Assembly: GCA_020724865.1 (NCBI GenBank)
Contig: DYGA01000001.1
Span: forward strand, 89,438 to 153,437
From: Candidatus Paceibacter sp.
GTDB lineage: Bacteria > Patescibacteriota > Patescibacteriia > S139-126
DNA length: 64,000 nt
Reading direction: 5' to 3'
Shown here: positions 1 to 64,000 of the stretch, one piece after another
Layout of the letters: every line of letters starts with the position of its first letter
Position numbering within the stretch: position 1 is the stretch's first letter
Program-made: the position numbers and the translations under genes
The notes under the pieces: model-generated
Told to the model about the DNA's origin: nothing
Seen by the model: the letters and a program-made list of their open reading frames with translations, nothing else
Database searches by the model: none

Positions 1-420
1 TCTCACTAAAGTTTCAACTATTTCTAAAGCTTGCTCTCCTGTATCTGGTTGAGAAATTAATAATTCATTGATATTAACGCCAATTTTTTGTGCATACTCT
101 GGATCAAGCGCATGTTCAGCGTCAACAAAAGCAGCAATACCGCCTAATTTTTGCACTTCAGCAACTATATGTTGGGCTAAGGTTGTTTTTCCTGAAGCTT
201 CGGGTCCAAAAATTTCAATTATCCTACCTCTAGGCACACCTCCTACGCCCAAAGCAATGTCTAATGATAAACAGCCAGAGGGTACAACATCCACAACCAT
301 AGTTCGAGCTTGGCCAAATTTCATTATTGAACCTTCGCCAAATTTATTCTTAATCTGTTCCACAGCACTAGCGGCTGCTAAATGTTTATCATTTGAATTG
401 TTATCATTATTTTTTGGCAT
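1..420 (-). CDS. recA: Recombinase RecA, N-terminal part (gene runs off the window start; start codon at 418-420)
   Basis: Reverse-complement translation from 420 reads [37 protein letters not shown]...[71 protein letters not shown]. These are the canonical RecA Walker A and L1 regions. It is absent from the ORF track only because it is truncated by the window edge. Confidence 0.9.
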
Positions 421-437
421 ATTTTATTTATAAAAAA

Positions 438-1121
438 TTAATTAAATATTTCTGTTCGCCACATTACTCTAACAAATTCTTCTTTAATTGGTCCATTCTT
501 TTTAATAGCTTTAATCTTTAAAATATTAACCCCTGGTTGTAAATCAATTTCTTCTGTAAATAAACCGTTATTGACCGGGACTAATACATTATTAACCATA
601 ACTTCTACTTCTGGGTCTGTTTTACCACTTAAAATAATAGTCGGCACCTCTGTTATAAGATTATCAGTTGGATAATAAATACTCAACTCAGGAGGCATAA
701 AATAAGCCTTAGCCTGCCAACCAATATAACCGATCAATAAAACTAGCAAAAAAACTATTAAAAAATTCCGAATAAACTTAGGCAAAATTATAAAATTTGA
801 TGAAGGTAATGGTAAAGTTTTTTGGAGGCTATTAATGCTACTGGTCGTAAATGAAACTTTGCTTTGTTCATATTTTTTTTCAACTCTTGTCGGATCAAGT
901 TTTACCTCAGAAGCATAACGACGTAAAAAATTTTTTATATAAACTTCACCGGGCAATTTCAACCAATCTTCTGCTTCAATCGCAGTTAAATACTTTTCAG
1001 GAATTGATGTGCGTCTACTTAATTGAGCTAAGCTTAAACCAGCTTCCTGTCTTTTTTTCTTCAATAAATCTCCTAAATTACTACTTTCGTTTTTTATTTT
1101 TTTAACCGTAAATGAAACCAT
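438..1121 (-). CDS. RodZ-like protein: N-terminal XRE-type helix-turn-helix, one TM helix, C-terminal extracytoplasmic domain
   Basis: HTH motif LGDLLKKKRQEAGLSLAQLSRRTSIPEKYLTAIE, a hydrophobic segment FLIVFLLVLLIGYIGW, then a beta-rich C-terminal domain. This is the RodZ (DUF4115-like) architecture. Confidence 0.6.
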   Translation of the reverse strand: MVSFTVKKIKNESSNLGDLLKKKRQEAGLSLAQLSRRTSIPEKYLTAIEAEDWLKLPGEVYIKNFLRRYASEVKLDPTRVEKKYEQSKVSFTTSSINSLQKTLPLPSSNFIILPKFIRNFLIVFLLVLLIGYIGWQAKAYFMPPELSIYYPTDNLITEVPTIILSGKTDPEVEVMVNNVLVPVNNGLFTEEIDLQPGVNILKIKAIKKNGPIKEEFVRVMWRTEIFN

Positions 1122-1131
1122 AAATAAATAC

Positions 1132-3342
1132 TTACTCCTTATTTAATTCTTGTTTTTCAGAATAATTTTGCTCTAACTCATTTTCTACATCCATCTCATA
1201 TTCATCACGTGATATCAATACTTCTCTGGGTTTAGCACCATCTCCAGGACCAACCACACCCTCATTTTCCAATAAATCTAACAATCTAGCCGCCCTGGAA
1301 TACCCCACTCTTAATCTTCTTTGTAAATAAGAAGCTGAAGCCTTTTGCGCTTGAATTACTAAATTTCTAGCTTCATCAAGTAAATCATCTTCGTTACTAC
1401 CATAATCCAAACCATTGATACCTTTGTGCTTCTTTTCAGTAATTGTTTGATCATATTCAACTTCAGTGCCATTTTGATTTTTTATATATTCCGTAATCCG
1501 ATTTATTTCTTCATCTGACACTAAGGCTGATTGCAAACGTTTTGGTTTTGATAAATCTGCTGAAATATAAAGCATGTCACCTTTACCCAATAATTTTTCC
1601 GCGCCCGAACTATCCAAAATAGTTCTAGAATCAGTTTGCGAGGCGACGGCAAAAGCAATCCGAGTAGTAATATTTGCTTTAATGAGTCCAGTAATAACAT
1701 TAACTGATGGTCGTTGAGTTGCCAATATCAAATGAATGCCAACCGCTCGGGCCATTTGGGCTAACCTAATAATAGCAGCTTCTACTTCCTGGGCAGCCAC
1801 CGACATTAGATCAGCTAACTCGTCAATAATGATCACAATATATGGCATTTTTTCATTGGGAAAATCTTGATTATATCCAGCAATATTTTTATGTTTAGTC
1901 TGTGATAATTTAACATACCTTTGATCCATTTCAGCAACTGCCCATTTTAAAGCATTAATAGTTTTTTGTACATCTGTTATCACTGGCGTATAAAGATAAG
2001 GCAAATCATTATAGGCAGATAATTCCACTCGCTTGGGGTCTACCAAAATAAAACGCAAATCTTCAGGATTATTTTGATAAAGTAAACTAACAATAATTGT
2101 ATTGATACAAACTGATTTACCGCTGCCAGTGGCTCCAGCTATCAATAAATGAGGCATTTTATCTAAATTAGCCGTCCAAACTTTACCGGCCACATCCTTG
2201 CCGAGGCCAATGGTTAAATTGCTTTGCCTGGTGGTAAATTCTTTAGAAGTAATAACCTCGCGTAAGGATACGGTGGCAATAGATTCATTGGGCACTTCAA
2301 TGCCAACTAATGATTTCCCCGGAATTGGCGCCTCAATTCTTATGGGATGGGCTGCCAAAGCTAAAGCCAAATCATTATGTAAAGCAGTGATACTAGCTAA
2401 TTTCACTCCTTCCACTGGTCGCAGGGTATATTGAGTTACGGTAGGGCCGACACTAACTTCACCCATTTCAACCTCAATACCAAAATTTTGCAATGCTTTT
2501 TTAATTTTTTCTTTATTAGCTTGAATATCACCGCTAGTTGGTTTAGATCTAGTAGGATTAAGTAGATTAATTGGTAACTCAATTTTAACTGATTTTTTTG
2601 GCACAACAATTAACTCGGCTTGTTCGCCTTGATTTAAATTTAATTCTTTTTTGGAAAATTCAATCTCTGTTGCATTATCTGTCAATTCGTCACTAATGGG
2701 AGTTGTTTCATCCTCTTCTTCATCTTTAACATCTCTGGTTAGGCGATCATCACGATGACTAAAATGAAACCACCAGGAAGAAATTTTTTCTCTCCATAAA
2801 ATTAAATTATCAAACTTAACTAAAATAGATTGAAAAGAGGTATTAAATGTTAAAAATAAACCAATTAAAAGTAAAGCTATTAAAACAATAATAGTTGCCC
2901 AAAAACCAAATAATTTAAAAAGTGGCCATGTCACCAACCAACCAAACCAACCGCCTCCAGCGCCATTAATTAAATTTTGAAATGACATTAATTCATAATC
3001 ACGACTAACATGCAATAAACCAAGCAATGCTAAAAAAAATAAAACTAAACCTAAATAATGATTGGGCTTAACACCAAAACGTTCGCTGTCGATAAATAAA
3101 AAACCAACCAATAAAAAAATAAAAGGAAATAAAAAATAAAGCTTACCAAAAAAATATTTTAAAATTTTTAGTAAATAAATACCTACTACACCTGCCGAAT
3201 CAAATAAACTTAAAATCAATAAAGTGGATAGTAATAATACAAAAACAACTCCGATTGATTTTTTTGTTTCCGGAGATAAATGAAAGTTATTAGTCCAAGT
3301 AAATAATTTACTACCACTAAGATTATATTTTCTTTTTTTCAT
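1132..3342 (-). CDS. ftsK: DNA translocase FtsK/SpoIIIE
   Basis: N-terminal polytopic membrane region, linker, and a C-terminal motor domain with Walker A LIAGATGSGKSVCINTIIVSLL and the FtsK gamma-like tail. Confidence 0.9.
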   Translation of the reverse strand: MKKRKYNLSGSKLFTWTNNFHLSPETKKSIGVVFVLLLSTLLILSLFDSAGVVGIYLLKILKYFFGKLYFLFPFIFLLVGFLFIDSERFGVKPNHYLGLVLFFLALLGLLHVSRDYELMSFQNLINGAGGGWFGWLVTWPLFKLFGFWATIIVLIALLLIGLFLTFNTSFQSILVKFDNLILWREKISSWWFHFSHRDDRLTRDVKDEEEDETTPISDELTDNATEIEFSKKELNLNQGEQAELIVVPKKSVKIELPINLLNPTRSKPTSGDIQANKEKIKKALQNFGIEVEMGEVSVGPTVTQYTLRPVEGVKLASITALHNDLALALAAHPIRIEAPIPGKSLVGIEVPNESIATVSLREVITSKEFTTRQSNLTIGLGKDVAGKVWTANLDKMPHLLIAGATGSGKSVCINTIIVSLLYQNNPEDLRFILVDPKRVELSAYNDLPYLYTPVITDVQKTINALKWAVAEMDQRYVKLSQTKHKNIAGYNQDFPNEKMPYIVIIIDELADLMSVAAQEVEAAIIRLAQMARAVGIHLILATQRPSVNVITGLIKANITTRIAFAVASQTDSRTILDSSGAEKLLGKGDMLYISADLSKPKRLQSALVSDEEINRITEYIKNQNGTEVEYDQTITEKKHKGINGLDYGSNEDDLLDEARNLVIQAQKASASYLQRRLRVGYSRAARLLDLLENEGVVGPGDGAKPREVLISRDEYEMDVENELEQNYSEKQELNKE

Positions 3343-3427
3343 AAAAATCCGAATCTATTACTTGAATATTATAACAAATTAAACGATTTTCAAAAAGATA
3401 ACTGAATAAAATATTTGTCCGCCCTGC

Positions 3428-4300
3428 TTAGGTTATTTCAACTTTTTCTAAATTAATATTTTGTCCCATAAAATTCTTGGCAATATCATTTAAATGAGGA
3501 GTGAGATCGGAAACAAAATATCTAATCTGCTTACGTTTTGACAATGAACGGTCAATATCTGGATTACTCAACAAAAAATCTTTTAATTCCTTGGCTACCT
3601 GTAAAGCCGGGTTTATAATTTTGGCATTTTTCATTTTGGCTGAAATTAAATCATAAATTATTGGATAATGTGTACAACCTAAAATTAAAGTATCAATTTG
3701 TTCTTTTTTTAATGGTTGTAAATATTGTTTGATGATTTTCACTGCTTCGGATTTATAAATATAATTTTCCTCAATCAAAGGTACAAGTAAAGGTGCGATT
3801 TGATAAAATATTTTAATTTTTTGATCTGCAGTTTTTTTTATTTGTTGCTGCCGTCGAACAAAAGCGGGAACATTGATATTGCTGTCTGTTATATTTTCTT
3901 TGCCATGTAAATTTAAAACTTTTAATTCCTTAGTAAAAGCGTTGGAACTGATGGTTGCTCTAGTAGCAATGACGCCAATTCTACCTGATTTAGTAACTTG
4001 TAAAGCAGCCCGCAAAGCTGGTTGAATTACCCCAAAAATTGGGACTGGAAAATTATTTCGCAAATTTTCTAAAGCAACAGCGGAAACTGTATTACAAGCA
4101 ACGACAATTATTTTTGCTCCCATTTTAATTAAAAAATTAGCATCTTCTTGAGCATATTGGTTTATTAAAGCCGATGATCTATTGCCATATGGCACCCTAG
4201 CTGTATCACCAAAATATACTAAATCATAAAAAGGTAATAATCTTTTTATCTCTTTTAATACCGTCAAACCGCCTATCCCAGAATCAAAAATACCGATCAT
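3428..4300 (-). CDS. murI: Glutamate racemase
   Basis: IGIFDSGIGGLTV, ACNTVSAV and GCTHYP motifs. Confidence 0.85.
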   Translation of the reverse strand: MIGIFDSGIGGLTVLKEIKRLLPFYDLVYFGDTARVPYGNRSSALINQYAQEDANFLIKMGAKIIVVACNTVSAVALENLRNNFPVPIFGVIQPALRAALQVTKSGRIGVIATRATISSNAFTKELKVLNLHGKENITDSNINVPAFVRRQQQIKKTADQKIKIFYQIAPLLVPLIEENYIYKSEAVKIIKQYLQPLKKEQIDTLILGCTHYPIIYDLISAKMKNAKIINPALQVAKELKDFLLSNPDIDRSLSKRKQIRYFVSDLTPHLNDIAKNFMGQNINLEKVEIT

Positions 4301-4332
4301 AATAATTTAATTTAATAATAAAACAAACAATG

Positions 4333-5685
4333 TTAATTTTTTTCAGCTTCTCCCTGTATAACTCCTAATACTAAGTTAGTTTTATTTTTTAATAACTGTT
4401 CATTATTTGCTTCGACTGTAACTCTTAATAGCGGTTCTGTGTTTGATGGACGGACATTGAACCACCAATCATTATATTCTACAGTAATCCCATCGGTAAA
4501 ATCTTGTTGACCATCTGAAAAATAATTTTTAATAACATCTATTTTTTCTTCGCTGTTGGTTACTGGTAAATTTATTTCAGCATTTTTGGCATACTTGTAA
4601 AAAGGTTTGACAACCGCTGATAAAGGCTGATTATATTCTGATAACAGTTGCATCATTATCAACCAAGAAATAAAACCAGAATCACTATAAAAATTATCTC
4701 GAAATGAATAATGTGCTGATAGTTCACCACCCATTATTCCATCCGCCGTCCGCATATTGTTCGCAATATTGATATAGCCGGCTGGTGATTTAATAGGCCT
4801 ACCGCCCCATTCACTAATTTTTTCCGGCACTATTTTTGAACAAATTACATTATAAACAATGCCCGCTCCCGGTTCTCTAGTTAAAAACATTTTAGCTAGC
4901 AGTAATAAAGTTATGTCAGCTCTAATAAAATTACCTAATTCATCAATAAAAAACAGTCGGTCAGTATCACCATCAAAAATTACTCCAAAATTTGCCTTAG
5001 TGGCAACTGTCTGTTCACTAATTTGAATCTGACTTTCCGGTAAAAGCGGGTTAGACGGATGAACAGGAAAACTGCCATCTAAATTAAAATTTAGAGGAAC
5101 TATTTGTATTGGTAAGTGTTTAGCCAATAAAGGAACAATTTTTCCAGCCATACCGTTTCCGGCATCAACCACCACTTTAAATGGTTTTATTTTATTGATG
5201 TCAACAAAAGATAAAACATGATCAATATATTTATTTAAAATATCAACTTTTTCAATTTGCCCTTTTTTAATATTTTCTAATGGTGGCAAATTTATAACTT
5301 CATCTTTTAATTCTATGCCTCTAACCCAATTCATCCCAGTAAATACCATTTTAAAACCATTATACTCAGCAGGATTGTGCGAAGCTGTTATCATTACCGC
5401 AGCGTCATAACCTAATTTCCCCACGGTAAAATAAGTGGCATCTATTGAAACCAAACCAATATCAACTGCAGTTAATCCCTCATCAGTAATACCACGAATT
5501 AATTCAGTTTTTAAAACCGGACCTGACAATCTCATATCACTACCCACTACTATTTTTTTACAACCATATTTTGTTTTCCCTCGTCTGGCCAAAGCCCGGC
5601 CAATACTATAAGCTGCTTCTTCATTTAATTCAGTGGGGTAAATACCACGAATATCATAAGCTTTGAATATTTTCTCATTTATCAT
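4333..5685 (-). CDS. glmM: Alpha-D-phosphohexomutase family (phosphoglucosamine mutase / phosphomannomutase)
   Basis: Active-site TASHNPAEYNGFK serine loop and a DGDTDR metal-binding loop. GlmM versus ManB specificity cannot be decided from sequence alone. Confidence 0.75.
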   Translation of the reverse strand: MINEKIFKAYDIRGIYPTELNEEAAYSIGRALARRGKTKYGCKKIVVGSDMRLSGPVLKTELIRGITDEGLTAVDIGLVSIDATYFTVGKLGYDAAVMITASHNPAEYNGFKMVFTGMNWVRGIELKDEVINLPPLENIKKGQIEKVDILNKYIDHVLSFVDINKIKPFKVVVDAGNGMAGKIVPLLAKHLPIQIVPLNFNLDGSFPVHPSNPLLPESQIQISEQTVATKANFGVIFDGDTDRLFFIDELGNFIRADITLLLLAKMFLTREPGAGIVYNVICSKIVPEKISEWGGRPIKSPAGYINIANNMRTADGIMGGELSAHYSFRDNFYSDSGFISWLIMMQLLSEYNQPLSAVVKPFYKYAKNAEINLPVTNSEEKIDVIKNYFSDGQQDFTDGITVEYNDWWFNVRPSNTEPLLRVTVEANNEQLLKNKTNLVLGVIQGEAEKN

Positions 5686-5783
5686 TTTTTTATAAATATA
5701 ATCTTTAGCAATATAATCCTAGCAAATAAACCAAAAGAAAAAAACCCGCCTTTGAAAAGCGGGTTTTTAAAAAAACATAATCT

Positions 5784-7325
5784 TTATTGAGCGGATTCCA
5801 TAATTTTTATTGGTCCACCCCAATCATTTGCCGACAATAAATCTTTAGCTAGTGGTACAACTACTGCTTTTTTATAAACATCAACTTCGGCTGGTTTGTC
5901 TAAAATCGGAAATATCAAAGCCGGAATATATAGCTCATCACCTTCAGAAGCCCCTGGTTTAAAATTCCACATTCTAATATAAGAAATTATAGGCGTACCC
6001 AAACCAACTTCCACCCGATTAGGAGCATCTTCCCACTGCCAACTGTAAAGTCCTCCTCGTTCGGCATACTTTAAAATGGTATCAACGTTGGTTTCCGCAT
6101 CATACAGAGAACTTTGGTAATTCTGAGCAAATAGATTCCATACACCAGTTGCTTTTTTATACCTAATATTTACATTGACATAAAGACCGGTTTTATTACC
6201 ACTCTCATCATATACTTCTTTACCTTGTAAAATTTGTGGATAAACTACTGAAACCACTTCAGGAATATAAACATCTTGTTTATTTTCTGCTCGTTCATAC
6301 CAAACTCGCCAATCATTATTTACTATCGGTTCACCATAAGAACTGGTATTAATTCCATAATTACTAATAAACTCATTAGCTAAAGCAATAATCTCTTCAT
6401 CTGAAAGCATATCATTGATACTTAACTGAAAACTTCGATAACAAGCGTCATCCTGACACTGACTCATCGGATTTGGCCACTTAGGATAATTTTCTGACAC
6501 CGAGATACTGCTATCATATAAATTAGCATAAATGGAATAACCAAATTCACGATCTTCAACAAAATTTAAATTTTGTAATTGAATATTGGTAAATTTACCA
6601 AGATCCATTAGACCAAAATCAACTCCAGTAAGTAAAGAACCTAACTGACTAGCACTAGCAGAATTTTTTACTCTTTTTAATACTCCAACTTTATCTTGAT
6701 TTAATTCTAAAGGTTCGCCTTTATAAACATAAGATATATAAACTGGCGCAGGCATAATCATTCCGCCACCGCCAAAACCAGGCTCAACTGAAGTGGCTAC
6801 TTTGTCTCCGGTCGCCACTGCTTCGGGAACTGTTTCTGACCTAACAGCTAAACTGCCTTCACCCATTCCTCCAGCCCCTAAACCTTCAACCCCAGCTGGT
6901 AATCCAGTATTTTGTGGCTGTAAAACCCCGAAGGCTCGATCAGAAACTTCTACCAAATTAAATTGTGAATTCAATGCTAATTTAGTTCCAGCCACACGAA
7001 ATTTAGGAGAAGTTAAATAAAAACTTGAACTAATAGCTAAGGCCATTACAGCTACGCCGACTGCTACGTAAGAGAAACTACGAGCAAATTTAAGAAAAGA
7101 AAATTTAAACATATATTTATCATTTAATTTTTTAGTATTTTTAATAGTATTTGCTTTTGCCAACAATTGAACTTTTAATTGCTGACGAAAACTTTCATCA
7201 AGCGAAACATCTGGTTTAGATTTAATTAATTCTTCCATAAGATTTATTAATTGCTTTTCATATTTTTTTAAATCCGGATCATTTTGATAAAGCTCGGTCA
7301 ATATTTCTTGATAAAAATTTTCCAT
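5784..7325 (-). CDS. Membrane protein co-transcribed with the ECF sigma factor; putative anti-sigma factor with a large extracytoplasmic domain
   Basis: Its start lies 2 nt after the sigma gene stop. It has an ~80-aa cytoplasmic N-terminus, a single TM (FARSFSYVAVGVAVMALAISSSFYL) and a ~400-aa external domain. The anti-sigma role is inferred from synteny only. Confidence 0.4.
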   Translation of the reverse strand: MENFYQEILTELYQNDPDLKKYEKQLINLMEELIKSKPDVSLDESFRQQLKVQLLAKANTIKNTKKLNDKYMFKFSFLKFARSFSYVAVGVAVMALAISSSFYLTSPKFRVAGTKLALNSQFNLVEVSDRAFGVLQPQNTGLPAGVEGLGAGGMGEGSLAVRSETVPEAVATGDKVATSVEPGFGGGGMIMPAPVYISYVYKGEPLELNQDKVGVLKRVKNSASASQLGSLLTGVDFGLMDLGKFTNIQLQNLNFVEDREFGYSIYANLYDSSISVSENYPKWPNPMSQCQDDACYRSFQLSINDMLSDEEIIALANEFISNYGINTSSYGEPIVNNDWRVWYERAENKQDVYIPEVVSVVYPQILQGKEVYDESGNKTGLYVNVNIRYKKATGVWNLFAQNYQSSLYDAETNVDTILKYAERGGLYSWQWEDAPNRVEVGLGTPIISYIRMWNFKPGASEGDELYIPALIFPILDKPAEVDVYKKAVVVPLAKDLLSANDWGGPIKIMESAQ

Positions 7326-7326
7326 A

Positions 7327-7899
7327 TTATAAATAATTAATTATTAAAGCAAATAAAAGTAAAATAATTTCATCTTGCATTTTAATAAGTGCTCGAGAAA
7401 AAATCATTTTACAACTAGCCTCAGTTTTACCAAGTAAACTAGCTATTTCTTGGTAAGGTAAATTGTCCCACAATCTTAGAAGTACAACCTCTCTCTGTTC
7501 TGGCTGAAGTTTATTGATATATTTTTGCACTTTAAGTAATAATTCACGATTATCAAATTCAGCTACCAAATCCGTTTTATCTCCTAAGTGCCAAGCATCG
7601 ACTAAATCTTCTTCAGGATAAGAATTCCGGTAGTGGTCAATGACTGTATTGCGGGCAATTTGATATAACCAGGTGGCAAATAATCCTTTTTCGCTATCAT
7701 AAGTGTTAATTTTTTCTAAAGCTTTCATAAAAGTTTGACTGGTCAAATCTTCGGCTGTTTCAGTATGCATAGTTTTGTAATAAATAAAACGATATATTTT
7801 ATCTACGAACATCTCATACAAAATTGCAAATTTTTCTAACTCTCCTCTTTGACAAGCGGAGATTGCTTCAGTTTGATTTGTATCCATGTTTTTCCCCAA
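7327..7899 (-). CDS. RNA polymerase sigma-70 factor, ECF subfamily
   Basis: Region 2 (YRFIYYKTMH...FATWLYQIARNTVIDHYR) and region 4 (VVLLRLWDNLPYQEIASLLGKTEASCKMIFSRALIKM). Confidence 0.85.
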   Translation of the reverse strand: MGKNMDTNQTEAISACQRGELEKFAILYEMFVDKIYRFIYYKTMHTETAEDLTSQTFMKALEKINTYDSEKGLFATWLYQIARNTVIDHYRNSYPEEDLVDAWHLGDKTDLVAEFDNRELLLKVQKYINKLQPEQREVVLLRLWDNLPYQEIASLLGKTEASCKMIFSRALIKMQDEIILLLFALIINYL

Positions 7900-8068
7900 A
7901 TTAAATATAAAGGTTTGCCTTGGCTATAATATCCTTGGCGGCGCGCCCGCCTAAATATATTTCGCCTTAATTTTACACTTATCATAACATTTTCTATTAA
8001 TTTTCTCACCTCTATATTTAAATACGTTATAAAAAGCTAAAAGTAACAGAAAAATTAAATTTGTTTGC

Positions 8069-8074
8069 TATAAT
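8069..8074 (+). promoter_or_regulatory. -10 box TATAAT within TTGCTATAAT, ending 6 nt before the uvrD ATG (probable leaderless transcript)
   Basis: tttgcTATAATaacccATG with no Shine-Dalgarno sequence. The same TTGCTATAAT arrangement occurs 6 nt upstream of rluD and ~70 nt upstream of tRNA-Ile. Confidence 0.5.
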
Positions 8075-8080
8075 AACCCT

Positions 8081-10090
8081 ATGACTAAAAAAATCTATAA
8101 TCTACGTACAACCAAACCAACAAAAATTCAACTTGATTACACTAAAGACTTAAATGCTGAACAGCAGTTAGTGGTAAAATCAGCCGATGGGCCCTGTTTG
8201 GTATTGGCTGGAGCCGGCAGTGGTAAAACCAGAACCTTAGTATATAGAGTGGCCTACTTACTAGAAAAAGGGGTACCGGCTGACAAAATTCTACTAATGA
8301 CTTTTACCAATAAAGCAGCTAAAGAAATGTTATGGCGCGTTGAGCAATTGCTTGGCTTTAAACCTCAGCAACTTTGGGGAGGAACCTTTCATCATATTGG
8401 CAATATGCTCTTAAGAAAATACATTCAACATCTAGGTTATAATCAAAATTATTCCATCTTTGATGAAGATGATGCAGAAACTTTATTACAATCTATCATA
8501 GCAGAAAAAAATATTAAAAAAGATAAATATTTCCCCAAAAGTGGGGTTTTGAAAAATCTTATTAGTTATAGCAAAAATTCTGGGCAACCAATAGAAAAAA
8601 TATATAAAGAAAAATTTTCTTACTTAAAAACAAACATCCTGCCTGATATTATTGACATAACTTATATTTATGAACAGCGAAAAAAACAACACAACGCTTT
8701 AGACTATGACGATTTATTGTTATTGTGGCTAAAATTAATGGAAACAAAACCTGTTGTAAGAAAGGAGATAATCAAAAAATTTCAATATATTTTGGTAGAT
8801 GAATATCAAGACACTAATCATTTACAAGCTAAAATTATTGAACACTTAAGCCAACAGCATAAAAATATTTTAGTAGTTGGAGATGACGCTCAAAGTATTT
8901 ACTCTTTTCGAGCTGCGGATATTAGCAATATTCTACAATTTCCTAAAAAAATATCTGGTACAAAAATTTTTAAACTAGAAAATAACTATCGCTCAACGCC
9001 AGAAATCTTAAAATTAGCCAACAATTCAATTAAAAATAATCTACATCAATTTCCCAAAAACTTAAAAGCTACCAGAGCCAGCGGGGAAAAACCAATCTTA
9101 ATACCCGCCCAAAATATTGAACAACAAGCACAATTTATTTCCCAAAGGATTATTGAACTCACAGAAGAAGGCTATAAATTACGAGATATAGCCGTTTTAT
9201 TTCGAGCTGATTTTCATGCTTTGGAACTTGAAATAGAATTAAACAAAAAAAATATACCCTATATTAAAAGGGGGGGAATAAAATTTTTTGAACAAGCTCA
9301 TCTTAAAGACATAATTTCTTTTTTAAAAATTTTACATAACCCTCATGATGAAATTGCCTGGACCAGAATTCTCAATCTTCAAGTTGGCATTGGCCGAGTC
9401 GGAGCACAAAAAATTATCAATCAATTTACCAGTCTTACTTTGGATAAAATATTAAATACAGACTTTATTTTACCTGCCAATTTAAAATCTACTTGGCAAA
9501 AATTTAAAACTGATTTAAATAAATTTTTTAATCATGATAAAAATGATATTGATGGTTGTATTAGAGAATTAATGTCATCATTCTATACGGTTTATCTGCA
9601 AACTAAATACGACAACGCTACCAAAAGAATCGAAGACATTGAACAACTAGAAAATTTCGCTTCAAATTATCAGCAACTTGAACAATTTTTGTCAGACATA
9701 TCTTTATCAGAAAACTTTCGCGCCGATGAAGTTAATCCTGAAAAAAATGAACCAGAAGATTTTTTAATTTTATCTACCATTCATCAAGCTAAAGGTTTAG
9801 AATGGCCGGTGGTATTTATTATAAATCTGGTTAGCGGACAATTTCCTCATGCCAAAGCTATGGAAAATAATGAGGAATTTGAAGAAGAAAGAAGATTATT
9901 TTATGTAGCTACTACCAGAGCTCAAAATTTATTATATATGGTTTATCCTAATATACTGTATAATCAATATTATGGTTTTATTTTTAGTCAACCTTCCGAA
10001 TTTATTCAAGAATTAGATAGTAACCTATATGATATTTGGAATATAACTACAACTGAGGATGAAGATTTGCCTACGATTGAATATCAATGA
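8081..10090 (+). CDS. uvrD: ATP-dependent DNA helicase UvrD/PcrA/Rep family
   Basis: Walker A LAGAGSGKTRTLVYRVAYL, motif II VDEYQDTN and helicase motifs V/VI. Confidence 0.9.
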   Translation: MTKKIYNLRTTKPTKIQLDYTKDLNAEQQLVVKSADGPCLVLAGAGSGKTRTLVYRVAYLLEKGVPADKILLMTFTNKAAKEMLWRVEQLLGFKPQQLWGGTFHHIGNMLLRKYIQHLGYNQNYSIFDEDDAETLLQSIIAEKNIKKDKYFPKSGVLKNLISYSKNSGQPIEKIYKEKFSYLKTNILPDIIDITYIYEQRKKQHNALDYDDLLLLWLKLMETKPVVRKEIIKKFQYILVDEYQDTNHLQAKIIEHLSQQHKNILVVGDDAQSIYSFRAADISNILQFPKKISGTKIFKLENNYRSTPEILKLANNSIKNNLHQFPKNLKATRASGEKPILIPAQNIEQQAQFISQRIIELTEEGYKLRDIAVLFRADFHALELEIELNKKNIPYIKRGGIKFFEQAHLKDIISFLKILHNPHDEIAWTRILNLQVGIGRVGAQKIINQFTSLTLDKILNTDFILPANLKSTWQKFKTDLNKFFNHDKNDIDGCIRELMSSFYTVYLQTKYDNATKRIEDIEQLENFASNYQQLEQFLSDISLSENFRADEVNPEKNEPEDFLILSTIHQAKGLEWPVVFIINLVSGQFPHAKAMENNEEFEEERRLFYVATTRAQNLLYMVYPNILYNQYYGFIFSQPSEFIQELDSNLYDIWNITTTEDEDLPTIEYQ

Positions 10091-10144
10091 GGCAAAATAC
10101 ATAAAATTGTGCTAAAATAAAAACGATTAATAATTATTAATTTT

Positions 10145-11209
10145 ATGTCCAGTTTAAATACAAAAAATATGAATTTAGAAAACCTATTTGAAATTGCTGT
10201 AGAAAACAATGCTTCTGATATTCATCTTTTAGTAGGTAAATCGCCTATTTTACGTGTTTCTGGAGACTTAAAAGAACTTAATGATTTACCTATTATCGTC
10301 CCTGAACTTATTCAAAAAATGATTAAAGAAGCAATAAACGAAAAACAGTATGAGACCTTTATAAAAGATCGTGAATTAGATTTTTCTTATCCTTTAAAAA
10401 ATGGCACCCGCATGCGTGTTAATCTATTTTGGGAAAAAGAAAACATGGGCCTAGTCGCTAGAGTTGTGCCCAGTAAAATTCCAGCGATGAAAGAAATTAT
10501 GATGCCTGAAGTTGTTTATCGCTTAACTAGGTTAAATCAAGGATTAGTTTTGGTAACTGGACCCACTGGTTGTGGTAAATCCACTTCTCTGGCAGCTATG
10601 ATTGAGCTGATTAACTCAGAAAGAGGGGTAAATATTGTTACTCTAGAAGATCCAATTGAATTTGTTTATAAAAACAAAAAATCTATTATTAAACAACGTC
10701 AACTTGGTTCTGATATGCTATCTTTCCAATCAGCCTTAAAACACGTTCTACGCCAAGACCCTGATGTTATTTTGGTAGGAGAAATGCGGGATTTAGAAAC
10801 AATAGCTGCAACTATTACTTTGGCCGAAACTGGACACTTAGTTTTTGCTACCTTACATACGCTCAATGCCTCTCAAACTATTGACCGTATTATTGATGTT
10901 TTTCCGCCATACCAACAACCACAAGTAAGATTACAAGTCTCAATGACACTAGCCGGTATTGTTTCACAAAGACTCCTGCCAAAAAAAGATGGCGGCATGG
11001 TGGCTACTCGTGAAATTCTTATTAATACTCCAGCTATTTCAAATTTAATAAGAGAAAATAAAATTCAACAAATTAAAACTATTATCCAAACTTCAGCCGC
11101 GGAAGGCATGATTTCTATGGATCAAGATCTAAAACGATTATACAATGAAAACTATATCGATAAAGAAACTGCCAAACAATACATGATGGATCCCAATAGT
11201 TTAAAATAA
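10145..11209 (+). CDS. pilT: Type IV pilus retraction ATPase PilT
   Basis: GLVLVTGPTGCGKSTSLAAMI Walker A, Asp box, His box and the PilT-specific AISNLIRENKIQQI motif. Its 354-aa length fits PilT rather than PilB. Confidence 0.85.
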   Translation: MSSLNTKNMNLENLFEIAVENNASDIHLLVGKSPILRVSGDLKELNDLPIIVPELIQKMIKEAINEKQYETFIKDRELDFSYPLKNGTRMRVNLFWEKENMGLVARVVPSKIPAMKEIMMPEVVYRLTRLNQGLVLVTGPTGCGKSTSLAAMIELINSERGVNIVTLEDPIEFVYKNKKSIIKQRQLGSDMLSFQSALKHVLRQDPDVILVGEMRDLETIAATITLAETGHLVFATLHTLNASQTIDRIIDVFPPYQQPQVRLQVSMTLAGIVSQRLLPKKDGGMVATREILINTPAISNLIRENKIQQIKTIIQTSAAEGMISMDQDLKRLYNENYIDKETAKQYMMDPNSLK

Positions 11210-11224
11210 ATAAATTTTATATTA

Positions 11225-11254
11225 AAAAACTCCACCCTTATGGTGGATTTTTTA
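11225..11254 (+). terminator. Rho-independent terminator after pilT
   Basis: Hairpin tccacc-ctta-tggtgga followed by TTTTTT. Confidence 0.6.
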
Positions 11255-11321
11255 TGATGCTTTTGTTTTACGAAATCCTAATCTATTTTGAACGAAACTG
11301 ATAACACATGAACGCAGTCAA

Positions 11322-11400
11322 ATCGGTCAGTAAAATTTCTGAAAGTCAAATCTTGGTGCAATTATATGACCAAATCCGAACTCACTTCGAGCGGGACTAA
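11322..11400 (-). repeat. Decayed copy of the tRNA-Lys 3' end (…gttcggatttggtcatataattgCACCA) plus ~45 nt of its 3' trailer
   Basis: In minus sense, cacca-agatttgactttcagaaattttactgaccgatttgactgcg aligns at ~70% with the trailer directly 3' of tRNA-Lys (cacca-gtatcaaactttcaggaattttgccgaccgattcagccgcg). The T-loop-like gttcgga is retained. Confidence 0.55.
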
Positions 11401-11511
11401 CCGCCTCGCTTCGCTCGGCGTACGCTCGGGCGCGGCGGAATTCCCCCCTTGAACCCCCCTTCCGCCGCGCCCTCGCGGGAGGCCAAAAATTTTTTCGCCG
11501 CCAAAAATCAA
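11401..11511. other. GC-rich structured island with a perfect 13-bp stem gggcgcggcggaa/ttccgccgcgccc around a 19-nt C-rich loop, plus smaller GC palindromes
   Basis: Local GC is far above the genome background. The overlapping ORFs (11327..11569, 11449..11697) are Arg/Pro-rich translation artifacts. Confidence 0.5.
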
Positions 11512-11799
11512 CTAGAAAAGAGTATTGATTGCGATAGATCCACCAATCCAAAGCAGGATTGCCAACCACCCAAGGTTATTAGCCTTCTTAGCTTTCTTCG
11601 GCAATCTTTTTTTCCAGCCGTAGTAAAAAATCGCCTGTGCGATGAGGGGAGCAAACAGACACAAAATGAATACATACCAAAGAACATTTCCGCTTAGTGG
11701 TGATTCGTCCACCTGACCTTCGGGCACAGAGGATTTTTCTTTTCTCATCACAAAAAACGAAATGATGCCGGGGATGAGTGTGAAAATTAGTAAATTCAT
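11512..11799 (-). CDS. Small membrane protein (3 predicted TM helices), hypothetical
   Basis: ORF with hydrophobic segments and genome-typical AT-rich codon usage. Confidence 0.5.
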   Translation of the reverse strand: MNLLIFTLIPGIISFFVMRKEKSSVPEGQVDESPLSGNVLWYVFILCLFAPLIAQAIFYYGWKKRLPKKAKKANNLGWLAILLWIGGSIAINTLF

Positions 11800-11812
11800 A
11801 GTTTTTGATTAT

Positions 11813-12574
11813 TTATTTTTTAATTTGTAATTCTTCTCTCAGAAAATTAGTCAACGGGTGCGTATACACATTCAGTATATAACTATAAGGATTATCTGTA
11901 AACGGATTTTTTGTGGACAGTAAAGATTGCTGTACTTCTCTGATTGGGTTTGGATTTTCTTTGACCATTCTCTCTAATTCTTCTTGGGAGACAAAAATAG
12001 AGGTGTCATAAACTTGCACCGCTATTTCTCGACCTTTGTCAGTTTTTACAAATTCCACAGAATCCATTTCCGCTATTCGTTGCAATGCTTCCGAGGTAAA
12101 TGTTGATAATTCATCTCCTTGTATATTTAGACCAAATTTCTGCGGATTAGAAAGAATTGCGGCGTGAGAAGTAAAAACGGCTAGAAAAATTATTCCCATC
12201 GCTATAGCAATAGAAGGAAATTGTTTTTGAGGATTAACAAAACCGTAGTAAGAAGCGAGGGTGATTAGTCCAGTAGCAAGAATTAAATATACGAGTTGTA
12301 TTCCGTTCGGAATGGAAAAAAGTAAAATTCCAAGAGCAGCAGTAAGAGCCGCCCAACCAACAAAAATCCAACTTTTTTCACGGACAGTGAATAGTCCGAG
12401 TACAAATAAGCTCGCGAGCGTTATTGTAGTGCTAGAACTTAAAATTTTTTCTGGTACAGAAAACAAAAACAACGCGGGGATGAAAAATATCCCAGCGTAA
12501 ATCATCAATAGCCAACCCATAAATATAGCTGACGATTGGAAAAGCTGTTTATGTTTTTGAATGAAATTTTCCAT
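11813..12574 (-). CDS. Membrane protein (4-5 TM) with a C-terminal soluble domain, hypothetical. The start is reassigned to the internal Met (MENFIQ…); the upstream GC-rich extension is not coding-like.
   Basis: The ORF-track N-terminal 30 aa (ETLAPPAQRGSPSAGSSQRF) come from the GC-rich hairpin region and match neither the composition nor the usage of the rest of the gene. Confidence 0.5.
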   Translation of the reverse strand: MENFIQKHKQLFQSSAIFMGWLLMIYAGIFFIPALFLFSVPEKILSSSTTITLASLFVLGLFTVREKSWIFVGWAALTAALGILLFSIPNGIQLVYLILATGLITLASYYGFVNPQKQFPSIAIAMGIIFLAVFTSHAAILSNPQKFGLNIQGDELSTFTSEALQRIAEMDSVEFVKTDKGREIAVQVYDTSIFVSQEELERMVKENPNPIREVQQSLLSTKNPFTDNPYSYILNVYTHPLTNFLREELQIKK

Positions 12575-12597
12575 AGCAAAATTAAAAGGTTGCCGCC

Positions 12598-12721
12598 AAA
12601 GAAATCTTTGGCTCGAACCTGCGCTTGGCGAGCCGCGCTGTGCGGGGGGAGCCAGTGTTTCCATTCTCTGCCGCGCTTCGCGCGGCTGAATCGGTCGGCA
12701 AAATTCCTGAAAGTTTGATAC
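12598..12721 (-). other. tRNA-Lys 3' trailer module: conserved AACTTTcaGGAATT motif followed by GC-rich hairpins (gccgcgc-gaag-gcgcggc; ggctcg…cgagcc; ccaaag-attt-ctttgg)
   Basis: Lies directly 3' of tRNA-Lys on the minus strand. It is related to the orphan copy at 11322-11361 and more distantly to the 3' flanks of tRNA-Arg and tRNA-Leu(TAG). Confidence 0.5.
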
Positions 12722-12797
12722 TGGTGGGTCGCACAGGACTCGAACCTGTAACCAATTGCTTAAGAGGCAACTGCTCTACCAATTGAGCTAGCGACCC
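12722..12797 (-). tRNA. tRNA-Lys (anticodon CTT), CCA encoded
   Basis: Minus-sense gggtcgc-ta-gctc-aattggta-gagc-a-gttgc-ctCTTaa-gcaat-tggtt-acagg-ttcgagt-cctgt-gcgaccc-a-cca gives a cloverleaf with a 7-nt anticodon loop. Confidence 0.85.
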
Positions 12798-12818
12798 AAT
12801 TTTAAATTAAATAATAAC

Positions 12819-12842
12819 GACTAATTTCTAATTACTAAACAA
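12819..12842. repeat. 21-mer gactaatttctaattactaa, exact copy of the motif at 51635-51655
   Basis: Exact 21-nt match between two promoter-proximal regions of minus-strand genes (tRNA-Lys here, rpsP there). Confidence 0.5.
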
Positions 12843-13022
12843 TATACTAATAGCAAATAATTAAATAATGGTCAATGCTAAATTATATATTCTCAATTTT
12901 AAATTTAAAAATATATTATATTTTAAAATAAGTTTAAATAATTTATGTCCTCCCTTATAACGATAAGGAGCATCTACTCGGCAAACGCAACTTTTCTGCC
13001 GAACAATAAAATTTCAAGTTCC

Positions 13023-13535
13023 TTATGGTAAATTCCTATGAATTTTAGTTAAAAGAAACGGAGATAACAATGGTTTTAATTTTAATTGCTGTTTCCGCGT
13101 TAAATATTTAAACCCTTTAATATGACCAAAACAATTTTTGGCGCCACAGACACACTTGAAATCAGTACCCCACTTTTTCATATCCCACTCTGTAGTGAGG
13201 TAGTTAAAAGTTATCTCTTCATTTTTCGAAATATTTTTAATGGCAATAAACCATTTTTTTTCAGTATCAAGCTTAGTATTTGGTGAACAACTATGATTAA
13301 TAAAATCTTCTGGAACAAGATATTTTGTATCAATAAATTTATCCTTACTTATTTGCACCGCTTCCGGCGTAGAATTTGTGGCATTAACAAGCTTTCCTTT
13401 TAAAAAAATAATCTTATCACCTTTCCTAAATCTTTTATTGGCAAAAAGCGCTAATCCTTTTTTCCACACATAAACAACTTTAAGAGATTGAGGAATTTTC
13501 AAATTAAAAAGTCTTTTATTTTGCCTGATAAGCAT
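13023..13535 (-). CDS. SET-domain protein (putative lysine methyltransferase) with a post-SET Cys cluster
   Basis: SET signature motifs NHSCSPN and EEITFNY plus the post-SET CVCGAKNC. Confidence 0.75.
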   Translation of the reverse strand: MLIRQNKRLFNLKIPQSLKVVYVWKKGLALFANKRFRKGDKIIFLKGKLVNATNSTPEAVQISKDKFIDTKYLVPEDFINHSCSPNTKLDTEKKWFIAIKNISKNEEITFNYLTTEWDMKKWGTDFKCVCGAKNCFGHIKGFKYLTRKQQLKLKPLLSPFLLTKIHRNLP

Positions 13536-13713
13536 GGTTTAAAAAAAATTAATGACTGAAAAAATAAATTTGTTTACTTAATTTAATGCAAAAATCGGCC
13601 GAATTGCAAGAGAGGATAAATAAAACTTTATAAATTACTTAATGGAAAACTTATCACAAATGAAAATAATGTCGACAAAATTTGTGCCTATATTAATTAA
13701 AGATTGAAGAAAA

Positions 13714-14265
13714 TTAATTTTTCTCTTTTTCTTGGATTTGTTGGTATATTTCTTTTTTTAAATTTTCAAAAATCTGAAAAGATTGAGGAAAGTGTAGACG
13801 AATATACTCTAATACTGAAGGTTGCAATTTATTCATCATAAGGTAAGGGTAAAACTCTTCTTGATTCCTTAAAATAAATATTAAACCTGCTGTTTCGTTT
13901 TCAAAATCTAGTAAAATCGGATTAGCTTTCATAATTGCATCTTTTGATCTTTGATTATATTCATCTTCATTAATTTCTCCCTTTTGCAATAAATTAAATA
14001 AAAAATCGATTTCTTGTGACCAGCGTAATTCTTTTTCCTTAAAATCTTTTAAAATAAAATCACGCGCTTCATTTAAAACTACCCTTTGTTTTGTTGGCAA
14101 ATTATCTATTTCTTTGTGCAGTCGTTCATGTGCTAAAACATCACGAAAACCTTCTTTATGCAATTCATTCTCACTCAATACAATGTTGCCATTTTCAAAA
14201 TATGACATAAAAACTCGTGCTTCTTCTTCGGAATATCCTAACTGCTCCATTTTCTTTAAAAACAT
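13714..14265 (-). CDS. Hypothetical protein with an HExxH motif (AHERLH), possible small metallopeptidase-like fold
   Basis: ORF with typical composition and a single HExxH. No further recognisable family. Confidence 0.35.
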   Translation of the reverse strand: MFLKKMEQLGYSEEEARVFMSYFENGNIVLSENELHKEGFRDVLAHERLHKEIDNLPTKQRVVLNEARDFILKDFKEKELRWSQEIDFLFNLLQKGEINEDEYNQRSKDAIMKANPILLDFENETAGLIFILRNQEEFYPYLMMNKLQPSVLEYIRLHFPQSFQIFENLKKEIYQQIQEKEKN

Positions 14266-14435
14266 TATCTGTTTTTCCTGACTATTTAGATAGTTTTTTT
14301 AAAATAGCCTCCTGCTGGTGTTCCTATCATACCTGGATCAACTACTTCACCAAAGACAACCATTACTTTATTAGGCACCACGTACTCACCATTTTTAATA
14401 AGTTGGCAATTTTTTTCATACAAATTTTTCACTTC

Positions 14436-14804
14436 CTAAAAATATTCCATATTGATTGTTTTCTTCTCCTCAACTTCAGATTTGGTTTGAGCAAAAGCAG
14501 ATTCAGCCCTGATTAATGAAAAAATAACAACTAATGTCTTTAAGGCATTTCTCAATAGTGAATTATTTCGTATCTTTTCCAAAAATGATGGGGATTCAAT
14601 TACTTTTTCTACTTTTTTATCAATAATCTGTTCATTATCAGATGGCAAAATATCAAATTCATTTTTAAAGACTTGTTGTGCAGTAAAAATTTTTTCATTC
14701 TGTTCTAGCTCAAATTTTTGATCTCCAAACTTTTCAACTTCAATAGTTTTCGATTTTTCTTCATTTTTATTTGTAAAATTATTTTCAATATAATTTTCTT
14801 TCAT
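14436..14804 (-). CDS. Hypothetical acidic protein
   Basis: ORF only. A 170-nt gap to the next gene contains a further ~44-codon ORF, so frameshift or pseudogenisation is possible. Confidence 0.3.
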   Translation of the reverse strand: MKENYIENNFTNKNEEKSKTIEVEKFGDQKFELEQNEKIFTAQQVFKNEFDILPSDNEQIIDKKVEKVIESPSFLEKIRNNSLLRNALKTLVVIFSLIRAESAFAQTKSEVEEKKTINMEYF

Positions 14805-14984
14805 AAAATAATTTTATTAAACTCTAATAATTTTTCTTGATTAAATTGCATTAAATTAAGTAAGTTAAATTAAATTTTTTCCGTAACAACTTGATAGTAT
14901 TAGTAATAAATTTTCAAGTATCATAGAGCCTTTAATATTGTTTTATAAAATTTGCGTAAACTTTTTTTAATTTGTTAACTAGCG

Positions 14985-15027
14985 CGTGGACAGCGAGCGG
15001 AGCAATTAATTCCGACAAAGTTAGTTT
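14985..15027 (-). other. Conserved tRNA 3'-flank module (aaactaactttgtcggaattaattgctccgctcgctgtccacgcgc)
   Basis: ~90% identical over ~35 nt to the sequence directly 3' of tRNA-Leu(TAG) at 32757-32796. Confidence 0.5.
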
Positions 15028-15102
15028 TGGTGCACCCGGAGGGATTCGAACCCCCAACAACAGGTCCGAAGCCTGTCATGATATCCATTTCACCACGGGT
15101 GC
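15028..15102 (-). tRNA. tRNA-Arg (anticodon TCG), CCA encoded
   Basis: Minus-sense gcacccg-tg-gtga-aatggata-tcat-g-acagg-ctTCGga-cctgt-tgttg-ggggg-ttcgaat-ccctc-cgggtgc-a-cca. Confidence 0.8.
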
Positions 15103-15189
15103 GTATACTAATTTTACCTATTATCTAAAAAATAAACAAAAAAACACAACCAGCGTTGTGTATTACGCCAAAATAAATTGTAAAATAAC

Positions 15190-15477
15190 TTAATTTTCTT
15201 TAACTTTCAAAGCGTCTTTTAAAGTTTTGCCAGCCTTAAACTTTGGCACTATTACACTTGGAATTTTCATTGGTTCATTTGGTTTTTGCGGATTAACACC
15301 CATACGAGCATGTCGGTTACGAGCAGAAAAAGTACCAAAACCAGTAATTGTTACTTCGTTGCCAGCTTTCAAAGTGTCGATGATTAGTTCAACCATTGAA
15401 TTTACTAAATGCTCGGTTTCTTTTTTTGATATACCAGATTTATCTGATAATTTTTGGATAAATTCTATTTTGTTCAT
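15190..15477 (-). CDS. hup: DNA-binding protein HU
   Basis: MNKIEFIQKLSDKSGISKKETEHLVNSMVELI… and the GFGTFSARNRHARMGVNPQKPNEPMKIP arm region. Confidence 0.9.
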   Translation of the reverse strand: MNKIEFIQKLSDKSGISKKETEHLVNSMVELIIDTLKAGNEVTITGFGTFSARNRHARMGVNPQKPNEPMKIPSVIVPKFKAGKTLKDALKVKEN

Positions 15478-15504
15478 AATTTCACCTCCCTCTTTTAATA
15501 ATAA

Positions 15505-16299
15505 TTATTTAATTATTACTTTTTCTTGTAATCTTTTTATTTTTTTTGCTAGTTTATTTTTTCCAAATTCTACCAAAACACCATTAACTTGAGCTGGTCC
15601 AAATTCTGGAATTTTTAAAACAAAATTTTTGCCAGTTAAAAAATGATTTATAATTTCTTTCTTATCTACGCCAATCACGGAATCTATTGCCCCACAAAAA
15701 CCTACATCACTAATAGCTGCTGTACCTTTGGGAAGAATTCTTTCATCTGCAGTTTGCACATGAGTATGTGTGCCAAAAACTGCATTAACTCTACCATCCA
15801 CATACCAAGCAAAAGCATGTTTTTCGCTAGTAGCTTCAGCATGTAAATCAACAATTGCTAAATCATATTCACTAGATTTATATTTGTCTAATATACTATC
15901 AATCGCTTGAAAAGGATTATTAACAGGTTCATCCATAAATACTCTACCTAATAAGCTTATCACAAGCAATTTTTTTTTGCGAATGGAAAATATTGCTTCC
16001 CCCCGACCAGGAAAATCTCCCTCCAAATTAAATGGCCTTAAAACTACAATCTCGGATGAGTTCAATAACGCTTCAGCTTCTTTTCGCTCTAAAGTATGAT
16101 CACCAGCGGTAAAAATATCTATTCCTAATTCGCTAAGATAATCAAAATGTTTTTGATTCATACCACGGCCATGAGTGACATTGTCAGCGTTGGCAATGAT
16201 AATATCGGGGCGATATTTTTTTTGCCAACGCGGCAATATTTTGGCCACAGCTTTACGACCAATTTTCCCGTCAATATCACCAAAAAATAGTATTTTCAT
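15505..16299 (-). CDS. ymdB: YmdB-like metallophosphoesterase (TIGR00282; 2',3'-cyclic-nucleotide phosphodiesterase family)
   Basis: MKILFFGDIDGKIG…DIIIANADN…GDH metallophosphatase motifs. It sits immediately downstream of rny as in Firmicutes. Confidence 0.8.
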   Translation of the reverse strand: MKILFFGDIDGKIGRKAVAKILPRWQKKYRPDIIIANADNVTHGRGMNQKHFDYLSELGIDIFTAGDHTLERKEAEALLNSSEIVVLRPFNLEGDFPGRGEAIFSIRKKKLLVISLLGRVFMDEPVNNPFQAIDSILDKYKSSEYDLAIVDLHAEATSEKHAFAWYVDGRVNAVFGTHTHVQTADERILPKGTAAISDVGFCGAIDSVIGVDKKEIINHFLTGKNFVLKIPEFGPAQVNGVLVEFGKNKLAKKIKRLQEKVIIK

Positions 16300-16307
16300 A
16301 AAATAAA

Positions 16308-17837
16308 CTATCTTGCGTATTCAATTACTCTATTTTCTCTAATGGCAGTTACCTTGATTTCACCAGGGTATTTTAATTCCGCTTCAATACGATCGGCTAT
16401 ATCACGAGCAATTTTTTTCATTTGATAATCATCTACTTCTTCAGGTTTAACAAAAACACGAATTTCCCGACCGGCTTGAATGGCATAAGTTTTTTCAATA
16501 CCTGGAAAATTATTAGCTACTGCTTCCAATTCTTCTAAACGTTGCAAATAATTTTCGTAAGTATCTTTTCTAGCTCCAGGTCTAGCTCCAGAAATTGCAT
16601 CGGCTACTTTTACTATCACACCTTCTAAAGTTTTGGGACTATCTTCATGGTGAGCAATAGCAATATAAGCTACCTCCTCAGGTAAGCCAAATTTTTTCAT
16701 AATATCATAGCCAATATCAGTATGAGCTCCTTGGACCTCATGGTCAACTGCCTTGCCAATATCATGTAATAAACCACCCTTTTTACAGACAGCAACATTG
16801 GCCCCCAACTCCTCAGCTAACATACCGGATAAAAAGGCAACTTCCATAGAGTGACGTAAAACATTTTGACCATAAGAAGTGCGATACTTTAAACGACCTA
16901 AAATTTGTAATAATTTTGGATCAAGTCCAGCCACTCCAACTTCATAAGCAGCTTCTTCTCCAGCTTTTTTTATATCTAAAGCCAACTCTTTTTTAGCCTG
17001 TTCTACGGTTTCTTCAATTCTACCTGGATGAATACGTCCATCTGATATTAATTTATCTAGAGCTCTTTTAGCCAAATGTCTTCTAATTGGAGAAAAACCA
17101 GATACTAAAATGACTCCTGGAGTATCATCAACAATAATTTCCACCCCGCACAAATTTTCAATTGCTTTAATATTTCTGCCTTCCCGACCGATTATTCTGC
17201 CTTTCATTTCATCATTGGGCAAGGTAACTGAAGTAGTGGTTGTTTCCGCAGCATGCGAAGAAGCGCATCTTTGTAAAACTAAACTAATTAAATTTTTAGC
17301 TTTTTGTTCTAATTCTTCTTCGCCAATTCTTTCCAACTTCAACATTCTTTCATACAAAACATCTTTTTGTCGTTTTTCGACATTATCCAATAAGACTTTT
17401 TTGGCTTCCTCTTGAGTAAGCTTAGCTACTTTTTCTAACTTTTCTAACTGTTGTTCACGCAGTTTGTCAATTTCTTCTTCTTTTTTCGTTAGCTGTTGTT
17501 CTTTTTCACGTAAACGTTGTTGACGATTCTCAAGTTCCAATATTTTTTTATCAAAAATCTCTTCTCGTTTTTCCAAACGAATCTGTAAATGTTGGATCTC
17601 ACGACGTCTTTCCGTTTCTTCTTTTTTCGCTTCATCAATAATCGCTATAGCTTTGTCTTTAGCAGCCAGTAAAATTTCTTTTTCTTTATTTTTAGCAGTA
17701 ATGATTATTTTCTCAGCTTTTCTTTCGGCAGAATTAACTGCTTGTTTGGACCAAATTTTTCTGACAAAATAACCACCAACTAAACCAATAATAGCGGCGA
17801 TGCTAGCGCCGATTAAAAACTCTAAAGTTACTTCCAT
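16308..17837 (-). CDS. rny: Ribonuclease Y
   Basis: N-terminal TM, a long coiled coil, a KH domain (GRIIGREGRNIKAIE) and an HD domain (LLHDIGKAVDHEVQGAH). Confidence 0.9.
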   Translation of the reverse strand: MEVTLEFLIGASIAAIIGLVGGYFVRKIWSKQAVNSAERKAEKIIITAKNKEKEILLAAKDKAIAIIDEAKKEETERRREIQHLQIRLEKREEIFDKKILELENRQQRLREKEQQLTKKEEEIDKLREQQLEKLEKVAKLTQEEAKKVLLDNVEKRQKDVLYERMLKLERIGEEELEQKAKNLISLVLQRCASSHAAETTTTSVTLPNDEMKGRIIGREGRNIKAIENLCGVEIIVDDTPGVILVSGFSPIRRHLAKRALDKLISDGRIHPGRIEETVEQAKKELALDIKKAGEEAAYEVGVAGLDPKLLQILGRLKYRTSYGQNVLRHSMEVAFLSGMLAEELGANVAVCKKGGLLHDIGKAVDHEVQGAHTDIGYDIMKKFGLPEEVAYIAIAHHEDSPKTLEGVIVKVADAISGARPGARKDTYENYLQRLEELEAVANNFPGIEKTYAIQAGREIRVFVKPEEVDDYQMKKIARDIADRIEAELKYPGEIKVTAIRENRVIEYAR

Positions 17838-18158
17838 ATAATAATCCTCGGAAACTTTGGAGTATAATTGAATAATTTTTAGCTGTTATTCAAGACAAGT
17901 ATGAGTTAATGTTTGGGGTACCAAAAAAAAGGCTTCTGGATGAAACTTTTTGAAAAACAAAGAAATAAAAATAATTACGTTCCAAAAGATAATTTCCAAT
18001 AAATCAAGCATCATAGACTCGTACCTGTACAGCCTAATCATCTATTATTCTTCTCCAAAGCTGTTATTAATAATTACAGTATTTTTAGTATACCACAGAA
18101 TTTGAATTTTGGCAATACTCAAAAATCGCTCCGATTTTAAGTCAAAGCGGAATAAAAA

Positions 18159-18770
18159 CTATCTAATTATTTTATCAACTAAGCCATAACTAATTGCTTC
18201 TTCTGCAGACATATAATAGTCACGATCAGTATCTTTTTCGATTCGCGATAAACTTTGCGAAGTATGCTTTGCCAAAATTTTATTCAAACGATCTTTAATT
18301 TTTAAAATATGCTCAGCCCGAATTTTTATATCAGAAGCCTGTCCTTCAGCGCCACCCATAACTTGATGCAACATCACTTCGCTATTTGGTAAAATAAAAC
18401 GTTTGCCTTTAGCCCCAGCAGCCAGCAAGACTGCTCCCATGGATGCAGCTGTGCCTATACAAATAGTAGATACTGGTGATTTAACATATTGCATTGTATC
18501 ATAAATTGCCATGCCAGCAGTCACCAAACCACCCGGCGTATTAATATACAACTTAATATCATCATCATTGCTTTGTGAGTCAAGAAATAACATTTGAGCA
18601 ATTACAGCATTTGCTACTGTATCATCTATTGGTGTGCCTAAAAAAATTATTCTATCTTTCAACAGCCGAGAATATATATCATAAACCCTTTCACCATACT
18701 GAGTTTTTTCAATTATAGTAGGGATAATAAACATACTATCTTTTATTTTTGATGTTTTTTCATTATTCAT
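18159..18770 (-). CDS. clpP: ATP-dependent Clp protease proteolytic subunit
   Basis: [14 protein letters not shown] active-site Ser region, HQVMGG His region and a length of ~200 aa. Confidence 0.9.
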
Positions 18771-18798
18771 ATATTTATAATTATCTAATTAAATAAAT

Positions 18799-19773
18799 TT
18801 AGATTACTTCCCAAATCTTACGTTCCTCATTATACCTAATCTGACCACGGATAGTAAACCCAGCTGCTTTTTTATGCCCACCACCACCAAAAAATTTTGC
18901 CAATTTACCGACATCGCAATTATCTTCTGTTGTTCGTAAGGAACCTTTTATCAAGCCGCCGCTTTCTTCTCTCAAAATCATAACAATCTTAGCATCACTT
19001 AAACTATTCATAAAGTTAGCTAACCCTTCTACCGCCTCGCTTTTTACCTCAGAAAAATCACGAAAATCATCTTGCAATAAAACCGTAAAAGCAATTTGAT
19101 ATTTTTCATTTAATTGCAGTCTTTCCAAAGCTCGTCCCCAAAGTTTTAAACTTTTAATTGTCTTATTTTTGGTTAGGGAATGCACAATCGTATTGACACT
19201 TGCTCCGGCTATTAATAAATTCGCCGCTTGTCCTAAAGCACTTTGGTTGGTAGCAGGATTAGTAAAAATACTGGTATCAGTAAAAATGCCATTCAATAAA
19301 CAAGTGGCAATTTTTTTGTTTAGATTAATATTATTCGCTTGAAAAAATTCATGTACCAATGTGGCAGTAGCTGAGGCAGTGGTATCAACAACATTTATAT
19401 CACCAAAATAATCGTTAGTATGATGATGATCAATATTTAGCAAATAAGCATCGGCTCTTTTTTCTTGTTTAATTTTTTCAGCAATGCCAGTTCGGCTAAT
19501 ATCTCCACAATCCAAAATTAACAATAAATCAAAATTACTGAGATTAAAATTATTAGAATCAGTAACTATTTCCTCAACGCCTGGTAAAAAATTGAAAATT
19601 TCAGGAATTGGTTCTGGTGAAAAAGCTAAATATCTTTTATTTAATGACGCCAACCAATGCATCATGGCTAAAGTTGAACCTATGGCATCACCACAACGGG
19701 CATGTCCTTGAACAAAAATATTTTCAGACTTAAGTATAATTTGATATATGTTTTGTAAAACTCTTTTATCCAT
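18799..19773 (-). CDS. nrnA: DHH-DHHA1 phosphoesterase (NrnA-like nanoRNase / pAp phosphatase)
   Basis: DHH motif NIDHHHTNDYFG and the C-terminal DHHA1 GGGGHKKAAG. It lies directly downstream of rbfA, as nrnA does in actinobacteria. Confidence 0.75.
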   Translation of the reverse strand: MDKRVLQNIYQIILKSENIFVQGHARCGDAIGSTLAMMHWLASLNKRYLAFSPEPIPEIFNFLPGVEEIVTDSNNFNLSNFDLLLILDCGDISRTGIAEKIKQEKRADAYLLNIDHHHTNDYFGDINVVDTTASATATLVHEFFQANNINLNKKIATCLLNGIFTDTSIFTNPATNQSALGQAANLLIAGASVNTIVHSLTKNKTIKSLKLWGRALERLQLNEKYQIAFTVLLQDDFRDFSEVKSEAVEGLANFMNSLSDAKIVMILREESGGLIKGSLRTTEDNCDVGKLAKFFGGGGHKKAAGFTIRGQIRYNEERKIWEVI

Positions 19774-19880
19774 AATTATAAATAGCTTTTTATACTATAA
19801 TATCAGTATAAAAAATGCAAGAAAAAAACCAACCAAATAATTTGGTTGATTAAAAGATTACTACTAATTTATATTTATAT

Positions 19881-20213
19881 TTAAATACTATCTAAAATTT
19901 TATTGATCTCATTTTCTTGCTGCATGCCTTTATCAATAAAAAATCTTATTTTGGGAACGAATTTAAGAGTTAATCTTTTATCTAAAAGTTTTTGCAAATG
20001 ATAAATATTTTGTTCTAATAACTGTAAGATTGGTTGTGTTTGTTCATCGGGTAAAACAGTTACAAAAATATCAGCGTGTTCTAAGGAAGAAGAAACTTCG
20101 ACCCGACTAATAGTTAAAAGTGTGCCGATCGGTAATTCTAATTCGGTATGCAAAATTTCTCCTAGCTCTTTTTGCACCAAGCTATTTACTTGTTCTTGGC
20201 GACGAGAAGACAT
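19881..20213 (-). CDS. rbfA: Ribosome-binding factor A
   Basis: RRQEQVNSLVQKELGEIL…ISRVEVSSSLEHADIFV, with infB upstream. Confidence 0.85.
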   Translation of the reverse strand: MSSRRQEQVNSLVQKELGEILHTELELPIGTLLTISRVEVSSSLEHADIFVTVLPDEQTQPILQLLEQNIYHLQKLLDKRLTLKFVPKIRFFIDKGMQQENEINKILDSI

Positions 20214-20216
20214 AGG

Positions 20217-22214
20217 CTAATTTTTGATTTCTTGTAATTTTTGTTTGACTTTTGTTTCTACAAAAAATTCCAATTCATCTTCAGGTTGCAGGGCTATACT
20301 CCCAGAATATTCTAAACCACATTCACTGCCTGACAATACCTTACTCATTTGTTCGGGACCAACCCGTAACTGCTGTACCTGCCCTTCGCCAACTATTTTT
20401 CCATTTCGCCAAACTATCAATTTTGCTCCAGTAACAATTTCTCCGGTCAAAACTTTTACACCAACAATCATCTTTTGTTTTTGTCCACGAAAAATCGCCA
20501 ACACCTTTCCTTTGCCTTTTATTTCTCGGTTATAAATAGGATCAAGTAAATCTTCCAATTTTTCTTCTACATCTTCCAATAATTTATAAATGATTTGATA
20601 TAATTTTATATCAATTTTTTTCTCTTTAGCTACTTCATAAGCTTGCGGAGTGGCACTAACATTAAAACCATAAATATGCGCTTTAGTACTTTCGGCTCGC
20701 ACCACGTCAACTTCAGTAATATTACCTAGACCCTTATAAATAATATTTACCATCACCTGCCTACCATTATATTTTTTTAACGACTGCGTGATGGCCTCCA
20801 AAGAACCAGCAACGTCAGTTTTCAATAAAATATTATATTTTTTTATTTTACTCTTTTTTTCATCTTCAGACTGTTTGCCTTTAAAATCAGAAGGTTGGTA
20901 TTTTTTATAATCTAATTGTCGACGCAATAGTTTCAAATCCACTCCTGCCTCCAATATCTCACCAACTGCTGGTACCCTTTCTAAACCAATTATCCGCGCC
21001 GGGGTGGAAGGGGTAGCTAAATCAATTTTTTTTCCTTGATAATCCTGCATGCTTCTAATTTTACCTAATACATTACCCACTTTGACTCGATCGCCAACAC
21101 GCAAAGTGCCACTATGAATTAGTACGGTAGCTACAGGGCCAGTACCTTTATCTAAGTGTGATTCAATAATAGTGCCAACAGCTAGAGTATCATATTCAGC
21201 TTTAATTTGTTCTTGATTTAAATCGGCTGTAAGCAATACCATTTCCAAAAGTTCATTGATGTTTGTTCCATCTTTGGCTGAAACCGAAACACAAATAACA
21301 TTTCCACCCCAATCTTCGGGAATCAAATTTATTTCAGCTAATTCTTTTTTTACTTTTTCAACATCAGCATCTGGTTTATCAATCTTATTTATGGCAACAA
21401 TCATTGGCAGTCCAGCATCTTGGATCATCTTAATAGCCTCGATTGTCTGCGGCTGAATTCCGCTGTCAGCCGCTACTACCAAAATAGCAATATCAGCCAC
21501 ATTGGCCCCTCGGGAACGCATAGCTGAAAAAGCTTCATGTCCTGGAGTGTCAATAAAAGTAATCATGCGTTCGTTTTTTACCACTTGATAAGCACCAATG
21601 TGTTGAGTGATACCGCCAGCTTCTGATGCTATAACATTAGCTTCTCTAATAGTATCAAGTAATTTAGTCTTACCATGATCAACATGACCCATTACTACCA
21701 CAATTGGAGGTCTGGATAATAATTTGTCTGATTTTTTAGTACGAATCTGCTTTAATTTTTCTTGAATTATTTGCTGTTGCTTTTCATCTAAATTTGACTC
21801 ATCAACCAAAACTGTTTTATATCCTAAACTTTCAGCTACTATTGTCGTAATTTCAAAATCAACTTTTTCTGATAAGGAAGCCATAATGCCATGTTTCATC
21901 AATTCAGTAATCATAGCTGGAGCAGACAAATGTAAACGTTCGGCTAAATCTCTTACCGAAATCGTTTGAGGTACTTTTATTATTCTCTCAGATTTATTTT
22001 CAGCGCTTGGTTCGGTCATTTCATTAACAGCTTGATATTTTTCTTCCAATTGTAGCCTTCTTTTTTCTTCATTCCATTTAGCAATAATTCTTTCCGCCAT
22101 ATCATCAGGTACTTTAATTGCTTTCATACCAATATCAAAGCCGAGCTTAGGTAATTTTTCTTTAAGCTCGCTGGTTGGAACTTTTAATTTTCTGGCTAAC
22201 TCAGTTAGATTCAT
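20217..22214 (-). CDS. infB: Translation initiation factor IF-2
   Basis: GTPase G1 VVVMGHVDHGKTKLLD, DTPGHEAF and NKIDK motifs. Confidence 0.95.
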   Translation of the reverse strand: MNLTELARKLKVPTSELKEKLPKLGFDIGMKAIKVPDDMAERIIAKWNEEKRRLQLEEKYQAVNEMTEPSAENKSERIIKVPQTISVRDLAERLHLSAPAMITELMKHGIMASLSEKVDFEITTIVAESLGYKTVLVDESNLDEKQQQIIQEKLKQIRTKKSDKLLSRPPIVVVMGHVDHGKTKLLDTIREANVIASEAGGITQHIGAYQVVKNERMITFIDTPGHEAFSAMRSRGANVADIAILVVAADSGIQPQTIEAIKMIQDAGLPMIVAINKIDKPDADVEKVKKELAEINLIPEDWGGNVICVSVSAKDGTNINELLEMVLLTADLNQEQIKAEYDTLAVGTIIESHLDKGTGPVATVLIHSGTLRVGDRVKVGNVLGKIRSMQDYQGKKIDLATPSTPARIIGLERVPAVGEILEAGVDLKLLRRQLDYKKYQPSDFKGKQSEDEKKSKIKKYNILLKTDVAGSLEAITQSLKKYNGRQVMVNIIYKGLGNITEVDVVRAESTKAHIYGFNVSATPQAYEVAKEKKIDIKLYQIIYKLLEDVEEKLEDLLDPIYNREIKGKGKVLAIFRGQKQKMIVGVKVLTGEIVTGAKLIVWRNGKIVGEGQVQQLRVGPEQMSKVLSGSECGLEYSGSIALQPEDELEFFVETKVKQKLQEIKN

Positions 22215-22383
22215 AAATTTATAACTGTTTAAATTTACTGAAAAAAGCCTAATTTGTCAATTATTTTAATAAAAATGTTTTATCTATATTAAAAAAATTA
22301 TAATCTTGACACCTTGACCCAAACAGAGTAGTATGTTTTAATTGTTTGTTTAGATATAAACAATTACTTCGAGTTATTTTTTT

Positions 22384-23526
22384 ATGTTAAACGAAAAACA
22401 ACAAATATTAGAACAAATAAATCGGGCTAAAGAGATACTGGTAACCTGCAAAGAACATTATTCGGGCGACAGTTTGGCTTCAGTTTTAGCTTGGCAATAT
22501 ATATTAAAAAAAATGGGGAAAAGCGCTACCGCTGTAATTAGTAATTTTACCATTCCTAATACCTATAAATTCTTACCACAAATCAATGATATCAAATCAG
22601 ATTTGTTGCACTTAAAAAAATTTACGATTGTTGTCAAAACTACTCAGGCTCCTATTGAAGAACTCAGTTACGATAAAACTGATCAAGCGATATTAATTTC
22701 TTTGACCCCAAAATTTGGCATTTATTCTGAAAAAGACGTTTCCTTTCAGTCATCTGATTATAAATACGATTTAATTTTTGTTTTAGATAGTCCTGACTTG
22801 GAATCCATCGGACAAATATACGAAAAACAAACTGATTTTTTTTATCATACTCCAATTATAAATATTGATCATTCACCGGCCAATGAATATTTTGGGCAAA
22901 TTAATGTAGTTGATTTAACTGCCACTGCAACTAGTGAAATTACCTTTTCACTTCTTAACTCGTTGGGGATTGAATTACTAGATGAAACTTTAGCTACTTA
23001 TATATATACTGGGATGACTGAAAAAACAAAAAGTTTCAAAACTAATAACGTTACACCTAACACTCTAAACATCGCCTCTCAACTGATTCAAGCTGGGGCT
23101 GATCGGGAAAAAATAATTACTCATCTTTATCGAACTAAATCAATTCAAATTTTAAAATTATGGGGACGAGCTTTGGCTAAACTCCAACTAGATCCTAAAC
23201 TAAAATTAGCTTGGACCAGCTTAAACAAATTGGACTTTGCAAAAACTGGTACTAAAGAAGAACATTTACAAGGCTTAGTTGAAGAAATTATTACTGAAAC
23301 GCCACAAGCGGAAATTATTTTAATATTTTCTTATCATGATGATCAAACTATTAATCTGCAAATACATACCAATCATAAATATAATGCCATGGGTTTACTA
23401 AAAACATATTCCCCTGAAGGAAATAAAACTTGGGCAAAAGCAAAGATAAAAAGCGACAATTTAGAAAATATGGTTACCACCATAATTACAGAGATAAAAC
23501 AGCATTTAGAAAAAACAATAATCTAA
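22384..23526 (+). CDS. DHH-family phosphoesterase paralog (NrnA-like) whose DHH motif reads DHS
   Basis: NIDHSPANEYFGQINVVDLTATATSEI parallels NIDHHHTNDYFGDINVVDTTASATATL in the paralog at 18799-19773. The second His of DHH is replaced by Ser. Confidence 0.65.
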   Translation: MLNEKQQILEQINRAKEILVTCKEHYSGDSLASVLAWQYILKKMGKSATAVISNFTIPNTYKFLPQINDIKSDLLHLKKFTIVVKTTQAPIEELSYDKTDQAILISLTPKFGIYSEKDVSFQSSDYKYDLIFVLDSPDLESIGQIYEKQTDFFYHTPIINIDHSPANEYFGQINVVDLTATATSEITFSLLNSLGIELLDETLATYIYTGMTEKTKSFKTNNVTPNTLNIASQLIQAGADREKIITHLYRTKSIQILKLWGRALAKLQLDPKLKLAWTSLNKLDFAKTGTKEEHLQGLVEEIITETPQAEIILIFSYHDDQTINLQIHTNHKYNAMGLLKTYSPEGNKTWAKAKIKSDNLENMVTTIITEIKQHLEKTII

Positions 23527-23552
23527 AGTTTAACTATCAACAAACTTTTGCT

Positions 23553-23558
23553 ATAATA
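23553..23558 (+). promoter_or_regulatory. -10 box TATAAT in TTGCTATAAT, ~70 nt upstream of the tRNA-Ile/tRNA-Val pair
   Basis: The same TTGCTATAAT decamer as at uvrD and rluD. Confidence 0.4.
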
Positions 23559-23626
23559 TTTAAGCCCTTTTAAGATATAAATTTATCTAATTTACTTTCC
23601 CCTCAATTTGCTCGGAGAATATTTTT

Positions 23627-23703
23627 GCGCGTATAGCTCAGTTGGTTAGAGCACCACTCTTATAAAGTGGGGGTCGATGGTTCAAGTCCATCTACGCGCA
23701 CCA
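23627..23703 (+). tRNA. tRNA-Ile with anticodon TAT (decodes AUA), CCA encoded
   Basis: gcgcgta-ta-gctc-agttggtta-gagc-a-ccact-ctTATaa-agtgg-gggtc-gatgg-ttcaagt-ccatc-tacgcgc-a-cca. The anticodon stem is 5 bp, which places TAT at positions 34-36. Confidence 0.8.
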
Positions 23704-23745
23704 CTTTATAATCTATCCTTGAGTTTAATTTTAGAACTTAATTCG

Positions 23746-23849
23746 TCTCATCTCTTTTGTGAGTCTGTAGCTCAGTTGGTTAGAGCGCCACGTTGACATC
23801 GTGGAGGTCAGTGGTTCAAATCCACTCAGGCTCACCAGAAGAGATGAGA
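23746..23849 (+). promoter_or_regulatory. Perfect 11-bp inverted repeat (tctcatctctt / aagagatgaga) clamping tRNA-Val(GAC), 4 nt before its 5' end and 1 nt after CCA
   Basis: The exact reverse-complement arms would extend the acceptor stem into a long precursor helix. Confidence 0.5.
23761..23837 (+). tRNA. tRNA-Val (anticodon GAC)
   Basis: gagtctg-ta-gctc-agttggtta-gagc-g-ccacg-ttGACat-cgtgg-aggtc-agtgg-ttcaaat-ccact-caggctc-a-cca. Confidence 0.85.
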
Positions 23850-23948
23850 TAAATTAACATCTCGTTAAAAATAAGATATACATATTTTTTACTCTAATTT
23901 TAAACTGAACGTTTTATTTTCAAAAACTAATTATTAATTAATAATTTT

Positions 23949-24131
23949 ATGAGTTTATTTGAAAAATTGTTCAATAAACCAAAAACAGAAAAAGAACCAG
24001 AAGACGACCAAAGTTTACACGAAAACATAAATGAATTTACTGAGAGATTAGAAAATGATGAGAATGATGAGAGCAAGGATGATTCTGGAAAAGAATCTAC
24101 CGCCGAACAACTAGACCAAGAAAAAAAATAA
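23949..24131 (+). CDS. Small acidic hypothetical protein (60 aa)
   Basis: ORF followed by a clear terminator. No family recognised. Confidence 0.3.
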   Translation: MSLFEKLFNKPKTEKEPEDDQSLHENINEFTERLENDENDESKDDSGKESTAEQLDQEKK

Positions 24132-24140
24132 ATTATTTTT

Positions 24141-24171
24141 CGCCCCAAAGTCAGATTGGGGCGATTTTTTT
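24141..24171 (+). terminator. Rho-independent terminator (cgcccca-aagtcagat-tggggcg + TTTTTTT)
   Basis: Perfect 7-bp GC stem and a U-tract. The rluD -10 box (TATAAT at 24174-24179) follows immediately. Confidence 0.75.
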
Positions 24172-24185
24172 GCTATAATTAAACT

Positions 24186-25088
24186 ATGCAAATCATCTTC
24201 ACAAAAACAGAAAAACAAAGGTTAGACAAATTTTTGACTGAAAAATTTTCCCAGCTTTCTCGATCTTATTGGCAAAAAGAAATTAAAAAAAGAAATATAT
24301 TAGTCAACCAACAAACTGTCACTCCACATCACTTTTTAAAAAATGGAGATACTATAGATATCAATGTTGCTCCAGAAAAAATAACCACTCCAAAAATTTG
24401 GCCACTTAAAATAGTTGCCGAATCTGATAATTTTTTAATTATCAATAAACCGGCTGGACTTACTGTGCACAGAACTCACAACAACAGTACTGAATATACT
24501 TTAGCCGACATGCTCCTAGCCCGCTGGCCCATCTTAAAAAGTGTTGGCGAAAACCATTTGCGTCCAGGTATTGTTCATCGTTTAGACAAAGAAGTTTCTG
24601 GCGTTATGATAATAGCAAAAAACAACACTGCCTTTTGGCATTTAAAAAAACAATTTAAAAACAGACAAATAAAAAAAATCTATCTCGGCCTGGTTTATGG
24701 ACAAATGCCAGATTTATCGGGAAAAATAGATTTTAAAATTACTCGCTCTAGTCGCAGTGGAAAAATGGTTGCCAGACCTAGCAATCAAATTGGTAAAGAC
24801 GCTTTAACTGAATATGAAGTCATTAGAAGTAATCAACATTATTCATATTTAAAAATAACACCTCATACTGGCCGGACTCATCAAATTAGATTACATCTGG
24901 CTGCCTTAGGACATCCTCTAGTTGGAGAATATTTACATATACCAAAAAAATTGAAACGATTTAAAAATATTGATAGGATATTTTTACACGCTTATTCTTT
25001 GGGTTTTTATGATTTAACAAACAACTGGCAAGAGTATAAAGTACCGCTACCGACTAACCTTAAAAAAATTTTAAATTCACTCTTATGA
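24186..25088 (+). CDS. rluD: RluA-family 23S rRNA pseudouridine synthase (RluD-like, with N-terminal S4 domain)
   Basis: HRLDKEVSGVMIIAKN catalytic Asp motif and an S4-like N-terminus. The TATAAT box 6 nt upstream of the ATG suggests a leaderless mRNA. Confidence 0.85.
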   Translation: MQIIFTKTEKQRLDKFLTEKFSQLSRSYWQKEIKKRNILVNQQTVTPHHFLKNGDTIDINVAPEKITTPKIWPLKIVAESDNFLIINKPAGLTVHRTHNNSTEYTLADMLLARWPILKSVGENHLRPGIVHRLDKEVSGVMIIAKNNTAFWHLKKQFKNRQIKKIYLGLVYGQMPDLSGKIDFKITRSSRSGKMVARPSNQIGKDALTEYEVIRSNQHYSYLKITPHTGRTHQIRLHLAALGHPLVGEYLHIPKKLKRFKNIDRIFLHAYSLGFYDLTNNWQEYKVPLPTNLKKILNSLL

Positions 25089-25648
25089 TTATTACTATCA
25101 GTGGCCACCCTGGTTCGGGAAAAACCACTATTGCTAAACGTATTGCTGAGGCATTAGGATATAAACATTTTTACATGGGTAAAATTCGTCGTGAAGCTGC
25201 TAAAAACAGAGGAATGACTTTGGCAGAATATAATGCTTTCGGCGAAAACAATCCAAGTACTGATAGCGAAGTCGATGAGCTGGTAAAAAAGCTAGGGATG
25301 ACACAAGATAATTTCGTAATTGAAAGCCGAACTGCTTGGTACTTAATTCCGCAATCAATAAAAATCTTTATTACCGTTGATCCTATGATTGGCGCCGAAA
25401 GGGTTTTTAAAGAATTGCAAACCACTAATCACCGTAATGAAGATAAAGAATTGAAAAATGTTTATGAAGTTTTGGCCAGTCATAACAAACGTATGGCCAG
25501 CGATAAATTACGTTATCATAAATATTATGGCATTGATTTTGATGATCCAAAAAATTTTGATTTTATAATTGATACATCAAAACTTACTCCCCAAGAAGTT
25601 TTTGATCAAACTATGTCTTTCATCAAACAAAAAATATCAAATCCTTGA
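25085..25648 (+). CDS. cmk: Cytidylate kinase, short archaeal-like type
   Basis: P-loop ISGHPGSGKTT, length ~187 aa, and a 4-nt overlap with rluD. Confidence 0.6.
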   Translation: MIITISGHPGSGKTTIAKRIAEALGYKHFYMGKIRREAAKNRGMTLAEYNAFGENNPSTDSEVDELVKKLGMTQDNFVIESRTAWYLIPQSIKIFITVDPMIGAERVFKELQTTNHRNEDKELKNVYEVLASHNKRMASDKLRYHKYYGIDFDDPKNFDFIIDTSKLTPQEVFDQTMSFIKQKISNP

Positions 25649-25741
25649 CAGAATAGCAGTTTTAGGATAGATTTTATAAAGTCCTAAAATTAATATTTGG
25701 GATTTTTCATTTGCTAATACCTTTTTGTTAATACTAAAATT

Positions 25742-26089
25742 ATGTCTATAACAAACAACAATGCCACGGCTAAACCAATTAAACTTGAACCAGGTTTAAC
25801 TGTTAAAATTTATCAAAAAGTAAAAGAACTAAATACTAAAGGTGAAGAAAAAGAAAGAATTCAAGTATTTGAAGGTCTAATTATTGCGATAAAAAAACCA
25901 AACACCAAAACCGGCACTTTTACAGTAAGAAAAGAATCGTCTGGAATCGGAGTTGAAAAAGTTTTTCCTATTCATTCTCCGCTGATCACAAAAATAGAAG
26001 TAATTAAAAAAGCCAAGGTTAGACGGGCAAAACTTTATTACACCCGAACTAGCAGTAAAAAACTCAAAGATAAAAAAATAAATAAATAA
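25742..26089 (+). CDS. rplS: 50S ribosomal protein L19
   Basis: [15 protein letters not shown]…[41 protein letters not shown] matches the L19 consensus. Confidence 0.9.
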
Positions 26090-26123
26090 ATTTATTAAAA
26101 ATTTTTTTTAGATTCAGCCATGT

Positions 26124-26209
26124 GCCCAGATGGTGGAATTGGTATACACACTAGGTTGAGGGCCTAGCCCGGTAACGGGGTGAGGGTTCGAGTCCCTCTC
26201 TGGGCACCA
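26124..26209 (+). tRNA. tRNA-Leu (anticodon GAG), long variable arm
   Basis: gcccaga-tg-gtgg-…-ctagg-ttGAGgg-cctag-cccggtaacggggtg-agggttcgagtccct-ctctgggc-a-cca. Confidence 0.8.
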
Positions 26210-26315
26210 GTTGTATATAGAATTAAGAATTTAAAATTAACTATAAATAGTTTTGGTTGATAAATTTACGAACGACTAATTAACATATTAAAAAGTTTAT
26301 TTAATTTTAAACTTG

Positions 26316-26392
26316 GGGTTTGTAGCTCAGTTGGTTAGAGCGCCTCGTTTACACCGAGGAGGTCAGAGGTTCGACTCCTCTCAAACCCACCA
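26316..26392 (+). tRNA. tRNA-Val (anticodon TAC)
   Basis: gggtttg-ta-gctc-agttggtta-gagc-g-cctcg-ttTACac-cgagg-aggtc-agagg-ttcgact-cctct-caaaccc-a-cca. Confidence 0.85.
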
Positions 26393-26552
26393 GGCATAAT
26401 GAATTCCCTGTAGATACCAAATCAAATCCACCAGACCAAAATTACTATACAACAATAACGGATGAAATATAGATACTATCCATTTTTTTATAAAACCATT
26501 TAATAAAAATAAAAAAATCATTATAATTTAAACAAATAACTAATATAATAAT

Positions 26553-26810
26553 ATGGGCAATATTATCATCGGTCTAATTATGGTTCTTGTTGGTTTTTTA
26601 TTAGTTTGGAAAACAGCATGGTTGGTCAATAATTTTGGTCGTATTGCTTGGTTTGAACAACACCTGCATACCATGGGCGGTTCTTGGCTGGCTTACAAAT
26701 TATTCGGCATTTTGTTTATAATTATTGGATTACTGGTTATGACTAATCTTCACCAACAAGCCGCTTCGGCAATTCTTACACCATTATTTGGTCGCGGTTT
26801 ACAAAAATAA
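26553..26810 (+). CDS. Small membrane protein (2 TM), hypothetical, embedded in the tRNA cluster
   Basis: ORF with two clear hydrophobic helices. Confidence 0.4.
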   Translation: MGNIIIGLIMVLVGFLLVWKTAWLVNNFGRIAWFEQHLHTMGGSWLAYKLFGILFIIIGLLVMTNLHQQAASAILTPLFGRGLQK

Positions 26811-26815
26811 TAAAG

Positions 26816-26891
26816 GGGCCCGTAGCTTAGCTGGTAGAGCGCCTGCTTTGCAAGCAGGAGGTCAGGAGTTCAAATCTCCTCGGGTCCACCA
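26816..26891 (+). tRNA. tRNA-Ala (anticodon TGC) with a G3:U70 pair
   Basis: gggcccg-ta-gctt-agctggta-gagc-g-cctgc-ttTGCaa-gcagg-aggtc-aggag-ttcaaat-ctcct-cgggtcc-a-cca. G3 pairs with U70, the AlaRS identity element. Confidence 0.85.
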
Positions 26892-27107
26892 AAGTTGATT
26901 AGTTACCTAGCTTGACTACTCACCACTATAACAACAAGCGTTAAGTTATAATTTTATTCACAATAATTTTTTTAAAAAAAACCGCCAAAGTTTAATACAT
27001 AAAAAAATATTTTTATATTTTTTATTTAATAAAAAGAATTTAACAATTCTTTTTATTTTTTTATTTGTAAAGTTTTCCACACTTGCTTTTACTTGACTAA
27101 CAAAAAA

Positions 27108-27116
27108 TGGTATAAT
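27108..27116 (+). promoter_or_regulatory. Extended -10 promoter TGGTATAAT upstream of the Lys-rich mini-gene
   Basis: TGnTATAAT consensus. No good -35 is needed for this promoter class. Confidence 0.4.
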
Positions 27117-27239
27117 AAATACGAAATTATTTATTTTAAATAATTTGATTCAAAAAATTTTACAATTATTTTCAATAAATAAATTTTAATATTAATTGAG
27201 GTCTCGTGCGCCTCATAATCCCAGGGAGGAGGTGATAAT

Positions 27240-27338
27240 ATGGCAAAAAAGAAAGTTAAAAAAGCTGCAAAAAAGAAGGTGGCAAAAAAGAAAGCTGCTC
27301 CAAAAAAGAAAAAAGTAGCAAAAAAGAAAAAGAGATAA
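27240..27338 (+). CDS. 32-aa Lys/Ala-rich basic peptide MAKKKVKKAAKKKVAKKKAAPKKKKVAKKKKR (not in ORF track; below length cut-off)
   Basis: Strong SD GGAGGAGGTG 6 nt before the ATG, a stem gaggtctcgtgcgcctc before the SD, and a terminator (cccac…gtggg + TTTTT) at ~27361-27392. Confidence 0.5.
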   Translation: MAKKKVKKAAKKKVAKKKAAPKKKKVAKKKKR

Positions 27339-27455
27339 ACTTTTCACTCTTCACTAAAAACCCCACTACATGACGTGTGGGTTTTTAGTTTATATAATTT
27401 TAAATTATTTTAAAAACTTAAAATTTTTTTATTTTAAATTTTATACTAATATTAG

Positions 27456-28727
27456 CTAAAATAATTGATTTTGTTTGGGCTTTATTTGCAATTTTTCTGC
27501 TGCAGAAAAAATTTTTATTTTACCGTACTCGCCATCATAACCCGGTTCTACGCTTAATTTATTTTCTCTAACCCTTCTAATTCCAATTGGTAAAAGTGGA
27601 GAATATTTATTCAAATTTTCCAATTCGTCATTTGTCAAATTTATTAAGACATTAAATTCAGAACCAAAATTTTTTATGATCTCAAAATAAATATTTTGTA
27701 CTTTTTTGGCTTGCCTGTTTTGAATTGACAAACATTCGGCAATTATTTTGTCTAATTCAACCATCTTTTTAAAACCTGGCTTATGAGGTGGCAAATAACC
27801 ATAATCACGATCAGCTAACTCCTCAACACGATACTGCACGCCAACAGTTAACGGTTTTTGACATTTTGGACAAATACCTTTATTGTGCTTGGTTTGTTGT
27901 GGTGATAAAGCTATTTGACAATCCCGGTGACCATCAAAATGATAACGCCCCTCTTCGGGATAAAATTCAACAGTGTATAAAAATTTATTGACATCCTGTT
28001 GTTTCAAAATACGGATTAGTTCGTCGTAACTAAAATCTTGAGGCATTATTTCAAACACATTTGCTTCGCGACCAATATTTTGCAAAGAATGAGAGTCAGA
28101 ATTTGAGATTAATATATATTTATCCAAGGCAGATACCTGATAATTCATCAAAGGATCTGAAGAAAGACCAGTTTCTAAAGCAAATATATACGGCGCCATA
28201 TCTTCGTAGCATTCCTCTACATTATTAAAACCTGATTTGGAACCAAAAAGCGAAAACCAAGGCGTCCAAATGTGAGCCGGTATGACTTCGATTTTCTCAT
28301 CCACGGTTTTTGCCATCTCTAAAAAATCCCGATCAGACATGCCTAAAATTGGCCGACCGTCAGAGTGCAAATTTATTCCGTGATCTAATAATTTTTTATT
28401 TAATTTTTTTACGGCGGAAATATTTGGAGCTAAGACAATATTGTGGACTCTTCTAGTTTTTTCTCCTTTTTTATAAATAAAAGATAGTTCAGTGGTAAAA
28501 ATAAAATAAACTTCTGCATCACCTGTTTTCAAGGTATAAAATCCGCCACCATTATCTATTAATCTTTCTTCGCATTCCTTAAGCCAAATTGGGTGAGTAA
28601 AATCTGCAGTGGTGAGTAAATTTACGCCCTTAATTTTCCCCCACTTAGCTAAATTTTCCAGAGTCAACTCTGGAGAACAAGCCCGGCTAAAACGAGAGTG
28701 ATTATGAATGTCAGCTACTATACGCAT
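27456..28727 (-). CDS. PHP-domain protein of the TIGR00375 / endonuclease Q-like family
   Basis: N-terminal MRIVADIHNHSRFSRA… PHP-type His motif and a Zn-ribbon-like GICPKCQKP segment. The EndoQ assignment is recalled family knowledge, not verified by search. Confidence 0.5.
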   Translation of the reverse strand: MRIVADIHNHSRFSRACSPELTLENLAKWGKIKGVNLLTTADFTHPIWLKECEERLIDNGGGFYTLKTGDAEVYFIFTTELSFIYKKGEKTRRVHNIVLAPNISAVKKLNKKLLDHGINLHSDGRPILGMSDRDFLEMAKTVDEKIEVIPAHIWTPWFSLFGSKSGFNNVEECYEDMAPYIFALETGLSSDPLMNYQVSALDKYILISNSDSHSLQNIGREANVFEIMPQDFSYDELIRILKQQDVNKFLYTVEFYPEEGRYHFDGHRDCQIALSPQQTKHNKGICPKCQKPLTVGVQYRVEELADRDYGYLPPHKPGFKKMVELDKIIAECLSIQNRQAKKVQNIYFEIIKNFGSEFNVLINLTNDELENLNKYSPLLPIGIRRVRENKLSVEPGYDGEYGKIKIFSAAEKLQIKPKQNQLF

Positions 28728-28920
28728 GTTATTATAGTGTCATATTTTTTAAGCAAAAACAAATAACTAATCTCTTTAGTAAAAGATATTTTAATATTTT
28801 AAAAAAATTAATAATCTGCAGAAAAAATATATTACTAATATATTTGTCTATGCTGCTTTGCTAAAATTTTATATTTTATTTAAAAAAAATTTTTTGGAAC
28901 AATAAAAAAATAAGATACAT

Positions 28921-29032
28921 AGTTCCCGCGCCGACCTACTTTCCCCAGATGAGTATCATCGGCGCTGATAGGCTTAACTTCCGTGTTCGGAATGAGAACG
29001 GGTGTGGCCCTATCGCTGTAGGCACGGGAACT
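28921..29032 (-). rRNA. rrf: 5S rRNA
   Basis: Minus-sense agttcccgtgcctacagcgatagggccacacccgttctcattccgaacacggaagttaagcct…ggcgcgggaact. Helix I closes the ends. Confidence 0.9.
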
Positions 29033-29079
29033 ATATATCTTATTTATAATTAAATAACTAAATAATTAGTCAATACAAT

Positions 29080-32234
<3,155 letters not shown>

Positions 32235-32554
32235 TATTGGCTAATCTTGTGTCAGTAAAAACTGCATTGACTTACTTCAAACTTAGATTAATTTTTAATT
32301 TGCAATCGTTGCTCGTCACAAAAAATTTCTTTACAATAAAATTTTTTCTAACGACCAATTTGTTTATTTTTTTTCAGAGAAACAAAAAACCGCTCTTTAC
32401 AAGCGGCTGGCAGTTTTTTAAGACAACTAAAAATACCTATCCGCTTGTTTTTTGGTTTAAGGTTAAAAGTATTTTCATATATTTCGTGCTTAAGCAGTAT
32501 ATATTATATTTATATTTTTGACAAGTAGTGGATGTGGAAAAACTATATATAAAT

Positions 32555-32583
32555 ATTATATCATATTTTTATATTTTTGTCAA
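32555..32583 (-). promoter_or_regulatory. Consensus sigma-70 promoter (TTGACA-17 nt-TATAAT) for the 23S-5S unit
   Basis: Minus-sense TTGACAaaaatataaaaatatgaTATAAT, ~320 nt upstream of the 23S 5' end. Confidence 0.6.
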
Positions 32584-32744
32584 TAATATTCAATAAAAAA
32601 ATACAAAAATAAATAACAAACTGACAAAAAAATATATTATTTTTTAACAATTGGTGTATTTAACAACCACGCTCGAACGCATTTTAGTAAAAATTACTGA
32701 ACTTGAACAGCTACCCCTTTTTCTGCCCGCCCCTCCCGAGCGGA

Positions 32745-32796
32745 TTGGTTTTTGGCGCGTAGCGAATGGAGCAATTAATTTCGACAAAGTTAGTTT
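32745..32796 (-). other. Conserved tRNA 3'-flank module (copy at tRNA-Leu-TAG) followed by a GC-rich segment
   Basis: aaactaactttgtcgaaattaattgctccattcgctacgcgcc matches the tRNA-Arg flank. Confidence 0.5.
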
Positions 32797-32883
32797 TGGT
32801 GCCGGAGAGAGGACTTGAACCTCCACGGGGTTACCCCCACCAGCTCCTAAGGCTGGCGTGTATGCCAATTTCACCACTCCGGC
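32797..32883 (-). tRNA. tRNA-Leu (anticodon TAG), long variable arm
   Basis: Minus-sense gccggag-tg-gtga-…-ccagc-ctTAGga-gctgg-tgggggtaaccccgtg-gaggttcaagtcctc-tctccggc-a-cca. Confidence 0.85.
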
Positions 32884-32985
32884 AAAATATTAACTAGCAA
32901 TTATAGTGTAAAAGAAAAGCTGTTGTCAAACAAGTTAAATTTTTATAAAATAATTAGAGAAAATAATAATTTATTTAAACTTATG

Positions 32986-35565
32986 AGCCAAGAGGAGAGA
33001 CTCAAAGTTGTTGGTATTATCATGGTTTTAATTATGACCATGATTTTTATTTTACCAACAATTAGTCAAGCTAATAACAATCAAATCCAACCCGGCGATA
33101 TAATTATCACAGAAATTATGATCAATCCCAAGGCTGTTAGTGATACGGCCGGTGAGTGGTTGGAAATTTACAATTCAACCGAAAATGATATTGACTTATC
33201 AGAATGTGAATTTACTGACAATGGTAGTAATAAATTTATTATATCGCAACTGATAGTGCTGGCGGAATCTTATTCGGTGTTAGCGCGTAATGGCAATGCA
33301 AACGAAAATGGTGGTTTGACACCTGATTATATTTATACCAGTTATACCTTAACCAACACAGAAGATGTTATTATTCTAACTTGCCAAGGAACAGAAATTG
33401 ATCGTGTTGAATACAGTACAGTACTGGGTTTTACTATCCCTGATGGAGCTTCAATAATCTTAAAAGATTTAACTCTTGATAACAACGTTGGCGCCAATTG
33501 GTGCGCATCGGATAATATTTTTGGTGCGGGCGACAAAGGTACGCCGCAAACAGATAACGGCACTTGCGCCGAAACCATCACCCCCAATCCATCGCCGCTA
33601 ATTACCACTAACCGACCGCCAATAGCAGAAGCTGGGTCAAACAAAACCGTTGTTGTTGGCCAAACCGTGCAATTTGATGGTAGTAATTCTTATGATCCGG
33701 ATAATGATACGCTTAAATATAATTGGGATTTTGGTGATGGCAACAAAGCTACCGGGAAAACAACTACTCATATTTATCAACAAGCAAATATTTATTTGGT
33801 CACTCTGACGGTTGATGATGGTAAAATCTCTCAATCTGATTCACTTTCTGTCACTGTTAACAAACCGCAAATCAATAACTACCAAAATAAACTTATTATT
33901 TCCGAGCTTATGCCCAATCCCGAGGGGTCAGATGAAGATGAATGGATTGAACTTTATAATCAAAGCTCTGAACCAATAGATTTATTGGGTTTATATATAA
34001 TTGATGCCAGTAATAAAAAATATACATTTAACACTGATGATTTTGCTTCAATGGTGATTCCTGCTAATAGCTACTTTTTACTTCCGCGCGCGATCTCTAA
34101 AATAAATTTAAATAATACTCCTCCAGAAACCGTTGCTATTGTTTCACTAAATAATGAAACTATAAATGAAGTAACTTATTTTGACTCTGCTAAAGAAGGT
34201 TGGAGTTTAATTTTTTTTGCTGATGAATATCAATGGACCAATACTCCTACCCCCGGTTATGCCAATCAATTAAATTTATCAAGCGAAGATTCAAATATTA
34301 ATCAGGATGAAATTAATGATGAGGATAATACTAATGAAGAATTATTAAGTTTCAATCAAAATTGCCAATCAGCTAAAAACAATCAAATAATTTTAAATGA
34401 ACTTTTACCTTCACCTCAAGGTGATGACCGGATATTTGAATTTATTGAAATAAAAAATGTTTCCACTCTTCCTGCAAACTTGTGTGGTTGGAGCGTGAGC
34501 GATCTGACAAGACAATATTTTTTTCCAGACAATGTTATTATACCACCTTTAGGATTTTATCTAGTTGAACCAATTACATCTCATATCAGTCTAAACAACA
34601 ATGGCGATCAAATCAGTTTATATAATAGTAATGATGAGCTGGTAGATTTTACTAGTTATGGTAAAGCGGGTATTGATCAATCATGGGCACGAGCTTCGGA
34701 TAAAAGCTGGTTATGGACAAAAAATATTTCGCCGAACGAAGAAAATATTTTTTCGGAAAATACAAATGTTACCAATGAAATAATTAATTCTTCATTAACC
34801 AATAATACCAACGAATATGTTTATTTGCCTTTAGAAGAGATAAACCAAACTCAAGTTAATGATAAAGTAATTGTTACCGGAATAATTACGGCTGAACCAG
34901 GTCGGTTAGGATCGCAAATAATGTATATTATGAATGTAAATGGTTTACAAATATATCAACATTTTAAACGTTGGCCCGCAGGACTAACTGTGGGCGATCG
35001 GGTAGAAATAAAAGGTATTATGTCTTTTCCCTCTGGCCTACCACGTTTAAAAGTTCAAACAACTGACGATATATATGTTTTAGAAAAAAACCAATTTGCT
35101 AAACTAGTATTACCAATTGTTACCACCGACGAATTAACTGAAGAACTAATTGGCTCACTCATAACCATAGTCGGCACGATAGTAGAAATAAAAAAAGGCA
35201 GTTTAATGCTGGCTGACGATCAAGGTGAAATTAATTTAGTGATTAAACCTTCCACAGAAATTAATTTGCCGCCAATCAAAGAGGGTGATATAATTGAGGT
35301 AATTGGTATACTTGATAAAACAACGGCGGGCTGGAGGTTGCTTCCGCGATTCAATACGGATTTAAAAATTATTGAGGTAAAAAGTTTTACAACTTCTTCA
35401 CCAATTTTAGAAAATGACCAAAAAAATTTAAAAAATAATTTTAGCAATAAATTAATTAACTACTTATATATTACTTTACTGGCTGTTATAATTATGCTCA
35501 GCCGATTAATTTACAAATTAAAAAAACAACAATATGGATACACCAACAACCAAAAAGTTAACTGA
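32986..35565 (+). CDS. Cell-surface protein with three lamin-tail domains (LTD), one PKD domain, an OB-like region and a C-terminal TM anchor. The start is assigned to the internal Met preceding the signal peptide.
   Basis: LTD signatures IIITEIMINPK…GEWLEIYN, LIISELMPNPEGSDEDEWIELYN, IILNELLPSPQGDD…FIEIKN. PKD VQFDGSNSYDPDNDTLKYNWDFGDG. Signal peptide MSQEERLKVVGIIMVLIMTMIFILPTISQA and the C-terminal hydrophobic LYITLLAVIIMLS. Confidence 0.75.
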   Translation, partial: SQEERLKVVGIIMVLIMTMIFILPTISQANNNQIQPGDIIITEIMINPKAVSDTAGEWLEIYNSTENDIDLSECEFTDNGSNKFIISQLIVLAESYSVLARNGNANENGGLTPDYIYTSYTLTNTEDVIILTCQGTEIDRVEYSTVLGFTIPDGASIILKDLTLDNNVGANWCASDNIFGAGDKGTPQTDNGTCAETITPNPSPLITTNRPPIAEAGSNKTVVVGQTVQFDGSNSYDPDNDTLKYNWDFGDGNKATGKTTTHIYQQANIYLVTLTVDDGKISQSDSLSVTVNKPQINNYQNKLIISELMPNPEGSDEDEWIELYNQSSEPIDLLGLYIIDASNKKYTFNTDDFASMVIPANSYFLLPRAISKINLNNTPPETVAIVSLNNETINEVTYFDSAKEGWSLIFFADEYQWTNTPTPGYANQLNLSSEDSNINQDEINDEDNTNEELLSFNQNCQSAKNNQIILNELLPSPQGDDRIFEFIEIKNVSTLPANLCGWSVSDLTRQYFFPDNVIIPPLGFYLVEPITSHISLNNNGDQISLYNSNDELVDFTSYGKAGIDQSWARASDKSWLWTKNISPNEENIFSENTNVTNEIINSSLTNNTNEYVYLPLEEINQTQVNDKVIVTGIITAEPGRLGSQIMYIMNVNGLQIYQHFKRWPAGLTVGDRVEIKGIMSFPSGLPRLKVQTTDDIYVLEKNQFAKLVLPIVTTDELTEELIGSLITIVGTIVEIKKGSLMLADDQGEINLVIKPSTEINLPPIKEGDIIEVIGILDKTTAGWRLLPRFNTDLKIIEVKSFTTSSPILENDQKNLKNNFSNKLINYLYITLLAVIIMLSRLIYKLKKQQYGYTNNQKVN

Positions 35566-35756
35566 TTTTGATAACTTTTGGAAAATCATAACTTTAGTAT
35601 CGGTAGCGGTTATTGCTGAAGGCGTAATTCTCTGGGCAGCCACTTCAGATATGGCTGTTAACTGGACTTATGATACGGTTATTGCTCCTCGAGAAGTAGC
35701 TCAAGAATCTGTTGTGGATCAAACACCAGAAATGGTTAATGAATAAAAGCAAAATA

Positions 35757-35878
35757 AAAAGGCCCATTATACTGCGGACAAGAAAATTTTTATAAGGAGC
35801 ATTAAAAGCTAAAAGCCTTTAAAATCCTAATAAAAATCCCCATGCTTGTCGTGCCCGCAGAATAATGGGCTTTTTTAT
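35757..35878 (+). terminator. Long imperfect inverted repeat (ggcccattatactgcgg-acaag … cttgt-cgtg-cccgcagaataatgggc) around a ~60-nt loop, followed by TTTTTT
   Basis: The arms are about 20-bp complementary and the loop contains an aaggagc motif. Could be a complex terminator or a small structured RNA. Confidence 0.4.
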
Positions 35879-35983
35879 ATTGTCTTTTTTTTGAGTGCTA
35901 ACAAAGTAGCATAGCAAAAAAAATTTTACTTGTCAAGAGTAAAAAATTTAGTTAGATTAATCTTAAATAATTAATCATAATAT

Positions 35984-37501
35984 ATGCAATTAATAGTTCA
36001 ACCAACACCTTTAGAAAAAATTAAAGCTGACCTATTGGTAGTTAATACTTTTGCCGGCGATACCAAGCCCAATGGCGGCACTGGAGCGGTAGATAAAAAA
36101 TTGCATGGGGCAATAAGTAAAAAAATTAAAAGTATAAATTTCTTAGGTAAAAATGCAGGCGATTATTTCTTATTAGATAATCATCAATCAACTGGCCCTA
36201 AACAAATTATGGTTATATCTTTAGGTGAAAGAAAAAATTTTTCTTTGGATGTAATTAGAAAAGTTGCTGCTTTGTCACTCCTCGAAGGTAAAAAACAAAA
36301 TGCAAAAATTATTACTACTATTTTACACGGTGCCGGTAATGGTGGCCAAAACGCTCAACAGTGCGCCCAAAGTTTAACTGAGGGTATATTGCTAAGTAAT
36401 TATCACTTTGATAAATATTTAAACGAACAGAAAAAAATAAACCGAATCAATAAAATAAAAAAAATAATAATTAGTCAGAGAAATAAAAAAAATTTAACAG
36501 CAATCAAACAAGGTATAAAATTGGGCACAATTTTTGCTGAGGGACAAAATTTTGCCCGTGACTTAGTCAATGAACCAGGTCTTACCATGGACCCAAAAGT
36601 CTTGGCCGATACTGCCAAAAATATTGCTGCAAAGAATAAAAATATATCCGTTAAAATTTTTACACAAACAGACATTGCCAAATTGGGTATGAACGCTTTT
36701 TTGGCTGTAGCTGCGGGCAGTGAAAAAAATCCTTATTTTATTCATCTTACTTATCAACCGCAAACTAAACCTCAGCGAAAAATTGTTGTTGTTGGCAAAA
36801 GTATAACTTTTGACTCCGGAGGATTGTCACTAAAACCGGCTGATAGTATGACGACAATGAAATGCGATATGGCTGGCGGAGCAGCTGTTTTGGGTTTATT
36901 TTCAGTGCTATCTAAGCTTCAACCAAACGTTGAAATACATGGGCTACTGGCTGCTTGTGAAAACATGCCATCGGGTTCAGCAATCAGAGTGGGTGATGTT
37001 GTCCAAGCAATGAATGGAAAAACTATTGAAATTTTGAATACTGATGCTGAAGGTAGATTGACCTTGGCTGATGCCCTAACTTATGCGGAAAAATTAAAAC
37101 CAGATTTTATAATTGATCTGGCTACCTTAACCGGTGCGGCAATTGTAGCTTTGGGAGAAAACATCGCCGCTCTGATGACTGACAATAAAGAATTGGAAAA
37201 TAAACTTATTAAAGCTGGGGAATCAACCGGAGAAAAAATTTGGCCATTACCTCTGGAAAAAAATTATCTCTCACATATTAAAAGCAATGTGGCTGATATA
37301 CAAAATGTTGGTAAAGGTAAGGGCGTAGCTGGCACAATTGCGGCAGGATTATTTTTACAGCAGTTCGTAAAAAAGACTCCGTGGGCACATTTAGATATAG
37401 CTGGCCCGGCTTGGACTGAAGATAAATCTATTCCTTATTTAACGGTTGGTGGAAGCGGTTGGGGTGTAAGGTTATTGCTTGATTATATAAAAAATTTATA
37501 A
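35984..37501 (+). CDS. pepA: Leucyl aminopeptidase (M17 family)
   Basis: NTDAEGRL, the MKCDMAGGAAV and GKSITFDSGG metal-site motifs. Confidence 0.9.
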   Translation: MQLIVQPTPLEKIKADLLVVNTFAGDTKPNGGTGAVDKKLHGAISKKIKSINFLGKNAGDYFLLDNHQSTGPKQIMVISLGERKNFSLDVIRKVAALSLLEGKKQNAKIITTILHGAGNGGQNAQQCAQSLTEGILLSNYHFDKYLNEQKKINRINKIKKIIISQRNKKNLTAIKQGIKLGTIFAEGQNFARDLVNEPGLTMDPKVLADTAKNIAAKNKNISVKIFTQTDIAKLGMNAFLAVAAGSEKNPYFIHLTYQPQTKPQRKIVVVGKSITFDSGGLSLKPADSMTTMKCDMAGGAAVLGLFSVLSKLQPNVEIHGLLAACENMPSGSAIRVGDVVQAMNGKTIEILNTDAEGRLTLADALTYAEKLKPDFIIDLATLTGAAIVALGENIAALMTDNKELENKLIKAGESTGEKIWPLPLEKNYLSHIKSNVADIQNVGKGKGVAGTIAAGLFLQQFVKKTPWAHLDIAGPAWTEDKSIPYLTVGGSGWGVRLLLDYIKNL

Positions 37502-37572
37502 AAAAATTAATTAAAAATCAGTTCACAATAAAGAACTGATTTTAATTTTCTTATTAATTTAATCTTAAAAAC

Positions 37573-38316
37573 TTAACTATTATGATTGGTCATTTTTTCA
37601 AAAGCTCGTAAAATTTCCAAAGGAATAGCAAAAATAATTGTATTGGACTGATCCGAACTTACATCATTTAGGGTGCTTAAAGTTCGCAAATGCAAAGCTC
37701 CCTGTTGAGCAGATAAAATACCAGCAGCTTTAGCCAAATTTTCTGCTGCTGCCACTTCGCCTTGTGATTTTATAACTACCGAGCGTCTTTCTCTTTCTGC
37801 CTCAGCCTGTTTAGCTATAACCCGCTGCATATCATCAGGTAGTATAATGTCTTTGAGTTCAACACTTTCCACACTAATCCCCCAAGGGTCAGTGGCTTTA
37901 TCTACGATTTGTTTGATTTTTTGTGCTGCAGTTTCACGATTAGCCAGTAGTTCATCAAGTTCCAATTCGCCACAAACATTACGCATAGTAGTTTGTGCCA
38001 ACTGCGACACAGCATACTGAAATTTTTCCACTTCCAACACTGCTTTATCAGCGTGCTTTACCCGATAATAAATCACGGCATTAATTTTAGCTGAAACATT
38101 ATCGCGGGTAATTGTTTCTTGAAAAGGTACATCGACAGCTTTAACTCTAATATCCACTTTGGTCATGCTTTGGAAAATTGGCCAAACCAAACGCCAACCA
38201 GGATTTACAACTTTAATAAATTTTCCCAACTGAAACTTAACACCTCGCTCATATTGATCAACTTGACGTATGCTCATAATTATTAAAATTAAAATAAAAC
38301 CAATAAAATACCACAT
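37573..38316 (-). CDS. SPFH/Band-7 (stomatin/HflC-like) membrane protein
   Basis: N-terminal TM plus a Band-7 core (VESVELKDIILPDDMQRVIAKQAEAERERR). Confidence 0.8.
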   Translation of the reverse strand: MWYFIGFILILIIMSIRQVDQYERGVKFQLGKFIKVVNPGWRLVWPIFQSMTKVDIRVKAVDVPFQETITRDNVSAKINAVIYYRVKHADKAVLEVEKFQYAVSQLAQTTMRNVCGELELDELLANRETAAQKIKQIVDKATDPWGISVESVELKDIILPDDMQRVIAKQAEAERERRSVVIKSQGEVAAAENLAKAAGILSAQQGALHLRTLSTLNDVSSDQSNTIIFAIPLEILRAFEKMTNHNS

Positions 38317-38374
38317 ATATTTTAGAGAAAATAATTAGTTTGTTTTATTATAACGAATTCTATTAAAATACACT

Positions 38375-39439
38375 ATGGCAACTTGTCAAAGTGCATCAAT
38401 ACAGTTAATCTTAAAACATATGACGGACAGAATAATTTCACCAACTAGCAAAGAAGAAGATATAAAATTGGACCAAACTTTACGGCCAAAAACCATGACT
38501 GATTTTATTGGGCAAGATAAAGTTAAAAAAAATTTGGAAATTTTTATTGGTGCGGCTAAAAAAAGACAAGAACCAATCGAACACACGCTTCTGTACGGAC
38601 CTCCGGGCTTAGGAAAAACTTCACTGGCTTATATTATTGCCAATGAAATGAACGCTCAAATCAGAGTTACTTCAGGCCCAGCTATTGAACGTAGCGGAGA
38701 TTTGGCGGCAATTCTTACCAATTTAAACGATGGTGATATTTTATTTATTGATGAAATACATCGTTTAAACAAAGTGGTTGAAGAAATCTTATACCCTGCT
38801 ATGGAAGATTTTGCTTTGGATATAATTGTCGGTAAAGGACCTTCAGCTAGAACCTTGAGAATTGATTTGCCTCATTTTAGTATTATTGGCGCTACCACTA
38901 AATATCATTTATTATCTTCACCATTACGTGATCGGTTCGGTTCAACTTGGCGATTGGATTTTTATACCAATGATAATATTACTCAAATTATCAAACGAGC
39001 AGCAAAAATTTTAAATTTCACAATTGATGAAGAATCAGCCAAAATACTATCTACTCGAGCTAGACAAACTCCGCGCATTGCCATTCGCTTACTCAAAAGA
39101 ATTCGTGATTTTGCTGATATAAAAAACCACGGCCAAATCAACCCGTCAATTACCAATGAAGCTTTGGCTTTATTGGATATTGATGAGATGGGACTTGATG
39201 AAATTGATCGAAGATTATTAAAAATTATTATAGAAAAATACCAGGGCGGTCCAGTAGGATTGGGGACTCTTGCCGCTTCCTTATCTGAAGATATTGGCAC
39301 GATCGATGAAATATATGAACCTTGGTTAATGCAGTTAGGATTTTTAGCTAGAACTCCAAAAGGAAGAATCGCTACAAAACTAGCATACGAACACCTAAAA
39401 TTAACACCACCTCCTAACCAACAAGAAAAACTAATATGA
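38375..39439 (+). CDS. ruvB: Holliday junction branch migration ATPase RuvB
   Basis: [21 protein letters not shown] Walker A, sensor motifs and a C-terminal winged helix. Confidence 0.9.
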
Positions 39440-39675
39440 CAATATATTTATGGTATTTTTTAATTCCTTATGCCTTATTCAGTTTGGTGATTTTTGTCAT
39501 GGCCTGGTTTAATTTGTATCATATTATACGTTTTAGCTTTTCCAATTCAACCTCAACAATCAATATTATTATTTATCTATTAGGTTTATCTATTATCTTA
39601 ATAACTTCACTGATTGGCATTCTACAGTATGATTGGTCACAAGCTATTGAAATTAATTTATCTTTAAATGCTTAA
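39436..39675 (+). CDS. Small membrane protein (2 TM), hypothetical
   Basis: ORF overlapping the ruvB stop by 4 nt, with hydrophobic helices. Confidence 0.4.
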
Positions 39676-40300
39676 GAATCATTTTTTTCCTTCTCAAAAA
39701 CCAGATGAAAAAATTATTATGTTGCGTCGCCGTCATTGGTTAATAGCCGCTACTATTATTTTAAAATATGGACTATTTCTTTTAGCGCCAATTATATTAT
39801 ATTTTCTCATTAACAATGTTTTTACTTTTGTGGAAATTAGACTGGAACAAAGTCTATTAGCCGGCCCATTACTGACTTTATTATTATCTTTATACTATAG
39901 CTTAACTTGGGTTTTATTTTGGCATGCTTGGATTGATTATTATCTAGACGTTTGGATAGTAACTGATAAACGAATTGTCAATATAAAACAAAAAGGGTTA
40001 TTTTCCCGTTCCATATCTGAAGCTAAACTTTATCGTATACAAGACGTCCAAGCAGAAGTACACGGCCTATTGCCAACTTTTTTTCATTTTGGCAATGTTA
40101 CTATACGCACTGCTGGTAATGAAACATTTGCCGTTTTTGAACAAGTCCCTAGTCCCTACGAAACTTCCCGAGAAATTTTAAAACTGGTTGAATACGAAAA
40201 AAAACATCACGACAATAATGATGATAATAAAATTAATACAATAAAAGCTGGTGATCCAGATCACGACTCAATCAATAATCAAATCTACCATGGAGCTTAA
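39668..40300 (+). CDS. Membrane protein with a bacterial PH-like (YdbS/YdbT, DUF304-type) domain
   Basis: Two N-terminal TM helices followed by a ~100-aa domain with a PH-like pattern. Family recalled, not verified. Confidence 0.4.
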   Translation: MLKNHFFPSQKPDEKIIMLRRRHWLIAATIILKYGLFLLAPIILYFLINNVFTFVEIRLEQSLLAGPLLTLLLSLYYSLTWVLFWHAWIDYYLDVWIVTDKRIVNIKQKGLFSRSISEAKLYRIQDVQAEVHGLLPTFFHFGNVTIRTAGNETFAVFEQVPSPYETSREILKLVEYEKKHHDNNDDNKINTIKAGDPDHDSINNQIYHGA

Positions 40301-41339
40301 AGACTTTAATTATTTTCTACCAACAAATCTAATTGCTCAAGTACCAGTTAAACCGCGCGACCACTCGCGGCTTTTTGTATATAATCGAGAGACGAAAAAA
40401 ATAAAACATGACTATTTTTACAATTTGCCATTATATTTAAAATCGGGTGATGTGTTAGTGTTAAATAACACTAAAGTTTTTCCTGCTAGATTACTTGGAC
40501 ACAAAGACACTGGAGGAAAAATTGAAATATTTTTACTAAAAAAAATAAATAAAAACAGCTGGCAAGTTTTAGTAGGCAATAAAAGAAAAAAATTAAACAA
40601 AAAAATTTATTTCAGTAAAAAATTTTTTGGTACTTTGATTAAAAATAACCAAGATGGTACTTGGGTGATTAAATTTAACCTTAGCGGAAATAATTTTTGG
40701 CAACAAATAAATAAATATGGCCATACCCCCTTGCCACCATATATTAAAAAGGACGCTAAACTAAAAGACTACCAAACAATTTTTGCCAATAAAATCGGTT
40801 CAGTTGCAGCTCCTACGGCTGGCCTTCATTTTACAAAAACTTTAATCAACAAATTAAAAAAACAAGGTTTACAAATAGAATATATAACCTTACATGTTGG
40901 TCTGGGCACCTTTGCACCTGTCAAAACAAAAAATATTACTAAACATAAATTGCATTCGGAATGGGTGGAAATAGGAAAAAGAACTGCTAACAGACTAAAT
41001 GCCGCTAAAAAATCTGGCAAAAAAATTATTGCTGTAGGAACAACCAGCATCAGAGCTCTCGAAGCGCTAACCCAAAAACAGAAAAATAAATACATAATTA
41101 AACCAGCAAAAAAATGGGTTAATATTTTTATTTACCCCGGCTATAAATTCAAATTTGTTGATATGATTATTACTAATTTTCATTTACCTAAAAGTTCTTT
41201 ACTTATGTTAATAGCCGCATTTCTGGCTACAGAAAAAAATAAATATTCTGGCATAACTAAACTACAAAAAATATATAAACTTGCTATTCAAAAAAAATAT
41301 CGCTTTTACTCGTTTGGCGATGGAATGTTGATTAAATGA
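40290..41339 (+). CDS. queA: S-adenosylmethionine:tRNA ribosyltransferase-isomerase QueA (start reassigned to MELKDFNYFLP)
   Basis: MELKDFNYFLPTNLIAQVPVKPRDHSRLFV parallels the E. coli QueA N-terminus. The C-terminal TNFHLPKSSLLMLIAAF motif is also present. Confidence 0.85.
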   Translation: MELKDFNYFLPTNLIAQVPVKPRDHSRLFVYNRETKKIKHDYFYNLPLYLKSGDVLVLNNTKVFPARLLGHKDTGGKIEIFLLKKINKNSWQVLVGNKRKKLNKKIYFSKKFFGTLIKNNQDGTWVIKFNLSGNNFWQQINKYGHTPLPPYIKKDAKLKDYQTIFANKIGSVAAPTAGLHFTKTLINKLKKQGLQIEYITLHVGLGTFAPVKTKNITKHKLHSEWVEIGKRTANRLNAAKKSGKKIIAVGTTSIRALEALTQKQKNKYIIKPAKKWVNIFIYPGYKFKFVDMIITNFHLPKSSLLMLIAAFLATEKNKYSGITKLQKIYKLAIQKKYRFYSFGDGMLIK

Positions 41340-41415
41340 AAATTTAACTAGCTTGAATTTTATTATTAATTAACTTATAATTTAAACACTTTATTTTTAA
41401 TTACTGAATTTTTAT

Positions 41416-43239
41416 ATGAAATCATTGAGCAAAAATTTTTTATTAATTTTTATAGTTTTTTTTGCTTTAGCCGCTTTATTTAGTTTTATTTACAACCCTA
41501 ATCAAAAAATAGATGTTGTGGGCATTAATCAACTTATTACCTATGTCAACAATGAAGAAATAAATAAAATTGAGGTTGAAGGCAATACCATTATGGTAAG
41601 TTTAAAAAATGGCGAAATAAAAAAAATTACCAAAGAAAATACTGAATCTTTTTCTGATATAGTTGCCAATTATCAAATTGATAAAAATAAATTAAATAAT
41701 ATTGATATTATTATCAAAGAAGATCCTTCAAAATCAATTTTTCTGGGAACAATTTTGCCATTTTTAATTCCGTTCATTTTAATTGCTGGCTTTATTTGGT
41801 TTATGATGCGACAAGTGCAAGGTGCTAACAACCGCGCTATGTCCTTTGGTCAAGCTATGGCCAAAGATGTTGGTCAACAAAAAATGAAAAAGAAAATAAC
41901 TTTTATGGATGTAGCTGGGGCCAAAGAAGCTAAAGAAGAACTTGAAGAAATAGTTGAATTTTTAAAAAATCCCAAAAAATTTATTTCCTTGGGGGCAAAA
42001 ATTCCAAAAGGTGTTTTATTGATGGGCAGTCCGGGAACTGGAAAAACTTTATTAGCCAGAGCAGTGGCGGGTGAAGCTAATGTTCCGTTTTTCCATATTT
42101 CGGGCAGTGAATTTGTGGAGATGTTTGTAGGAGTTGGTGCAAGTCGAGTTAGAGACCTATTTAATAAGGCCAAGAAAAATTCCCCCTGTATTGTATTTAT
42201 TGATGAAATTGATGCGGTTGGTAGACAACGAGGCGCCGGTTTGGGCGGATCACATGACGAAAGGGAACAAACTTTAAATCAGATTTTAGTAGAAATGGAT
42301 GGTTTTGACAATGAAACTAATATTATTGTCATGGCCGCTACTAATCGTCCTGATGTGCTTGATCCAGCCCTACTCCGACCGGGCAGATTTGACCGTCGAG
42401 TAGTTATTGACTTGCCTGATATAAATGATCGTGAAGCCATACTAAAAATTCACGCTCGCAATAAACCTTTAGCTGAAGATGTTTCACTGCGCAATGTTGC
42501 TGAAAGAACGGCTGGATTTTCTGGAGCTGACTTAGAAAATTTACTTAATGAAGCGGCAATTCTTACCGCTAGACAAAATAAACGCAAAATAGGAAAAGAG
42601 GAAATTTATTCAAGTATTGAAAAAGTAATTTTAGGTCCGGAAAGAAAATCAGCTGTCATTTCGGAAAAAGAGAAAAAAATCACCGCTTATCATGAAGCTG
42701 GCCACGCCTTGGTTGGACATATGCTTATTCATACAGATCCGGTACAAAAAATTTCTATTATTTCACGAGGGCGAGCTGGTGGTTATACTTTAGCTACCCC
42801 AAAAGAAGATAAACGCTTATATAGCAAATCAGAAATGCTTGACCGGCTGACTATGATTATGGGGGGTTACGCTGCAGAAATGATTGTATTTGGTGAAGTT
42901 ACTACTGGACCAAGCAATGATTTACAAAAAGCAACCTCTCTGGCTAAAGCAATCGTGACTGAATATGGTATGGATGAAAAATTGGGTCCAAGAACTTTTG
43001 GTCAAAAAGAAGAAATGATTTTTTTGGGTAAAGAAATTCATGAAAGACGTGATTATTCAGAAAGAACTTCACAAATGATAGATGAACAAATTACCAGTAT
43101 AATCAAAAGTGCTTATCATCAAGCCGTAGAAATAATAAATAAACATAAAAATAAGCTGGAACAAATTGTTGAGGTTTTGCTTGCTAAAGAAACTATAGAA
43201 AGAGAAGAATTTACAGAAATAATGTCAGAAAAAGTATAA
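41416..43239 (+). CDS. ftsH: ATP-dependent zinc metalloprotease FtsH
   Basis: Two TM helices, AAA module [18 protein letters not shown], the SRH, and the zinc site HEAGHAL. Confidence 0.95.
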
Positions 43240-43254
43240 AAATAAAAATATCAA

Positions 43255-43283
43255 ATCCGCCCATCTATTGGGCGGATTTTTAT
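43255..43283 (+). terminator. Rho-independent terminator after ftsH (tccgccca-tctat-tgggcgga + TTTTT)
   Basis: Perfect 8-bp stem and a U-tract. It is followed by an extended -10 TGtTATAAT at 43289-43297. Confidence 0.7.
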
Positions 43284-43336
43284 TTTGTGTTATAATAATA
43301 TAAATAAACTTACTATTTATAAATAATTAAAACTAT

Positions 43337-44332
43337 ATGGAACCGCTCTATCGTACCATAATCAAAAAAGCATGGGGGCAAATAAAAACCCATAAATGGC
43401 TTTGGCTATTTGGACTTTTTACTGCACTGCTAGGTAATGGCGGTGAAATTGATATTTTGTTTCAAAATAACAAATTGACCGATGCGCCAATTTTTCTCAA
43501 TAACCTAAAAGAAAATTTTGCCGCCCTTGATCTTAATGCAATTAAAGATGGTATTTTTAATGCCCTGGCCACTGCGCCCATGATAACTATTTTATCAGTG
43601 GCTTTGATACTTATTTTTACTTTATTGTTAATCTGGTTAATAACCGTCTCTCAAGGCGCTCTAATTGCCAGCGCTAGCAAATTAGATGAAGATAAAAAAA
43701 TTAATTTTAAAGAAGCTCTAAATAAAGGTATTGAAAAATTTTGGTCTATTTTAGGATTAAACATAGCTACCCGTTTTATCTTATATTTTACCTTGATAAT
43801 TTTATCCATACCTTTTGCTATGCTTTACATGTTTAACAGTTCCAATACTGCTATTACTTTTATAACTATTCTGGCTTTCTTTATATTGATTCCAATTGCA
43901 ATAATTCTTTCCTTTGTACTGAAATATGCTTTTGCTTATGTGGTTATAAAAAACCAATCCGCCGTAAGCGCTTTTATTCTGGCCTGGCGCTTATTTTTAG
44001 CCAATTGGTTAATAAGTATTGAGATGGCCATTATATTATTTTTAATAAATTTTGTTGTGGGTATATTATTGGTTATAGCTATAGTAGTTTTAGCTCTACC
44101 TTTTTTGGGTTTGATGATCCTGATGATATTGGTACAAAATGCTGTTGGTTTAAATGTTTCTTTAGGATTGGGACTTTTAATTACTTTAGTTTTATTATTA
44201 TTTACTGGTTCGGGATTAGCAGCCTTCCAATACTCAGCCTGGACAATACTGTTTCAAAAATTACTGGCTGGTAAAAACTTTCCTAAACTCATAAGACTTA
44301 CTGCTGGTAAAGAAAAAAATATAAATAAATAA
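43337..44332 (+). CDS. Polytopic membrane protein (~7 TM), hypothetical, directly upstream of pilB
   Basis: Multiple long hydrophobic helices. No GspF/PilC signature recognised. Confidence 0.5.
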   Translation: MEPLYRTIIKKAWGQIKTHKWLWLFGLFTALLGNGGEIDILFQNNKLTDAPIFLNNLKENFAALDLNAIKDGIFNALATAPMITILSVALILIFTLLLIWLITVSQGALIASASKLDEDKKINFKEALNKGIEKFWSILGLNIATRFILYFTLIILSIPFAMLYMFNSSNTAITFITILAFFILIPIAIILSFVLKYAFAYVVIKNQSAVSAFILAWRLFLANWLISIEMAIILFLINFVVGILLVIAIVVLALPFLGLMILMILVQNAVGLNVSLGLGLLITLVLLLFTGSGLAAFQYSAWTILFQKLLAGKNFPKLIRLTAGKEKNINK

Positions 44333-44352
44333 TTTTTTGGTTGTAAAAATAA

Positions 44353-46059
44353 ATGAGTAAACAGAATCCCTCAATCGAGGATTTGCTTATCAACAATGAA
44401 GCTACTGAAGACCCGCAAGACATATTGGAAGAAAAAATTTCTAATATTAAATTTAAAGATAAGGAAAAAGAAACTGCCCAAATTGCAGCCAGTCTAGGCA
44501 TGCCTTATATTAATTTATATGGTTTTGCTATTAGTCCTGAAGCTCTAGCATTACTGCCAGAAAACATAGCCGCTGAAAATAAACTGGTTTGTTTTTTTAA
44601 TAATGATCGCAAACTAAGATTTGCCACTACAAATCCAAATAATCCAAAACTTGATGAGTTGATTAAAAAAATCACTGAGGAGCAGTCGGGGAGTAGCGAA
44701 TTATATTTAATCTCGGATAAATCGTTTGATTTTGCTTTCTCTTTATATAAAAAACTTCCCAAAATTAAAAATATAAAAAGTGGAGTAGAAATTGAAGAAG
44801 ATGATTTATTAAAATGGGAATCAGAAATACAGAATTTTACCAATCTACAAAAAACTATACTTAGAGCAAACCTAACTGAAATAGTTACTATTATCATAGC
44901 TAGCTCGCTAAAAACCAATGCATCGGATATTCATATTGAAGCTGAAGAAAAAGAAGTTAAAATAAGGTTTCGTATTGATGGAATTCTTCATACAGTTGCA
45001 TCATTGCCTAGTAATTTGTGGCGACAAATTATTTCTCGTATCAAATTATTGGCCAAAATTAAAATCAATATTGATTCAATTCCGCAAGACGGTCGTTTTA
45101 CTATCTATTTAACCAACGATAAAATAGATGTTAGAGTTTCAACTGTGCCAACGGCTTATGGTGAATCAGTGGTTATGCGCTTACTCCGCTCTTCATCGGT
45201 TGGACTAAAATTTGAAGATCTAGGATTGCGTGACGAAGCTTTTAAATTATTGGAACAAGAAATCAAAAAACCTAATGGCATGATTATTACCACCGGGCCA
45301 ACTGGCAGTGGTAAAACAACCACCCTTTATGCAATCTTGAATAAATTAAACAATGAAGAAACAAAAATTATTACTTTGGAAGATCCTATCGAATATAAAC
45401 TAAATGGCATTAATCAATCACAAATTAACCATAGTAAAGGTTATACTTTTGCCAAAGGATTAAGATCAATTTTAAGACAAGATCCTGATGTTGTTATGGT
45501 TGGTGAAATAAGAGACGAAGAAACCGCCGAAATAGCGGTGAACGCTGCCTTAACTGGACATTTGGTTATTTCTACCTTGCATACCAATTCGGCAGCAGGA
45601 AGTATTCCAAGATTTCTGGCTATGAATGTTCAACCGTTTTTATTGGCTCCAGCTTTAAATGCTATTATTGGTCAACGTTTAGTCAGAAAACTTTGCCAGC
45701 ATTGCAAGCAACCAGCTAAACTAGATGAATCAACCATGAATAAAGTTTCAAAGCTATTGGCCAGTTTGCCAAAAAAATATTTAGAACAACAAAATTTAAA
45801 CCTATCAAAACTAGTTTTTTTTGAAGCTCCTGGTTGTAATTATTGTCATGGATTGGGGTACAAGGGCAGAATCGGTATTTATGAAATTATGGTTATGAAT
45901 GAAACAATTGAAAAATTAATTTTATCTGGCCAAGCTACAGAATATAAATTACAAGAAATTGCCACGCAGGCCGGTATGATAACAATGGTGCAAGACGGAA
46001 TTTTAAAAGCTTTGGATGGTATTACCAGTTTAGATGAAGTTTTTAAAAAAGCCGAATAA
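44353..46059 (+). CDS. pilB: Type IV pilus assembly ATPase PilB / GspE family
   Basis: ITTGPTGSGKTTTLYAIL Walker A, Asp/His boxes, the tetracysteine motif CQHCKQ…CNYCHGLGYKGR and an N-terminal GspII_E-like domain. Confidence 0.85.
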   Translation: MSKQNPSIEDLLINNEATEDPQDILEEKISNIKFKDKEKETAQIAASLGMPYINLYGFAISPEALALLPENIAAENKLVCFFNNDRKLRFATTNPNNPKLDELIKKITEEQSGSSELYLISDKSFDFAFSLYKKLPKIKNIKSGVEIEEDDLLKWESEIQNFTNLQKTILRANLTEIVTIIIASSLKTNASDIHIEAEEKEVKIRFRIDGILHTVASLPSNLWRQIISRIKLLAKIKINIDSIPQDGRFTIYLTNDKIDVRVSTVPTAYGESVVMRLLRSSSVGLKFEDLGLRDEAFKLLEQEIKKPNGMIITTGPTGSGKTTTLYAILNKLNNEETKIITLEDPIEYKLNGINQSQINHSKGYTFAKGLRSILRQDPDVVMVGEIRDEETAEIAVNAALTGHLVISTLHTNSAAGSIPRFLAMNVQPFLLAPALNAIIGQRLVRKLCQHCKQPAKLDESTMNKVSKLLASLPKKYLEQQNLNLSKLVFFEAPGCNYCHGLGYKGRIGIYEIMVMNETIEKLILSGQATEYKLQEIATQAGMITMVQDGILKALDGITSLDEVFKKAE

Positions 46060-46087
46060 ATAAAAATATTAAAAAATATTATAAAAT

Positions 46088-46117
46088 AAAAAACCTTGGA
46101 TACCAAGGTTTTTTTAT
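46088..46117. terminator. Bidirectional terminator (A-run, aaccttgg-atac-ccaaggtt, T-run) between convergent pilB and the 174-aa gene
   Basis: Perfect 8-bp stem flanked by A- and T-tracts. Confidence 0.7.
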
Positions 46118-46638
46118 CTTTGTTCTTGCCAATGTTTAATCTGTGCTGGGGTAGCATTATAATAACGGTAATAAATGTTATTACTCATCCGACTTATTTC
46201 ATACAAACGATAAGGGTTGCACCAGCCCATGGTTAAGGCAAATTCTAAAACAAATAATTCATCAAATAATTCTTGTAAGCCAGAAAAAGACAATATGTAT
46301 TTATCTGTGCGAATTGCGCCGGCCAATAAATTTTTCTCCGGATCTCTAAACTGCCAACTAGAAAAATATTGAAAATTTTTCTGATATAGTTTATGTAACT
46401 TTTCACTTTTTTCTAAAGATAATTGTAAATATTTTTCATGGTTTTCTTTAGATACTTTGCCCAACATAATGGCAAAGATTATTTGTCCAGTAGAAACATC
46501 TCGCAAGGAAAAATAACCTGATTGTCTTGATTGGTCAGTATTTTTAGGATGGGTTAAACAATAATGCATGGCTTGATCAAGAGCCTGAAAAATTTTAAAA
46601 AATTTTTCTTGTGGCAAAGGCAAGTTATTATAAAACAT
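46114..46638 (-). CDS. Hypothetical protein (174 aa)
   Basis: ORF only. No family recognised. Confidence 0.4.
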   Translation of the reverse strand: MFYNNLPLPQEKFFKIFQALDQAMHYCLTHPKNTDQSRQSGYFSLRDVSTGQIIFAIMLGKVSKENHEKYLQLSLEKSEKLHKLYQKNFQYFSSWQFRDPEKNLLAGAIRTDKYILSFSGLQELFDELFVLEFALTMGWCNPYRLYEISRMSNNIYYRYYNATPAQIKHWQEQR

Positions 46639-46714
46639 TTTTTACTCCTGATTATTTTTATTTTTTAAAGAAACTAAACAATCCTATTACATAAACTTTT
46701 ATTTGTCAATATAA

Positions 46715-46745
46715 TAAAAACTCGCCTTTAGCGAGTTTTATTTTA
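46715..46745. terminator. Bidirectional terminator ~140 nt after the 16S 3' end (aaaactcgc-cttta-gcgagtttt)
   Basis: Perfect 9-bp stem with flanking A/T runs. On the minus strand it follows the 16S gene. Confidence 0.7.
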
Positions 46746-46749
46746 ACAA

Positions 46750-46782
46750 CTAAAAAGTGAGAGAAACATTAAGTAAAAATAG
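46750..46782 (-). promoter_or_regulatory. 16S 3' processing-stem arm, complementary to 48417-48450
   Basis: aactaaaaagtgagagaaacattaagt and gacttaatgtttctctacactttttagttg are about 27/29 complementary across the 16S gene. Confidence 0.65.
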
Positions 46783-46885
46783 TATATAACTTCATAATAT
46801 ATGAAGACCGACCTTCTACGCTAACAAATATTTATTAACATCGAAATGTTATAAAAATTTATTAGCTCCTAGGTATATCTCCCTA

Positions 46886-48370
<1,485 letters not shown>

Positions 48371-48416
48371 AGTGAGAATTGATTGATCTCAAAATATGAG
48401 ATCTGACTCTCAAAAG

Positions 48417-48450
48417 AAATGACTTAATGTTTCTCTACACTTTTTAGTTG
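48417..48450 (-). promoter_or_regulatory. 16S 5' leader processing-stem arm (pairs with 46750-46782)
   Basis: See the complementarity described for 46750-46782. Confidence 0.65.
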
Positions 48451-48631
48451 TCAAAATGCATTTTCTAATCTGTGATTTAAGACTAGAAAAAACAGAGACA
48501 CTTAAAATTGTTTAAGTATCACTGTTTTTTCTCGTCCTGATTTGGACAATACAATATCAAATTTTAAAATTTACTATGCTTGGGGAATTAACTTAATTGT
48601 TAGCGAAAATATCTAAAATAATCGCTTTATA

Positions 48632-48660
48632 ATAATAATTAAATAAAAAAAACTTGTCAA
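48632..48660 (-). promoter_or_regulatory. Sigma-70-like promoter for the standalone 16S gene (TTGACA-17 nt-TATTAT)
   Basis: Minus-sense TTGACAagttttttttatttaatTATTAT, ~265 nt upstream of the 16S 5' end. Confidence 0.5.
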
Positions 48661-48709
48661 GCCCACCAAAAACAGAATTTTTTTATAAAAAAACTTACAT
48701 AAATTAATA

Positions 48710-49405
48710 TTACCTTTTTTTGGCCTTTTTTTGACGCCAATTTTTAATATCCTGATGGTTACCAGAAAGTAAAATTTTAGGTACACTCAACTTTTGTCCT
48801 TTTATGACAACTGTTTCGGGACGAGTATACTGCGGATACTCAACATAATTTAAATCTTTACTATAAGTTTCATCTATAATTGAAGCTCGATCTCCTAAAA
48901 CGCCTGGCTTTAATCTGGCTATAGACTCTACCAAAATCAAAGCTGGCAATTCTCCACCCGATAAAACATAAGGTCCAACCGAAATTTTTTCATCAACAAA
49001 TTTATCCAAACGCGCATCAAAACCTTCGTATCGTCCCGCTAATAAAATCAGCTGTTTATACTTTGACAGTCTTTCGGCATCGCGTTGTGTATATTGCTTA
49101 CCACCAGGAGTGAGCATAATAATTCTTGTCTGTTTTGATTTACGAATTTTTTGCAATGTTTTATATATTGGTAAAAATTTTAAAATCATTCCTGGACCGC
49201 CACCGTAAGGTCTATCATCAACAGTTCTATGCTTATCTTGAGTGTTTACTCTGGGATTATGAACGTTTATTTGAATAATTTTTTTTTGTCGGGCGCGCTT
49301 TAAAATTGACTCGTTTATATAAGTTGTTATTATTTCAGGAAAAATTGTAATAATGTCAAATCGCATAATAATATGATAACGAGAAAAAATATCTTTGCCA
49401 AACAA
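48710..49405 (-). CDS. trmD: tRNA (guanine37-N1)-methyltransferase TrmD
   Basis: MRFDIITIFPE… and the SPOUT knot motifs GRYEGFDAR and LSGG. Confidence 0.9.
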   Translation of the reverse strand: MFGKDIFSRYHIIMRFDIITIFPEIITTYINESILKRARQKKIIQINVHNPRVNTQDKHRTVDDRPYGGGPGMILKFLPIYKTLQKIRKSKQTRIIMLTPGGKQYTQRDAERLSKYKQLILLAGRYEGFDARLDKFVDEKISVGPYVLSGGELPALILVESIARLKPGVLGDRASIIDETYSKDLNYVEYPQYTRPETVVIKGQKLSVPKILLSGNHQDIKNWRQKKAKKR

Positions 49406-49448
49406 ATTCCCCCAGTTTTAACTGGGGGAGATTTGCATTGAAATTAAA

Positions 49449-49787
49449 TTAAAGCTGTAAATCAACGGCTGAGGTGTCAGCTTCAGCAGTTTCTCTTTCC
49501 TGCTTATCCTGCCGACGAGACGGACGTTGAGCGCCTTCTGGTTCGTAAATTTTTAAATTAACTCGGGCGTTATTTTTTGCTCCAACTACACGTAATAGTG
49601 TGCGGATGGCACGAACGGTTTGACCGCTGCGGCCAATAACTTGACCCATATCTTGTTGATTGATATGAAGAGTGATTAACACTCCCATTTCATCAATCTT
49701 ACGTTCGGTTTTCACATCTTCGGGATGATCAACCAACGCTTTGACGACCTGTTCGACAAAAGCTTGATCTTTTTCCATTTGTCTCAT
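49449..49787 (-). CDS. KH-domain RNA-binding protein (YlqC/UPF0109-like)
   Basis: KH GxxG region VIGRSGQTVRAIRTLL. It lies in the rpsP-(KH)-trmD neighbourhood. Confidence 0.75.
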   Translation of the reverse strand: MRQMEKDQAFVEQVVKALVDHPEDVKTERKIDEMGVLITLHINQQDMGQVIGRSGQTVRAIRTLLRVVGAKNNARVNLKIYEPEGAQRPSRRQDKQERETAEADTSAVDLQL

Positions 49788-49942
49788 ATTTAATTCTTAA
49801 ATTGCTCCCTGTCACAAATGCCTGTTGGCAGCCGACATTTTACTACCATTAGCTTGTGTATCAGGCGCGTATATGTATTATACAAAAAAAATATTATTTG
49901 TCAATAAAAACAATTACTATTATAATATAATTAATAACACTT

Positions 49943-51109
49943 ATGATGGAGAGGGAAAACAATCTATCAACTACTAGTCTGCTAAACAATTACCTTTTAT
50001 TGGCAGTACGATCTCGTGCTTCTGATATTCACTTTGAACCTGATAAAAATTTATTACGTGTTCGTTTGCGTATTGACGGCAGATTAAAAGAAGTTGGTCG
50101 CGAACCAAAAGAAACCCATTCCCAAATAGTTGCTCGGATCAAGGTTTTAGGAGAGGTAGATATGGGTGAAAAAAAACACAATATTGACGGTCGCTTTCCG
50201 ATTAAACTAGCGGGTGAAAGCCTAGATATCCGCTTTTCTATTTTTCCTACTATTTTTGGTGAAGCGGTTGTACTGCGCATACTTCACACTTCTCATATAG
50301 AATTGGGGCTAGAACCTTTGGGTATGAATAATGCTCAATTAGAAGCTTATAAAAAATTAATAAAAAAACCTTATGGTTTACTATTAGTAACAGGTCCTAA
50401 TGGTAGTGGAAAAACCACCACGCTTTACAGTTCTTTAAACGCCATCAATTCTATTGAAAAATCAATTGTTACTCTGGAAGATCCGGTTGAATATCAACTA
50501 CCTCTACTCCGACAAACTCAAATTGATCCTGATAAGGAAATAACTTTTGCTTCTGGTTTAAAAGCTCTACTTAGACAAGATCCGGATGTGATCATGGTAG
50601 GTGAAATTAGAGATTTAGAAACTGCCAAAATTGCTGTCCAATCTTCCCTAACTGGACACTTGGTATTTTCAACTTTACACACAAACAACAGCATTGGTGC
50701 ATTAGTCAGGCTTTTAAATATGGGTGTAGAATCTTTCTTGGTTGCTTATGCTACATTGGGGGTAGTTGCCCAACGTTTAGTCAAACAAATCTGTGATAAC
50801 TGCAAACAGGCCTATATGCCTCCACCAGAATTGCTTAAAACTTTAAATATTAGCTCTCCAACTGAGTTTTATAAAGGTACTGGTTGTCAAAATTGTGATC
50901 ATACTGGTTATCGCGGTCGGACGGCAATTTTTGAACTTTTAATTGTCACCGATGAAATTAGAAAATTAATTTTGAAAAAAGCTAACTTTGATGAAATTTT
51001 TGAACTTGCCAGAAACCAAGGTGTGAAAACTCTACGCGAGCACGGAGTGGAAAAAATTATTCAAGGCATTACCACTCCTGAAGAGGTAATGTTGGTAACC
51101 GAAGCCTAA
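49943..51109 (+). CDS. Short GspE/PilB-family secretion ATPase (388 aa; no long N-terminal domain)
   Basis: LLLVTGPNGSGKTTTLYSSL Walker A, Asp/His boxes and a tetracysteine motif CDNCKQ…CQNCDHTGYRGR. Confidence 0.75.
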   Translation: MMERENNLSTTSLLNNYLLLAVRSRASDIHFEPDKNLLRVRLRIDGRLKEVGREPKETHSQIVARIKVLGEVDMGEKKHNIDGRFPIKLAGESLDIRFSIFPTIFGEAVVLRILHTSHIELGLEPLGMNNAQLEAYKKLIKKPYGLLLVTGPNGSGKTTTLYSSLNAINSIEKSIVTLEDPVEYQLPLLRQTQIDPDKEITFASGLKALLRQDPDVIMVGEIRDLETAKIAVQSSLTGHLVFSTLHTNNSIGALVRLLNMGVESFLVAYATLGVVAQRLVKQICDNCKQAYMPPPELLKTLNISSPTEFYKGTGCQNCDHTGYRGRTAIFELLIVTDEIRKLILKKANFDEIFELARNQGVKTLREHGVEKIIQGITTPEEVMLVTEA

Positions 51110-51161
51110 TAACTTTATTTCAAATAAAAATATGACTCAGATTTGAGTCATATTTTTATTA

Positions 51162-51533
51162 TTATTTTTCAGTTGCTTCAGATTTTGCATCTTTCTGATC
51201 ATTTGCTGCTCCTCCTACCTCTTCTGACTTAGCTGTTGCTGGTTGTACAATGGGTTTATTCTTTATTCCTCTTGGTTTTATTTTTTTCTCATTCTCTAAA
51301 ATTTTTTGGTCAATCAAAATATTTTTAACTGTGTCAGAAACTTGAGCACCTTTACTTAACCAATATTTGATTCTTTCAACATTAAAATTGACAGTTGCGG
51401 GATTAGTGCGAGGGTTAAAATGACCAAGATATTCTAAAGCGTCTCCCCAAGGATCTTTGGTTTTTTCACTAATTACCAGACGATATTCTGGCTGTTTTTT
51501 CTTGCCTACTCTTGATAAACGAATAGTTAACAT
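51162..51533 (-). CDS. rpsP: 30S ribosomal protein S16 with a C-terminal basic/acidic extension
   Basis: MLTIRLSRVGKKKQPEYRLVISEKTKDPWGDALEYLGHFNPRT. Confidence 0.9.
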   Translation of the reverse strand: MLTIRLSRVGKKKQPEYRLVISEKTKDPWGDALEYLGHFNPRTNPATVNFNVERIKYWLSKGAQVSDTVKNILIDQKILENEKKIKPRGIKNKPIVQPATAKSEEVGGAANDQKDAKSEATEK

Positions 51534-51590
51534 AAAATTTATAAATTAAATCGTCAAAATTTGAGAGCAGTTTGACGGTCAATGTTAAAT

Positions 51591-51619
51591 AGTATAGACA
51601 GATGATTTTTGATTGTCAA
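51591..51619 (-). promoter_or_regulatory. Sigma-70-like promoter for rpsP (TTGACA-17 nt-TATACT)
   Basis: Minus-sense TTGACAatcaaaaatcatctgtcTATACT, ~60 nt upstream of the rpsP start. Confidence 0.5.
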
Positions 51620-51634
51620 GTATTACTATTAAAT

Positions 51635-51697
51635 GACTAATTTCTAATTACTAATCAATTATTTTAATTAACTAATTAGAAATTCATTAGTTATTAA
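51635..51697. repeat. Second exact copy of the 21-mer gactaatttctaattactaa, plus a near-perfect inverted copy (taattagaaattcattagt) 20 nt downstream
   Basis: Exact 21-nt identity with 12819-12839. The palindromic arrangement lies just upstream of the rpsP -35. Confidence 0.5.
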
Positions 51698-51721
51698 TAA
51701 TTAATCATTAGTAATTGTATT

Positions 51722-54388
51722 TTAATACCGATTCGCGTATTCCTGGGCTTCTTCAAATTTGACTGATAATAAATCCGACACACCATCTGCCCCCATGGTT
51801 ACTCCATACAAAATATCTGCTTTTTCCATAGTTGCCCGATTGTGCGTGATTACAATAAATTGAGTGTGTTTAGAAAGTTCCGAAATAATTTCAGCAAAGC
51901 GTAAAGAATTAGCTTCATCTAAAGCGGCATCAACTTCGTCTAAAACCACAAATGGCGATGGATTATTAGCAATCATAGCACAAATCAAGGCAATTGAAGT
52001 CAGGGCTCTTTCCCCACCAGATAACATAGCAATGCCTTTCATTTTTTTACCCGGAGGCGTGGCTTTAATCTCTATACCCTGAATAAATTTCTTACTATTA
52101 TAAAATTTTTTCAACTCGTCTTCTTCTTCGGCTAATTCTTTATCCAACTGATTCATTTCATCTGTTTCTAACGATGTTTCTTCTTGATTATCTTCCTCTT
52201 CATTGTTTTTTTCATCATCACTTGTCAATAACACCAATTCGGCTCGCCCGCCACTAAAAAGTATTCGAAAATATGTATTAAATAATTCGCCAATCTTCTT
52301 GAAATTTTGACTAAACTGTTTACTTATAATTTCATCAAGTTCAATAATTGTGTCTTTTAACTTGGTCATAGCTGCTGCTAAATCATCAACTTGAGCAGTT
52401 AAAAAATCATATTTTTCTTTAACTGTTTTATATTCTGCCACTGCTTCGGGTTCAATTCCACCTATCATTTCTCTTCTTTTTTTCAATTGTTCAATGCGTG
52501 CCACCAAGTCATCTTCAGTTAATTCATCTTGTAAAACCGGTGGATTTAATTTCCACATATCAACTAGGGCAGCTAAATAATCACCTAACTCGCGATGAAC
52601 CTCTATAGCCAGATCTTCTTCTTTAGCATCATATCTAGCTAATTGGGCCGTTAGCTCACCTATTTGTTGTTGTAAATTTTGCGCATTTTGTTGTGCGAAC
52701 TGGAGTTCAGCTTGTTTAGCTAATAATTTTTCTTTCTTCTGTTGTTCTATTTTATTAAACTCTTTTAAATTTTTAGTAACTACTTCGATTTTTTTATTTA
52801 TCTTAGCTATTTCATCTTTTACGCTTTTTTCTCCGGCTGATATTTCTACTTGATTACCTGGAGAAGCAACTATATGTTCAAGTTGTTGCCATTCAAGTTG
52901 TAATTCCTCTAAACGTTGTTCAATGTTGGAAATATTTGTTTCATAAATTTTTTCTGCCAAAATCAATTCATTTATTTCGTTGACTAAATTATCGCGACTA
53001 AAAATTATCTGCTGTAAAGCTTCTTTTAAGTCTTGGATCACCTGTTTATTCTTTTGAGCATCTTTAGCTGTCACTATTTCTTGAACAAAATTTTGCAAAA
53101 TTTCTTCCCACTGTGTCAAAGTGACCACGACATCTTCTTTAGATAGATCAGGTTTTTTTGACCAATCATTTCGACGTTGTTTTATTTGTTTTATAATATC
53201 GGTTAATTTTTCTTGAGCACTAACAATCAAAACATTACTATCTTGAACCTCCAATAGTTTATTTTCGATTTTTTTAAATTCATCAACCAAATTTACTTGT
53301 TCTTGTTTTTTTGCCTTTAATGTTTCCTGCAGTTGTTGATTTTTTAGTTGCCAACTGGCTAACTGCTTTTGATTTTGATCGATTTTTTCTTTTATTTCTT
53401 CTTTTTTTCTTTTTGCCCACAAAACATCATGACCTTTTGTTTGAGCAATGTCTAAATCTTTTTTTCCTTCATATATAGCTAATTGCCGCTGATATTCTTG
53501 TTTAATATTTTGCAACTTTTCATATTCTTCTTGGAGTTTGTTGTATTCTTCTTCACGTGACGCACTTAAACCCTCTTGTTTTAGTTGAGTAATCAAATTG
53601 GTAATTACTTTTTCCTGTTCTAACAACTGATCTTTAATTTGATCTCTCTTATTTTTTAGTTCCTGCTGAAGTAAAATATTTTTGTGCCACCTGTGGTAAT
53701 ATAAATAATTTTGGTAAGCTTTTAATTCTTTTTCTACTAACTCTTTTTGTTCTAATCTTCTTACCTGTTTAGTCAACATTTTCAAGTGTGGTTCCATCTC
53801 TCCGATCATCAACTTTCCTTGTTTCATATTTATATAAGCTCGTTCTAATTTGTGTAAAGCTTGGTCTCGTTTTAACTGATACTGCTTTACGCCCGTGGCC
53901 TCATCAAAAAAATCTTTTCTTTCAGTTGGCGTTGCGATTAAAACCGCATCAATTTGTCCCTGACCAATTACTGAATAAGTGCGATGACCAATGTTAGCTT
54001 TGGCCATAAGTAGTTGGATATCAGTTAAACGAGTCTTAGCGTTATTGATTAAATACTCCCCTTCACCAGATCGATAAAATCTTCTGGTAACAACTAATTC
54101 TGAATAATCTATTGGCGCACTATTATCTTCATTATTGAAAAACAAAGAAACTTCAGCCATGCCCAATCTAGCTTTTTTGTCTGACCCGGCAAAAATTACA
54201 TCAACTGACTTTTTGCCCCGAATTGATTTCATTGATTGTTCGCCCAATACCCATCTAACTGCATCAGCGATATTAGATTTACCACTACCATTGGGTCCTA
54301 CTATAGCGGTGATACCACGAACAAACTTTAATTCAACGTCTTGAGCAAATGATTTAAAACCATTTAATTTTAATTTTTCTAAATACAT
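51722..54388 (-). CDS. smc: Chromosome segregation protein SMC (compact, 888 aa)
   Basis: N-terminal Walker A GPNGSGKSNIADAVRWVLGEQS, long coiled coils, a hinge, and C-terminal LSGGERALTSIALICAM…VLDEVDAALD. Confidence 0.9.
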   Translation of the reverse strand: MYLEKLKLNGFKSFAQDVELKFVRGITAIVGPNGSGKSNIADAVRWVLGEQSMKSIRGKKSVDVIFAGSDKKARLGMAEVSLFFNNEDNSAPIDYSELVVTRRFYRSGEGEYLINNAKTRLTDIQLLMAKANIGHRTYSVIGQGQIDAVLIATPTERKDFFDEATGVKQYQLKRDQALHKLERAYINMKQGKLMIGEMEPHLKMLTKQVRRLEQKELVEKELKAYQNYLYYHRWHKNILLQQELKNKRDQIKDQLLEQEKVITNLITQLKQEGLSASREEEYNKLQEEYEKLQNIKQEYQRQLAIYEGKKDLDIAQTKGHDVLWAKRKKEEIKEKIDQNQKQLASWQLKNQQLQETLKAKKQEQVNLVDEFKKIENKLLEVQDSNVLIVSAQEKLTDIIKQIKQRRNDWSKKPDLSKEDVVVTLTQWEEILQNFVQEIVTAKDAQKNKQVIQDLKEALQQIIFSRDNLVNEINELILAEKIYETNISNIEQRLEELQLEWQQLEHIVASPGNQVEISAGEKSVKDEIAKINKKIEVVTKNLKEFNKIEQQKKEKLLAKQAELQFAQQNAQNLQQQIGELTAQLARYDAKEEDLAIEVHRELGDYLAALVDMWKLNPPVLQDELTEDDLVARIEQLKKRREMIGGIEPEAVAEYKTVKEKYDFLTAQVDDLAAAMTKLKDTIIELDEIISKQFSQNFKKIGELFNTYFRILFSGGRAELVLLTSDDEKNNEEEDNQEETSLETDEMNQLDKELAEEEDELKKFYNSKKFIQGIEIKATPPGKKMKGIAMLSGGERALTSIALICAMIANNPSPFVVLDEVDAALDEANSLRFAEIISELSKHTQFIVITHNRATMEKADILYGVTMGADGVSDLLSVKFEEAQEYANRY

Positions 54389-54395
54389 TTATAAA

Positions 54396-54878
54396 TTAAC
54401 TTAAAATCTGCCACAAAAAAACACTAAGCAAAGAAATACCAATAATTAGTTTTACAAAACTACCAGTCATCAAACCTAAAAAAGTTCCCCAAGTAGCTCT
54501 GACAGCTAAAGGGTGGGGTTTACCATCAATTAATTCGCCAACAAAAGCACCAACAATCGGTCCTAAAAATAGTCCTGGAAAACTAAACACAACAGAACCA
54601 AACAATGCCCCCAAAATTGCTCCCCAAAAACCTGATTTAGAAGCGCCATATTTTTTAGCGCCAATAGCACCAGCTGAAATATCCAATAAAATTGTGGCAA
54701 AAACAATTATTCCAAAAACAACAATAGAAGTTAGAGTAACCTTGTCCCAGTCGGTTAAAAAACCGTAAATAACATAACCTATATACATCAGGGGGAGACC
54801 AGGGATAAATGGAACAACTATACCAACCAAACCAACAATCATAATGGCTAAGGCCAATAAAATAAAAAATATATTCAT
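54396..54878 (-). CDS. DUF456-family membrane protein
   Basis: Four hydrophobic helices and a GIVVPFIPGLPL motif. Family recalled. Confidence 0.5.
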   Translation of the reverse strand: MNIFFILLALAIMIVGLVGIVVPFIPGLPLMYIGYVIYGFLTDWDKVTLTSIVVFGIIVFATILLDISAGAIGAKKYGASKSGFWGAILGALFGSVVFSFPGLFLGPIVGAFVGELIDGKPHPLAVRATWGTFLGLMTGSFVKLIIGISLLSVFLWQILS

Positions 54879-54881
54879 AAT

Positions 54882-55622
54882 TTATGAATTCATTTTATTT
54901 AACGCTTCTTGAGCAGCGGCAACCTGAGCTTCTTGTTTGCTGTGACCCTGACCTTTAGCTATTAATTCACCATCAACAAATACGCCGATTTCAAACAACT
55001 TATTGTGATCGGGTCCTTCTTCTTTTAAAACTTTATATTGTGGTGTTACTCCTTTTTTTTCTTGAATCAGTTCTTGAAAACGAGTCTTGGGATCAATATA
55101 TAAATCGTTAGCCAAAATGTAATCTAATTTACTAATTATATAATTTTTGACAAATTTAGCTGCCTGTTCATAACCTCGATCCAAATAAATTGCTCCTATA
55201 ATTGCTTCAATAGCGTTGGCCAAAATAAAGTTTCTGGCCTTGCCACTTTTATCTTTTGCTTCGCCTTTAGACAAATATAAATATTTTTCTAATTGTATTT
55301 CTTTAGCCACTTCAGCGCAACGCGTAGCATTTACTAAACTAGCCCGCCAATTTGTCAATTCGCCTTCAGGGTTATCAAAATGATGATACAAATAATCAGT
55401 CACTACTAATTCCAAAACCGCATCGCCCAAAAATTCTAAACGTTCATTGTGAGGTAAATGAAATTTAGGATGCTCATTAAGATAAGAGCGGTGGACTAAA
55501 GCTTGTCGCAGTAAATCTTGATTGATAAATTTTATACCAATTATTCTTTCCAAAGAGTCAAGTTCGCGCATAATCTTTTGACCAGATTGATTGGTAAATA
55601 TTTCTCCCAATGGGAGACGCAT
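54882..55622 (-). CDS. rnc: Ribonuclease III
   Basis: ERLEFLGDAVLELVVTDYLY catalytic signature and a C-terminal dsRBD. Confidence 0.9.
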   Translation of the reverse strand: MRLPLGEIFTNQSGQKIMRELDSLERIIGIKFINQDLLRQALVHRSYLNEHPKFHLPHNERLEFLGDAVLELVVTDYLYHHFDNPEGELTNWRASLVNATRCAEVAKEIQLEKYLYLSKGEAKDKSGKARNFILANAIEAIIGAIYLDRGYEQAAKFVKNYIISKLDYILANDLYIDPKTRFQELIQEKKGVTPQYKVLKEEGPDHNKLFEIGVFVDGELIAKGQGHSKQEAQVAAAQEALNKMNS

Positions 55623-55637
55623 TTACCAAGCAAAGGG

Positions 55638-56516
55638 CTAAGTATTAATAATTATATTTTTTGCTTTTTGCCATAATTCTTTAGCCTGATCATAGCCTAA
55701 TATATCAGCCACCTCATCATAATCATACCATTTTGCGTCTTTCATTTCACCTACATTCTGAGCTGGTGATAATTCGCTATCTTTAGCTTCAATTAAATAC
55801 ATGTAAACTGTTTTAGGATAGGGTTGAATATTGGGCTCTCTTACCACCAATTCCAATTCTCCGATTTTTTCACCAACAATCAAATCTTTCAATCCTAACT
55901 CTTCACCAATTTCTCTTTTCACTGCTGCAATTGGATCCTCATTGGGTTTAATTCTGCCCTTGGAAAAGGTCCACCGACCGTGACCATCTAATATCAAAGC
56001 TACCTTTATACTGCCATCTTCAAAACGGCGCCAAACGATTCCTCCAGCAGAAAACTGGCGCTCTCCTAAAACCGGTTGATCCATACCTTGTTTTTCGCCT
56101 TTTTCTTGCATGACTTTATAAATAGAGCCTAACACACCATTAACAAACTTACCTGAAGAATCTCCTCCAAAACTTTTTGCCAATTCAATTGACTCGTTGA
56201 TGGCGACTTTGGGCGGAATATTTGGAGAAAATTTAAGTTCATAAATTCCTAACCGTAAAACATTTCTATCAATACCAGTTATTTGATCTAAAGGCCATTC
56301 CGGAGCATAACTTACTATTAATTTATCAATTTCAGCTAGTTTTTCTACTGTTCCGTATAATAAATTTCTCGCAAATCCTTGATCATCAAAATCAGGAGCA
56401 AATTCTTTAAAATTATAATCCAATATCTGATCCAATCTTCCTTTGGGCATGCCATGAAAATCCCATTCAAATAATGATTGTAAGGCTAAGGTACGAGCTA
56501 GATGACGATTGGACAT
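55638..56516 (-). CDS. nusB: Fusion protein: N-terminal NusB transcription antitermination factor plus C-terminal NUDIX hydrolase domain
   Basis: NusB: RHLARTLALQSLFEWDF, GIDRNVLRLGIYELKF, VAINESIELAKSFGGDSSGKFVNGVLGSIYK. NUDIX box: GRIKPNEDPIAAVKREIGEELGL fits GX5EX7REUXEEXGU exactly. Confidence 0.8.
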   Translation of the reverse strand: MSNRHLARTLALQSLFEWDFHGMPKGRLDQILDYNFKEFAPDFDDQGFARNLLYGTVEKLAEIDKLIVSYAPEWPLDQITGIDRNVLRLGIYELKFSPNIPPKVAINESIELAKSFGGDSSGKFVNGVLGSIYKVMQEKGEKQGMDQPVLGERQFSAGGIVWRRFEDGSIKVALILDGHGRWTFSKGRIKPNEDPIAAVKREIGEELGLKDLIVGEKIGELELVVREPNIQPYPKTVYMYLIEAKDSELSPAQNVGEMKDAKWYDYDEVADILGYDQAKELWQKAKNIIINT

Positions 56517-56521
56517 AACTT

Positions 56522-56728
56522 TTAAATTTTGGCTTTACTATTTTTTTTCGGAAAAGAGATTTTAATAATCTCCTTCCCCTTATAAAATCCACAATTTTTA
56601 CATACTCGATGAGGACGTACTGGATTACCACAATTTGGACATTTACCTAATTGTAAGTTTGACTTTCCCTGCTGGGATCGTCTCCGACGGCCTTTACTTC
56701 GAGACAGTCTTTTTGCTGGAACACTCAT
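56522..56728 (-). CDS. rpmF: 50S ribosomal protein L32 (zinc-ribbon type)
   Basis: MSVPAKRLSRSKGRRRRSQQ… and CPNCGNPVRPHRVCKNCGFY. Confidence 0.8.
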   Translation of the reverse strand: MSVPAKRLSRSKGRRRRSQQGKSNLQLGKCPNCGNPVRPHRVCKNCGFYKGKEIIKISFPKKNSKAKI

Positions 56729-56790
56729 AATTTTTTTATTAATTAAAACTATTCAATAACATACCAGAAAAATACCTTTTTTGTCAAAAA

Positions 56791-56813
56791 AACCGCTGTA
56801 CTGAACAGCGGTT
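56791..56813 (-). terminator. Terminator after the 328-aa surface-protein gene (aaccgctgt-actga-acagcggtt; U-tract on the minus strand)
   Basis: Perfect 9-bp stem. The A-run on plus at 56784-56790 becomes the U-tract on the minus strand. Confidence 0.7.
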
Positions 56814-56834
56814 CAATAAACATGCTTATAACTT

Positions 56835-57821
56835 CTATTTATTAATTTTTTTCTTTTCCTGCCAATACCATAAATATAACAAAACCGTAGCCACTCCCAA
56901 TATAAATAAACCTGTATAACGATTTCTGCTTTCCCGTTCTTGATTTTGTTCGGTAACTATTGTATCTTGATTTGTCTCACTAATACTAGAAACTTCTTCA
57001 CTAGTAGATTCTAACACTTTGGCTTTTAAATTATCGCTGCCAGTTTGAGTTAAGATTTCAACTTGAGCATCGGATTTTTCTTCAACAATCTTAACCGTAC
57101 CGGAAGCTGGTTGATCAATTACTTGATTTGTAACCGTGTTTAAACTATCATCACTATCTTCAATTTCGCCTTTGGTTATTTTTTGTTGTTCTGTTTTAAA
57201 ATTTATAATTTCACTTTTTTTACTAGGTTTTCCGCTTGCATCATAAGCCACCGCATATACCTCATGAACTCCATTCAATAAATTTCTGGCTTTGAACCAA
57301 AAATTAGTTGTTCCTGAAGGATGGTTAGGAACAGCAAAATCAGCCGCTAAATTTCCGTCAATATATATTTTTACCACCGAATCGTTTTTGATTAAACCCT
57401 TAATTAAAATATAATCAGTAAAATCTTCTGGGGCAAATAAAGTTGGGGCCGGCGTGGGTGGACTGACTTTATAACCAATAATACCTCCTAAATCAGAAAA
57501 TTCATTATTATATTTTCCTCTTACTCTAAACTCATGCCACCCTAAAGGCAAATCTTCTTGTGGAGACCAACCAAAACTGGCCGTTCCTGAACTGTCTTTA
57601 ACCACTTTGGCAAAACCTTGGGAAACTTCGTCCATAAAAACTTCTACCTCAACTTCATTGGGCGTCCAACCAATAACCCAAGGTCGATAAGAATTATCTG
57701 CTGAGTGCACGACATTATAAATTTGCGGGATAGGAACTTTAGCCTGCGCAATCTGTGCTGAAAAAACTAAAAACAAAAATAATGGTAAAACTAAATAAAA
57801 ACTAAAAAAATATTTCTTCAT
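56835..57821 (-). CDS. Secreted/cell-surface protein with a signal peptide and a C-terminal TM anchor, hypothetical
   Basis: Signal MKKYFFSFYLVLPLFLFLVFSAQIAQA, a beta-rich middle, a Ser/Thr/Glu-rich linker and C-terminal LFILGVATVLLYLWYW. Confidence 0.5.
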   Translation of the reverse strand: MKKYFFSFYLVLPLFLFLVFSAQIAQAKVPIPQIYNVVHSADNSYRPWVIGWTPNEVEVEVFMDEVSQGFAKVVKDSSGTASFGWSPQEDLPLGWHEFRVRGKYNNEFSDLGGIIGYKVSPPTPAPTLFAPEDFTDYILIKGLIKNDSVVKIYIDGNLAADFAVPNHPSGTTNFWFKARNLLNGVHEVYAVAYDASGKPSKKSEIINFKTEQQKITKGEIEDSDDSLNTVTNQVIDQPASGTVKIVEEKSDAQVEILTQTGSDNLKAKVLESTSEEVSSISETNQDTIVTEQNQERESRNRYTGLFILGVATVLLYLWYWQEKKKINK

Positions 57822-57913
57822 AAAAAAACATACATAGTTAAGATTTTATTTATGAATTTTAATTTTTTTAGATAATTGCTACAAGTAGAAAAAATGTTGA
57901 AAAACTGTGTAAT

Positions 57914-58360
57914 TCAATTTAAACTGACATTCTCAAAATATTTTATTTTTACTTTTTTCTCAATTTTATCCAAAAATACACTGCAGACATCTATTTGAAA
58001 ATTTACTTTATTTAGCCATCCTTTGTTTTGCATAAAAATATATGAGCTTCTTTGTAAATTTTGCAATTTGTATTTATGAACTGCTTCGTAAGGTTCGCCC
58101 CAATCGCGAGAAGTTCTGGTTTTAACCTCAACAATTCTTACTCCTTGATCATTTCTGGCTACCAAGTCAATTTCTCCCAAACGGGTGAAATAATTTTCGG
58201 CAATTATTTCAAATTTATTTTTCAGTAAATAATATTTTGCCGCCTGTTGTCCATATAATCCTAATTTTTGTTTATAATTCAATTTGTCAAAATCTTCTCT
58301 AGATAAAAAATCAGCCAGTTTAAAACTGGCTGGCATTAAATTTGTTTCAAAAAATTTCAT
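57914..58360 (-). CDS. yraN: YraN-family (UPF0102) endonuclease-like protein
   Basis: GEIDLVARNDQGVRIVEVKTR motif. It is adjacent to rnhB as in many bacteria. Confidence 0.7.
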   Translation of the reverse strand: MKFFETNLMPASFKLADFLSREDFDKLNYKQKLGLYGQQAAKYYLLKNKFEIIAENYFTRLGEIDLVARNDQGVRIVEVKTRTSRDWGEPYEAVHKYKLQNLQRSSYIFMQNKGWLNKVNFQIDVCSVFLDKIEKKVKIKYFENVSLN

Positions 58361-58761
58361 TTTCGTCCGGGTAAATATTGACCATAAATAGCAGTGCGTT
58401 CTAAATTAATTTTTTCTTCTTTTCTTTTACGAACAAAATATTTTACAATAAACGCCAACCAAATAAATGCAGTTAGAAAAATTATCAACAACCAAAAGCG
58501 CGAAGAAAAAAATGGAACTAATTGTTGCCGCATAAACCAATAGATAACCGCCAATACAGATAAAGTTAATAAGCAGTTGCTTAATTTAATCAACGTTTTT
58601 TTTACTACACCTTTATTATTATTTTTATAAATAAAATAAACTTTCAGCAAAAAGCTAACAAACAATACGGTCAAAGAAATAATCAGAAAAATATTTCCTG
58701 TCCGACCCCAAACCGATGGGTATAGTTCAAACCAATAAGTAATATCTAAATATTTATTCAT
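58357..58761 (-). CDS. Membrane protein (3-4 TM), hypothetical
   Basis: ORF overlapping the yraN start by 4 nt, with hydrophobic helices. Confidence 0.4.
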   Translation of the reverse strand: MNKYLDITYWFELYPSVWGRTGNIFLIISLTVLFVSFLLKVYFIYKNNNKGVVKKTLIKLSNCLLTLSVLAVIYWFMRQQLVPFFSSRFWLLIIFLTAFIWLAFIVKYFVRKRKEEKINLERTAIYGQYLPGRK

Positions 58762-58773
58762 CGTGTTAATATT

Positions 58774-59331
58774 TTAGTTTATTTTCTCATATAACAACCC
58801 GTAATGATACTCGCCGGGAACAAATTCTTCTAATAATTTTAATTGATTATTATTATTTAACAAATTTTTTATCTCTTCAACTCCAACTCTTTGATTTAAT
58901 GGCGGACCAAGAGGAATATTATTTTTTTTCCAATCTATTATCAATAATTTTCCTCCGGGTTTTAAAAAACGTATGGCTTCTTGTAAAAAATTCTGTCTGT
59001 GCTGTGACTGATATAAGGCATGAATAACTAAAACAAAATCCAATAAACCAACGGGTATCTTGGTAGCTCCCAATATCTCTAAATTAGACCAAACCGTTTT
59101 TATATTTAAAAGATTGTGCCTTTGGGCCTCACGTTTAATAGTCTCTAAACAAGATTTCATTATATCAACCGCATAAACCTGACCATGACCACCAACTATC
59201 TGAGCAGCGGTTAGGGTAAAATAACCATTACCACAACCTAAATCAGCTATTTTCATACCCTTTTCTAATCCGATGTGTTTTAAAATCTCTAATGGGTTTA
59301 ATAATTTTGTTCCAGTAGCTACATTGGTCAT
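58774..59331 (-). CDS. Class I SAM-dependent methyltransferase
   Basis: Motif I DLGCGNGYF and motif post-I. Confidence 0.7.
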   Translation of the reverse strand: MTNVATGTKLLNPLEILKHIGLEKGMKIADLGCGNGYFTLTAAQIVGGHGQVYAVDIMKSCLETIKREAQRHNLLNIKTVWSNLEILGATKIPVGLLDFVLVIHALYQSQHRQNFLQEAIRFLKPGGKLLIIDWKKNNIPLGPPLNQRVGVEEIKNLLNNNNQLKLLEEFVPGEYHYGLLYEKIN

Positions 59332-59393
59332 AATGTTCTGGTAATTTTAATCAATTTAATTTTAACAAAAAACAAAAAAAAATAACAGATTAT

Positions 59394-60023
59394 TTAATTA
59401 AACTTAATATTACTTAAAAAACTAATTCGATGCTGATTACTAATACCATATTTTTTTATTGCTTGTAAGTGTTCTGCAGTACCATAGCCTTTATGTTTAG
59501 CAAACTGCCAGCGATTATCCTTCAGATCTAAACTTTTCATTAAATTATCTCTATACACTTTGGCTATAATTGAAGCAGCGGCTACTGAAAAAAAATTACT
59601 ATCGGCTCTTATAATACCTTGATTTGCTACTACTAAGGGTAGGTCCTGCCAAAAATCAACCAAAACAAAATCGGCTTGTTTTTTTAAATTTTTAAAAGCT
59701 CTAAGCAAAGCTTTGTGGTTAGCCTTATTTATGCCTATTTTTTCTATCTCGGCCACAGTTACCACACCGACCGACCATATTAAATTTTTAATTATAGTTT
59801 TATATAATAATTGTCTTAGCTGAGGATTCAATTTTTTCGAATCATTAACTTTCTGTAATAAATAATTTTCCTTTTTTCTTAAATCTAAACCATCTTCAAT
59901 CAACACACAGCCGGCTACTATGGGACCAGCCCAAGCCCCTCTACCGGCTTCATCCAAGCCGGCTATTTTCTTATAGCCTAATCTAATTAATTTTCTTTCT
60001 TTATTTAAATTCATTTTAATCAA
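59394..60023 (-). CDS. rnhB: Ribonuclease HII
   Basis: GLDEAGRGAWAGPIVAGCVL catalytic DEDD region. Confidence 0.9.
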   Translation of the reverse strand: MIKMNLNKERKLIRLGYKKIAGLDEAGRGAWAGPIVAGCVLIEDGLDLRKKENYLLQKVNDSKKLNPQLRQLLYKTIIKNLIWSVGVVTVAEIEKIGINKANHKALLRAFKNLKKQADFVLVDFWQDLPLVVANQGIIRADSNFFSVAAASIIAKVYRDNLMKSLDLKDNRWQFAKHKGYGTAEHLQAIKKYGISNQHRISFLSNIKFN

Positions 60024-60542
60024 ATGTATACAATTTGTGTATAAAATACTAATAAACTAATAATAACTTATGTATAAAAATATCAACAACGGTGTATAAA
60101 TTGAAAACAATTATTTTTATGTGTTTTTTAGCTAATATTAAATAAAAAAATAATATTGACCAACTTTATTTCTCAAGTTAAATTTAATTTGGAGAAATTT
60201 TTTTCTTTTTCATGATTATGAAATTTAAAAAACAATTCAAGATAATTTTTGTTTGGCGCAGGCGCTACCGCCAACATGTTAGATCTTGGCATAACAGTCT
60301 ATTTTATAAAAATAAAACCACTGCACCGCTTAATCAATACTTTTCTTGGAAGCAAAAAGCGGCTATCAACAACCACCGTGGTATTGGCAACGCTCTTCAC
60401 AAAGTTTAAAAAATAACAAGCCCTTGTGACTAAACTTTTTAGTTTGGCATGAGCTAAAATGTCCCTAGTCATAAGAGTTTGTGCAAAAAGCAGGGCAACA
60501 AGCATGGGGAATAAATGCACTCTAGCCCTGTTTTTTGTTATC

Positions 60543-60572
60543 TAAAAAAGCCATTAGTTTGTCTAATGACTT
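60543..60572 (-). terminator. Rho-independent terminator 20 nt after the gdhA stop (agtcattag-acaaa-ctaatggct + U-tract, minus sense)
   Basis: 9-bp stem with one G·U pair. The plus-strand A-run at 60544-60549 is the U-tract on the minus strand. Confidence 0.6.
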
Positions 60573-60591
60573 TTTTATATTTAAAAAATGG

Positions 60592-61857
60592 TTATTGTTT
60601 TGCTTTCATGCTGTCTACAATTCTTTGCACCGCCAAAATAAACGAAGCGGTTCTTAAATCAACTTGTTCATCCTGTTGAATCTGCCAAATATCAGTAAAA
60701 GCATGTTGCATAATTTGACCAAGTTTTTGATTTACTTCTTTTTCTGTCCAATATTGGTTCTGTTGATTTTGTAACCATTCAAAATAAGAAACAGTTACTC
60801 CACCAGCATTTGCTAAAACGTCAGGAACGATTATTTTTTTCTTTTTTAATAATTTTTTTTCGGCTAACGGAGAAACTCCACCGTTGGCCATTTCTAATAT
60901 TATCTTTGCCTTAATTTTATTTACATTTTTTTCATTAACAGCGTTTTCCAAAGCAGCGGGCACAATAATATCAACTGGTAATTCAAGTATTTCTTGATTA
61001 GAAATGCTTGGATAATTTTTACAATCACACACGCTACCAATACAATAACAACCATTTTTAAACCCTTTCTCTTTTTTTTGCTTAATTAAATTGTCTGGAT
61101 CCATGCCTTTTAATTTTTTGTCAAATATTCCGCCTTGGGAATCAGAAACCGCTACAATTCGCCAACCAGCTTGGTGTAAATATTTAGCAATATAATAACC
61201 CACATTACCAAAACCTTGAATGGCTATGGTGGATTTTTTTGGATTTAATTTTAACTTTTTGGCTAAATCTGAAAATATATAAAACCCTCCTAAACCAGTG
61301 GCTTCAGTCCTGCCCAAAGAACCTCCGTAAGCCAAGGGTTTGCCAGTAACCACGCCCAAATTACCATCACCTTTTAATTGGTTGTATTCATCTGCCATCC
61401 AAGCCATTATTTGCGGATTGGTATTGACGTCGGGCGCTGGTATATCAAGATTAGGACCAATAAAATCTTTAAAAGCTCTAATATAACCACGAGATAACCT
61501 TTCTAATTCATAAACAGATAATTTTTTAGGATCAACGGTTATTCCGCCCTTACCTCCACCTAAAGGAATGTCTACTACCGCAGTTTTTATCGCCATCCAA
61601 AAAGATAGGGCTTTAACTTCATTTAAATTGGTTTGGGGATGAAATCTAATTCCGCCTTTAAAGGGACCGCGAGCATTATTGTATTGAACCCGATAACCGG
61701 TAAAAACTTTAATTCTACCGTCATCCATTCTAATCGGAATAGCAGCTTCTAAAATACGTTGCGGCTGTTTTAATTGCTCCAAAATATCTGCCGATATATT
61801 TAAATATTTCTCTATATTTTGTAGCTGAACAAGAGCATTCTTAAATAAATTTGTCAT
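60592..61857 (-). CDS. gdhA: Glutamate dehydrogenase (Glu/Leu/Phe/Val dehydrogenase family)
   Basis: GGGKGG active-site region and Rossmann GFGNVG. Confidence 0.9.
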
Positions 61858-61869
61858 ATTATTAGTTTA

Positions 61870-62847
61870 TTATTTTTTGGCTGTTCCCCAATCTATACTA
61901 GTGCCTTTTATACCTTTAGTTTGCTGAAGATACTTATAAGCTTGCAGGGCGGCTTTGGCGCCTTCGCCGCCAGAAATAATTATTTGTTTATATTCAATAT
62001 CGGTAACGTCACCAGCAGCAAAAATTCCCGGGGTCTTAGTTTCGCAATTTTTATTGGTTTTAATCTGTTTATGATCGTCAAATTCTACCAAATCACCTAC
62101 CCATTCAGTTTTAGCAATATGCCCTATCTCTACAAACAAACCATCAACTGACAAATCTTTCAACGGCTGATTGTTTGTATCTACAAGCTCAATAGCTTCA
62201 ACTTTATTATTTCCTTTTATTCTAGCTATATTTGTGTTATATAAAATTTCTATATTAGAAATTTTTTTTACCCTATCAACTAAAATTTCATCGCCTCGAA
62301 ATTTATCACGACGATGAATTAAATAAACTTTTTTGGCTATTCTTGAAAGATATTCGGCGGCATCAAGCGCGCTATTTCCGCCGCCGATGACCGCAACATT
62401 TTTTTCTTTGAACAATGGTCCATCGCAAGTAGCGCAATAAGAAACTCCGCGTCCCTTTAATTCTTCCTCGCCAGGAACGCCAAGATCGCGCGGCGTTAAA
62501 CCAAAAGCCAAAATTATTGCCGCTGCTCTATACTGGTTGCTGTTAGTTGTAATAATAAAATCTCCGCCGTCTTTTTCTATTTTTTTAGCTTCTTCTGACT
62601 TCAGAATTGCACCAAATTTTTTTGCGTCTGCCAAAAAACGATTCATTAAATCAAAACCGTCTACTAAACCAACTCCGGGGTAATTTTCAATTTCTGTTGT
62701 TAAAGCAGCTTGCCCACCAACGTCTTTAGAAATAATTAGAGTTTTTAAAGCCCGCCTTGAAGTATAAATTGCAGCTGTCAATCCGGCTGCTCCAGCACCG
62801 ACAATAATAACATCAAAATATTCAGGAACACTTGTTTTACTATTCAT
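61870..62847 (-). CDS. trxB: Thioredoxin-disulfide reductase
   Basis: FAD GAGAAG, redox CATCDG and NAD(P) GGGNSA motifs. Confidence 0.9.
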
Positions 62848-62866
62848 AAATATGATTTTATATGGC

Positions 62867-63187
62867 TTAAAGCGCTTTGTCCAAACGCTCAGCTATTGCT
62901 TCTTTGGGATGAGCCCCTATTAATTGATCAACAACTTGTCCATTTTTAAAAATTAGCAAAGATGGAATACTCATAATGCCATAATTTTGAGAAGTAACAG
63001 GATTTTCATCTACATTTAATTTTCCTACCTTGGCTTTTCCTAAATACTCTTGGGCAATTTGTTCCACGATTGGACCAACGATACGACAAGGACCGCACCA
63101 GGGAGCCCAAAAATCAACTAACACCACTTGGTCACTTTGTAAAACTTCTTTATTAAAATTTTGATCGGTTAATGTTATTTCGGACAT
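62867..63187 (-). CDS. trxA: Thioredoxin
   Basis: WAPWCGPC active site. Confidence 0.9.
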
Positions 63188-63194
63188 ATTTTTA

Positions 63195-63458
63195 TTATAA
63201 ATTTTTAAACATTTGATTAATTAATTTTTCTAAATCTTTTTTAGCAAATTTTTTCTTATTTGTATTAAAACAATCATTAGAATAATTTAATAATAACAGT
63301 TTAGCAACAGAACGCAATGCCGAATTGGTAGCAGCTAACTGCTGTAATACTTCAGAAATGTCACGATCCTCATGGATCATTTTTTCTATACCTTGTATTT
63401 GACCAGCAATCTTACGCAAATTACTTAAAATATAATTTTTATCACATTTTTTTTCCAT
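63195..63458 (-). CDS. CsoR/RcnR/FrmR-family (DUF156) metal- or stress-sensing transcriptional repressor
   Basis: [43 protein letters not shown]… and a Cys near the C-terminus. This is the four-helix-bundle repressor pattern. Confidence 0.65.
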
Positions 63459-63484
63459 ATACTATATACTAGTATATAGTATAT
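63457..63484. promoter_or_regulatory. Perfect 28-bp palindrome ATATACTATATACTAGTATATAGTATAT overlapping the regulator's start codon; candidate operator
   Basis: Exact dyad symmetry about ctag. TACT…AGTA half-sites resemble RcnR/FrmR-type operators. Confidence 0.55.
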
Positions 63485-63494
63485 AAAAAAATTG

Positions 63495-64000
63495 TCAAGT
63501 GTTTTCCTCGGCTTTATCAACCTCGTCTTCTATTTCCCCAACCAAATGTTCTAAAACATCTTCCAACGACACTAAACCAATTATCTCTTGTTGGCTGTTT
63601 CTGGTAACCAAAGCAATATGTTCTTTTAATTTTATCATTTTACGTAAAACAACATCTATTTTTTCGTTGTTATCAAAAAAAGATATTTTTCTAACTAAGT
63701 TTTGCAGGGGCGTTTCACGATTGTCGCTATTTAAAATTTTCATAATGTCATGAACGTGGACATAACCAATAATATTATTTTCATTGTCAATATAAACAGG
63801 AAACCTTGAGTAACCTGACTGAGCTACAAAATATGCTATGCTGTCTACCGGGACCTCACCATTTAAAAAAACAACTTTATATTTAGGGGTCATTACTTCT
63901 TTTACCGAAATATCGTTTAATAAAAAAATTTTTTCAATTAATACGTGCTCTCGGTAATCAATGTGTCCACTTTCTACACCTAATCGAGCTAAAGCCTTTA
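63495..64000 (-). CDS. CBS-pair + CorC_HlyC transporter-associated domain protein (CNNM/CorC family), 5'-truncated by the window end
   Basis: The ORF stays open upstream of the listed Met (…EKIFLLNDISVKEVMTPKYKV matches the family's …VREVMTPR… junction). C-terminal GLVSLEDVLEHLVGEIEDE. Confidence 0.6.
   Translation of the reverse strand, partial: KALARLGVESGHIDYREHVLIEKIFLLNDISVKEVMTPKYKVVFLNGEVPVDSIAYFVAQSGYSRFPVYIDNENNIIGYVHVHDIMKILNSDNRETPLQNLVRKISFFDNNEKIDVVLRKMIKLKEHIALVTRNSQQEIIGLVSLEDVLEHLVGEIEDEVDKAEENT

Follow-up and report, generated by a model that had tools for sequence, protein, structure and literature searches.

Two small units lacking an integrase gene are stacked in tandem behind the intact tRNA-Lys gene in a 64,000-nt stretch of Candidatus Paceibacter sp. 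DNA (the window, by which the whole stretch analysed is meant). In each unit, a trailer motif (T) placed right after one CACCA forms the proximal end, and a second motif (F), followed by another CACCA, the distal end. With somewhat more confidence than doubt, we favour tandem accretion of att-flanked, CIME-like units behind the CCA end of tRNA-Lys, the recombinase having been supplied in trans or lost. An earlier note on this DNA had proposed one integrase-mediated insertion, bracketed by the tRNA and a decayed copy of its 3' end; the insertion at a tRNA end was upheld here, whereas the displaced tRNA-Lys fragment and the eroded state of the segment were not.

Organization of the tRNA-Lys locus

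Read in the direction of the tRNA, the locus consists of tRNA-Lys, CACCA, the unit E2 (T, ORF1-ORF2 and F), a second CACCA, the unit E1 (T and F), CATCA and the terminator shared with PilT (Table 1). E2 is 1368 nt long and E1 is a cargo-less unit of 99 nt; both displayed CACCA.T at the proximal end and F.CACCA at the distal end, and no recombinase gene was found within them. ARAGORN and Rfam confirmed the intact tRNA-Lys at one end. The CACCA end was present in 8 of the 8 tRNAs of the window, and the core common to the junctions comprised 5-6 nt only (CACCA, often followed by A). The repeat finder revealed no inverted repeat between T and F of the window. The E2/E1 boundary sites may act as att sites, as far as their sequence indicates, and F2.CACCA.T(B) resembles an attP because this junction is a joint between two elements.

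Table 1. Coordinates of the tRNA-Lys locus and of related features in the window
Feature	Position	Strand	Basis or remark
PilT gene	10145-11209	+	Shares terminator with the locus
Bidirectional terminator hairpin (also that of PilT), nearest host flank past E1	11231..11247	.	Aligns with the L107 hairpin, same position
Decayed core CATCA	11255-11259	-	End of E1
E1 (T(B) to F1 plus CATCA), 99 nt	11255..11353	-	Orthology to L107
F1 of E1	~11260-11286	-	Second F, 99 nt beyond the first F.CACCA
T(B), trailer motif, proximal end of the presumed older unit E1	11313..11353	-	Repeat finder, alignments; copy B trailer of the earlier note
Second CACCA, E2/E1 junction	11354..11358	-	Read from sequence
F2, pseudo-tRNA-end motif GAGTTCGGATTTGGTCATATAATTG, distal end of E2	11359..11383	-	"Decayed tRNA-Lys fragment" of the earlier note
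M1, GC-rich module of the E2 right arm	11391..11504	-	Similarity to L088
ORF2, 95 aa, small hydrophobic protein	11512..11799	-	Directly after ORF1 in every locus
ORF1, 253 aa, true start MENFIQ	11813..12574	-	20 homologues
E2 left arm (patch A), non-coding, 55-65% GC	12575..12721	-	Composition
T(A), trailer motif, tRNA-proximal end of E2	12681..12721	-	71% to T(B), 67% to the L088 tRNA-Val trailer
Proximal junction CACCA, last five bases of tRNA-Lys	12722-12726	-	Sequence
tRNA-Lys(CTT), intact	12722..12797	-	ARAGORN; Rfam tRNA model 73 bits
Three accessory genes between tRNA-Arg and tRNA-Lys	13023-14804		3' of the T behind tRNA-Arg
T motif behind tRNA-Arg(tcg)	14987..15027	-	83% identity with the tRNA-Leu T
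tRNA-Arg(tcg)	15028-15102	-	Bears T motif
Sister unit T..F.CACCA, 145 nt, cargo-less	32652..32796	-	Directly behind tRNA-Leu(tag)
tRNA-Leu(tag)	32797-32883	-	Bears the 145-nt sister unit

E1 is orthologous, at its distal end, to a segment of the related genome L107. Together with its flank, E1 aligned with L107 positions 6215-6420 at a local score of 68 (27 or less in 500 shuffles), the first ungapped stretch of this alignment being around 87% identical (46/53), and the terminator downstream of E1 was also orthologous. L107 and the window have this distal flank, F1 with the terminator, in conserved form but carry different cargo.

The arms of E2 shared sequence with another genome, L088. Positions 12650-12703 of patch A were 78% identical to L088 7295-7348, which has the same placement relative to the L088 tRNA-Val; this patch also contained a hairpin (GCCGCGC-GAA-GCGCGGC, 12670-12686) and, at 12588-12614, a remnant resembling, by eye only, an inverted terminus of M1. 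Positions 11422-11504 of M1 were 95% identical to L088 5544-5625, inverted in that genome, and 73% identical to L088 7087-7176, and M1 presented a perfect 13-bp hairpin with its arms within 11423-11440 and 11460-11477. Contigs of the same species terminated at ~12638-12648 and ~12736, hinting at heterogeneity there.

Structured RNA was rejected for the GC-rich patches, with no Rfam match at E values up to 10 and fold z values of -2.0, -1.0 and +0.05. The value of -1.0 corresponded to patch A, itself without Rfam match, and M1 gave -2.0; the z of -2.0 of patch B stems from one hairpin. When six junction strands were folded as DNA, z ranged from +0.15 to -1.0, with no attC-like folding. Neither ARAGORN nor the Rfam tRNA model detected a tRNA signal in F, and its interpretation as a pseudo-tRNA, tmRNA or split tRNA was discarded, both searches being empty and hand-pairing of the acceptor and T stems having failed.

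The direct repeat behind tRNA-Lys

The minus-sense sequence on which the earlier note had based its repeat was found where it had been located. An independent repeat finder recovered the pair at 11321-11358 and 12689-12726 (38 nt, 79% identity), in the same orientation and 1368 nt apart. A 26-nt core, ACTTTCAGRAATTTTRCYGACCGATT, occurred as two exact copies in the 64 kb against an expectation of 0.00 (100 shuffles). Local alignment of the copies gave a score of 37, which was reached by none of 1000 shuffles (mean 18.5, sd 2.6, maximum 36), a margin of one point, and the best unrelated spot in a scan of the whole window scored 25. Chance similarity was excluded by these shuffles and the scan.

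The similarity of about 70% to the tRNA-Lys 3' end plus trailer reported in the earlier note held for the trailer and failed for the tRNA body. Over the 41 nt located 3' of CACCA, T(A) and T(B) were 71% identical, in contrast with 37-47% for five other tRNA trailers, and the repeated part was restricted to CACCA plus T. In the 22 nt preceding CACCA, anchored at this core, F2 and tRNA-Lys coincided at 3 of 22 positions; the identity of 44% obtained with gaps lay within the 40-50% found for all eight tRNAs of the window and was due only to the generic GTTCG of the T-loop. Anchored in the same way, F2 matched F1 at 17/22 positions in L107 and 15/22 in the window, and the L088 copies of F at 14-15/22.

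Copy B is, instead of a displaced piece of tRNA-Lys, a member of an F.CACCA.T family (example sequence: GTTCGRNNNTGGTNNNNNNNNNNNCACCARAYNNRACTTT) that also occurs behind tRNA-Leu(tag) and in two other genomes, and a paralogue of the second, more distal copy F1. Nor does the repeated trailer belong to tRNA-Lys itself; it is the proximal end of a unit, and the motif is found as well behind tRNA-Arg, tRNA-Leu(tag) and a tRNA-Val elsewhere. T(B) was in fact equally close to this tRNA-Val trailer of L088 (69%) and to T(A) (71%). As read from the sequence, the direct repeat consists of the T motifs of E2 and E1. Its copies do lie at element boundaries, as had been proposed, although at those of two stacked units in place of a single insertion.

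T and F at other tRNA genes and the tRNA-Lys site in relatives

Of the eight tRNAs in the window, three (Lys, Arg and Leu-tag) were followed by T and five were not; T also followed the tRNA-Val of L088. It was absent behind the orthologous tRNAs of L103, L107, L108 and L131, the tRNA in question being tRNA-Lys in the first three. Copies of T and F were found in this genome and three others only, and the HMM matches were mostly the seed sequences themselves. At the tRNA-Leu(tag) site, a clean presence/absence was obtained: the window has the 145-nt unit and L131 lacks it, tRNA-Leu.CACCA in L131 being directly followed by AATTGT, equal to what comes after the second CACCA in the window, the match past CACCA being of 5 nt (ATTGT) only and inside a poorly conserved AT-rich spacer. 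In L108, tRNA-Arg and tRNA-Lys were 135 nt apart.

Relatives carried different cargo behind tRNA-Lys: a serine hydrolase gene in L103 (PilT 95% identical), an ArsR/thioredoxin/ArsP block in L107 (PilT 88%) and other genes in L108 (PilT 72%). A PilT search of species-representative genomes had returned distant genomes only (61% identity or less), and the sister genomes were found through protein look-ups. The ORF1-ORF2 cassette was absent behind tRNA-Lys in all three of these relatives; the segment with the two genes is accessory and was inserted immediately 3' of the intact tRNA-Lys CCA. The two genes and both repeats were not syntenic in a core context of relatives, a result in favour of the insertion proposed in the earlier note.

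The ORF1-ORF2 cassette

The segment contained, as described before, two ORFs of membrane type and no integrase. ORF1 displayed five predicted N-terminal helices fitting a membrane segment and a conserved C-terminal domain, and its AlphaFold2 model was poor (pLDDT 57). Its family is small, with 20 homologues of 55-100% identity and only 14 clusters among 1.84 billion representatives in a profile search. No match was obtained for ORF1 or ORF2 in Pfam, PHROGs, PADLOC or PDB. The cassette is under purifying selection, with dN/dS of 0.14-0.24 for ORF1 and 0.05-0.09 for ORF2; these values (0.05-0.24) contradict the eroded state formerly attributed to it. The suggested search for phage cargo was also negative, with no PHROGs match for either protein; a phage origin was discarded, neither the cassette nor the F motif appearing in IMG/VR, and a GC-rich M1 pattern in 18 viral contigs showed weak and partial BLAST similarity that was treated as chance. 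A joint transcript of tRNA-Lys and ORF1-ORF2 is probable, as neither a promoter nor a terminator was recognized in the sequence between them. No integrase or transposase was found in E2, in about 10 kb on either side or among 20 further ORFs of the window.

The cargo is mobile. The ORF1-ORF2 pair occurred in at least eight contexts, six of them at 600 nt or less from a tRNA (Lys, Val, Ala, Ser, Gln and Lys), confirming that the cassette also lies beside other tRNAs in other genomes, and its GC content was 32-42% in host loci of 29-58% GC. The neighbouring tRNA of L099 was divergent and upstream of the cassette, and no tRNA was found near it in L100 and L102; in the latter a fragment of an rve_3 transposase lay beside the cassette. 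Identical ORF1 appeared in the same locus only, in three assemblies, and in no other context. Inverted repeats flanked the cassette in L095 (206 nt, 97%, adjoining tRNA-Gln at its CCA end and bordered on the outside by GCCAT at either end), in L092 (204 nt, 91%, with outer ends resembling F.CACC) and in L088 (70-96 nt, 73-80%), the last of which presented in addition a pair of 331 nt and 97% around a neighbouring cargo segment. A 318-aa protein of this neighbouring segment was considered as a hidden recombinase and dropped, no match having been found. Units occurred in L088 in either orientation and also away from tRNAs, and its M1 bore 9-bp inverted termini, TTGGCGGYG, recognized by eye.

Proposed origin of the units and alternative explanations

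In the accretion that we favour, E1 would be the older unit, present before the window genome split from its sister lineage, and E2 would have been inserted later, at the same CACCA, between tRNA-Lys and E1, bringing along a membrane-protein pair that moves horizontally among Patescibacteria. Conservative site-specific recombination between the F.CACCA.T of the element and a tRNA gene terminating in the generic CACCA would be the most likely route, by means of a recombinase supplied in trans or since lost. Excision of E2 would leave tRNA-Lys.CACCA.T(B), that of both units tRNA-Lys.CACCA.TAAAAAAT, and the joint of the circle would be F2.CACCA.T(A). We infer the enzyme, the crossover point and the present mobility of the units from this anatomy, no recombinase having been identified anywhere, and our confidence in the whole reading is a little above even. 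Classical tRNA-targeting integrases use a longer shared stretch of the tRNA 3' end, and one tRNA only.

A non-autonomous transposon of the mobile insertion cassette or MITE type, moved by a DDE transposase from elsewhere that prefers tRNA CACCA ends and duplicates CACCA as a 5-bp target, is a possible but considerably less probable origin. It is in line with the long inverted repeats bounding the cassette in L095, L092 and L088, with the F.CACC-like outer ends of those in L092, with the rve_3 fragment of L102, with the M1 termini seen by eye in L088 and with the CACCA at all junctions of the window; however, T and F of the window do not form an inverted pair, a transposase with such ends was not found, inverted arms could also arise from units at two convergent tRNAs (tRNA-Tyr and tRNA-Val of L088), and a duplicated CACCA, like the GCCAT on either side in L095, is indistinguishable from a recombination core. 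The single integrase insertion of the earlier note, in which the distal copy would be the original tRNA-Lys 3' end with its native trailer in decay, accounts for the intact tRNA, for the CACCA repeat that lies at the opposite end in the same orientation and for an accessory segment in between that is missing from relatives. It is nonetheless largely refuted, and we regard it as very improbable, given the identity of F2 to F copies elsewhere (14-17/22) vs. tRNA-Lys (3/22, 44% gapped), that of T(B) to a tRNA-Val trailer outside this genome (69%) vs. T(A) (71%), another F.CA(T)CA 99 nt further on, tRNA-Lys trailers without T in three relatives and genes that are not eroded.

It is also unlikely that no dedicated mobility was involved, that is, that T, F and the GC-rich arms are ordinary intergenic signals (tRNA processing, termination, small RNAs) and the cargo was swapped by homologous recombination, with the tRNA and flanks as anchors. 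tRNA genes are natural homology anchors, F1 and the terminator were kept between the window and L107 despite different cargo, and a genome of 34% GC has retained GC-rich patches, all of which would fit; yet only three of eight tRNAs in the window bear T, the orthologous tRNAs of relatives do not, arms and junctions did not outdo shuffled sequences in folding, whether computed as RNA or as single-stranded DNA (z between +0.15 and -1.0, with -2.0 for patch B), no Rfam family matched, units of L088 are found in either orientation and off tRNAs, and presence/absence is clean at the tRNA-Leu site.

Going beyond tandem accretion, we put forward, as a speculative extension with the odds well against it, that Patescibacteria harbour an undescribed family of miniature enzyme-less units that use CACCA tRNA ends as a generic landing pad, stack proximally and shuttle cargo across GC contents, driven by a recombinase or HUH-type enzyme not yet recognized. 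Gene exchange in bacteria of the candidate phyla radiation (CPR) is poorly understood because their tiny genomes have few recognizable mobile elements. One window of 64 kb presented the same end motif at three tRNAs with different cargo, relatives have swapped cargo at each site, and a rare two-gene module lies beside tRNAs in genomes of 29%-58% GC. A generic insertion system at tRNA CCA ends, if true, would explain part of the gene flux in CPR, and T, F and CACCA are concrete motifs for tracing the enzyme; if the units were merely wreckage of ordinary integrase elements, they would still illustrate neatly how elements accrete in tandem in an uncultivated lineage.

Comparison with known systems

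Like integron cassettes, the units lack a promoter and a recombinase, contain one or two genes and follow one another in a single orientation, with a short conserved core at the boundaries and the newest nearest the fixed site; empty versions exist as well. In contrast, no IntI gene or attI was recognized among the annotated and tested ORFs of the window, the F.CACCA.T junctions lacked attC-like hairpins (z about 0) and the fixed site is a tRNA end.

MIC231 of Bacillus cereus is an example of a mobile insertion cassette (MIC). With MICs and MITEs the units share a small size, the absence of transposase, one to three passenger genes, the long inverted repeats flanking the cassette in three other genomes and the coexistence of cargo-less miniatures with cargo-bearing versions, whereas the T/F ends of the window are not inverted repeats and the strict placement behind a tRNA CCA end is atypical of MICs. 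We know of no parent IS whose ends match the units. Mobile insertion cassettes of Tn3-like elements have been described (PMC4337579). Placement after CACCA and non-inverted ends would also fit the IS200/IS605 type. GCGAAGC-type hairpins recur in the arms, and whole units fold no better than shuffles. Elements of this type insert 3' of a fixed target of 4-5 nt and have subterminal hairpins, with a Y1 (HUH) transposase in the genome.

As in tRNA-linked islets, a hypervariable segment lies directly 3' of a tRNA, its cargo differs in each close relative and its composition mismatches the host in some genomes; unlike in islets, a repeated pair of end motifs is common to different tRNA sites and genomes. 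Compared with integrase elements at tRNA genes, the locus has the intact tRNA and the absence from relatives, and lacks an internal integrase and a distal repeat of the tRNA itself.

CIMEs and the tandem accretion of integrative elements at tRNA genes were reportedly described by Pavlovic et al. in 2004. The units differ from CIMEs in size (99-1368 nt vs. kilobases to tens of kilobases), in a core that is CACCA(A) at the extreme end and not a longer tRNA block, in forming one family behind several different tRNAs, and in that no related autonomous ICE, IME, prophage or integrase was seen in the loci examined or, for the cassette and F motif, in IMG/VR. Both CIMEs and accretion in tandem at tRNA genes are documented, one example being at a tRNA-Lys (PMC5704250). 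The likeness to them consists of units flanked by att-like sites at a tRNA 3' end, without genes for integration or transfer, and of the order of the elements, the newer one adjoining the target gene and followed by an older, decayed one, with an attP-like joint in between.

Results

The direct repeat behind tRNA-Lys

The window (34% GC) comes from an AT-rich Patescibacteria genome, and the closest named relatives of its PilT were Kuenenbacteria (59-60% identity). The sequence quoted in an earlier note was present, and a repeat finder returned a direct repeat of 38 nt, 79% identical and spaced 1368 nt apart, whose 26-nt core had two copies in the 64 kb against none expected. Its local alignment score of 37 was reached by none of 1000 shuffles (mean 18.5, sd 2.6, top 36), and elsewhere in the window no place scored above 25. 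The note had described a copy of the tRNA-Lys 3' end together with its trailer. The trailer was indeed repeated (CACCA and the following 41 nt, 71% identity) but the tRNA body was not, since the 22 nt preceding CACCA gave 3/22 matches to tRNA-Lys when anchored and 44% with gaps allowed, equal to any of the eight tRNAs of the window. All eight terminate in CACCA, and the core is thus generic to tRNA genes here.

Positions of the features considered (window unless another locus is named)
Locus	Feature	Position
window	tRNA-Lys(CTT), minus strand	12722-12797
window	direct repeat	11321-11358 / 12689-12726
window	flank aligned with L107	11255-11286
window	first terminator after tRNA-Lys/cassette	11231-11247
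window	M1, GC-rich, 83 nt	11422-11504
L088	inverted copy of M1	5544-5625
window	T behind tRNA-Arg(tcg)	14987-15027
window	T behind tRNA-Leu(tag)	32756-32796
window	second CACCA behind tRNA-Leu(tag)	32652
window	tRNA-Leu(tag) unit and surroundings	32652-32883
L131	empty tRNA-Leu(tag) site	4700-4904
L129	261-aa gene at tRNA-Leu(tag)	601-1885
L088	331-nt inverted repeat arms	2192-2522, 5183-5513
window	mini-hairpin cores	12670-12686, 11403-11419
L107	mini-hairpin core	~6325
L103	mini-hairpin cores	~8005, ~8115
L092	mini-hairpin core	~5655
L095	mini-hairpin core	~5480
window	ends of contigs L002, L005, L007	~12638-12648, ~12736
window	tRNA-Arg(tcg) region	13023-15102
L108	tRNA-Arg to tRNA-Lys	9188-9474
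L108	palindromic repeat	9300-9330, 9540-9575
L103	tRNA-Arg remnant	7900-8122
L107	tRNA-Arg remnant	9040-9212
window	rRNA genes	28923-32224, 46887-48371
L102	rve_3 fragment	1310-1594

Two stacked units and their motifs

Against L107, a sister genome (PilT 88% identical), alignment of the right flank uncovered a second, decayed copy of F, the pseudo-tRNA-end motif that precedes a CACCA: GATTAGGATTTCGTAAAACAAAAGCATCA/TAAAAAAT of the window aligns to GGTTCGGATTTCGTCAAACAAACGCACCA/TAAAAATT of L107 (local score 68; 500 shuffles ≤27), and the terminator hairpin after it is orthologous in L107 too. This second F and the orthologous flank give the locus order tRNA-Lys.CACCA.E2.CACCA.E1.CATCA.terminator-PilT, in which the unit E2 (1368 nt) reads T(A)-patch A-ORF1-ORF2-M1-F2 and E1 (99 nt) reads T(B)...F1 and then CATCA, T being the trailer motif right after a CACCA. 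T(A) and T(B), like F2 and F1, are paralogous pairs, and the repeat therefore represents the proximal ends of a stacked pair of units from the same family; at its distal end, E1 is older than the divergence from L107. The arrangement was found in three independent assemblies. Three same-species metagenome contigs stop in patch A or tRNA-Lys, which may reflect population heterogeneity at the E2 junction or assembly trouble in GC-rich hairpins.

Within the window T also follows tRNA-Arg(tcg) and tRNA-Leu(tag) (mutual identity 83%), and the copy behind tRNA-Val in L088 shares 67-69% identity with T(A) and T(B); the remaining five window tRNAs have unrelated AT-rich trailers (37-47%). F lies ~125 nt behind tRNA-Leu(tag), where it terminates in a second CACCA. 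The sister genomes L107 and L103 have one copy each and L088 has two, inside a 331-nt inverted repeat (97%). Anchored on CACCA, F2 matched F of L107 at 17/22 positions and F of L088 at 14-15/22. Each arm of the L088 repeat carries an F.CACCA.T junction, and together they enclose a NUDIX / 318-aa / NlpC-like / M23 peptidase segment between tRNA-Tyr and the cassette (the ORF1-ORF2 pair).

The non-coding ends of E2 are GC-rich (55-69%). M1 is 95% identical to its inverted copy upstream of the L088 cassette, despite dS values of 0.5-1.3 for the adjacent ORFs; it forms a 13-bp hairpin, with 9-bp inverted termini (TTGGCGGYG) in L088, and may either be an independent miniature element or be under strong constraint. 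Patch A plus T(A) is 78% identical to the L088 stretch between cassette and tRNA-Val, patch A keeping its orientation relative to the tRNA but not to the cassette. In other lineages the cassette lies between long inverted repeats, namely in L095 (206 nt, 97%, adjoining the CCA end of tRNA-Gln), L092 (204 nt, 91%, outer ends resembling F.CACC) and L088 (70-96 nt, 73-80%). All loci examined had mini-hairpin cores, GCGAAGC (or GCAAAGC), in their GC-rich arms; GCGAAGC is known as an extraordinarily stable DNA mini-hairpin (PMC13037366). Arms and junctions matched no Rfam family, and whole-unit folding as RNA or single-stranded DNA was no better than for shuffles.

Variability behind tRNA genes

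In all relatives the flanks are syntenic, UvrD-PilT at one end and HU-YmdB-RNase Y at the opposite end, and the content between them varies. L103 (PilT 95%) has tRNA-Lys.CACCA, 11 nt, a serine hydrolase gene and PilT; L107 has a terminator, a 162-aa ORF, ArsP, thioredoxin, ArsR, a GC-rich arm, F.CACCA, an NMN-transporter-like gene and PilT; L108 (PilT 72%) has tRNA-Arg and tRNA-Lys 135 nt apart, then a 417-aa ORF, NUDIX and PilT. Cassette and T were absent behind tRNA-Lys in all three, and the site is hypervariable. The tRNA-Leu(tag) locus is a presence/absence pair: in L131 tRNA-Leu(tag).CACCA runs directly into AATTGTATT..., and in the window a cargo-less 145-nt T..F.CACCA unit, upstream of the 23S-5S operon, separates the tRNA from the resuming ATTGTTAAA, the conserved rRNA promoter coming next in both. 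At this spot L129 has a 261-aa gene whose weak match to Exo_endo_phos falls short of the Pfam cut-off.

Three accessory genes (122 aa, 183 aa and a SET-domain protein) split the window tRNA-Arg(tcg), with its T, from tRNA-Lys. L103 and L107 retain only a tRNA-Arg 3' remnant (..AATCCCTCCGGGTGCACCA) adjoining the tRNA-Lys promoter; before this remnant, a T-loop-like TTCGAA is interrupted by a conserved GC-rich insert of 110-125 nt, and this region looks like a separate integration scar. A short CCTGCCTGCCGGCAGGCAGG-like palindrome occurs in L108 inside a duplicated tRNA-Arg 5' fragment and again between tRNA-Arg and tRNA-Lys. The rRNA genes of the window are unlinked (16S 14.7 kb from 23S-5S), and the 23S match exceeds its model (3141 vs. 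2925 nt), which suggests an insertion.

The cargo

ORF1 (253 aa) and ORF2 (95 aa) are paired in every locus. ORF1 has a conserved C-terminal domain; the helices of a low-confidence model point to a membrane part before it. A search of 5.8 billion proteins gave 20 homologues of ORF1, and the protein forms 14 clusters in a set of 1.84 billion representatives. The pair was found in eight contexts, the nearest tRNA being Lys (window), Val (L088), Ala (L090), Ser (L092), Gln (L095), a divergent Lys (L099), Ser 1.6 kb away (L102) and none (L100); a tRNA lay <600 nt away in six, against ~10% on a rough estimate for gene pairs placed at random in a 1-Mb genome that has ~45 tRNAs. GC of the pair was steady (0.32-0.42 vs. 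0.29-0.58 for host loci; 0.42 vs. 0.58 in L092) and dN/dS was low (0.14-0.24 for ORF1, 0.05-0.09 for ORF2), so the cargo is functional and horizontally mobile, contrary to the "old, eroded" element of the earlier note. L092 has an XRE-type HTH gene ahead of ORF1; in L088 and L095 this gene is decayed, and the window lacks it. An rve_3 (IS3/IS481-type) transposase fragment lies directly upstream of ORF1 in L102, one metagenome contig. Since no promoter-like or terminator-like site was found between tRNA-Lys and ORF1 in the window and the first terminator follows the cassette, co-transcription with tRNA-Lys is likely on sequence grounds.

Discussion

We lean, with some reserve, toward accretion of the CIME type, CIMEs being units that keep att sites without an integrase; accretion at tRNA genes, tRNA-Lys included, is documented (PMC5704250). 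An element site F.CACCA.T would recombine with tRNA.CACCA to give tRNA.CACCA.T...F.CACCA.flank, and a further event of this kind at that tRNA end would place the newer unit, E2, proximal to E1 and leave the attP-like joint F2.CACCA.T(B). The enzyme would have been supplied in trans or since lost, because neither integrase nor transposase was found in E2, ~10 kb on each side or the other window ORFs tested.

The inverted arms around the cassette in other genomes and the rve_3 fragment would suit a mobile insertion cassette moved by a transposase that duplicates 5 bp (CACCA), but the T and F ends are not inverted, and we consider this origin improbable. Less probable still is that homologous recombination between the conserved flanks swaps cargo, T and F being ordinary signals. 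Least credible is the single insertion of the earlier note, with a displaced tRNA-Lys end.

In a more speculative reading, which we consider improbable, an unrecognised enzyme would drive a generic cassette system at tRNA CCA ends in Patescibacteria. A classical integrase island differs in two defining features that are missing here, an integrase gene within the element and a repeated tRNA body, and the integron cassette in the features tested, there being neither an attC-like fold nor an intI gene. In its workings the locus resembles a CIME or accretion array, although its units are miniature (99-145 nt without cargo), its very short core sits at the extreme 3' end, and a single family lies behind several different tRNAs.

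Follow-up and report, generated by a model that had tools for sequence, protein, structure and literature searches.

The two GC-rich islands that stand out in the AT-rich DNA studied here are very probably the conserved ends of a small integrative element, found in Patescibacteria (candidate phyla radiation, CPR), that would be moved by a large serine recombinase (LSR). On this reading, which rests on sequence comparison, both islands become a legible history in which an element integrated at a tRNA-Lys gene and later lost its recombinase, while two membrane-protein genes were kept and an older scar lies beside them. The original prediction had named recombination sites of a putative element among several possibilities, and this turned out to be essentially right, as the islands appear as attL and attR/attP-type junctions together with the conserved flanking modules of an LSR element. 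The whole stretch analysed, 64,000 nt with a GC content of 34%, is referred to as the window, and loci from other sources carry L numbers. The proteins encoded next to the islands have their nearest relatives among Parcubacteria/Patescibacteria sequences.

In a 60-nt scan of the window the top GC spots were 11370-11505 (peak 0.78) and 12587-12703 (0.73), both richer in GC than any rRNA segment, so that the prominence ascribed to the islands at the outset was borne out. The first island contains the hairpin described originally, i.e., GGGCGCGGCGGAA, a 19-nt loop TTCCCCCCTTGAACCCCCC and TTCCGCCGCGCCC at 11428-11472, whose sequence and 13 perfect pairs are as reported then and whose pairing, when extended over 11423-11477, covers 18/18 positions with 89% complementarity. 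With a GC of 0.85 its stem is the sole GC-rich perfect stem of at least 12 bp in the window, the six others being AT-rich (GC 0-0.33), and the longest stems in 20 first-order Markov shuffles of the window had 10-13 bp. The hairpin of the second island, gccgcgcttcgcgcggc (17 nt, 12670-12686), consists of a 7-bp stem and a TTC triloop (GAA on the other strand). It had been read as gccgcgc-ttcg-gcgcggc with a UUCG tetraloop, which needs correction: the sequence is GCCGCGC-TTC-GCGCGGC, and a C(UUCG)G tetraloop is ruled out, there being no four-base UUCG loop. The smaller motifs listed originally (gcgtacgc, ggctcg...cgagcc and ccaaag...ctttgg) are all present. What had been missed is a 38-nt direct repeat (11321-11358 and 12689-12726; 79% identity, 0 expected by chance), which ties island 1 to island 2 and of which both copies begin with CACCA on the minus strand, one of these being the end of tRNA-Lys.

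Some further properties of the window were recorded. The longest perfect stem is found in a 17-bp AT-rich hairpin at 51123-51160 (GC 0.18, 4-nt loop), which exceeds all 20 shuffles. The only other GC-rich spot outside rRNA and tRNA, 59903-59965, lies inside a 209-aa minus-strand ORF (59394-60023) and is hence ordinary coding sequence. The rRNA genes (28923-32224 and 46887-48371) are unlinked, the 16S gene lying ~14.7 kb from the 23S/5S genes, and the 23S alignment contains large insertions, e.g., 58 and 66 nt at places occupied by 3 and 1 nt in the model; such properties are typical of CPR genomes. Finally, a tRNA-Ile at 23627-23703 has a genomically encoded TAT anticodon, which is uncommon in bacteria, where AUA is usually decoded by a modified CAT tRNA.

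Read from the tRNA gene towards the host flank, the window element has the following parts:
12909-12882: promoter-like site before the tRNA-Lys gene.
12722..12797, minus strand: tRNA-Lys(CTT) gene (ARAGORN; Rfam tRNA, 73 bits).
3' end of that gene (...GACCCACCA), minus strand: proposed host arm of the left junction (attL).
12689..12726, minus strand: motif a', the 38-nt repeat copy directly after the tRNA CCA; proposed element arm P' of the att site.
12586..12726, plus strand: island 2, by translation a fossil of the last 47 LSR codons (KVAAKEIFGS...SLILV), cut upstream by stop codons and fused to the antisense strand of tRNA-Lys.
12670..12686: y hairpin, GCCGCGC-TTC-GCGCGGC, within LSR codons (AALRAA); its minus strand contains GCGAAGC.
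12591..12606: boundary box TGCCGCCAAAGAAATC, junction between LSR fossil and cargo.
11813..12574, minus strand: cargo gene 1, a 253-aa predicted membrane protein.
11512..11799, minus strand: cargo gene 2, a predicted membrane protein of 95 aa, located downstream of gene 1 in every case.
11481..11509: inner edge of module X, comprising the near-palindrome GGCCAAAAATTTTTTCGCC and the boundary box CGCCGCCAAAAATC.
11423..11477 (core 11428-11472), minus strand: hairpin 1 with its invariant 13-bp stem; on this outward strand the loop is G6-TTCAA-G6-AA and the flanks are GCGA...GAGC (tandem G.A).
11403..11419, minus strand: hairpin 2, GCC-GA-GC-GAA-GC-GA-GGC, with a GCGAAGC tip and tandem G.A.
11359..11400, plus strand: outer end of module X and proposed element arm P of the att site, encoding the alternative C-terminal LSR tail QLYDQIRTHFERD and its stop; its minus strand ends ...TTGCACCA.
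11321..11358, minus strand: motif a, the second 38-nt repeat copy, which reads SVSKISESQILV in frame with the tail and together with 11359-11400 makes up an attP-type junction.
11260..11301, plus strand: decayed, AT-rich second LSR tail or P arm (LLFYEILIYFERN and stop, translated by eye in the frame starting at 11260), 84% identical to L029 1006-1055.
11224..11253: bidirectional intrinsic terminator of pilT (hairpin 11231-11247), in the host flank beyond the element.

The coding nature of island 2 became evident from its plus-strand translation, which reads KVAAKEIFGSNLRLASRAVRGEPVFPFSAALRAAESVGKIPESLILV and then continues into the tRNA-Lys antisense strand. The intact LSRs of L056, L087, L093, L133 and L149 end alike, each being joined to its own tRNA; 41 of 46 aligned residues of the window fossil match the L087 LSR tail (~89%, counted by hand), and at the DNA level island 2 is 85-91% identical to the a-y copies of the same five loci. 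The statement that neither island codes plausibly is thus refuted for island 2 and upheld for the hairpins of island 1, as hairpin 1 loop lengths of 17-21 nt exclude coding; likewise, the possibility raised with it, that the islands might be conserved coding N-termini, applies in part, island 2 being a C-terminal fossil and not an N-terminus. In the 64-kb window this 47-codon 3' fossil is all that was found of an LSR gene, and hence nothing there is mobile on its own.

Among the matches listed, an LSR gene was identified near the hairpin in 31 loci, encoding proteins of 492-565 aa with Resolvase, Recombinase and Zn_ribbon_recom domains and matching the integrase family phrog_95 (E 9e-83). It reads outward in 19 of the 71 listed X copies with enough flank (median 296 nt). 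On one side of the cargo the order is X, motif a (the 38-nt repeat), y and LSR gene, the latter meets the 3' end of a tRNA gene with its own 3' end, and another a-y copy, in inverted orientation, stands directly after the CCA of that tRNA, which yields the complete layout tRNA / a-y <- LSR <- y-a / X - cargo - X / host flank, where the a-y next to the tRNA holds the last LSR codons on the opposite strand. Past the distal X, the flank typically holds a terminator of the usual kind, with hairpin and T-run, which is what one would expect behind a tRNA gene. Motif a' was found after the CCA of tRNA-Leu and tRNA-Glu as well as after the module X end (L050, L056, L087, L105, L153). Where a-y is joined to X, the frame runs from ..SLILV directly into (R/E/Q)L(F/Y)(D/N)xxRT(Y/F)FERN-stop, with the stop codon just before hairpin 2. 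The tail peptide ..RT(Y/F/H)FERN-stop is retained in 52 of 110 X copies among the matches listed despite divergent DNA, and the X tail completes intact LSR ORFs in L069 and L132. An additional, internal attP-like copy, comprising a truncated LSR tail ORF of ~52 codons plus X, was observed between LSR start and cargo (L029 895-1150; upstream of the LSR in L056, L086, L133, L135 and L149).

Two junction states of the same recombinase gene were thus available for comparison. Within one LSR subfamily the identical breakpoint ...TTGGCGG is followed by TGATATTTTACAC when joined to X, versus AGGAGGTGGGACTCGAACC when joined to tRNA-Ser. In L069, whose LSR is 96% identical to that of L086, ...GAAGTTTCTATTGGCGG is followed by TGATATTTTACAC... 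of X, resulting in an intact 543-aa ORF that ends in FERNGN-stop. The X-joined state also occurs in the S2 copies of L086, L135, L134 and L061, and the tRNA-Ser antisense-joined state in L135 and L061. The subfamily of the window likewise shows ..SLILV continued by the tail versus ..SLILV continued by tRNA antisense, L132 representing the attP state. Based on these junctions, attP would span the outer ~29 bp of X plus the ~29-bp motif a, attB would be the 3' end of a tRNA gene, and the crossover would fall at or beside the CCA or discriminator. As the LSR frame crosses attP, integration would swap the last ~13 residues (..LYDxIRTYFERN-stop) for tRNA antisense read-through. A CGAACC motif, probably the one that is recognised, is separated from the junction by 18-19 bp in the element arm and by 13-14 bp in the tRNA arm, where it is the T-loop; this spacing matches the described shift by which the zinc-ribbon motif of attB is ~5 bp nearer to the crossover than in attP (PMC3783163).

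Two other readings of these junctions were discarded. Duplication of a tRNA fragment, the classic att arrangement of tyrosine integrases, is ruled out as the repeat lies downstream of the CCA and no tRNA-Lys fragment precedes the second copy. A tmRNA- or tRNA-like nature of the ...GCACCA end of X received no ARAGORN or Rfam call, the 'GGTTCG...CACCA' stretch consisting of LSR tail codons (RT..FERN-stop) plus att arm. An empty tRNA-Lys site was not found in relatives when homologues of the neighbouring SET-domain gene were used, the relatives not being syntenic. The whole 2064-nt contig L100, in which an MFS-like gene and an HTH gene accompany a truncated LSR, has a 50-nt terminal overlap that closes X/a-y, and its inner hairpin 1 is halved at a deletion point (around 330-365); it may represent a mini-element closely resembling that of the window, present either as an excised circle or in a tandem array. 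In L092, at 11771 and 13407, the LSR 3' end is joined to an X tail (AATTATATAACTCTGCTCGAAC..., ELYNSARTFFERN-like) of another subfamily than the upstream X, which suggests recombination between subfamilies. In L112 1-2951, whose ends overlap by 74 nt, X is accompanied by an HTH gene and by six small cargo genes, and an a-y module is missing, a topology at odds with the simple model.

Well over a hundred metagenome contigs from groundwater and lakes contain the hairpin module. At least 120 metagenome matches were obtained for the exact 13-bp stem with a loop of 17-21 nt, and the exact stem of hairpin 1 was counted in at least 123 sources (121 metagenome loci, L029 and the window); viral contigs gave 0 matches to the exact 13-bp hairpin, and a phage is therefore not evident. 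A scan of the genome collection with the A5T6 palindrome pattern returned only two real instances, L029 and L032, the other matches being mostly chance ones from unrelated phyla. In L029, a Liptonbacteria contig, island 2 runs directly into the 38-nt repeat and this into island 1 (Y-A-X), after which come an HTH gene, a different cargo and an inverted X copy. Module X measures ~170-190 bp and comprises the boundary box, hairpin 1, hairpin 2 and the LSR tail codons ending ...CACCA. When the listed copies were oriented by their flanks, the loop read G6-(TGTG or TTCAA)-G6-AA on the outward strand in 127 of 137 and was inverted in the remaining 10, L029 included; GCGA...GAGC flanks, with their potential for tandem G.A pairs, were present in 117 of the copies listed. 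The outer stem of hairpin 2 differs by subfamily (CCGCC/GGCGG, TTGGC/GCCAA, CCGGC/GCCGG) and still pairs, its inner core GAGC-GAA-GCGA being kept across subfamilies. Among subfamilies that differ in att arms and LSRs, no piece is better conserved than hairpin 1. In all 17 two-copy loci among the matches listed the copies are inverted repeats facing away from the cargo, 1.5-4.5 kb apart, with inner ends sharp just past the CGCCGCCAA box and outer ends sharp at ...CACCA or ...CAC. As the module is near-invariant across hosts of 32-54% GC and the dead copy has drifted to host composition, the GC richness of the islands finds its explanation here.

The structure of the window itself was recovered from two further samples at 99.8% identity (L156, L161), whereby the L156 assembly ends exactly at the 12591-12606 box and the L156 and L161 assemblies break at the box or inside hairpin 1. 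Within island 2 the window differs from both only at 12632-12647 (CGGGGGGAG versus CGCGGCGAG), and in the frame of the fossil LSR these changes leave the residues R G E unaltered. Relative to the window, L029 (948-966) and L056 have the loop of the y hairpin inverted, which turns AALRAA into AARSAA; since this inversion changes the peptide within the LSR tail, the hairpin looks more constrained than the peptide.

It had been considered that the islands are structured ncRNAs, and their high GC in an AT-rich genome, which is typical of structural RNAs, as well as the stable predicted folds (-67.7 and -47.4 kcal/mol) would agree with independent RNA genes. This is nevertheless highly improbable. 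The corresponding z-scores of -1.7 and -1.4 are, as modelled, not exceptional for the composition of the islands, and a covariance search of Rfam 15 over 11100-12950, proposed originally as a check, reported only tRNA-Lys both at the gathering threshold and at E<=10 (best other match in island 1: 13.7 bits, E 8.7), so that neither island was assigned to a known RNA family. Furthermore, island 2 is a coding fossil, the loop of hairpin 1 varies in length and is inverted in the 10 copies mentioned, and the module is always attached to LSR or cargo units.

Between the modules lies a variable cargo. The 253-aa and 95-aa proteins of the window gave no family match in Pfam, PADLOC and PHROG, and the larger one has 20 homologues (55-100% identity) in differing genomic contexts. 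In these homologue loci the gene pair is found in unrelated neighbourhoods, usually with a small HTH gene upstream, always adjoins some tRNA 3' end and is often flanked by inverted repeats (206 nt at 97% in L008; 107 + 61 nt in L005). A segment of L001 is 95% identical to island 1, its coding DNA only 80%. In the vicinity of the L005 cassette, a LAGLIDADG-type ORF (2317-3318) was noted just upstream of the preceding tRNA-Ser, this relative having 52% GC. Other loci hold unrelated cargo, e.g., SHOCT/DUF4429, tRNA_anti-like, APH + AAA, DUF3800, histidine phosphatase or TPR genes. As a cargo head segment of ~310 nt lies by the LSR-proximal X in L133, L148 and L105 and by the distal X in L060, the cargo inverts between the X repeats, which may occur by ordinary homologous recombination.

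Inverted repeats of up to ~200 bp around cargo (L008, L005), together with the many short contigs that break inside the repeat, could also be taken as terminal inverted repeats of a transposon, as REP/MITE-like repeats depending on a non-LSR transposase, or as integron-type attC sites. We consider this just as highly improbable, for the recurrent neighbour of the module is the LSR gene and no recurrent transposase, Y1/RAYT or IntI gene was found beside it, nor was a tyrosine recombinase seen among the module neighbours inspected. Moreover, LSR codons and tRNA junctions, instead of target-site duplications, are what is found at the outer ends, and the X and a-y modules of the window differ in sequence and are thus not repeats of each other.

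Taking the LSR element as the preferred reading, the window would have arisen by integration at the CCA of tRNA-Lys, after which the body of the LSR gene would have been deleted along with the inner X copy and the HTH gene, and the two membrane-protein genes left behind in the order y(fossil)-box, 253 aa, 95 aa, box-X. Island 2 would hence correspond to attL plus the 47-codon LSR fossil, and island 1 to module X in an attP-type junction with the second motif a, followed by the decayed sequence at 11260-11301, which is probably the relic of an older, almost wholly deleted copy. The second motif a and the decayed tail suggest tandem occupancy followed by deletion. As identity between both copies of the 38-nt repeat is no more than 79% and the X-side junction is attP-like and no clean attR, this history is a reconstruction and was not observed as such.

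The function of the hairpins is a separate question. LSRs are not known to need flanking hairpins of ~150 bp. In the window hairpin 1 stands directly after the last cargo gene, and in contigs showing the attP state it comes after the stop codon of the LSR and is located between convergent genes, which would be appropriate positions for unusual Rho-independent terminators lacking U-tracts, as had been proposed. That they act in this way is quite improbable: a T-run follows neither hairpin on either strand, the terminator scan calls only 11231-11247 outside the element, and an inner X copy between divergent genes has no obvious use for a terminator. The same lineages carry canonical hairpin-plus-T-run terminators just outside the elements, so that terminators without U-tracts are unsupported as their normal type. 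Their location between the LSR stop and the end of the convergent cargo operon (attP), and after the last cargo gene in the window, weakly favours another role, and we tentatively suggest that the hairpins, lying where the LSR and cargo units converge, may serve as a transcription barrier or as a structure that protects 3' ends, which would act on the purine-rich outward strand. Considering the promoter-like site and that no terminator precedes the cargo, the cargo mRNA may run via X to the terminator at 11231-11247.

It was also considered that module X is a working part of the element, i.e., a strand-asymmetric RNA or ssDNA that would be recognised by the LSR, a directionality factor or an HTH protein, for example as a boundary site for cargo cassette exchange or as a regulator of LSR expression. 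For this speak the conservation of hairpin 1 across subfamilies in spite of their differing att arms and LSRs, the sharp inner and outer ends around cargo that is unrelated by locus, the loop orientation of 127:10 among the matches listed, the pairing of the hairpin 2 outer stem despite its differences between subfamilies, and the placement of all conserved tandem G.A pairs and GCGAAGC tips on one strand (PMC13037366). Loop flips are tolerated, however, and wobble variants at the base of hairpin 1 (9 on one strand versus 6 on the other, tallied by hand) favour neither strand; taken together with the folding energies of both strands they give no consistent preference for a structural strand. 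Furthermore, characterised serine integrases use 40-50-bp sites without accessory DNA (PMC3783163), and att function consequently leaves hairpins 1 and 2 unaccounted for. Such a working part is rated as rather unlikely. The more specific proposal that X is a strand-specific structured element needed by these LSR elements, e.g., a docking or exchange site for cargo swapping between two X copies, is judged unlikely; if true, ultra-small bacteria would possess an equivalent of the integron platform that is based on a serine recombinase.

Serine-integrase islands at tRNA genes are a known kind of element, and literature searches found no published description of elements like the present ones in Patescibacteria. 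What is new is the hairpin module, together with a cargo bay bounded by inverted repeats, a reading frame that crosses attP and the broad occurrence in CPR metagenomes. The data indicate a widespread, apparently undescribed family of very small Patescibacteria serine-integrase elements in which the sites of element and host are readable from sequence, the targets are tRNA 3' ends and an extremely conserved hairpin module surrounds varying cargo. This bears on gene exchange in genome-reduced, largely uncultured bacteria, and the compact new integrase/att pairs are candidates for genome-engineering tools.

Known systems share single properties with these elements. The archaeal integrase gene of the SSV1 type overlaps attP and is split by integration, so that there, too, the recombinase gene 3' end is altered; the enzyme is a tyrosine recombinase, whereas here a serine recombinase is involved and only the last ~13 codons are exchanged. 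The invertible segments of the phages Mu (G/gin) and P1 (C/cin), the latter with inverted repeats of 0.6 kb whose outer ends contain the crossover sites, resemble the cargo bay in that a segment flanked by inverted repeats has a recombinase gene just outside and occurs in both orientations among relatives. The recombinase here is an integrase-type LSR and not an invertase of ~190 aa, and no enhancer was identified; a small serine invertase system (Gin/Cin/Hin) was hence rejected on account of the 492-565-aa length and the integrase domains, the layout being only analogous. With the unusually stable DNA mini-hairpin d(GCGAAGC), known from phage single-strand origins and aptamer engineering (PMC13037366), the element shares the exact heptamer, which on the outward strand is the tip of both hairpin 2 and the y hairpin and has the potential for sheared G.A pairs; in contrast to the phage origins, no replication function is evident in module X. 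As in integron attC cassettes, variable cargo is bounded by conserved, hairpin-forming, strand-asymmetric and sharp-edged modules, although no IntI tyrosine recombinase was seen among the module neighbours inspected, the R/L box organisation appears to be absent and the modules are conserved in both sequence and structure and are inverted instead of direct in orientation. The closest comparison is with the serine-integrase elements of the phiC31, Bxb1, A118 and SCC type, with which relatives of the window element have in common the Resolvase, Recombinase and zinc-ribbon domains, short sites, hybrid junctions after integration and a distal motif that is ~5 bp closer in the host site. Unlike these, the elements described here target the 3' ends of many different tRNA genes, measure only ~3.5-7 kb, possess a second, inverted attP-like copy and GC-rich hairpin modules of ~170 bp flanking the cargo, and have an LSR frame that crosses attP, the copy in the window having lost its LSR.

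Follow-up and report, generated by a model that had tools for sequence, protein, structure and literature searches.

Sequences downstream of three Patescibacteria tRNA genes as candidate edges of DNA inserted at tRNA CCA ends

Here we compare the related sequences lying directly 3' of three tRNA genes in a 64 kb stretch of Patescibacteria DNA (the window) with corresponding and related loci in other genomes. The comparison indicates that these trailers are edges of extra DNA inserted exactly at tRNA CCA ends and not a tRNA signal, and that their motif belongs to a repeat family bounding gene cassettes at other tRNAs in related genomes. We assign a probability of roughly 0.5 to the reading that small insertion modules, most of them non-autonomous, have been placed exactly after the 3'-terminal CACCA of a tRNA that is left intact, and that the trailers are their tRNA-proximal ends. 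Insert boundaries, constituent modules, recurrence in other genomes and association with tRNAs are directly visible in the loci described below. Of the roles put forward in the original prediction, that of a tRNA signal is rejected and that of an att site or tRNA-linked repeat is partly supported; the mechanism given below is a proposal.

Patescibacteria have tiny genomes with, to our knowledge, few reported mobile elements. Mobility of the modules would make tRNA 3' ends the main gateway through which Patescibacteria acquire new genes, and the combination of a target mimic at one end, the use of several tRNA species and no enzyme in cis would be an unusual design. Such trailers also break assemblies, and they risk being misread as tRNA regulatory signals or as coding sequence (here a spurious 283-aa ORF). 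A literature search found no description of tRNA trailers of this kind. The group I introns of Patescibacteria tRNAs lie in the anticodon loop at position 35/36 (PMC13011429); they were rejected as an explanation, this position being unrelated to the trailers.

The genome was covered in the 64 kb window only, which is AT-rich (~32% GC) and was assigned to Patescibacteria (CPR) from the naming of relatives of its proteins. It contains eight tRNAs and a 23S-5S operon, with the 16S unlinked. Direct reading of the trailers bore out the prediction that a module directly follows CCA on the three minus-strand tRNAs. These are tRNA-Lys(CTT) (12722-12797), intact, ending in CACCA and identical in its 3' half to the orthologues at loci L006 and L008; tRNA-Arg(TCG) (15028-15102); and tRNA-Leu(TAG) (32797-32883), the latter two likewise intact. 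With a slash marking the junction, the trailers read CCA/GTATCAAACTTTCAGGAATTTTGCCGACC... (Lys), CCA/AAACTAACTTTGTCGGAATTAATTGCTCCGCTCGC... (Arg), and CCA/AAACTAACTTTGTCGAAATTAATTGCTCCATTCGC... (Leu). The remaining five tRNAs, all on the plus strand, lack the motif (5/5), as had been predicted, leaving 3/8 window tRNAs as carriers.

The Arg and Leu trailers, put at about 90% identity in the original prediction, aligned by BLAST over 36 nt at 92% (68 nt at 82% with gaps), and the 24-mer AACTTTGTCGRAATTAATTGCTCC occurs in the window in these two trailers only, even at 3 mismatches (0 expected). The claim that Lys shares this module stood in part: its common part with Arg and Leu is AACTTT-N2-GGAATT only, at a near-equal offset, MAFFT aligned it poorly with the other two outside this motif, and it represents a different sub-type of left end, (A/G)-(G/T)-A-Y-W-W-R-ACTTT..., as against AAAC(C)TAACTT... 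for Arg and Leu. While the unanchored 12-base pattern is weak alone, being matched in 13/100 shuffles, the CCA-anchored form, CCA-N4-8-ACTTT-N2-4-GRAAT, occurs four times in the window versus 0.16 expected, and four occurrences were reached in 0/100 Markov simulations, a test that is partly post hoc because the pattern was written after the three trailers had been seen. Three of the four anchored copies abut the Lys, Arg and Leu tRNAs; the fourth (11335-11356), absent from the original list, is preceded by a pseudo-end resembling the 3' end of a tRNA and by no tRNA.

Trailer similarity does not reflect duplication of tRNA genes, because the Arg and Leu genes are unrelated and identity begins at GCACCA. 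Nor did the alternative of a simple repeat occurring away from tRNAs find support, the anchored motif being uncommon outside tRNA-like ends. A GC-richer segment had been described after each module, which is strongly the case for Lys and Leu but only mildly so for Arg. Outside rRNA and tRNA genes, the only islands with a 50-nt GC fraction of at least 0.66 are 12586-12734 (the Lys trailer plus 13 nt of tRNA-Lys), 11367-11517, and 32694-32785 (the Leu trailer). A listed ORF of 283 aa (11813-12664) extends into the Lys trailer; homologues of its protein have 250-253 aa and start at MENF (12574), and the Lys trailer is therefore non-coding.

Syntenic loci were fetched through a neighbouring YmdB-type protein, with 86% identity for L006, 81% for L008 and 66% for L010, and all three keep the gene order HU, tRNA-Arg(TCG), tRNA-Lys(CTT), convergent T2SSE, UvrD. 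The motif is absent at the orthologous tRNA-Arg and tRNA-Lys of these three loci, and in alignments the similarity between window and relatives extends no further than CCA at tRNA-Lys and CCA+AAA at tRNA-Arg. The relatives instead share an AT-rich AGAATTAAGAAT-type sequence after tRNA-Arg, the spacing between tRNA-Arg and tRNA-Lys is only ~300-325 nt in L006 and L008, and a plain terminator hairpin stands immediately 3' of tRNA-Lys in L006 and L008, with a similar arrangement in L010. Extra DNA in the window, straight after CCA, amounts to ~2.0 kb (Arg), 1.37 kb (Lys), and 145 nt (Leu). Given that the three relatives share the insert-less arrangement, the window state is derived by parsimony: the inserts sit at tRNA 3' ends, leave the tRNAs whole and vary in presence between related genomes. 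The region 3' of tRNA-Lys differs in every relative examined, and partial tRNA duplications were seen in L008, L006 and L010.

The Lys insert, which like the other two lies on the minus strand, runs from the tRNA CACCA through a left end, a GC-rich arm, two genes, a block termed 'a' and a 35-nt module to a truncated left end. Its left-end block (12650-12721) contains the originally noted motif at 12702-12715 and a hairpin, GCCGCGC-GAA-GCGCGGC (12670-12686), in which one pair is changed on both sides between the window and locus L016 with pairing kept; the rest of the GC-rich left arm (12575-12649, within the island 12586-12734) reaches the start codon of the first gene. Cargo gene 1 (11813-12574), delimited by homologue comparison, encodes a 253-aa membrane protein with no Pfam or PHROG match, and cargo gene 2 (11512-11799) a 95-aa membrane protein that in relatives is always paired with gene 1. 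Block 'a' (11422-11504) is GC-rich and has an inverted repeat with a long hairpin, GGGCGCGGCGGAA...TTCCGCCGCGCCC. The right-end module, GAAGTGAGTTCGGATTTGGTCATATAATTGCACCA (11354-11388; nhmmer E=5e-7), mimics the 3' end of a tRNA and closes with CACCA. Straight after this CACCA comes a second, truncated left-end copy, AGATTTGACTTTCAGAAATTTTACTGACCGATT (11321-11353), which forms a 38-nt direct repeat at 79% with 12689-12726, and position 11353 is accordingly a head-to-tail junction, CACCA/AGATTTGACTTTCAG.

A 35-nt nhmmer profile of the pseudo-end has exactly two copies in the 64 kb, one lying 1,334 nt 3' of tRNA-Lys and the other 112 nt 3' of tRNA-Leu; each has the orientation of the tRNA upstream of it and finishes in CACCA. 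Since the right module itself finishes in CACCA, the Lys and Leu inserts are each bracketed by CACCA. The pseudo-end resembles the part of a tRNA from T-loop to CCA (GTTCGAG ... CACCA); it is 4-5 nt too long for a real tRNA end, and inspection of the upstream sequence yielded no acceptor partner, for which reasons it looks like a DNA-level mimic and not a tRNA fragment. After tRNA-Leu, an Arg/Leu-type left-end module (32742-32796; identified by the 24-mer and by BLAST with Arg), a GC-rich middle coinciding with the GC island (32686-32741) and a right-end pseudo-tRNA-3'-end module, AAAATGCGTTCGAGCGTGGTTGTTAAATACACCA (32652-32685; nhmmer E=9e-8), follow one another on the minus strand. This Arg/Leu-type left end, GC-rich middle and shared right-end module make the Leu trailer a 145-nt miniature insert. 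Its right-end module is 86-88% identical to two copies in L016, and 3' of the pseudo-end lies AT-rich DNA with a consensus 23S promoter. In a strain check of the Leu insert, the only other short contig was identical.

After tRNA-Arg, the left-end module (14973-15027, minus strand) reads AAACTAACTTTGTCGGAATTAATTGCTCC...CGCGC, and the same junction, CACCA/AAACCTAACTT, is found in L016 at 5483. The body of the Arg insert (12983-14972, minus strand) has ORFs of 122 aa, 183 aa, and 170 aa (SET domain) and is absent between tRNA-Arg and tRNA-Lys of L006 and L008; the 183-aa protein is an ORFan and useless as a cargo marker. A pseudo-end right module was not found in this insert. An inverted AAACGCAACTTT at 12983-12994, one of only three matches to the pattern in the window, may tentatively be taken as its far edge.

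Classical att sites copy 20-50 nt of a specific target tRNA. The last 16-17 nt of tRNA-Arg, tRNA-Lys and tRNA-Leu were not found a second time in the window, and a classical attR was rejected for this reason; the distal repeat consists only of CACCA and the generic pseudo-end, with the 38-nt repeat in addition for the Lys insert. A transposon or MITE with terminal inverted repeats and target duplication was likewise rejected, as neither the Lys nor the Leu insert has terminal inverted repeats and no target duplication was seen at the cassettes of relatives. The suggestion that the trailers are att sites of integrative elements thus stands in that the motif marks where inserted DNA begins on the tRNA side, but falls short in that neither an integrase nor a copy of the target tRNA 3' end was found. 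As to a tRNA-linked repeat family, a second module marks the far edge and both modules recur in other genomes, though the Lys sub-type differs from that of Arg and Leu.

Homologues of the 253-aa and 95-aa pair, at 55-83% identity, were used to collect cassette contexts, which comprise seven independent loci including the window. The 253-aa gene homologue is always paired with a ~95-aa gene, usually with an XRE-type HTH gene upstream. In 5/7 contexts the cassette lies no more than ~350 nt from a tRNA 3' end, a different tRNA each time, namely Lys (window), Val-CAC (L016), Ala-GGC (L018), Gln-CTG (L020), and Ser-GCT (L023), and the five neighbourhoods are unrelated to each other. By a rough estimate that assumes ~1 tRNA per 20 kb in these genomes, such adjacency would arise by chance in a few percent of contexts.

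In L016 the tRNA-Val(CAC) trailer, CCA/AGATTTTACTTTTGTCTTTTTGGCCGACAGATTC... (7295-7348), is homologous to the window Lys trailer (78% over 54 nt). Block 'a' has two matches in L016, an inverted one at 5544-5625 (95% over 83 nt) and a direct one at 7087-7176 (72%); the 95% contrasts with only 77% for the cargo protein. L016 also has two 35-nt pseudo-ends, followed by CACCA/AAACCTAACTT (5483, Arg/Leu type) and CACCA/AGACAAAACTTT (2222, Lys type). The head-to-tail junctions at window 11353, L016 5483 and L016 2222 correspond to the junctions seen at tRNA-Lys, at L016 tRNA-Val and at tRNA-Arg/Leu, and those at window 11353 and L016 5483 document tandem accretion at one site. Left ends follow CACCA throughout, with the exception of CCGCCA in L023, a placement that suits a recombination core as well as IS200/IS605-type insertion; occupied tRNAs in L016 are on both strands. 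The GC-rich arms have 70-80% GC, against ~33% to 53% GC for the fetched loci of these genomes.

Several cassettes of the relatives are in addition flanked by long inverted repeats of 200-300 nt. In L020 these measure 206 nt at 97%, and the CCA of tRNA-Gln directly adjoins one of the arms; long inverted repeats were seen by eye in L023 (~190 nt) and L028 (~270 nt), and a 314-nt inverted repeat (96%) encloses another gene set, located after tRNA-Tyr in L016. The cassettes of L020, L023 and L028 with such repeats showed no target duplication. The pseudo-end itself also occurs in inverted orientation in L016 and L023, ~95 nt from the tRNA, as the tip of long inverted repeats.

Searches for an enzyme with Pfam and PHROG found no integrase, transposase or other recombinase in the insert ORFs or in 20 further window ORFs, scans and syntenic annotation together covering the ORFs up to 57.9 kb. 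In the unannotated ORFs beside tRNAs in relatives there was likewise no recombinase; a LAGLIDADG endonuclease gene 8 nt upstream of tRNA-Ser in L023 is the sole nucleic-acid enzyme among them. An IS110-family transposase gene and a resolvase fragment beside the L028 cassette are the only recombinase genes seen, the former being the sole link to the IS110 family, whose DEDD recombinase works with a structured bridge RNA pairing with target and donor; neither TnpA (HUH) nor TnpB was found at any fetched locus. A phage or plasmid origin was rejected, three patterns having no match in IMG/VR and none in phage or plasmid records. Extending the proposed consensus search beyond the window, AACTTTNNNGRAATTAATTGCTCC gave six matches in genome and metagenome contigs, all of them chance matches in coding regions and several in aminoacyl-tRNA synthetase-like genes; this negative is weak, because the same collection missed L002, a motif carrier. 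The 24-mer occurs in no other genome or metagenome contig scanned, which counts against the insertion-module reading.

Neither terminator-like nor promoter-like sites were detected within the window trailers. Rfam matches were limited to tRNA, rRNA and RNase P in the whole-window scan at gathering thresholds and in all others; scans at permissive E-values covered the Lys locus and related loci, the Arg and Leu trailers being covered by the whole-window gathering scan only. Folding z-scores of the trailers against shuffles were -1.8, 0.0, and +1.6. A structured-RNA reading was rejected on the grounds that the folds are no better than shuffles and that the Lys locus lacks an Rfam match even at permissive thresholds.

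From the arrangement of these ends we infer a recombination chemistry, an enzyme and the possible present mobility of a copy. Each module would consist of a left-end sequence first and an optional cargo, and the Lys and Leu modules would terminate in the 35-nt imitation of the stretch from T-loop to acceptor to CCA, finishing in CACCA. An excised or donor form would carry the order pseudo-tRNA end, CACCA, left end as an attP-like site. At or beside CACCA, a trans-acting recombinase would then swap strands between this site and a genuine tRNA end, the attB-like partner. Of the two products, tRNA-CACCA-left end would be the arrangement noted originally and pseudo-end-CACCA-host trailer would form the opposite border, and because the right end regenerates the target, modules could stack head to tail. 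Three types of junction are observed, tRNA-CACCA-left end, pseudo-end-CACCA-host DNA, and pseudo-end-CACCA-left end, which together fit recombination of an attP-like site with a tRNA end at or near CACCA plus repeated integration. It is important to note that the same junctions also fit single-strand, IS200/IS605-like insertion 3' of CACCA.

Identity between pseudo-end and tRNA is short, comprising CACCA and a GTTCGA-like word, and this counts against the insertion-module reading, as do the Arg insert without a pseudo-end and the lack of a recombinase in the scanned ORFs. The inverted pseudo-ends and long inverted repeats of the relatives are explained by no simple model, and integration in one orientation does not predict inverted pseudo-ends. 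A bolder extension, which we regard as doubtful, is that Patescibacteria carry a new class of recombinase-less cassettes recognising the generic tRNA 3' end (T-loop ... CACCA), in which a target-mimic right end would recreate the landing site, islands would grow head to tail, and the GC-rich arms might serve as recognition or guide elements for an enzyme encoded elsewhere, possibly an RNA-guided one.

Two unlikely alternatives would account for the same boundaries by other means. One is single-strand (HUH, IS200/IS605-like) transposition of non-autonomous palindrome-associated elements 3' of CACCA; their right end terminates in CACCA, so that neither terminal inverted repeats nor a true target duplication would arise. 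The inserts do start exactly 3' of CACCA, those of Lys and Leu end in it, GC-rich hairpins lie near the ends and head-to-tail arrays are present. The strand pattern lends this alternative some weight: occupancy of 3/3 minus-strand and 0/5 plus-strand tRNAs has a chance of 1 in 56 for a random 3/8, and the plus-strand GC skew is negative along most of the window, placing the occupied CACCA sites on the leading-strand-sequence strand (i.e. the lagging-strand template); a lagging-strand-template bias has been reported for IS608 and ISDra2. This strand preference is not upheld by L016, with its occupied tRNAs on both strands, and the hairpin-to-end distances are inconsistent. A 64 kb sequence should moreover contain dozens of CACCA sites, of which those at tRNA-like ends alone are occupied, neither a TnpA nor a TnpB gene was seen, and a T-loop-like right end is foreign to the IS200/IS605 family. 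The other alternative dispenses with a dedicated element: tRNA 3' flanks would be recombination or repair hot spots (e.g. through homing endonuclease cuts), and flanks with neighbouring genes would be copied between tRNA loci by gene conversion from the T-loop-to-CCA stretch. It draws on the different DNA 3' of tRNA-Lys in every examined relative, the LAGLIDADG gene beside L023 tRNA-Ser, the partial tRNA duplications of L008, L006 and L010 and the lack of any recombinase found, but leaves unexplained a conserved non-tRNA right-end module common to different genomes, the exact CACCA boundaries, and a block 'a' at 95% across genomes whose cargo proteins have diverged.

Readings that deny an insertion, or deny the Lys trailer its place in the family, are less probable still. 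Were only the Arg/Leu similarity real, the Lys match to AACTTT-N2-GGAATT would be a chance occurrence in an AT-rich genome, as the frequency of the unanchored pattern in shuffles and the poor MAFFT alignment beyond the motif would allow; we consider this quite improbable in view of the excess of the anchored pattern, the same 35-nt module ending the Lys and Leu inserts, and both junction sub-types being carried by L016. Slightly further down the scale, and very improbable, is a functional RNA, either a 3' processing or termination trailer or a released small RNA such as a 3'ETS-type sponge. The position directly 3' of CCA on three tRNAs and the hairpin of the Lys block, in which a two-sided change left one pair intact, would suit such a role, and the trailers are probably co-transcribed with the tRNA, there being no promoter-like site within them. 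Against it, the motif is missing from orthologous tRNAs in close relatives and from 5/8 window tRNAs, the fourth copy follows a pseudo-end that is no tRNA, no terminator was seen, and neither the folding nor the Rfam scans of the Lys locus and whole window gave any sign of it; the processing or termination signal of the original prediction was dismissed on this basis.

For the insertion modules, the closest paradigm is that of tRNA-anchored genomic islands formed by integrative elements, e.g. the tycheposons of Prochlorococcus. These combine insertion at the 3' end of a tRNA that stays functional, use of several tRNAs, accessory cargo and serial integration; they bring a tyrosine recombinase gene of their own, and partial copies (~40 nt) of the specific target tRNA lie at their flanks (bioRxiv 10.1101/2020.12.28.424599). 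The modules described here resemble them in tRNA 3'-end insertion with the tRNA kept, in the use of several tRNAs and in accessory genes, as well as in serial integration pushing older copies away from the tRNA, degraded remnants, strain variability, and streamlined genomes. They differ in that the window modules have no recombinase in cis, in that their distal repeat imitates tRNA ends in general, having only CACCA and a T-loop-like word in common with the target, and in their GC-rich, modular arms.

Decayed, cis-mobilizable integrative elements (CIMEs) are defined by the attL and attR of a known parent element. The modules share with CIMEs and integrative mobilizable elements their shortness, ends resembling recombination sites, the lack of recombination genes of their own, tandem arrangement at a tRNA-type site and possible mobilisation in trans; unlike CIMEs, the window modules have no known parent element or integrase. 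Members of the IS200/IS605 family insert 3' of a fixed short sequence, have subterminal hairpins and a strand bias, and lack terminal inverted repeats and target duplication. Likeness to this family and its palindrome-associated derivatives lies in the fixed-sequence 3' insertion, the hairpins and the strand-biased sites, whereas the use of tRNA-like ends only, the long inverted repeats around cargo in relatives and the failure to find an HUH transposase or TnpB set the modules apart. Enterobacterial 3'ETS-type tRNA trailers are conserved at orthologous loci; the trailers reported here are similarly placed directly downstream of a tRNA and probably co-transcribed with it, but their motif is not kept at orthologous loci.

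Variability at the tRNA-Lys site extends to the strain level. No pair of empty and occupied sites with identical flanks and no circular junction was present among the loci obtained, which counts against the insertion-module reading. L001, which belongs to the same species and has an identical SET protein, carries a tRNA-Lys in which the T arm and 3' end are replaced, with no CCA, and different DNA with a tRNA-His then follows. One JGI contig stops within the T arm of tRNA-Lys, and the 346-kb JGI contig Ga0246236_1000010, if collinear with the window, ends at ~12646, inside the Lys trailer. The recombination in L001 and these contig ends mark the tRNA-Lys site as a hot spot.

In a strain variant from the same species as the window (L001 10739-10969), a divergent copy has taken the place of the T arm and 3' end of tRNA-Lys. 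This copy lacks CCA and has two stem mismatches, and foreign DNA that carries tRNA-His(GTG) lies downstream of it. This variant is a classical integration inside a tRNA. Breaks in two independent assemblies also fall at the tRNA-Lys locus: one contig that carries the left-end motif (the tRNA-proximal edge of inserted DNA, directly after CCA) terminates within the T arm of the gene (L002), and the end of a 346-kb JGI contig would, assuming collinearity with the window, fall at about window position 12646, within the trailer directly 3' of tRNA-Lys. The coincidence of these two breaks suggests repeats or population heterogeneity at this locus.

Two syntenic relatives of the window contain a GC-rich element of approximately 190 nt directly 3' of tRNA-Arg(TCG) (L008 11271-11466 and L006 11273-11459), bounded by a 38-nt direct repeat composed of the last 16 nt of the tRNA and 22 nt of its trailer. 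In their consensus fold the two copies have 49 pairs, with 3 compensatory changes, 5 one-sided changes and none broken, and the element terminates in a single-stranded copy of the tRNA acceptor 3' strand plus CCA. No Rfam match was obtained for the element, which may represent either a structured RNA or a miniature integrated element. Upstream of tRNA-Arg in a third relative (L010), a 22-nt copy of the tRNA 5' end lies approximately 100 nt from the gene; GC-rich hairpins with the form CCTGYCTGCCGRYAGGCAGG come directly after this copy, and a similar hairpin occurs upstream of tRNA-Lys (11835-11900 and 12105-12135 for the copy and all of these hairpins).

A periodic, AT-rich trailer (AGAATTAAGAAT / AGTATTAAGTAT type) lies 3' of tRNA-Arg in all three relatives and 3' of tRNA-Leu(GAG) in the window and L008 (window 26210-26250; L008 279-312 and 11271-11310; L006 11272-11300; L010 12020-12060). 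Trailers of this type may be ancestral in the lineage. On the plus strand of the window, tRNA-Ala(TGC) has a trailer that opens with AAGTTGATTAGTT (26892-26904), 13 nt that recur identically in the tRNA-Ala(GGC) trailer of a different genome (L016 7643-7655), where they run on as ...TTGCTCCGCC, resembling TTGCTCCGC of the module that follows tRNA-Arg. Given this identity and likeness, the plus-strand tRNA may also bear a remnant of the left-end repeat family.

Two loci from other genomes that encode homologues of the cargo gene pair of the Lys insert (L016 and L023) possess a near-palindromic segment of approximately 90 nt (L016 2129-2221; L023 4419-4506) between a tRNA (Tyr and Ser, respectively) and an inverted pseudo-end, the 35-nt mimic of a tRNA 3' end that finishes in CACCA. 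Both ends of the segment resemble the left-end motif, reading inwards from each CCA. A free-standing LAGLIDADG endonuclease gene in L023 (3317-4318) ends 8 nt before tRNA-Ser, and in a further such locus (L028) the HTH/250-aa/98-aa cassette has as neighbours a resolvase fragment and a transposase of the IS110 family (428-1859).

The mechanical ORF at window 11813-12664 (283 aa) has its start within the GC-rich trailer; comparison with homologues places the true start of this cargo gene at 12574, for a predicted product of 253 aa. The 23S rRNA match of the window (29084-32224) spans 3,141 nt against a 2,925-position model, and about 200 nt of the gene are therefore probably inserted sequence. 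There is no linkage between the 16S gene (46887-48371) and the 23S-5S operon.

Follow-up and report, generated by a model that had tools for sequence, protein, structure and literature searches.

SET-domain enzymes are the textbook writers of chromatin marks, and nearly all characterised members methylate lysine residues in proteins. Histone lysine methyltransferases (KMTs) of the SET1/MLL, SET2/NSD/ASH1L and G9a types carry a SET-I insert of ~12-16 residues and the tyrosine of a YxG motif, work with pre-SET regions or partner subunits and act on histone substrates. In histone-type enzymes (SET1/MLL, SET2, SUV39, EZH), the insert makes up one wall of the peptide groove and the tyrosine lines the lysine channel. 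To our knowledge, BurB alone has shown the SET fold acting on a free metabolite. This protein of Burkholderia thailandensis (PDB 9l4t/9l4v; 172 aa) is a SET-domain methionine S-methyltransferase that methylates the sulfur of methionine, and its gene lies in a polyketide/NRPS cluster, not in a polyamine operon. Its Y124A variant is inactive, His93 contacts the adenine of SAM and the main chain of residues 127-132 binds the substrate methionine. The known activity closest to our proposal below is that of plant putrescine N-methyltransferase, which carries out SAM-dependent polyamine-type N-methylation; this eukaryotic enzyme is of the Rossmann-fold class I type, derives from spermidine synthase and has a fold unrelated to SET. 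Among archaea, the one SET protein with measured activity is Go1-SET of Methanosarcina mazei (AAM32541), which methylates K37 of MC1-alpha and H4K5 in vitro (PMC3980110). Secreted bacterial SET effectors are also known, including LegAS4/RomA of Legionella, NUE of Chlamydia, BaSET of Bacillus anthracis and BtSET (PMC3980110).

The window, meaning the whole analysed stretch of 64,000 nucleotides, has a GC content of ~0.32 and a 16S rRNA gene unlinked from 23S-5S, and the nearest source-named homologues are Patescibacteria/Parcubacteria MAGs; the candidate-phylum, reduced-genome setting supposed in an earlier note on this DNA is plausible. The earlier note had read one gene of the window (Table 1) as encoding a SET-domain methyltransferase with the motifs NHSCSPN, EEITFNY and CVCGAKNC. 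All three motifs were located by translation, the first two being the NHxCxPN and ExxF/YxY signatures of the SET pseudoknot active site. PF00856 matches the protein over positions 1-104 of its 105 (50.1 bits, cutoff 22.4; E = 4.1e-13), while no NCBIfam model matches it. Structure prediction (AF2) gives a confident SET-fold model (pLDDT 92.7) with BurB as the nearest solved structure by a small margin; as the fold matches to BurB and to histone KMTs differ by only 0.1 Z unit, this ranking is not evidence on the substrate. The SET domain, post-SET and C-terminal tail occupy all 170 residues, with no further Pfam domain, and contigs of up to 346 kb from other samples encode an identical protein. 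Judged by its sequence, the gene product is a small, intact SAM-dependent SET-domain methyltransferase.

Table 1. Positions of the SET gene, its motifs and two neighbouring genes in the window.
Feature	Position	Strand	Basis
SET-domain methyltransferase, 170 aa, complete CDS	13023..13535	-	ORF list; ATG start, stop codon included
N-terminal SET part	13398..13460	-	K26-G27, family version of the GxG SAM loop
NHSCSPN, residues 80-86	13278..13298	-	translation
EEITFNY, residues 106-112	13200..13220	-	translation
TTEWD, family-specific motif directly after the catalytic Tyr, putative substrate-binding segment	13182..13196	-	homologue alignment
Post-SET CxCx4C, CVCGAKNC (C128, C130, C135)	13131..13154	-	translation
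Conserved C-terminal tail GFKYLTRKQQLKLKPLLSPFLLTK, two predicted helices	13044..13115	-	homologue alignment and AF2
HU gene (PF00216, Bac_DNA_binding)	15190..15477	-	Pfam E = 4e-28; 1655 bp from the SET gene
tRNA-Lys(CTT), neighbour only	12722..12797	-	ARAGORN and Rfam; 225 bp downstream of the SET gene

The residues expected of an active enzyme are in place. K26 and G27 are nearly invariant in the homologue alignment, N80-H81 is predicted to bind SAM and C83 to complete the post-SET zinc site as its fourth ligand. Across 48 homologues, H81, C83 and Y112 never vary, and N80 is at least 90% conserved. The catalytic tyrosine and histidine, on which the earlier note had hinged its assignment, align with their BurB counterparts, the putative active-site residue Y112 with Tyr124 and H81 with His93, and F110, at the predicted Phe/Tyr-switch position, aligns with the first tyrosine of 'TYDY' in MLL4. 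Within the TTEWD segment, which aligns with BurB 127-132, conservation is complete for T114 and at least 90% for T115, E116 and D118. The zinc cluster was rightly called intact: C128, C130 and C135 are present together with C83, and all are invariant in the homologue alignment and in every context group, so that the predicted four-cysteine cluster is complete. In the tail, G141, L145, P159 and L161 are invariant and helices are predicted at 147-152 and 159-167; block-mean pLDDT is 94 over residues 141-160 and falls to 74 over the last ten (161-170).

BurB and the window protein are both stand-alone minimal SET proteins in which the domain, free of a SET-I insert, is followed by a post-SET CxCx4C. 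BurB also shares with the family 'Y-x-[ST]-T-E' past the catalytic tyrosine, 'I-x-G-x-K-x-L' past the post-SET and the absence of the YxG tyrosine. It is the top PDB match to the window protein, although at only 24-25% identity, and differs in having Leu92 (LLHSC) instead of the SAM-binding Asn (NHSC) of the window protein, His81 in place of F67 and no counterpart to the tail end L-x-P-x-L-S-P-F-L. Histone KMTs lack the helical C-terminal tail and TTE[WY]D. Against the family profile, MLL4 and MLL1 need an insertion of ~12-16 residues, whereas BurB aligns almost without gaps. At the YxG site, F44-L45-K46-G47 of the window protein replaces the histone-KMT motif: 'EYIG' of MLL4 and 'RVSG' of BurB pair with the family's 'klkg', and the tyrosine position is L/M/I/F/C across the family and L45 here. 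These features bear on the reading that the enzyme methylates lysine in a conserved protein of its own cell, be it HU or another nucleoid protein, a ribosomal protein, a translation factor or, in DHS-linked archaea, the deoxyhypusine aminobutyl end on aIF5A. The N-H and Tyr catalytic residues are those of such enzymes, histone KMTs score close behind BurB, NCBI names relatives 'SET domain-containing protein-lysine N-methyltransferase', and Go1-SET, likewise a small stand-alone prokaryotic SET protein, has a protein as its substrate. However, the YxG tyrosine and the SET-I element of the peptide groove are both absent, and together with the evidence from distribution and gene context given below this makes a protein substrate rather unlikely.

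The window protein belongs to a prokaryotic family of ~165 aa that is defined by a minimal SET domain, a post-SET, the motif NY[LN]TTE[WY]D and a conserved helical tail, G[FY][KR][YH]L..Q..L.P.L[SA]P[FYH]L; its own versions are NYLTTEWD and GFKYLTRKQQLKLKPLLSPFL. Used as a search motif, NY[LN]TTE[WY]D matched 63 loci in genomes and over 500 in metagenomes, and the family comprises 191 clusters at 50% identity (E <= 1e-30). When the 'Methanosarcinales' member L015 served as the query, all proteins recovered were of the Nanoarchaeia type. A Woesearchaeota archaeon encodes a protein 70% identical to that of the window, a Lentisphaerota MAG one 73% identical, and homologues 54-73% identical occur in five bacterial phyla. 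This distribution argues against a target specific to the bacterial nucleoid or to a host, and any protein target would need to be universal. The family has spread by horizontal transfer. It does not appear to be phage- or plasmid-borne, since viral contigs hold only distant relatives (27-36% identity), a phage collection gave no match and plasmids gave four Streptomyces matches in uninformative context.

Ultra-small or predatory lineages (CPR, DPANN, Omnitrophota) are over-represented in the clade of the window protein. A group joining the window subclade with Omnitrophota members linked to homospermidine synthase (HSS) was recovered in 94 of 100 neighbour-joining (NJ) bootstrap trees; the window protein is 58-60% identical to the Omnitrophota HSS-operon proteins and, of 37 positions with at least 90% conservation across operon-linked SET proteins, retains the conserved residue at 35. 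The split of homospermidine-linked from ATP-grasp/NRPS-linked members appeared in 21/100 trees. A deep 'homospermidine clade' of all linked lineages was also considered and set aside: its exact set was found in 0/100 bootstraps and a grouping that excluded the other clades in 21/100, and for this reason only the clade with 94% support is relied on.

Where the gene neighbourhoods of relatives are conserved, they belong to small-molecule amine metabolism, and in the window clade to homospermidine biosynthesis. The SET gene lies beside bacterial HSS on the same strand in three settings (HSS E ~1e-98 to the PDB HSS): in Omnitrophota, where the two genes are 20 bp apart, in Obscuribacterales, with the order HSS-GNAT-SET, and in one MAG (L023), with the order HSS-PLP decarboxylase-SET. 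It is also found beside DHS/SpeY (PF01916, E 1e-76 to 1e-93), which is not homologous to HSS. In a Woesearchaeota locus (L013), DHS/SpeY is flanked by two SET paralogues; on two unassigned metagenome contigs, the SET gene adjoins it (L108) or lies ~1.2 kb away with two ORFs between (L148). In CPR Doudnabacteria (L043/L152), the order is decarboxylase-SpeY-SET-arginase-family ureohydrolase, the SET copy of this operon being frameshifted with one zinc-binding Cys lost. Genes of the ornithine/arginine-decarboxylase family and GNAT genes are frequent alongside HSS- or SpeY-linked SET genes, and in one lineage SET is fused to a PLP decarboxylase (P0227/L121). Overall, the family is an operon partner of HSS or SpeY in seven or more lineages, and its scattered occurrence across domains matches theirs; on the homospermidine-linked side of the NJ tree, however, such linkage was found in only about a fifth of the loci (11 of 51), these belonging to five lineages. 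The ~20 loci closest to the window gene (54-83% identity; CPR, Woesearchaeota, Lentisphaerota, Planctomycetales and Elusimicrobia) carried neither HSS nor DHS/SpeY, nor an AR-fold decarboxylase, an agmatinase or a related GNAT, in the flanks examined. Kinds of organisms that carry the SET family, namely CPR (Staskawiczbacteria) and DPANN (Nanoarchaeota), also commonly possess ODC-HSS cassettes. HD-domain proteins were rejected as a shared partner, those near SET or HSS in three loci being mutually unrelated.

Both HSS and SpeY are NAD-dependent aminobutyl transferases and not methyltransferases. The HSS route starts from putrescine and the SpeY route from agmatine (Li et al., J Biol Chem 2026; PMC13625781), and homospermidine is the sole metabolite common to both. 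That paper covers HSS and SpeY gene clusters and mentions neither a SET gene nor methylation; no methylated homospermidine from bacteria or archaea was found in the searchable literature, nor, in the literature searched, a report of homospermidine methylation by any family member. Linkage to two non-homologous families of metabolite enzymes, together with a decarboxylase fusion, is hard to square with a protein substrate. DHS modifies a protein lysine in archaea and adjoins SET in L013 and L108, as a protein target would suggest, yet the bacteria with HSS or SpeY linkage are without aIF5A.

Other clades of the family raise the alternative of a different free metabolite, that is, N-methylation of free lysine, ornithine or a diamine, or a BurB-like S-methylation of methionine. 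There, the SET gene stands directly upstream of Pls/PosA-type (poly-lysine-synthetase-like) NRPS genes at 11 loci, adjoins or is fused to ATP-grasp ligases at ~24 loci, and is accompanied by AlaDH/PNT-family dehydrogenases. BurB is the top match in structure as well as in sequence, and the decarboxylases that occur as neighbours and as fusion partner have lysA-type models as their best NCBIfam match, although below cutoff. Against this, the NRPS- and ATP-grasp-linked members are only 28-39% identical to the window protein, even though the tail is kept in HSS-, DHS-, NRPS- and ATP-grasp-linked members alike, and HSS is the only linkage within the well-supported window clade. Position 67 is His in BurB and in the ATP-grasp and NRPS clades and Phe in the window clade; together with the lost SAM-binding Asn and the low identity of BurB, this renders such a substrate improbable for the window protein.

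Within the window itself, the HU gene that the earlier note had placed 1.7 kb from the SET gene is indeed there (1655 bp), and its proximity would favour a protein target. In a tblastn comparison with all loci, HU and four other neighbours of the SET gene were found only in contigs of the same organism, and HU is not beside SET at ~180 other family loci, which speaks against the proposal that HU is the substrate. Of the flanking ORFs, neither the upstream pair (183 and 122 aa) nor the downstream pair (283 and 95 aa) matches a Pfam model, and nothing homologous to them occurs beside other SET genes. In the 64-kb window, tblastn detected no gene for HSS or DHS/SpeY, nor one for an AR-fold decarboxylase, an agmatinase or a related GNAT, and its flanks hold no NRPS or PKS. 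Rfam searches of the GC-rich patches flanking the SET gene returned only the tRNA, and scans for promoters and terminators at the gene gave the same result as shuffled sequence. A 38-nt direct repeat overlaps the 3' end of tRNA-Lys(CTT). As a separate observation, the SET gene is located near GIY-YIG and serine-recombinase genes in some Parcubacteria.

The second substrate proposed in the earlier note, a host or partner protein methylated by an episymbiont effector, fits a CPR-like genome, as many CPR are episymbionts, and a clade enriched in ultra-small or predatory lineages; bacterial origin and the SET core are likewise common to the window protein and the secreted effectors. However, the secretion or targeting region and the extra domains of the LegAS4/RomA/NUE type are absent, as the SET domain and tail fill the 170 residues, and the N-terminus, judged by eye, is unlike a signal peptide. 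Near-identical proteins moreover occur in lineages with very different partners and in biosynthetic operons, and no secretion gene is linked to SET in any locus. An effector role is thus highly improbable. Of the interpretation given in the earlier note, the SAM-dependent SET methyltransferase stands, and neither HU nor a host protein is retained as its substrate.

Since its relatives reside in homospermidine operons and not next to HU, a polyamine is a likelier target of the window protein than a histone-like or host protein. We therefore put forward, tentatively and as the candidate function we favour, that it is a cytoplasmic homospermidine or polyamine N-methyltransferase. Counting against this proposal are the lack of polyamine genes in the window and in the flanks examined of the ~20 closest loci, the small share of linked loci on the homospermidine-linked side of the tree, the 21/100 support for the deep split, the damaged Doudnabacteria copy and the failure of the literature search to turn up methylated homospermidine. 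More broadly, gene contexts and motifs are best explained if the family behaves as metabolite-tailoring enzymes and not as chromatin enzymes. For the window clade, the most likely substrate would be the terminal primary amine of sym-homospermidine or of a close 4-aminobutyl polyamine, homospermidine being presumed to occur in this organism. The terminal aminobutyl amine of homospermidine is chemically equivalent to a free-standing lysine side chain. In the proposed mechanism, SAM would be held by N80-H81 and the post-SET/zinc lid, the aminobutyl arm would enter the Lys-type channel formed by Y112, F110 and W117, and the acidic pair E116/D118 at the channel mouth may grip the internal or distal ammonium, after which the methyl group would be transferred through SN2 attack. 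Having Phe at the Phe/Tyr switch would permit multiple methylation.

More tentatively still, the window protein and the rest of its clade may be the first polyamine N-methyltransferases with a SET domain. Their substrate would be homospermidine from either the HSS or the SpeY route, and their product an N-methylated, perhaps even quaternary, homospermidine. By the same provisional proposal, this product would be a compound not yet described from CPR bacteria, DPANN archaea, Omnitrophota or Melainabacteria.

What emerges is a large, horizontally mobile prokaryotic SET family whose conserved neighbourhoods are metabolic, comprising HSS, SpeY/DHS, polyamine-type decarboxylases, GNAT acetyltransferases, poly-lysine-type NRPSs and ATP-grasp ligases. 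For hundreds of genomes, the proposed reading would correct the default annotation as 'protein-lysine N-methyltransferase' as well as the account based on HU or host effectors. If the proposed activity is true, N-methylation would be a new tailoring step in bacterial and archaeal polyamine metabolism, coming soon after the two routes to homospermidine were worked out (J Biol Chem 2026), and new metabolites would be predicted in ultra-small, host-dependent microbes. It would also bear on the origin of lysine-methylating SET enzymes, as the SET chemistry of chromatin would be mirrored widely among prokaryotes by enzymes whose target, the 4-aminobutyl group, amounts to a free 'lysine side chain'.

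The 170-aa protein encoded in the window matches the Pfam SET profile (PF00856) with 50.1 bits (E = 4.1e-13; gathering score 22.4) and covers nearly the whole profile, which bears out the assignment made in the earlier note from the sequence alone; none of the NCBIfam models match it. Translation also places the three motifs quoted in that note, NHSCSPN, EEITFNY and CVCGAKNC, in the reading frame. In an alignment of 48 homologues, H81, C83, Y112, C128, C130 and C135 (numbered as in the window protein) are invariant and N80 is almost invariant, so that the zinc site retains its four ligands, and both the Asn-His pair that binds SAM and the active-site Tyr are preserved. The gene is real and under selection: other samples yielded contigs, among them one of 346 kb, that encode an identical protein, and one further contig carries a variant with 99% identity. 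We regard it as close to certain that the window gene encodes an intact SET-domain methyltransferase.

Positions of the SET gene, its motifs and other features of the window, and of two gene arrangements in relatives
Feature	Position	Strand	Basis
SET-domain CDS, N-terminus MLIRQNKRLF	13023-13535	-	ORF list, translation
NHSCSPN	13278-13298	-	translation
EEITFNY	13200-13220	-	translation
CVCGAKNC	13131-13154	-	translation
HU gene	15190-15477		PF00216
38-nt direct repeat, first copy	11321-11358		
GC-rich patch	11390-11480		
GC-rich patch	12587-12687		
38-nt direct repeat, second copy	12689-12726		
tRNA-Ile, anticodon TAT (UAU)	23627-23703		
23S-5S rRNA	28923-32224		
16S rRNA	46887-48371		
Woesearchaeota locus L013, SET and DHS genes	8016-10169		
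Doudnabacteria operon, contig L043	5438-9374		
Doudnabacteria operon, contig L152	3438-7374		

The protein belongs to a close-knit family whose members stand alone and measure ~155-175 aa; a word-indexed search for it returned 160 matches, many at 65-83% identity to the window protein, and an exhaustive search 191 clusters at 50% identity (E <= 1e-30). Its hallmarks are an invariant NY[LN]TTE[WY]D immediately past the catalytic Tyr, a post-SET CxCx4C and a conserved tail of ~30 residues, G[FY][KR][YH]L..Q..L.P.L[SA]P[FYH]L, predicted to form two helices packed against the SET domain. Members are scattered very unevenly over bacteria and archaea: identity to the window protein is 79% in a Patescibacteria MAG, 73% in a Lentisphaerota MAG, 70% in a Woesearchaeota archaeon, 60% in Planctomycetales, 58-60% in Omnitrophota, 56% in Elusimicrobia, and 27-45% both in Nanoarchaeia, Aenigmatarchaeota, Bathyarchaeota and Promethearchaeota and in Obscuribacterales, Proteobacteria, Actinomycetota and Gemmatimonadota. 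That proteins from different phyla and domains are so similar speaks for horizontal transfer, and such a spread requires a substrate that exists in every carrier host; an effector directed at a host, also considered in the earlier note, is very improbable. In Parcubacteria (seven loci), a gene for a small GIY-YIG protein precedes SET and a large serine recombinase lies near, an arrangement that suggests the gene is carried by a mobile segment; in CPR, the SET gene is mostly solitary, sometimes close to GIY-YIG or recombinase genes. Some members are polyproteins in which as many as nine SET copies follow one another (P0143, 1449 aa; P0144, P0145, P0146); visual inspection of P0143 suggests an alternation of intact and degenerate copies. 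Together with two-copy proteins (e.g. P0147, 301 aa), these polyproteins hint at an enzyme that works as a dimer like BurB, the SET-domain methionine S-methyltransferase of Burkholderia thailandensis, which is a dimer in the crystal and a tetramer in solution.

BurB is a 172-aa enzyme that S-methylates free methionine (PMC12542666). It ranks above histone methyltransferases by a small margin, a ranking that is no proof. BurB and the family align nearly without gaps, whereas MLL proteins have 12-16 additional residues that form a SET-I segment; at the Tyr position of the histone-KMT YxG, the family has Leu and BurB has Val. Y112 corresponds to BurB Tyr124, whose Y124A mutant is inactive, H81 to the adenine-contacting His93, and the family TTEWD segment to BurB 127-132, where the substrate is held by the backbone. 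F110 aligns with the first Tyr of the MLL 'TYDY', a position that we take to be the Phe/Tyr switch of the work on DIM-5, SET7/9 and MLL1. Phe at this switch is linked with multiple methylation, with which F110 would be compatible. The window protein is probably a SET enzyme that acts on small molecules, a type of which BurB has been the sole representative, and the substrate class predicted for it is new; that it acts on methionine itself, as BurB does, or on some other free amine appears improbable.

Gene neighbourhoods of relatives were gathered from 63 genome, 80 metagenome and 17 viral-contig loci and from several contigs found via exact protein look-up; neighbouring ORFs were clustered, and the clusters were identified by Pfam, NCBIfam and PDB searches. 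Four contexts recur: homospermidine synthase (HSS), deoxyhypusine synthase or its homologue SpeY (DHS/SpeY), PLP decarboxylases and, in distant members only 28-39% identical, NRPS or ATP-grasp enzymes. HSS lies 20 bp upstream of SET on the same strand in Omnitrophota (L002-4, L072/73, L099), while the gene order is HSS-GNAT acetyltransferase-SET on five or six Obscuribacterales contigs and HSS-PLP Orn/Arg-type decarboxylase-SET in MAG L023; the three HSS groups are mutually 39-56% identical, so that these associations would be old or independent. DHS/SpeY genes (PF01916, E 1e-76 to 1e-93) adjoin SET in Woesearchaeota L013, on contigs L108 and L148 (in the latter across ~1.2 kb with two ORFs) and in Doudnabacteria. 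In L013, the deoxyhypusine synthase gene lies between two different SET paralogues, one convergent to it and the other immediately upstream on the same strand. The Doudnabacteria (CPR) operon, the same on both contigs, reads PLP decarboxylase-DHS/SpeY-SET-arginase-family ureohydrolase and equals the agmatine/SpeY homospermidine pathway of Li et al. (J Biol Chem 2026, PMC13625781) with an inserted SET gene. This SET copy may be decaying, since its reading frame is broken twice, each time at a homopolymer run, and the third post-SET zinc Cys is gone. PLP decarboxylases of the Orn/DAP/Arg family stand beside SET at L023, L039, L043 and L148, and in P0227 (L121) decarboxylase and SET form one fusion protein. 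Just downstream of SET, 11 loci from Actinomycetota, Acidobacteriota, Verrucomicrobiota and Sphingomonas MAGs encode an NRPS of ~1350 aa (gap 50-140 bp in ten, ~1.7 kb in L046) with an A-T-Pls/PosA-type terminal architecture like that of poly-lysine synthetases (TIGR02353 346 bits, under its cutoff), an arrangement that parallels BurB, which provides an assembly line with a modified amino acid. At ~24 loci, ATP-grasp enzymes of the D-Ala-D-Ala-ligase type either neighbour a stand-alone SET or carry a second SET domain as a fusion, often in the company of ABC exporters and AlaDH/PNT-family dehydrogenases; such loci probably represent metabolite gene clusters that await characterisation.

The non-homologous HSS and SpeY/DHS define two mutually exclusive routes, one from putrescine to homospermidine, the other from agmatine via bis-guanidino-homospermidine to homospermidine by SpeY and a ureohydrolase, and homospermidine is their sole common metabolite (PMC13625781). 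As SET is repeatedly operonic with both enzymes, the simplest account is that it acts on homospermidine; the operons also hold a GNAT of polyamine type and decarboxylases that form precursors. In chemical terms, the terminal 4-aminobutyl-ammonium of homospermidine is a lysine side chain, the canonical SET substrate. An endogenous protein lysine is a less probable target. The HU gene does lie 1655 bp from SET, as the earlier note had it, but HU, one of its suggested substrates, fares poorly: among the loci compared, HU stands beside SET only in the source organism, and 70%-identical SET proteins occur in archaea, which generally lack HU. For a protein lysine speak the almost level fold scores to histone KMTs, the methylation of MC1-alpha by the Methanosarcina mazei protein Go1-SET (PMC3980110), and the modification of aIF5A by archaeal DHS, as deoxyhypusine, too, has a terminal 4-aminobutyl amine. 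For the window protein, our tentative assignment is N-methylation of homospermidine or a related polyamine.

Neighbour-joining trees of 105 family members with BurB and MLL4 (100 bootstrap replicates) place the HSS-operon Omnitrophota in one clade with the window protein and its relatives from CPR, DPANN and Lentisphaerota (94/100); within that clade the Omnitrophota sequences are inseparable from the other members; the DHS-linked Woesearchaeota group joins it in 51/100. Operon-linked SETs share 37 positions with a conservation of at least 90%; the window protein matches 35 of them, including F67, which is His in the ATP-grasp clade, the NRPS clade and BurB. A deep grouping of all homospermidine-linked lineages is unsupported (21/100), and linkage to homospermidine genes is found at 11 of 51 loci on that side of the tree, about a fifth, in five lineages. 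The flanks examined of the ~20 closest relatives (>=54% identity) hold no HSS or DHS, and the 64-kb window no HSS, DHS, AR-fold decarboxylase, agmatinase or related GNAT. ODC-HSS cassettes are common in CPR and DPANN, with HSS 64-79% identical across the bacterial-archaeal divide, making homospermidine plausible as substrate there; six two-gene examples come from Staskawiczbacteria (CPR), Nanoarchaeota (DPANN) and an 845-kb metagenome scaffold.

The source genome looks CPR/Patescibacteria-like, given its low GC (~0.32), unlinked 16S and 23S-5S rRNA genes (~14.7 kb apart) and nearest source-named homologues, which come from Patescibacteria/Parcubacteria MAGs. The 23S match of 3141 nt exceeds the 2925-nt model, which suggests at least one insertion. 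A tRNA-Ile with a UAU anticodon, uncommon in bacteria, is followed by tRNA-Val(GAC). The SET gene adjoins tRNA-Lys(CTT), whose 3' end is overlapped by the second copy of a 38-nt direct repeat (copies 79% identical). The repeats enclose ~1.37 kb with two membrane-like ORFs that have no Pfam match and GC-rich hairpins, with GC reaching 0.69; an Rfam search of this region gave no family match. In other samples, the contigs of this organism stop 430-600 bp downstream of SET, so the region looks like a strain-variable or insertion spot.

Our literature searches on SET and polyamines or homospermidine, and on methylated homospermidine, returned nothing relevant, and the study that maps HSS/SpeY gene clusters mentions neither SET nor methylation (PMC13625781). 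The family-wide link between SET and homospermidine biosynthesis appears to be new to the literature. Among ultra-small prokaryotes, homospermidine synthesis itself seems to be widespread and to have been passed on laterally, and the conserved contexts of this BurB-like prokaryotic family are amine and polyamine metabolism; the main interest lies in this family-wide tie to homospermidine biosynthesis, more than in the single window gene.
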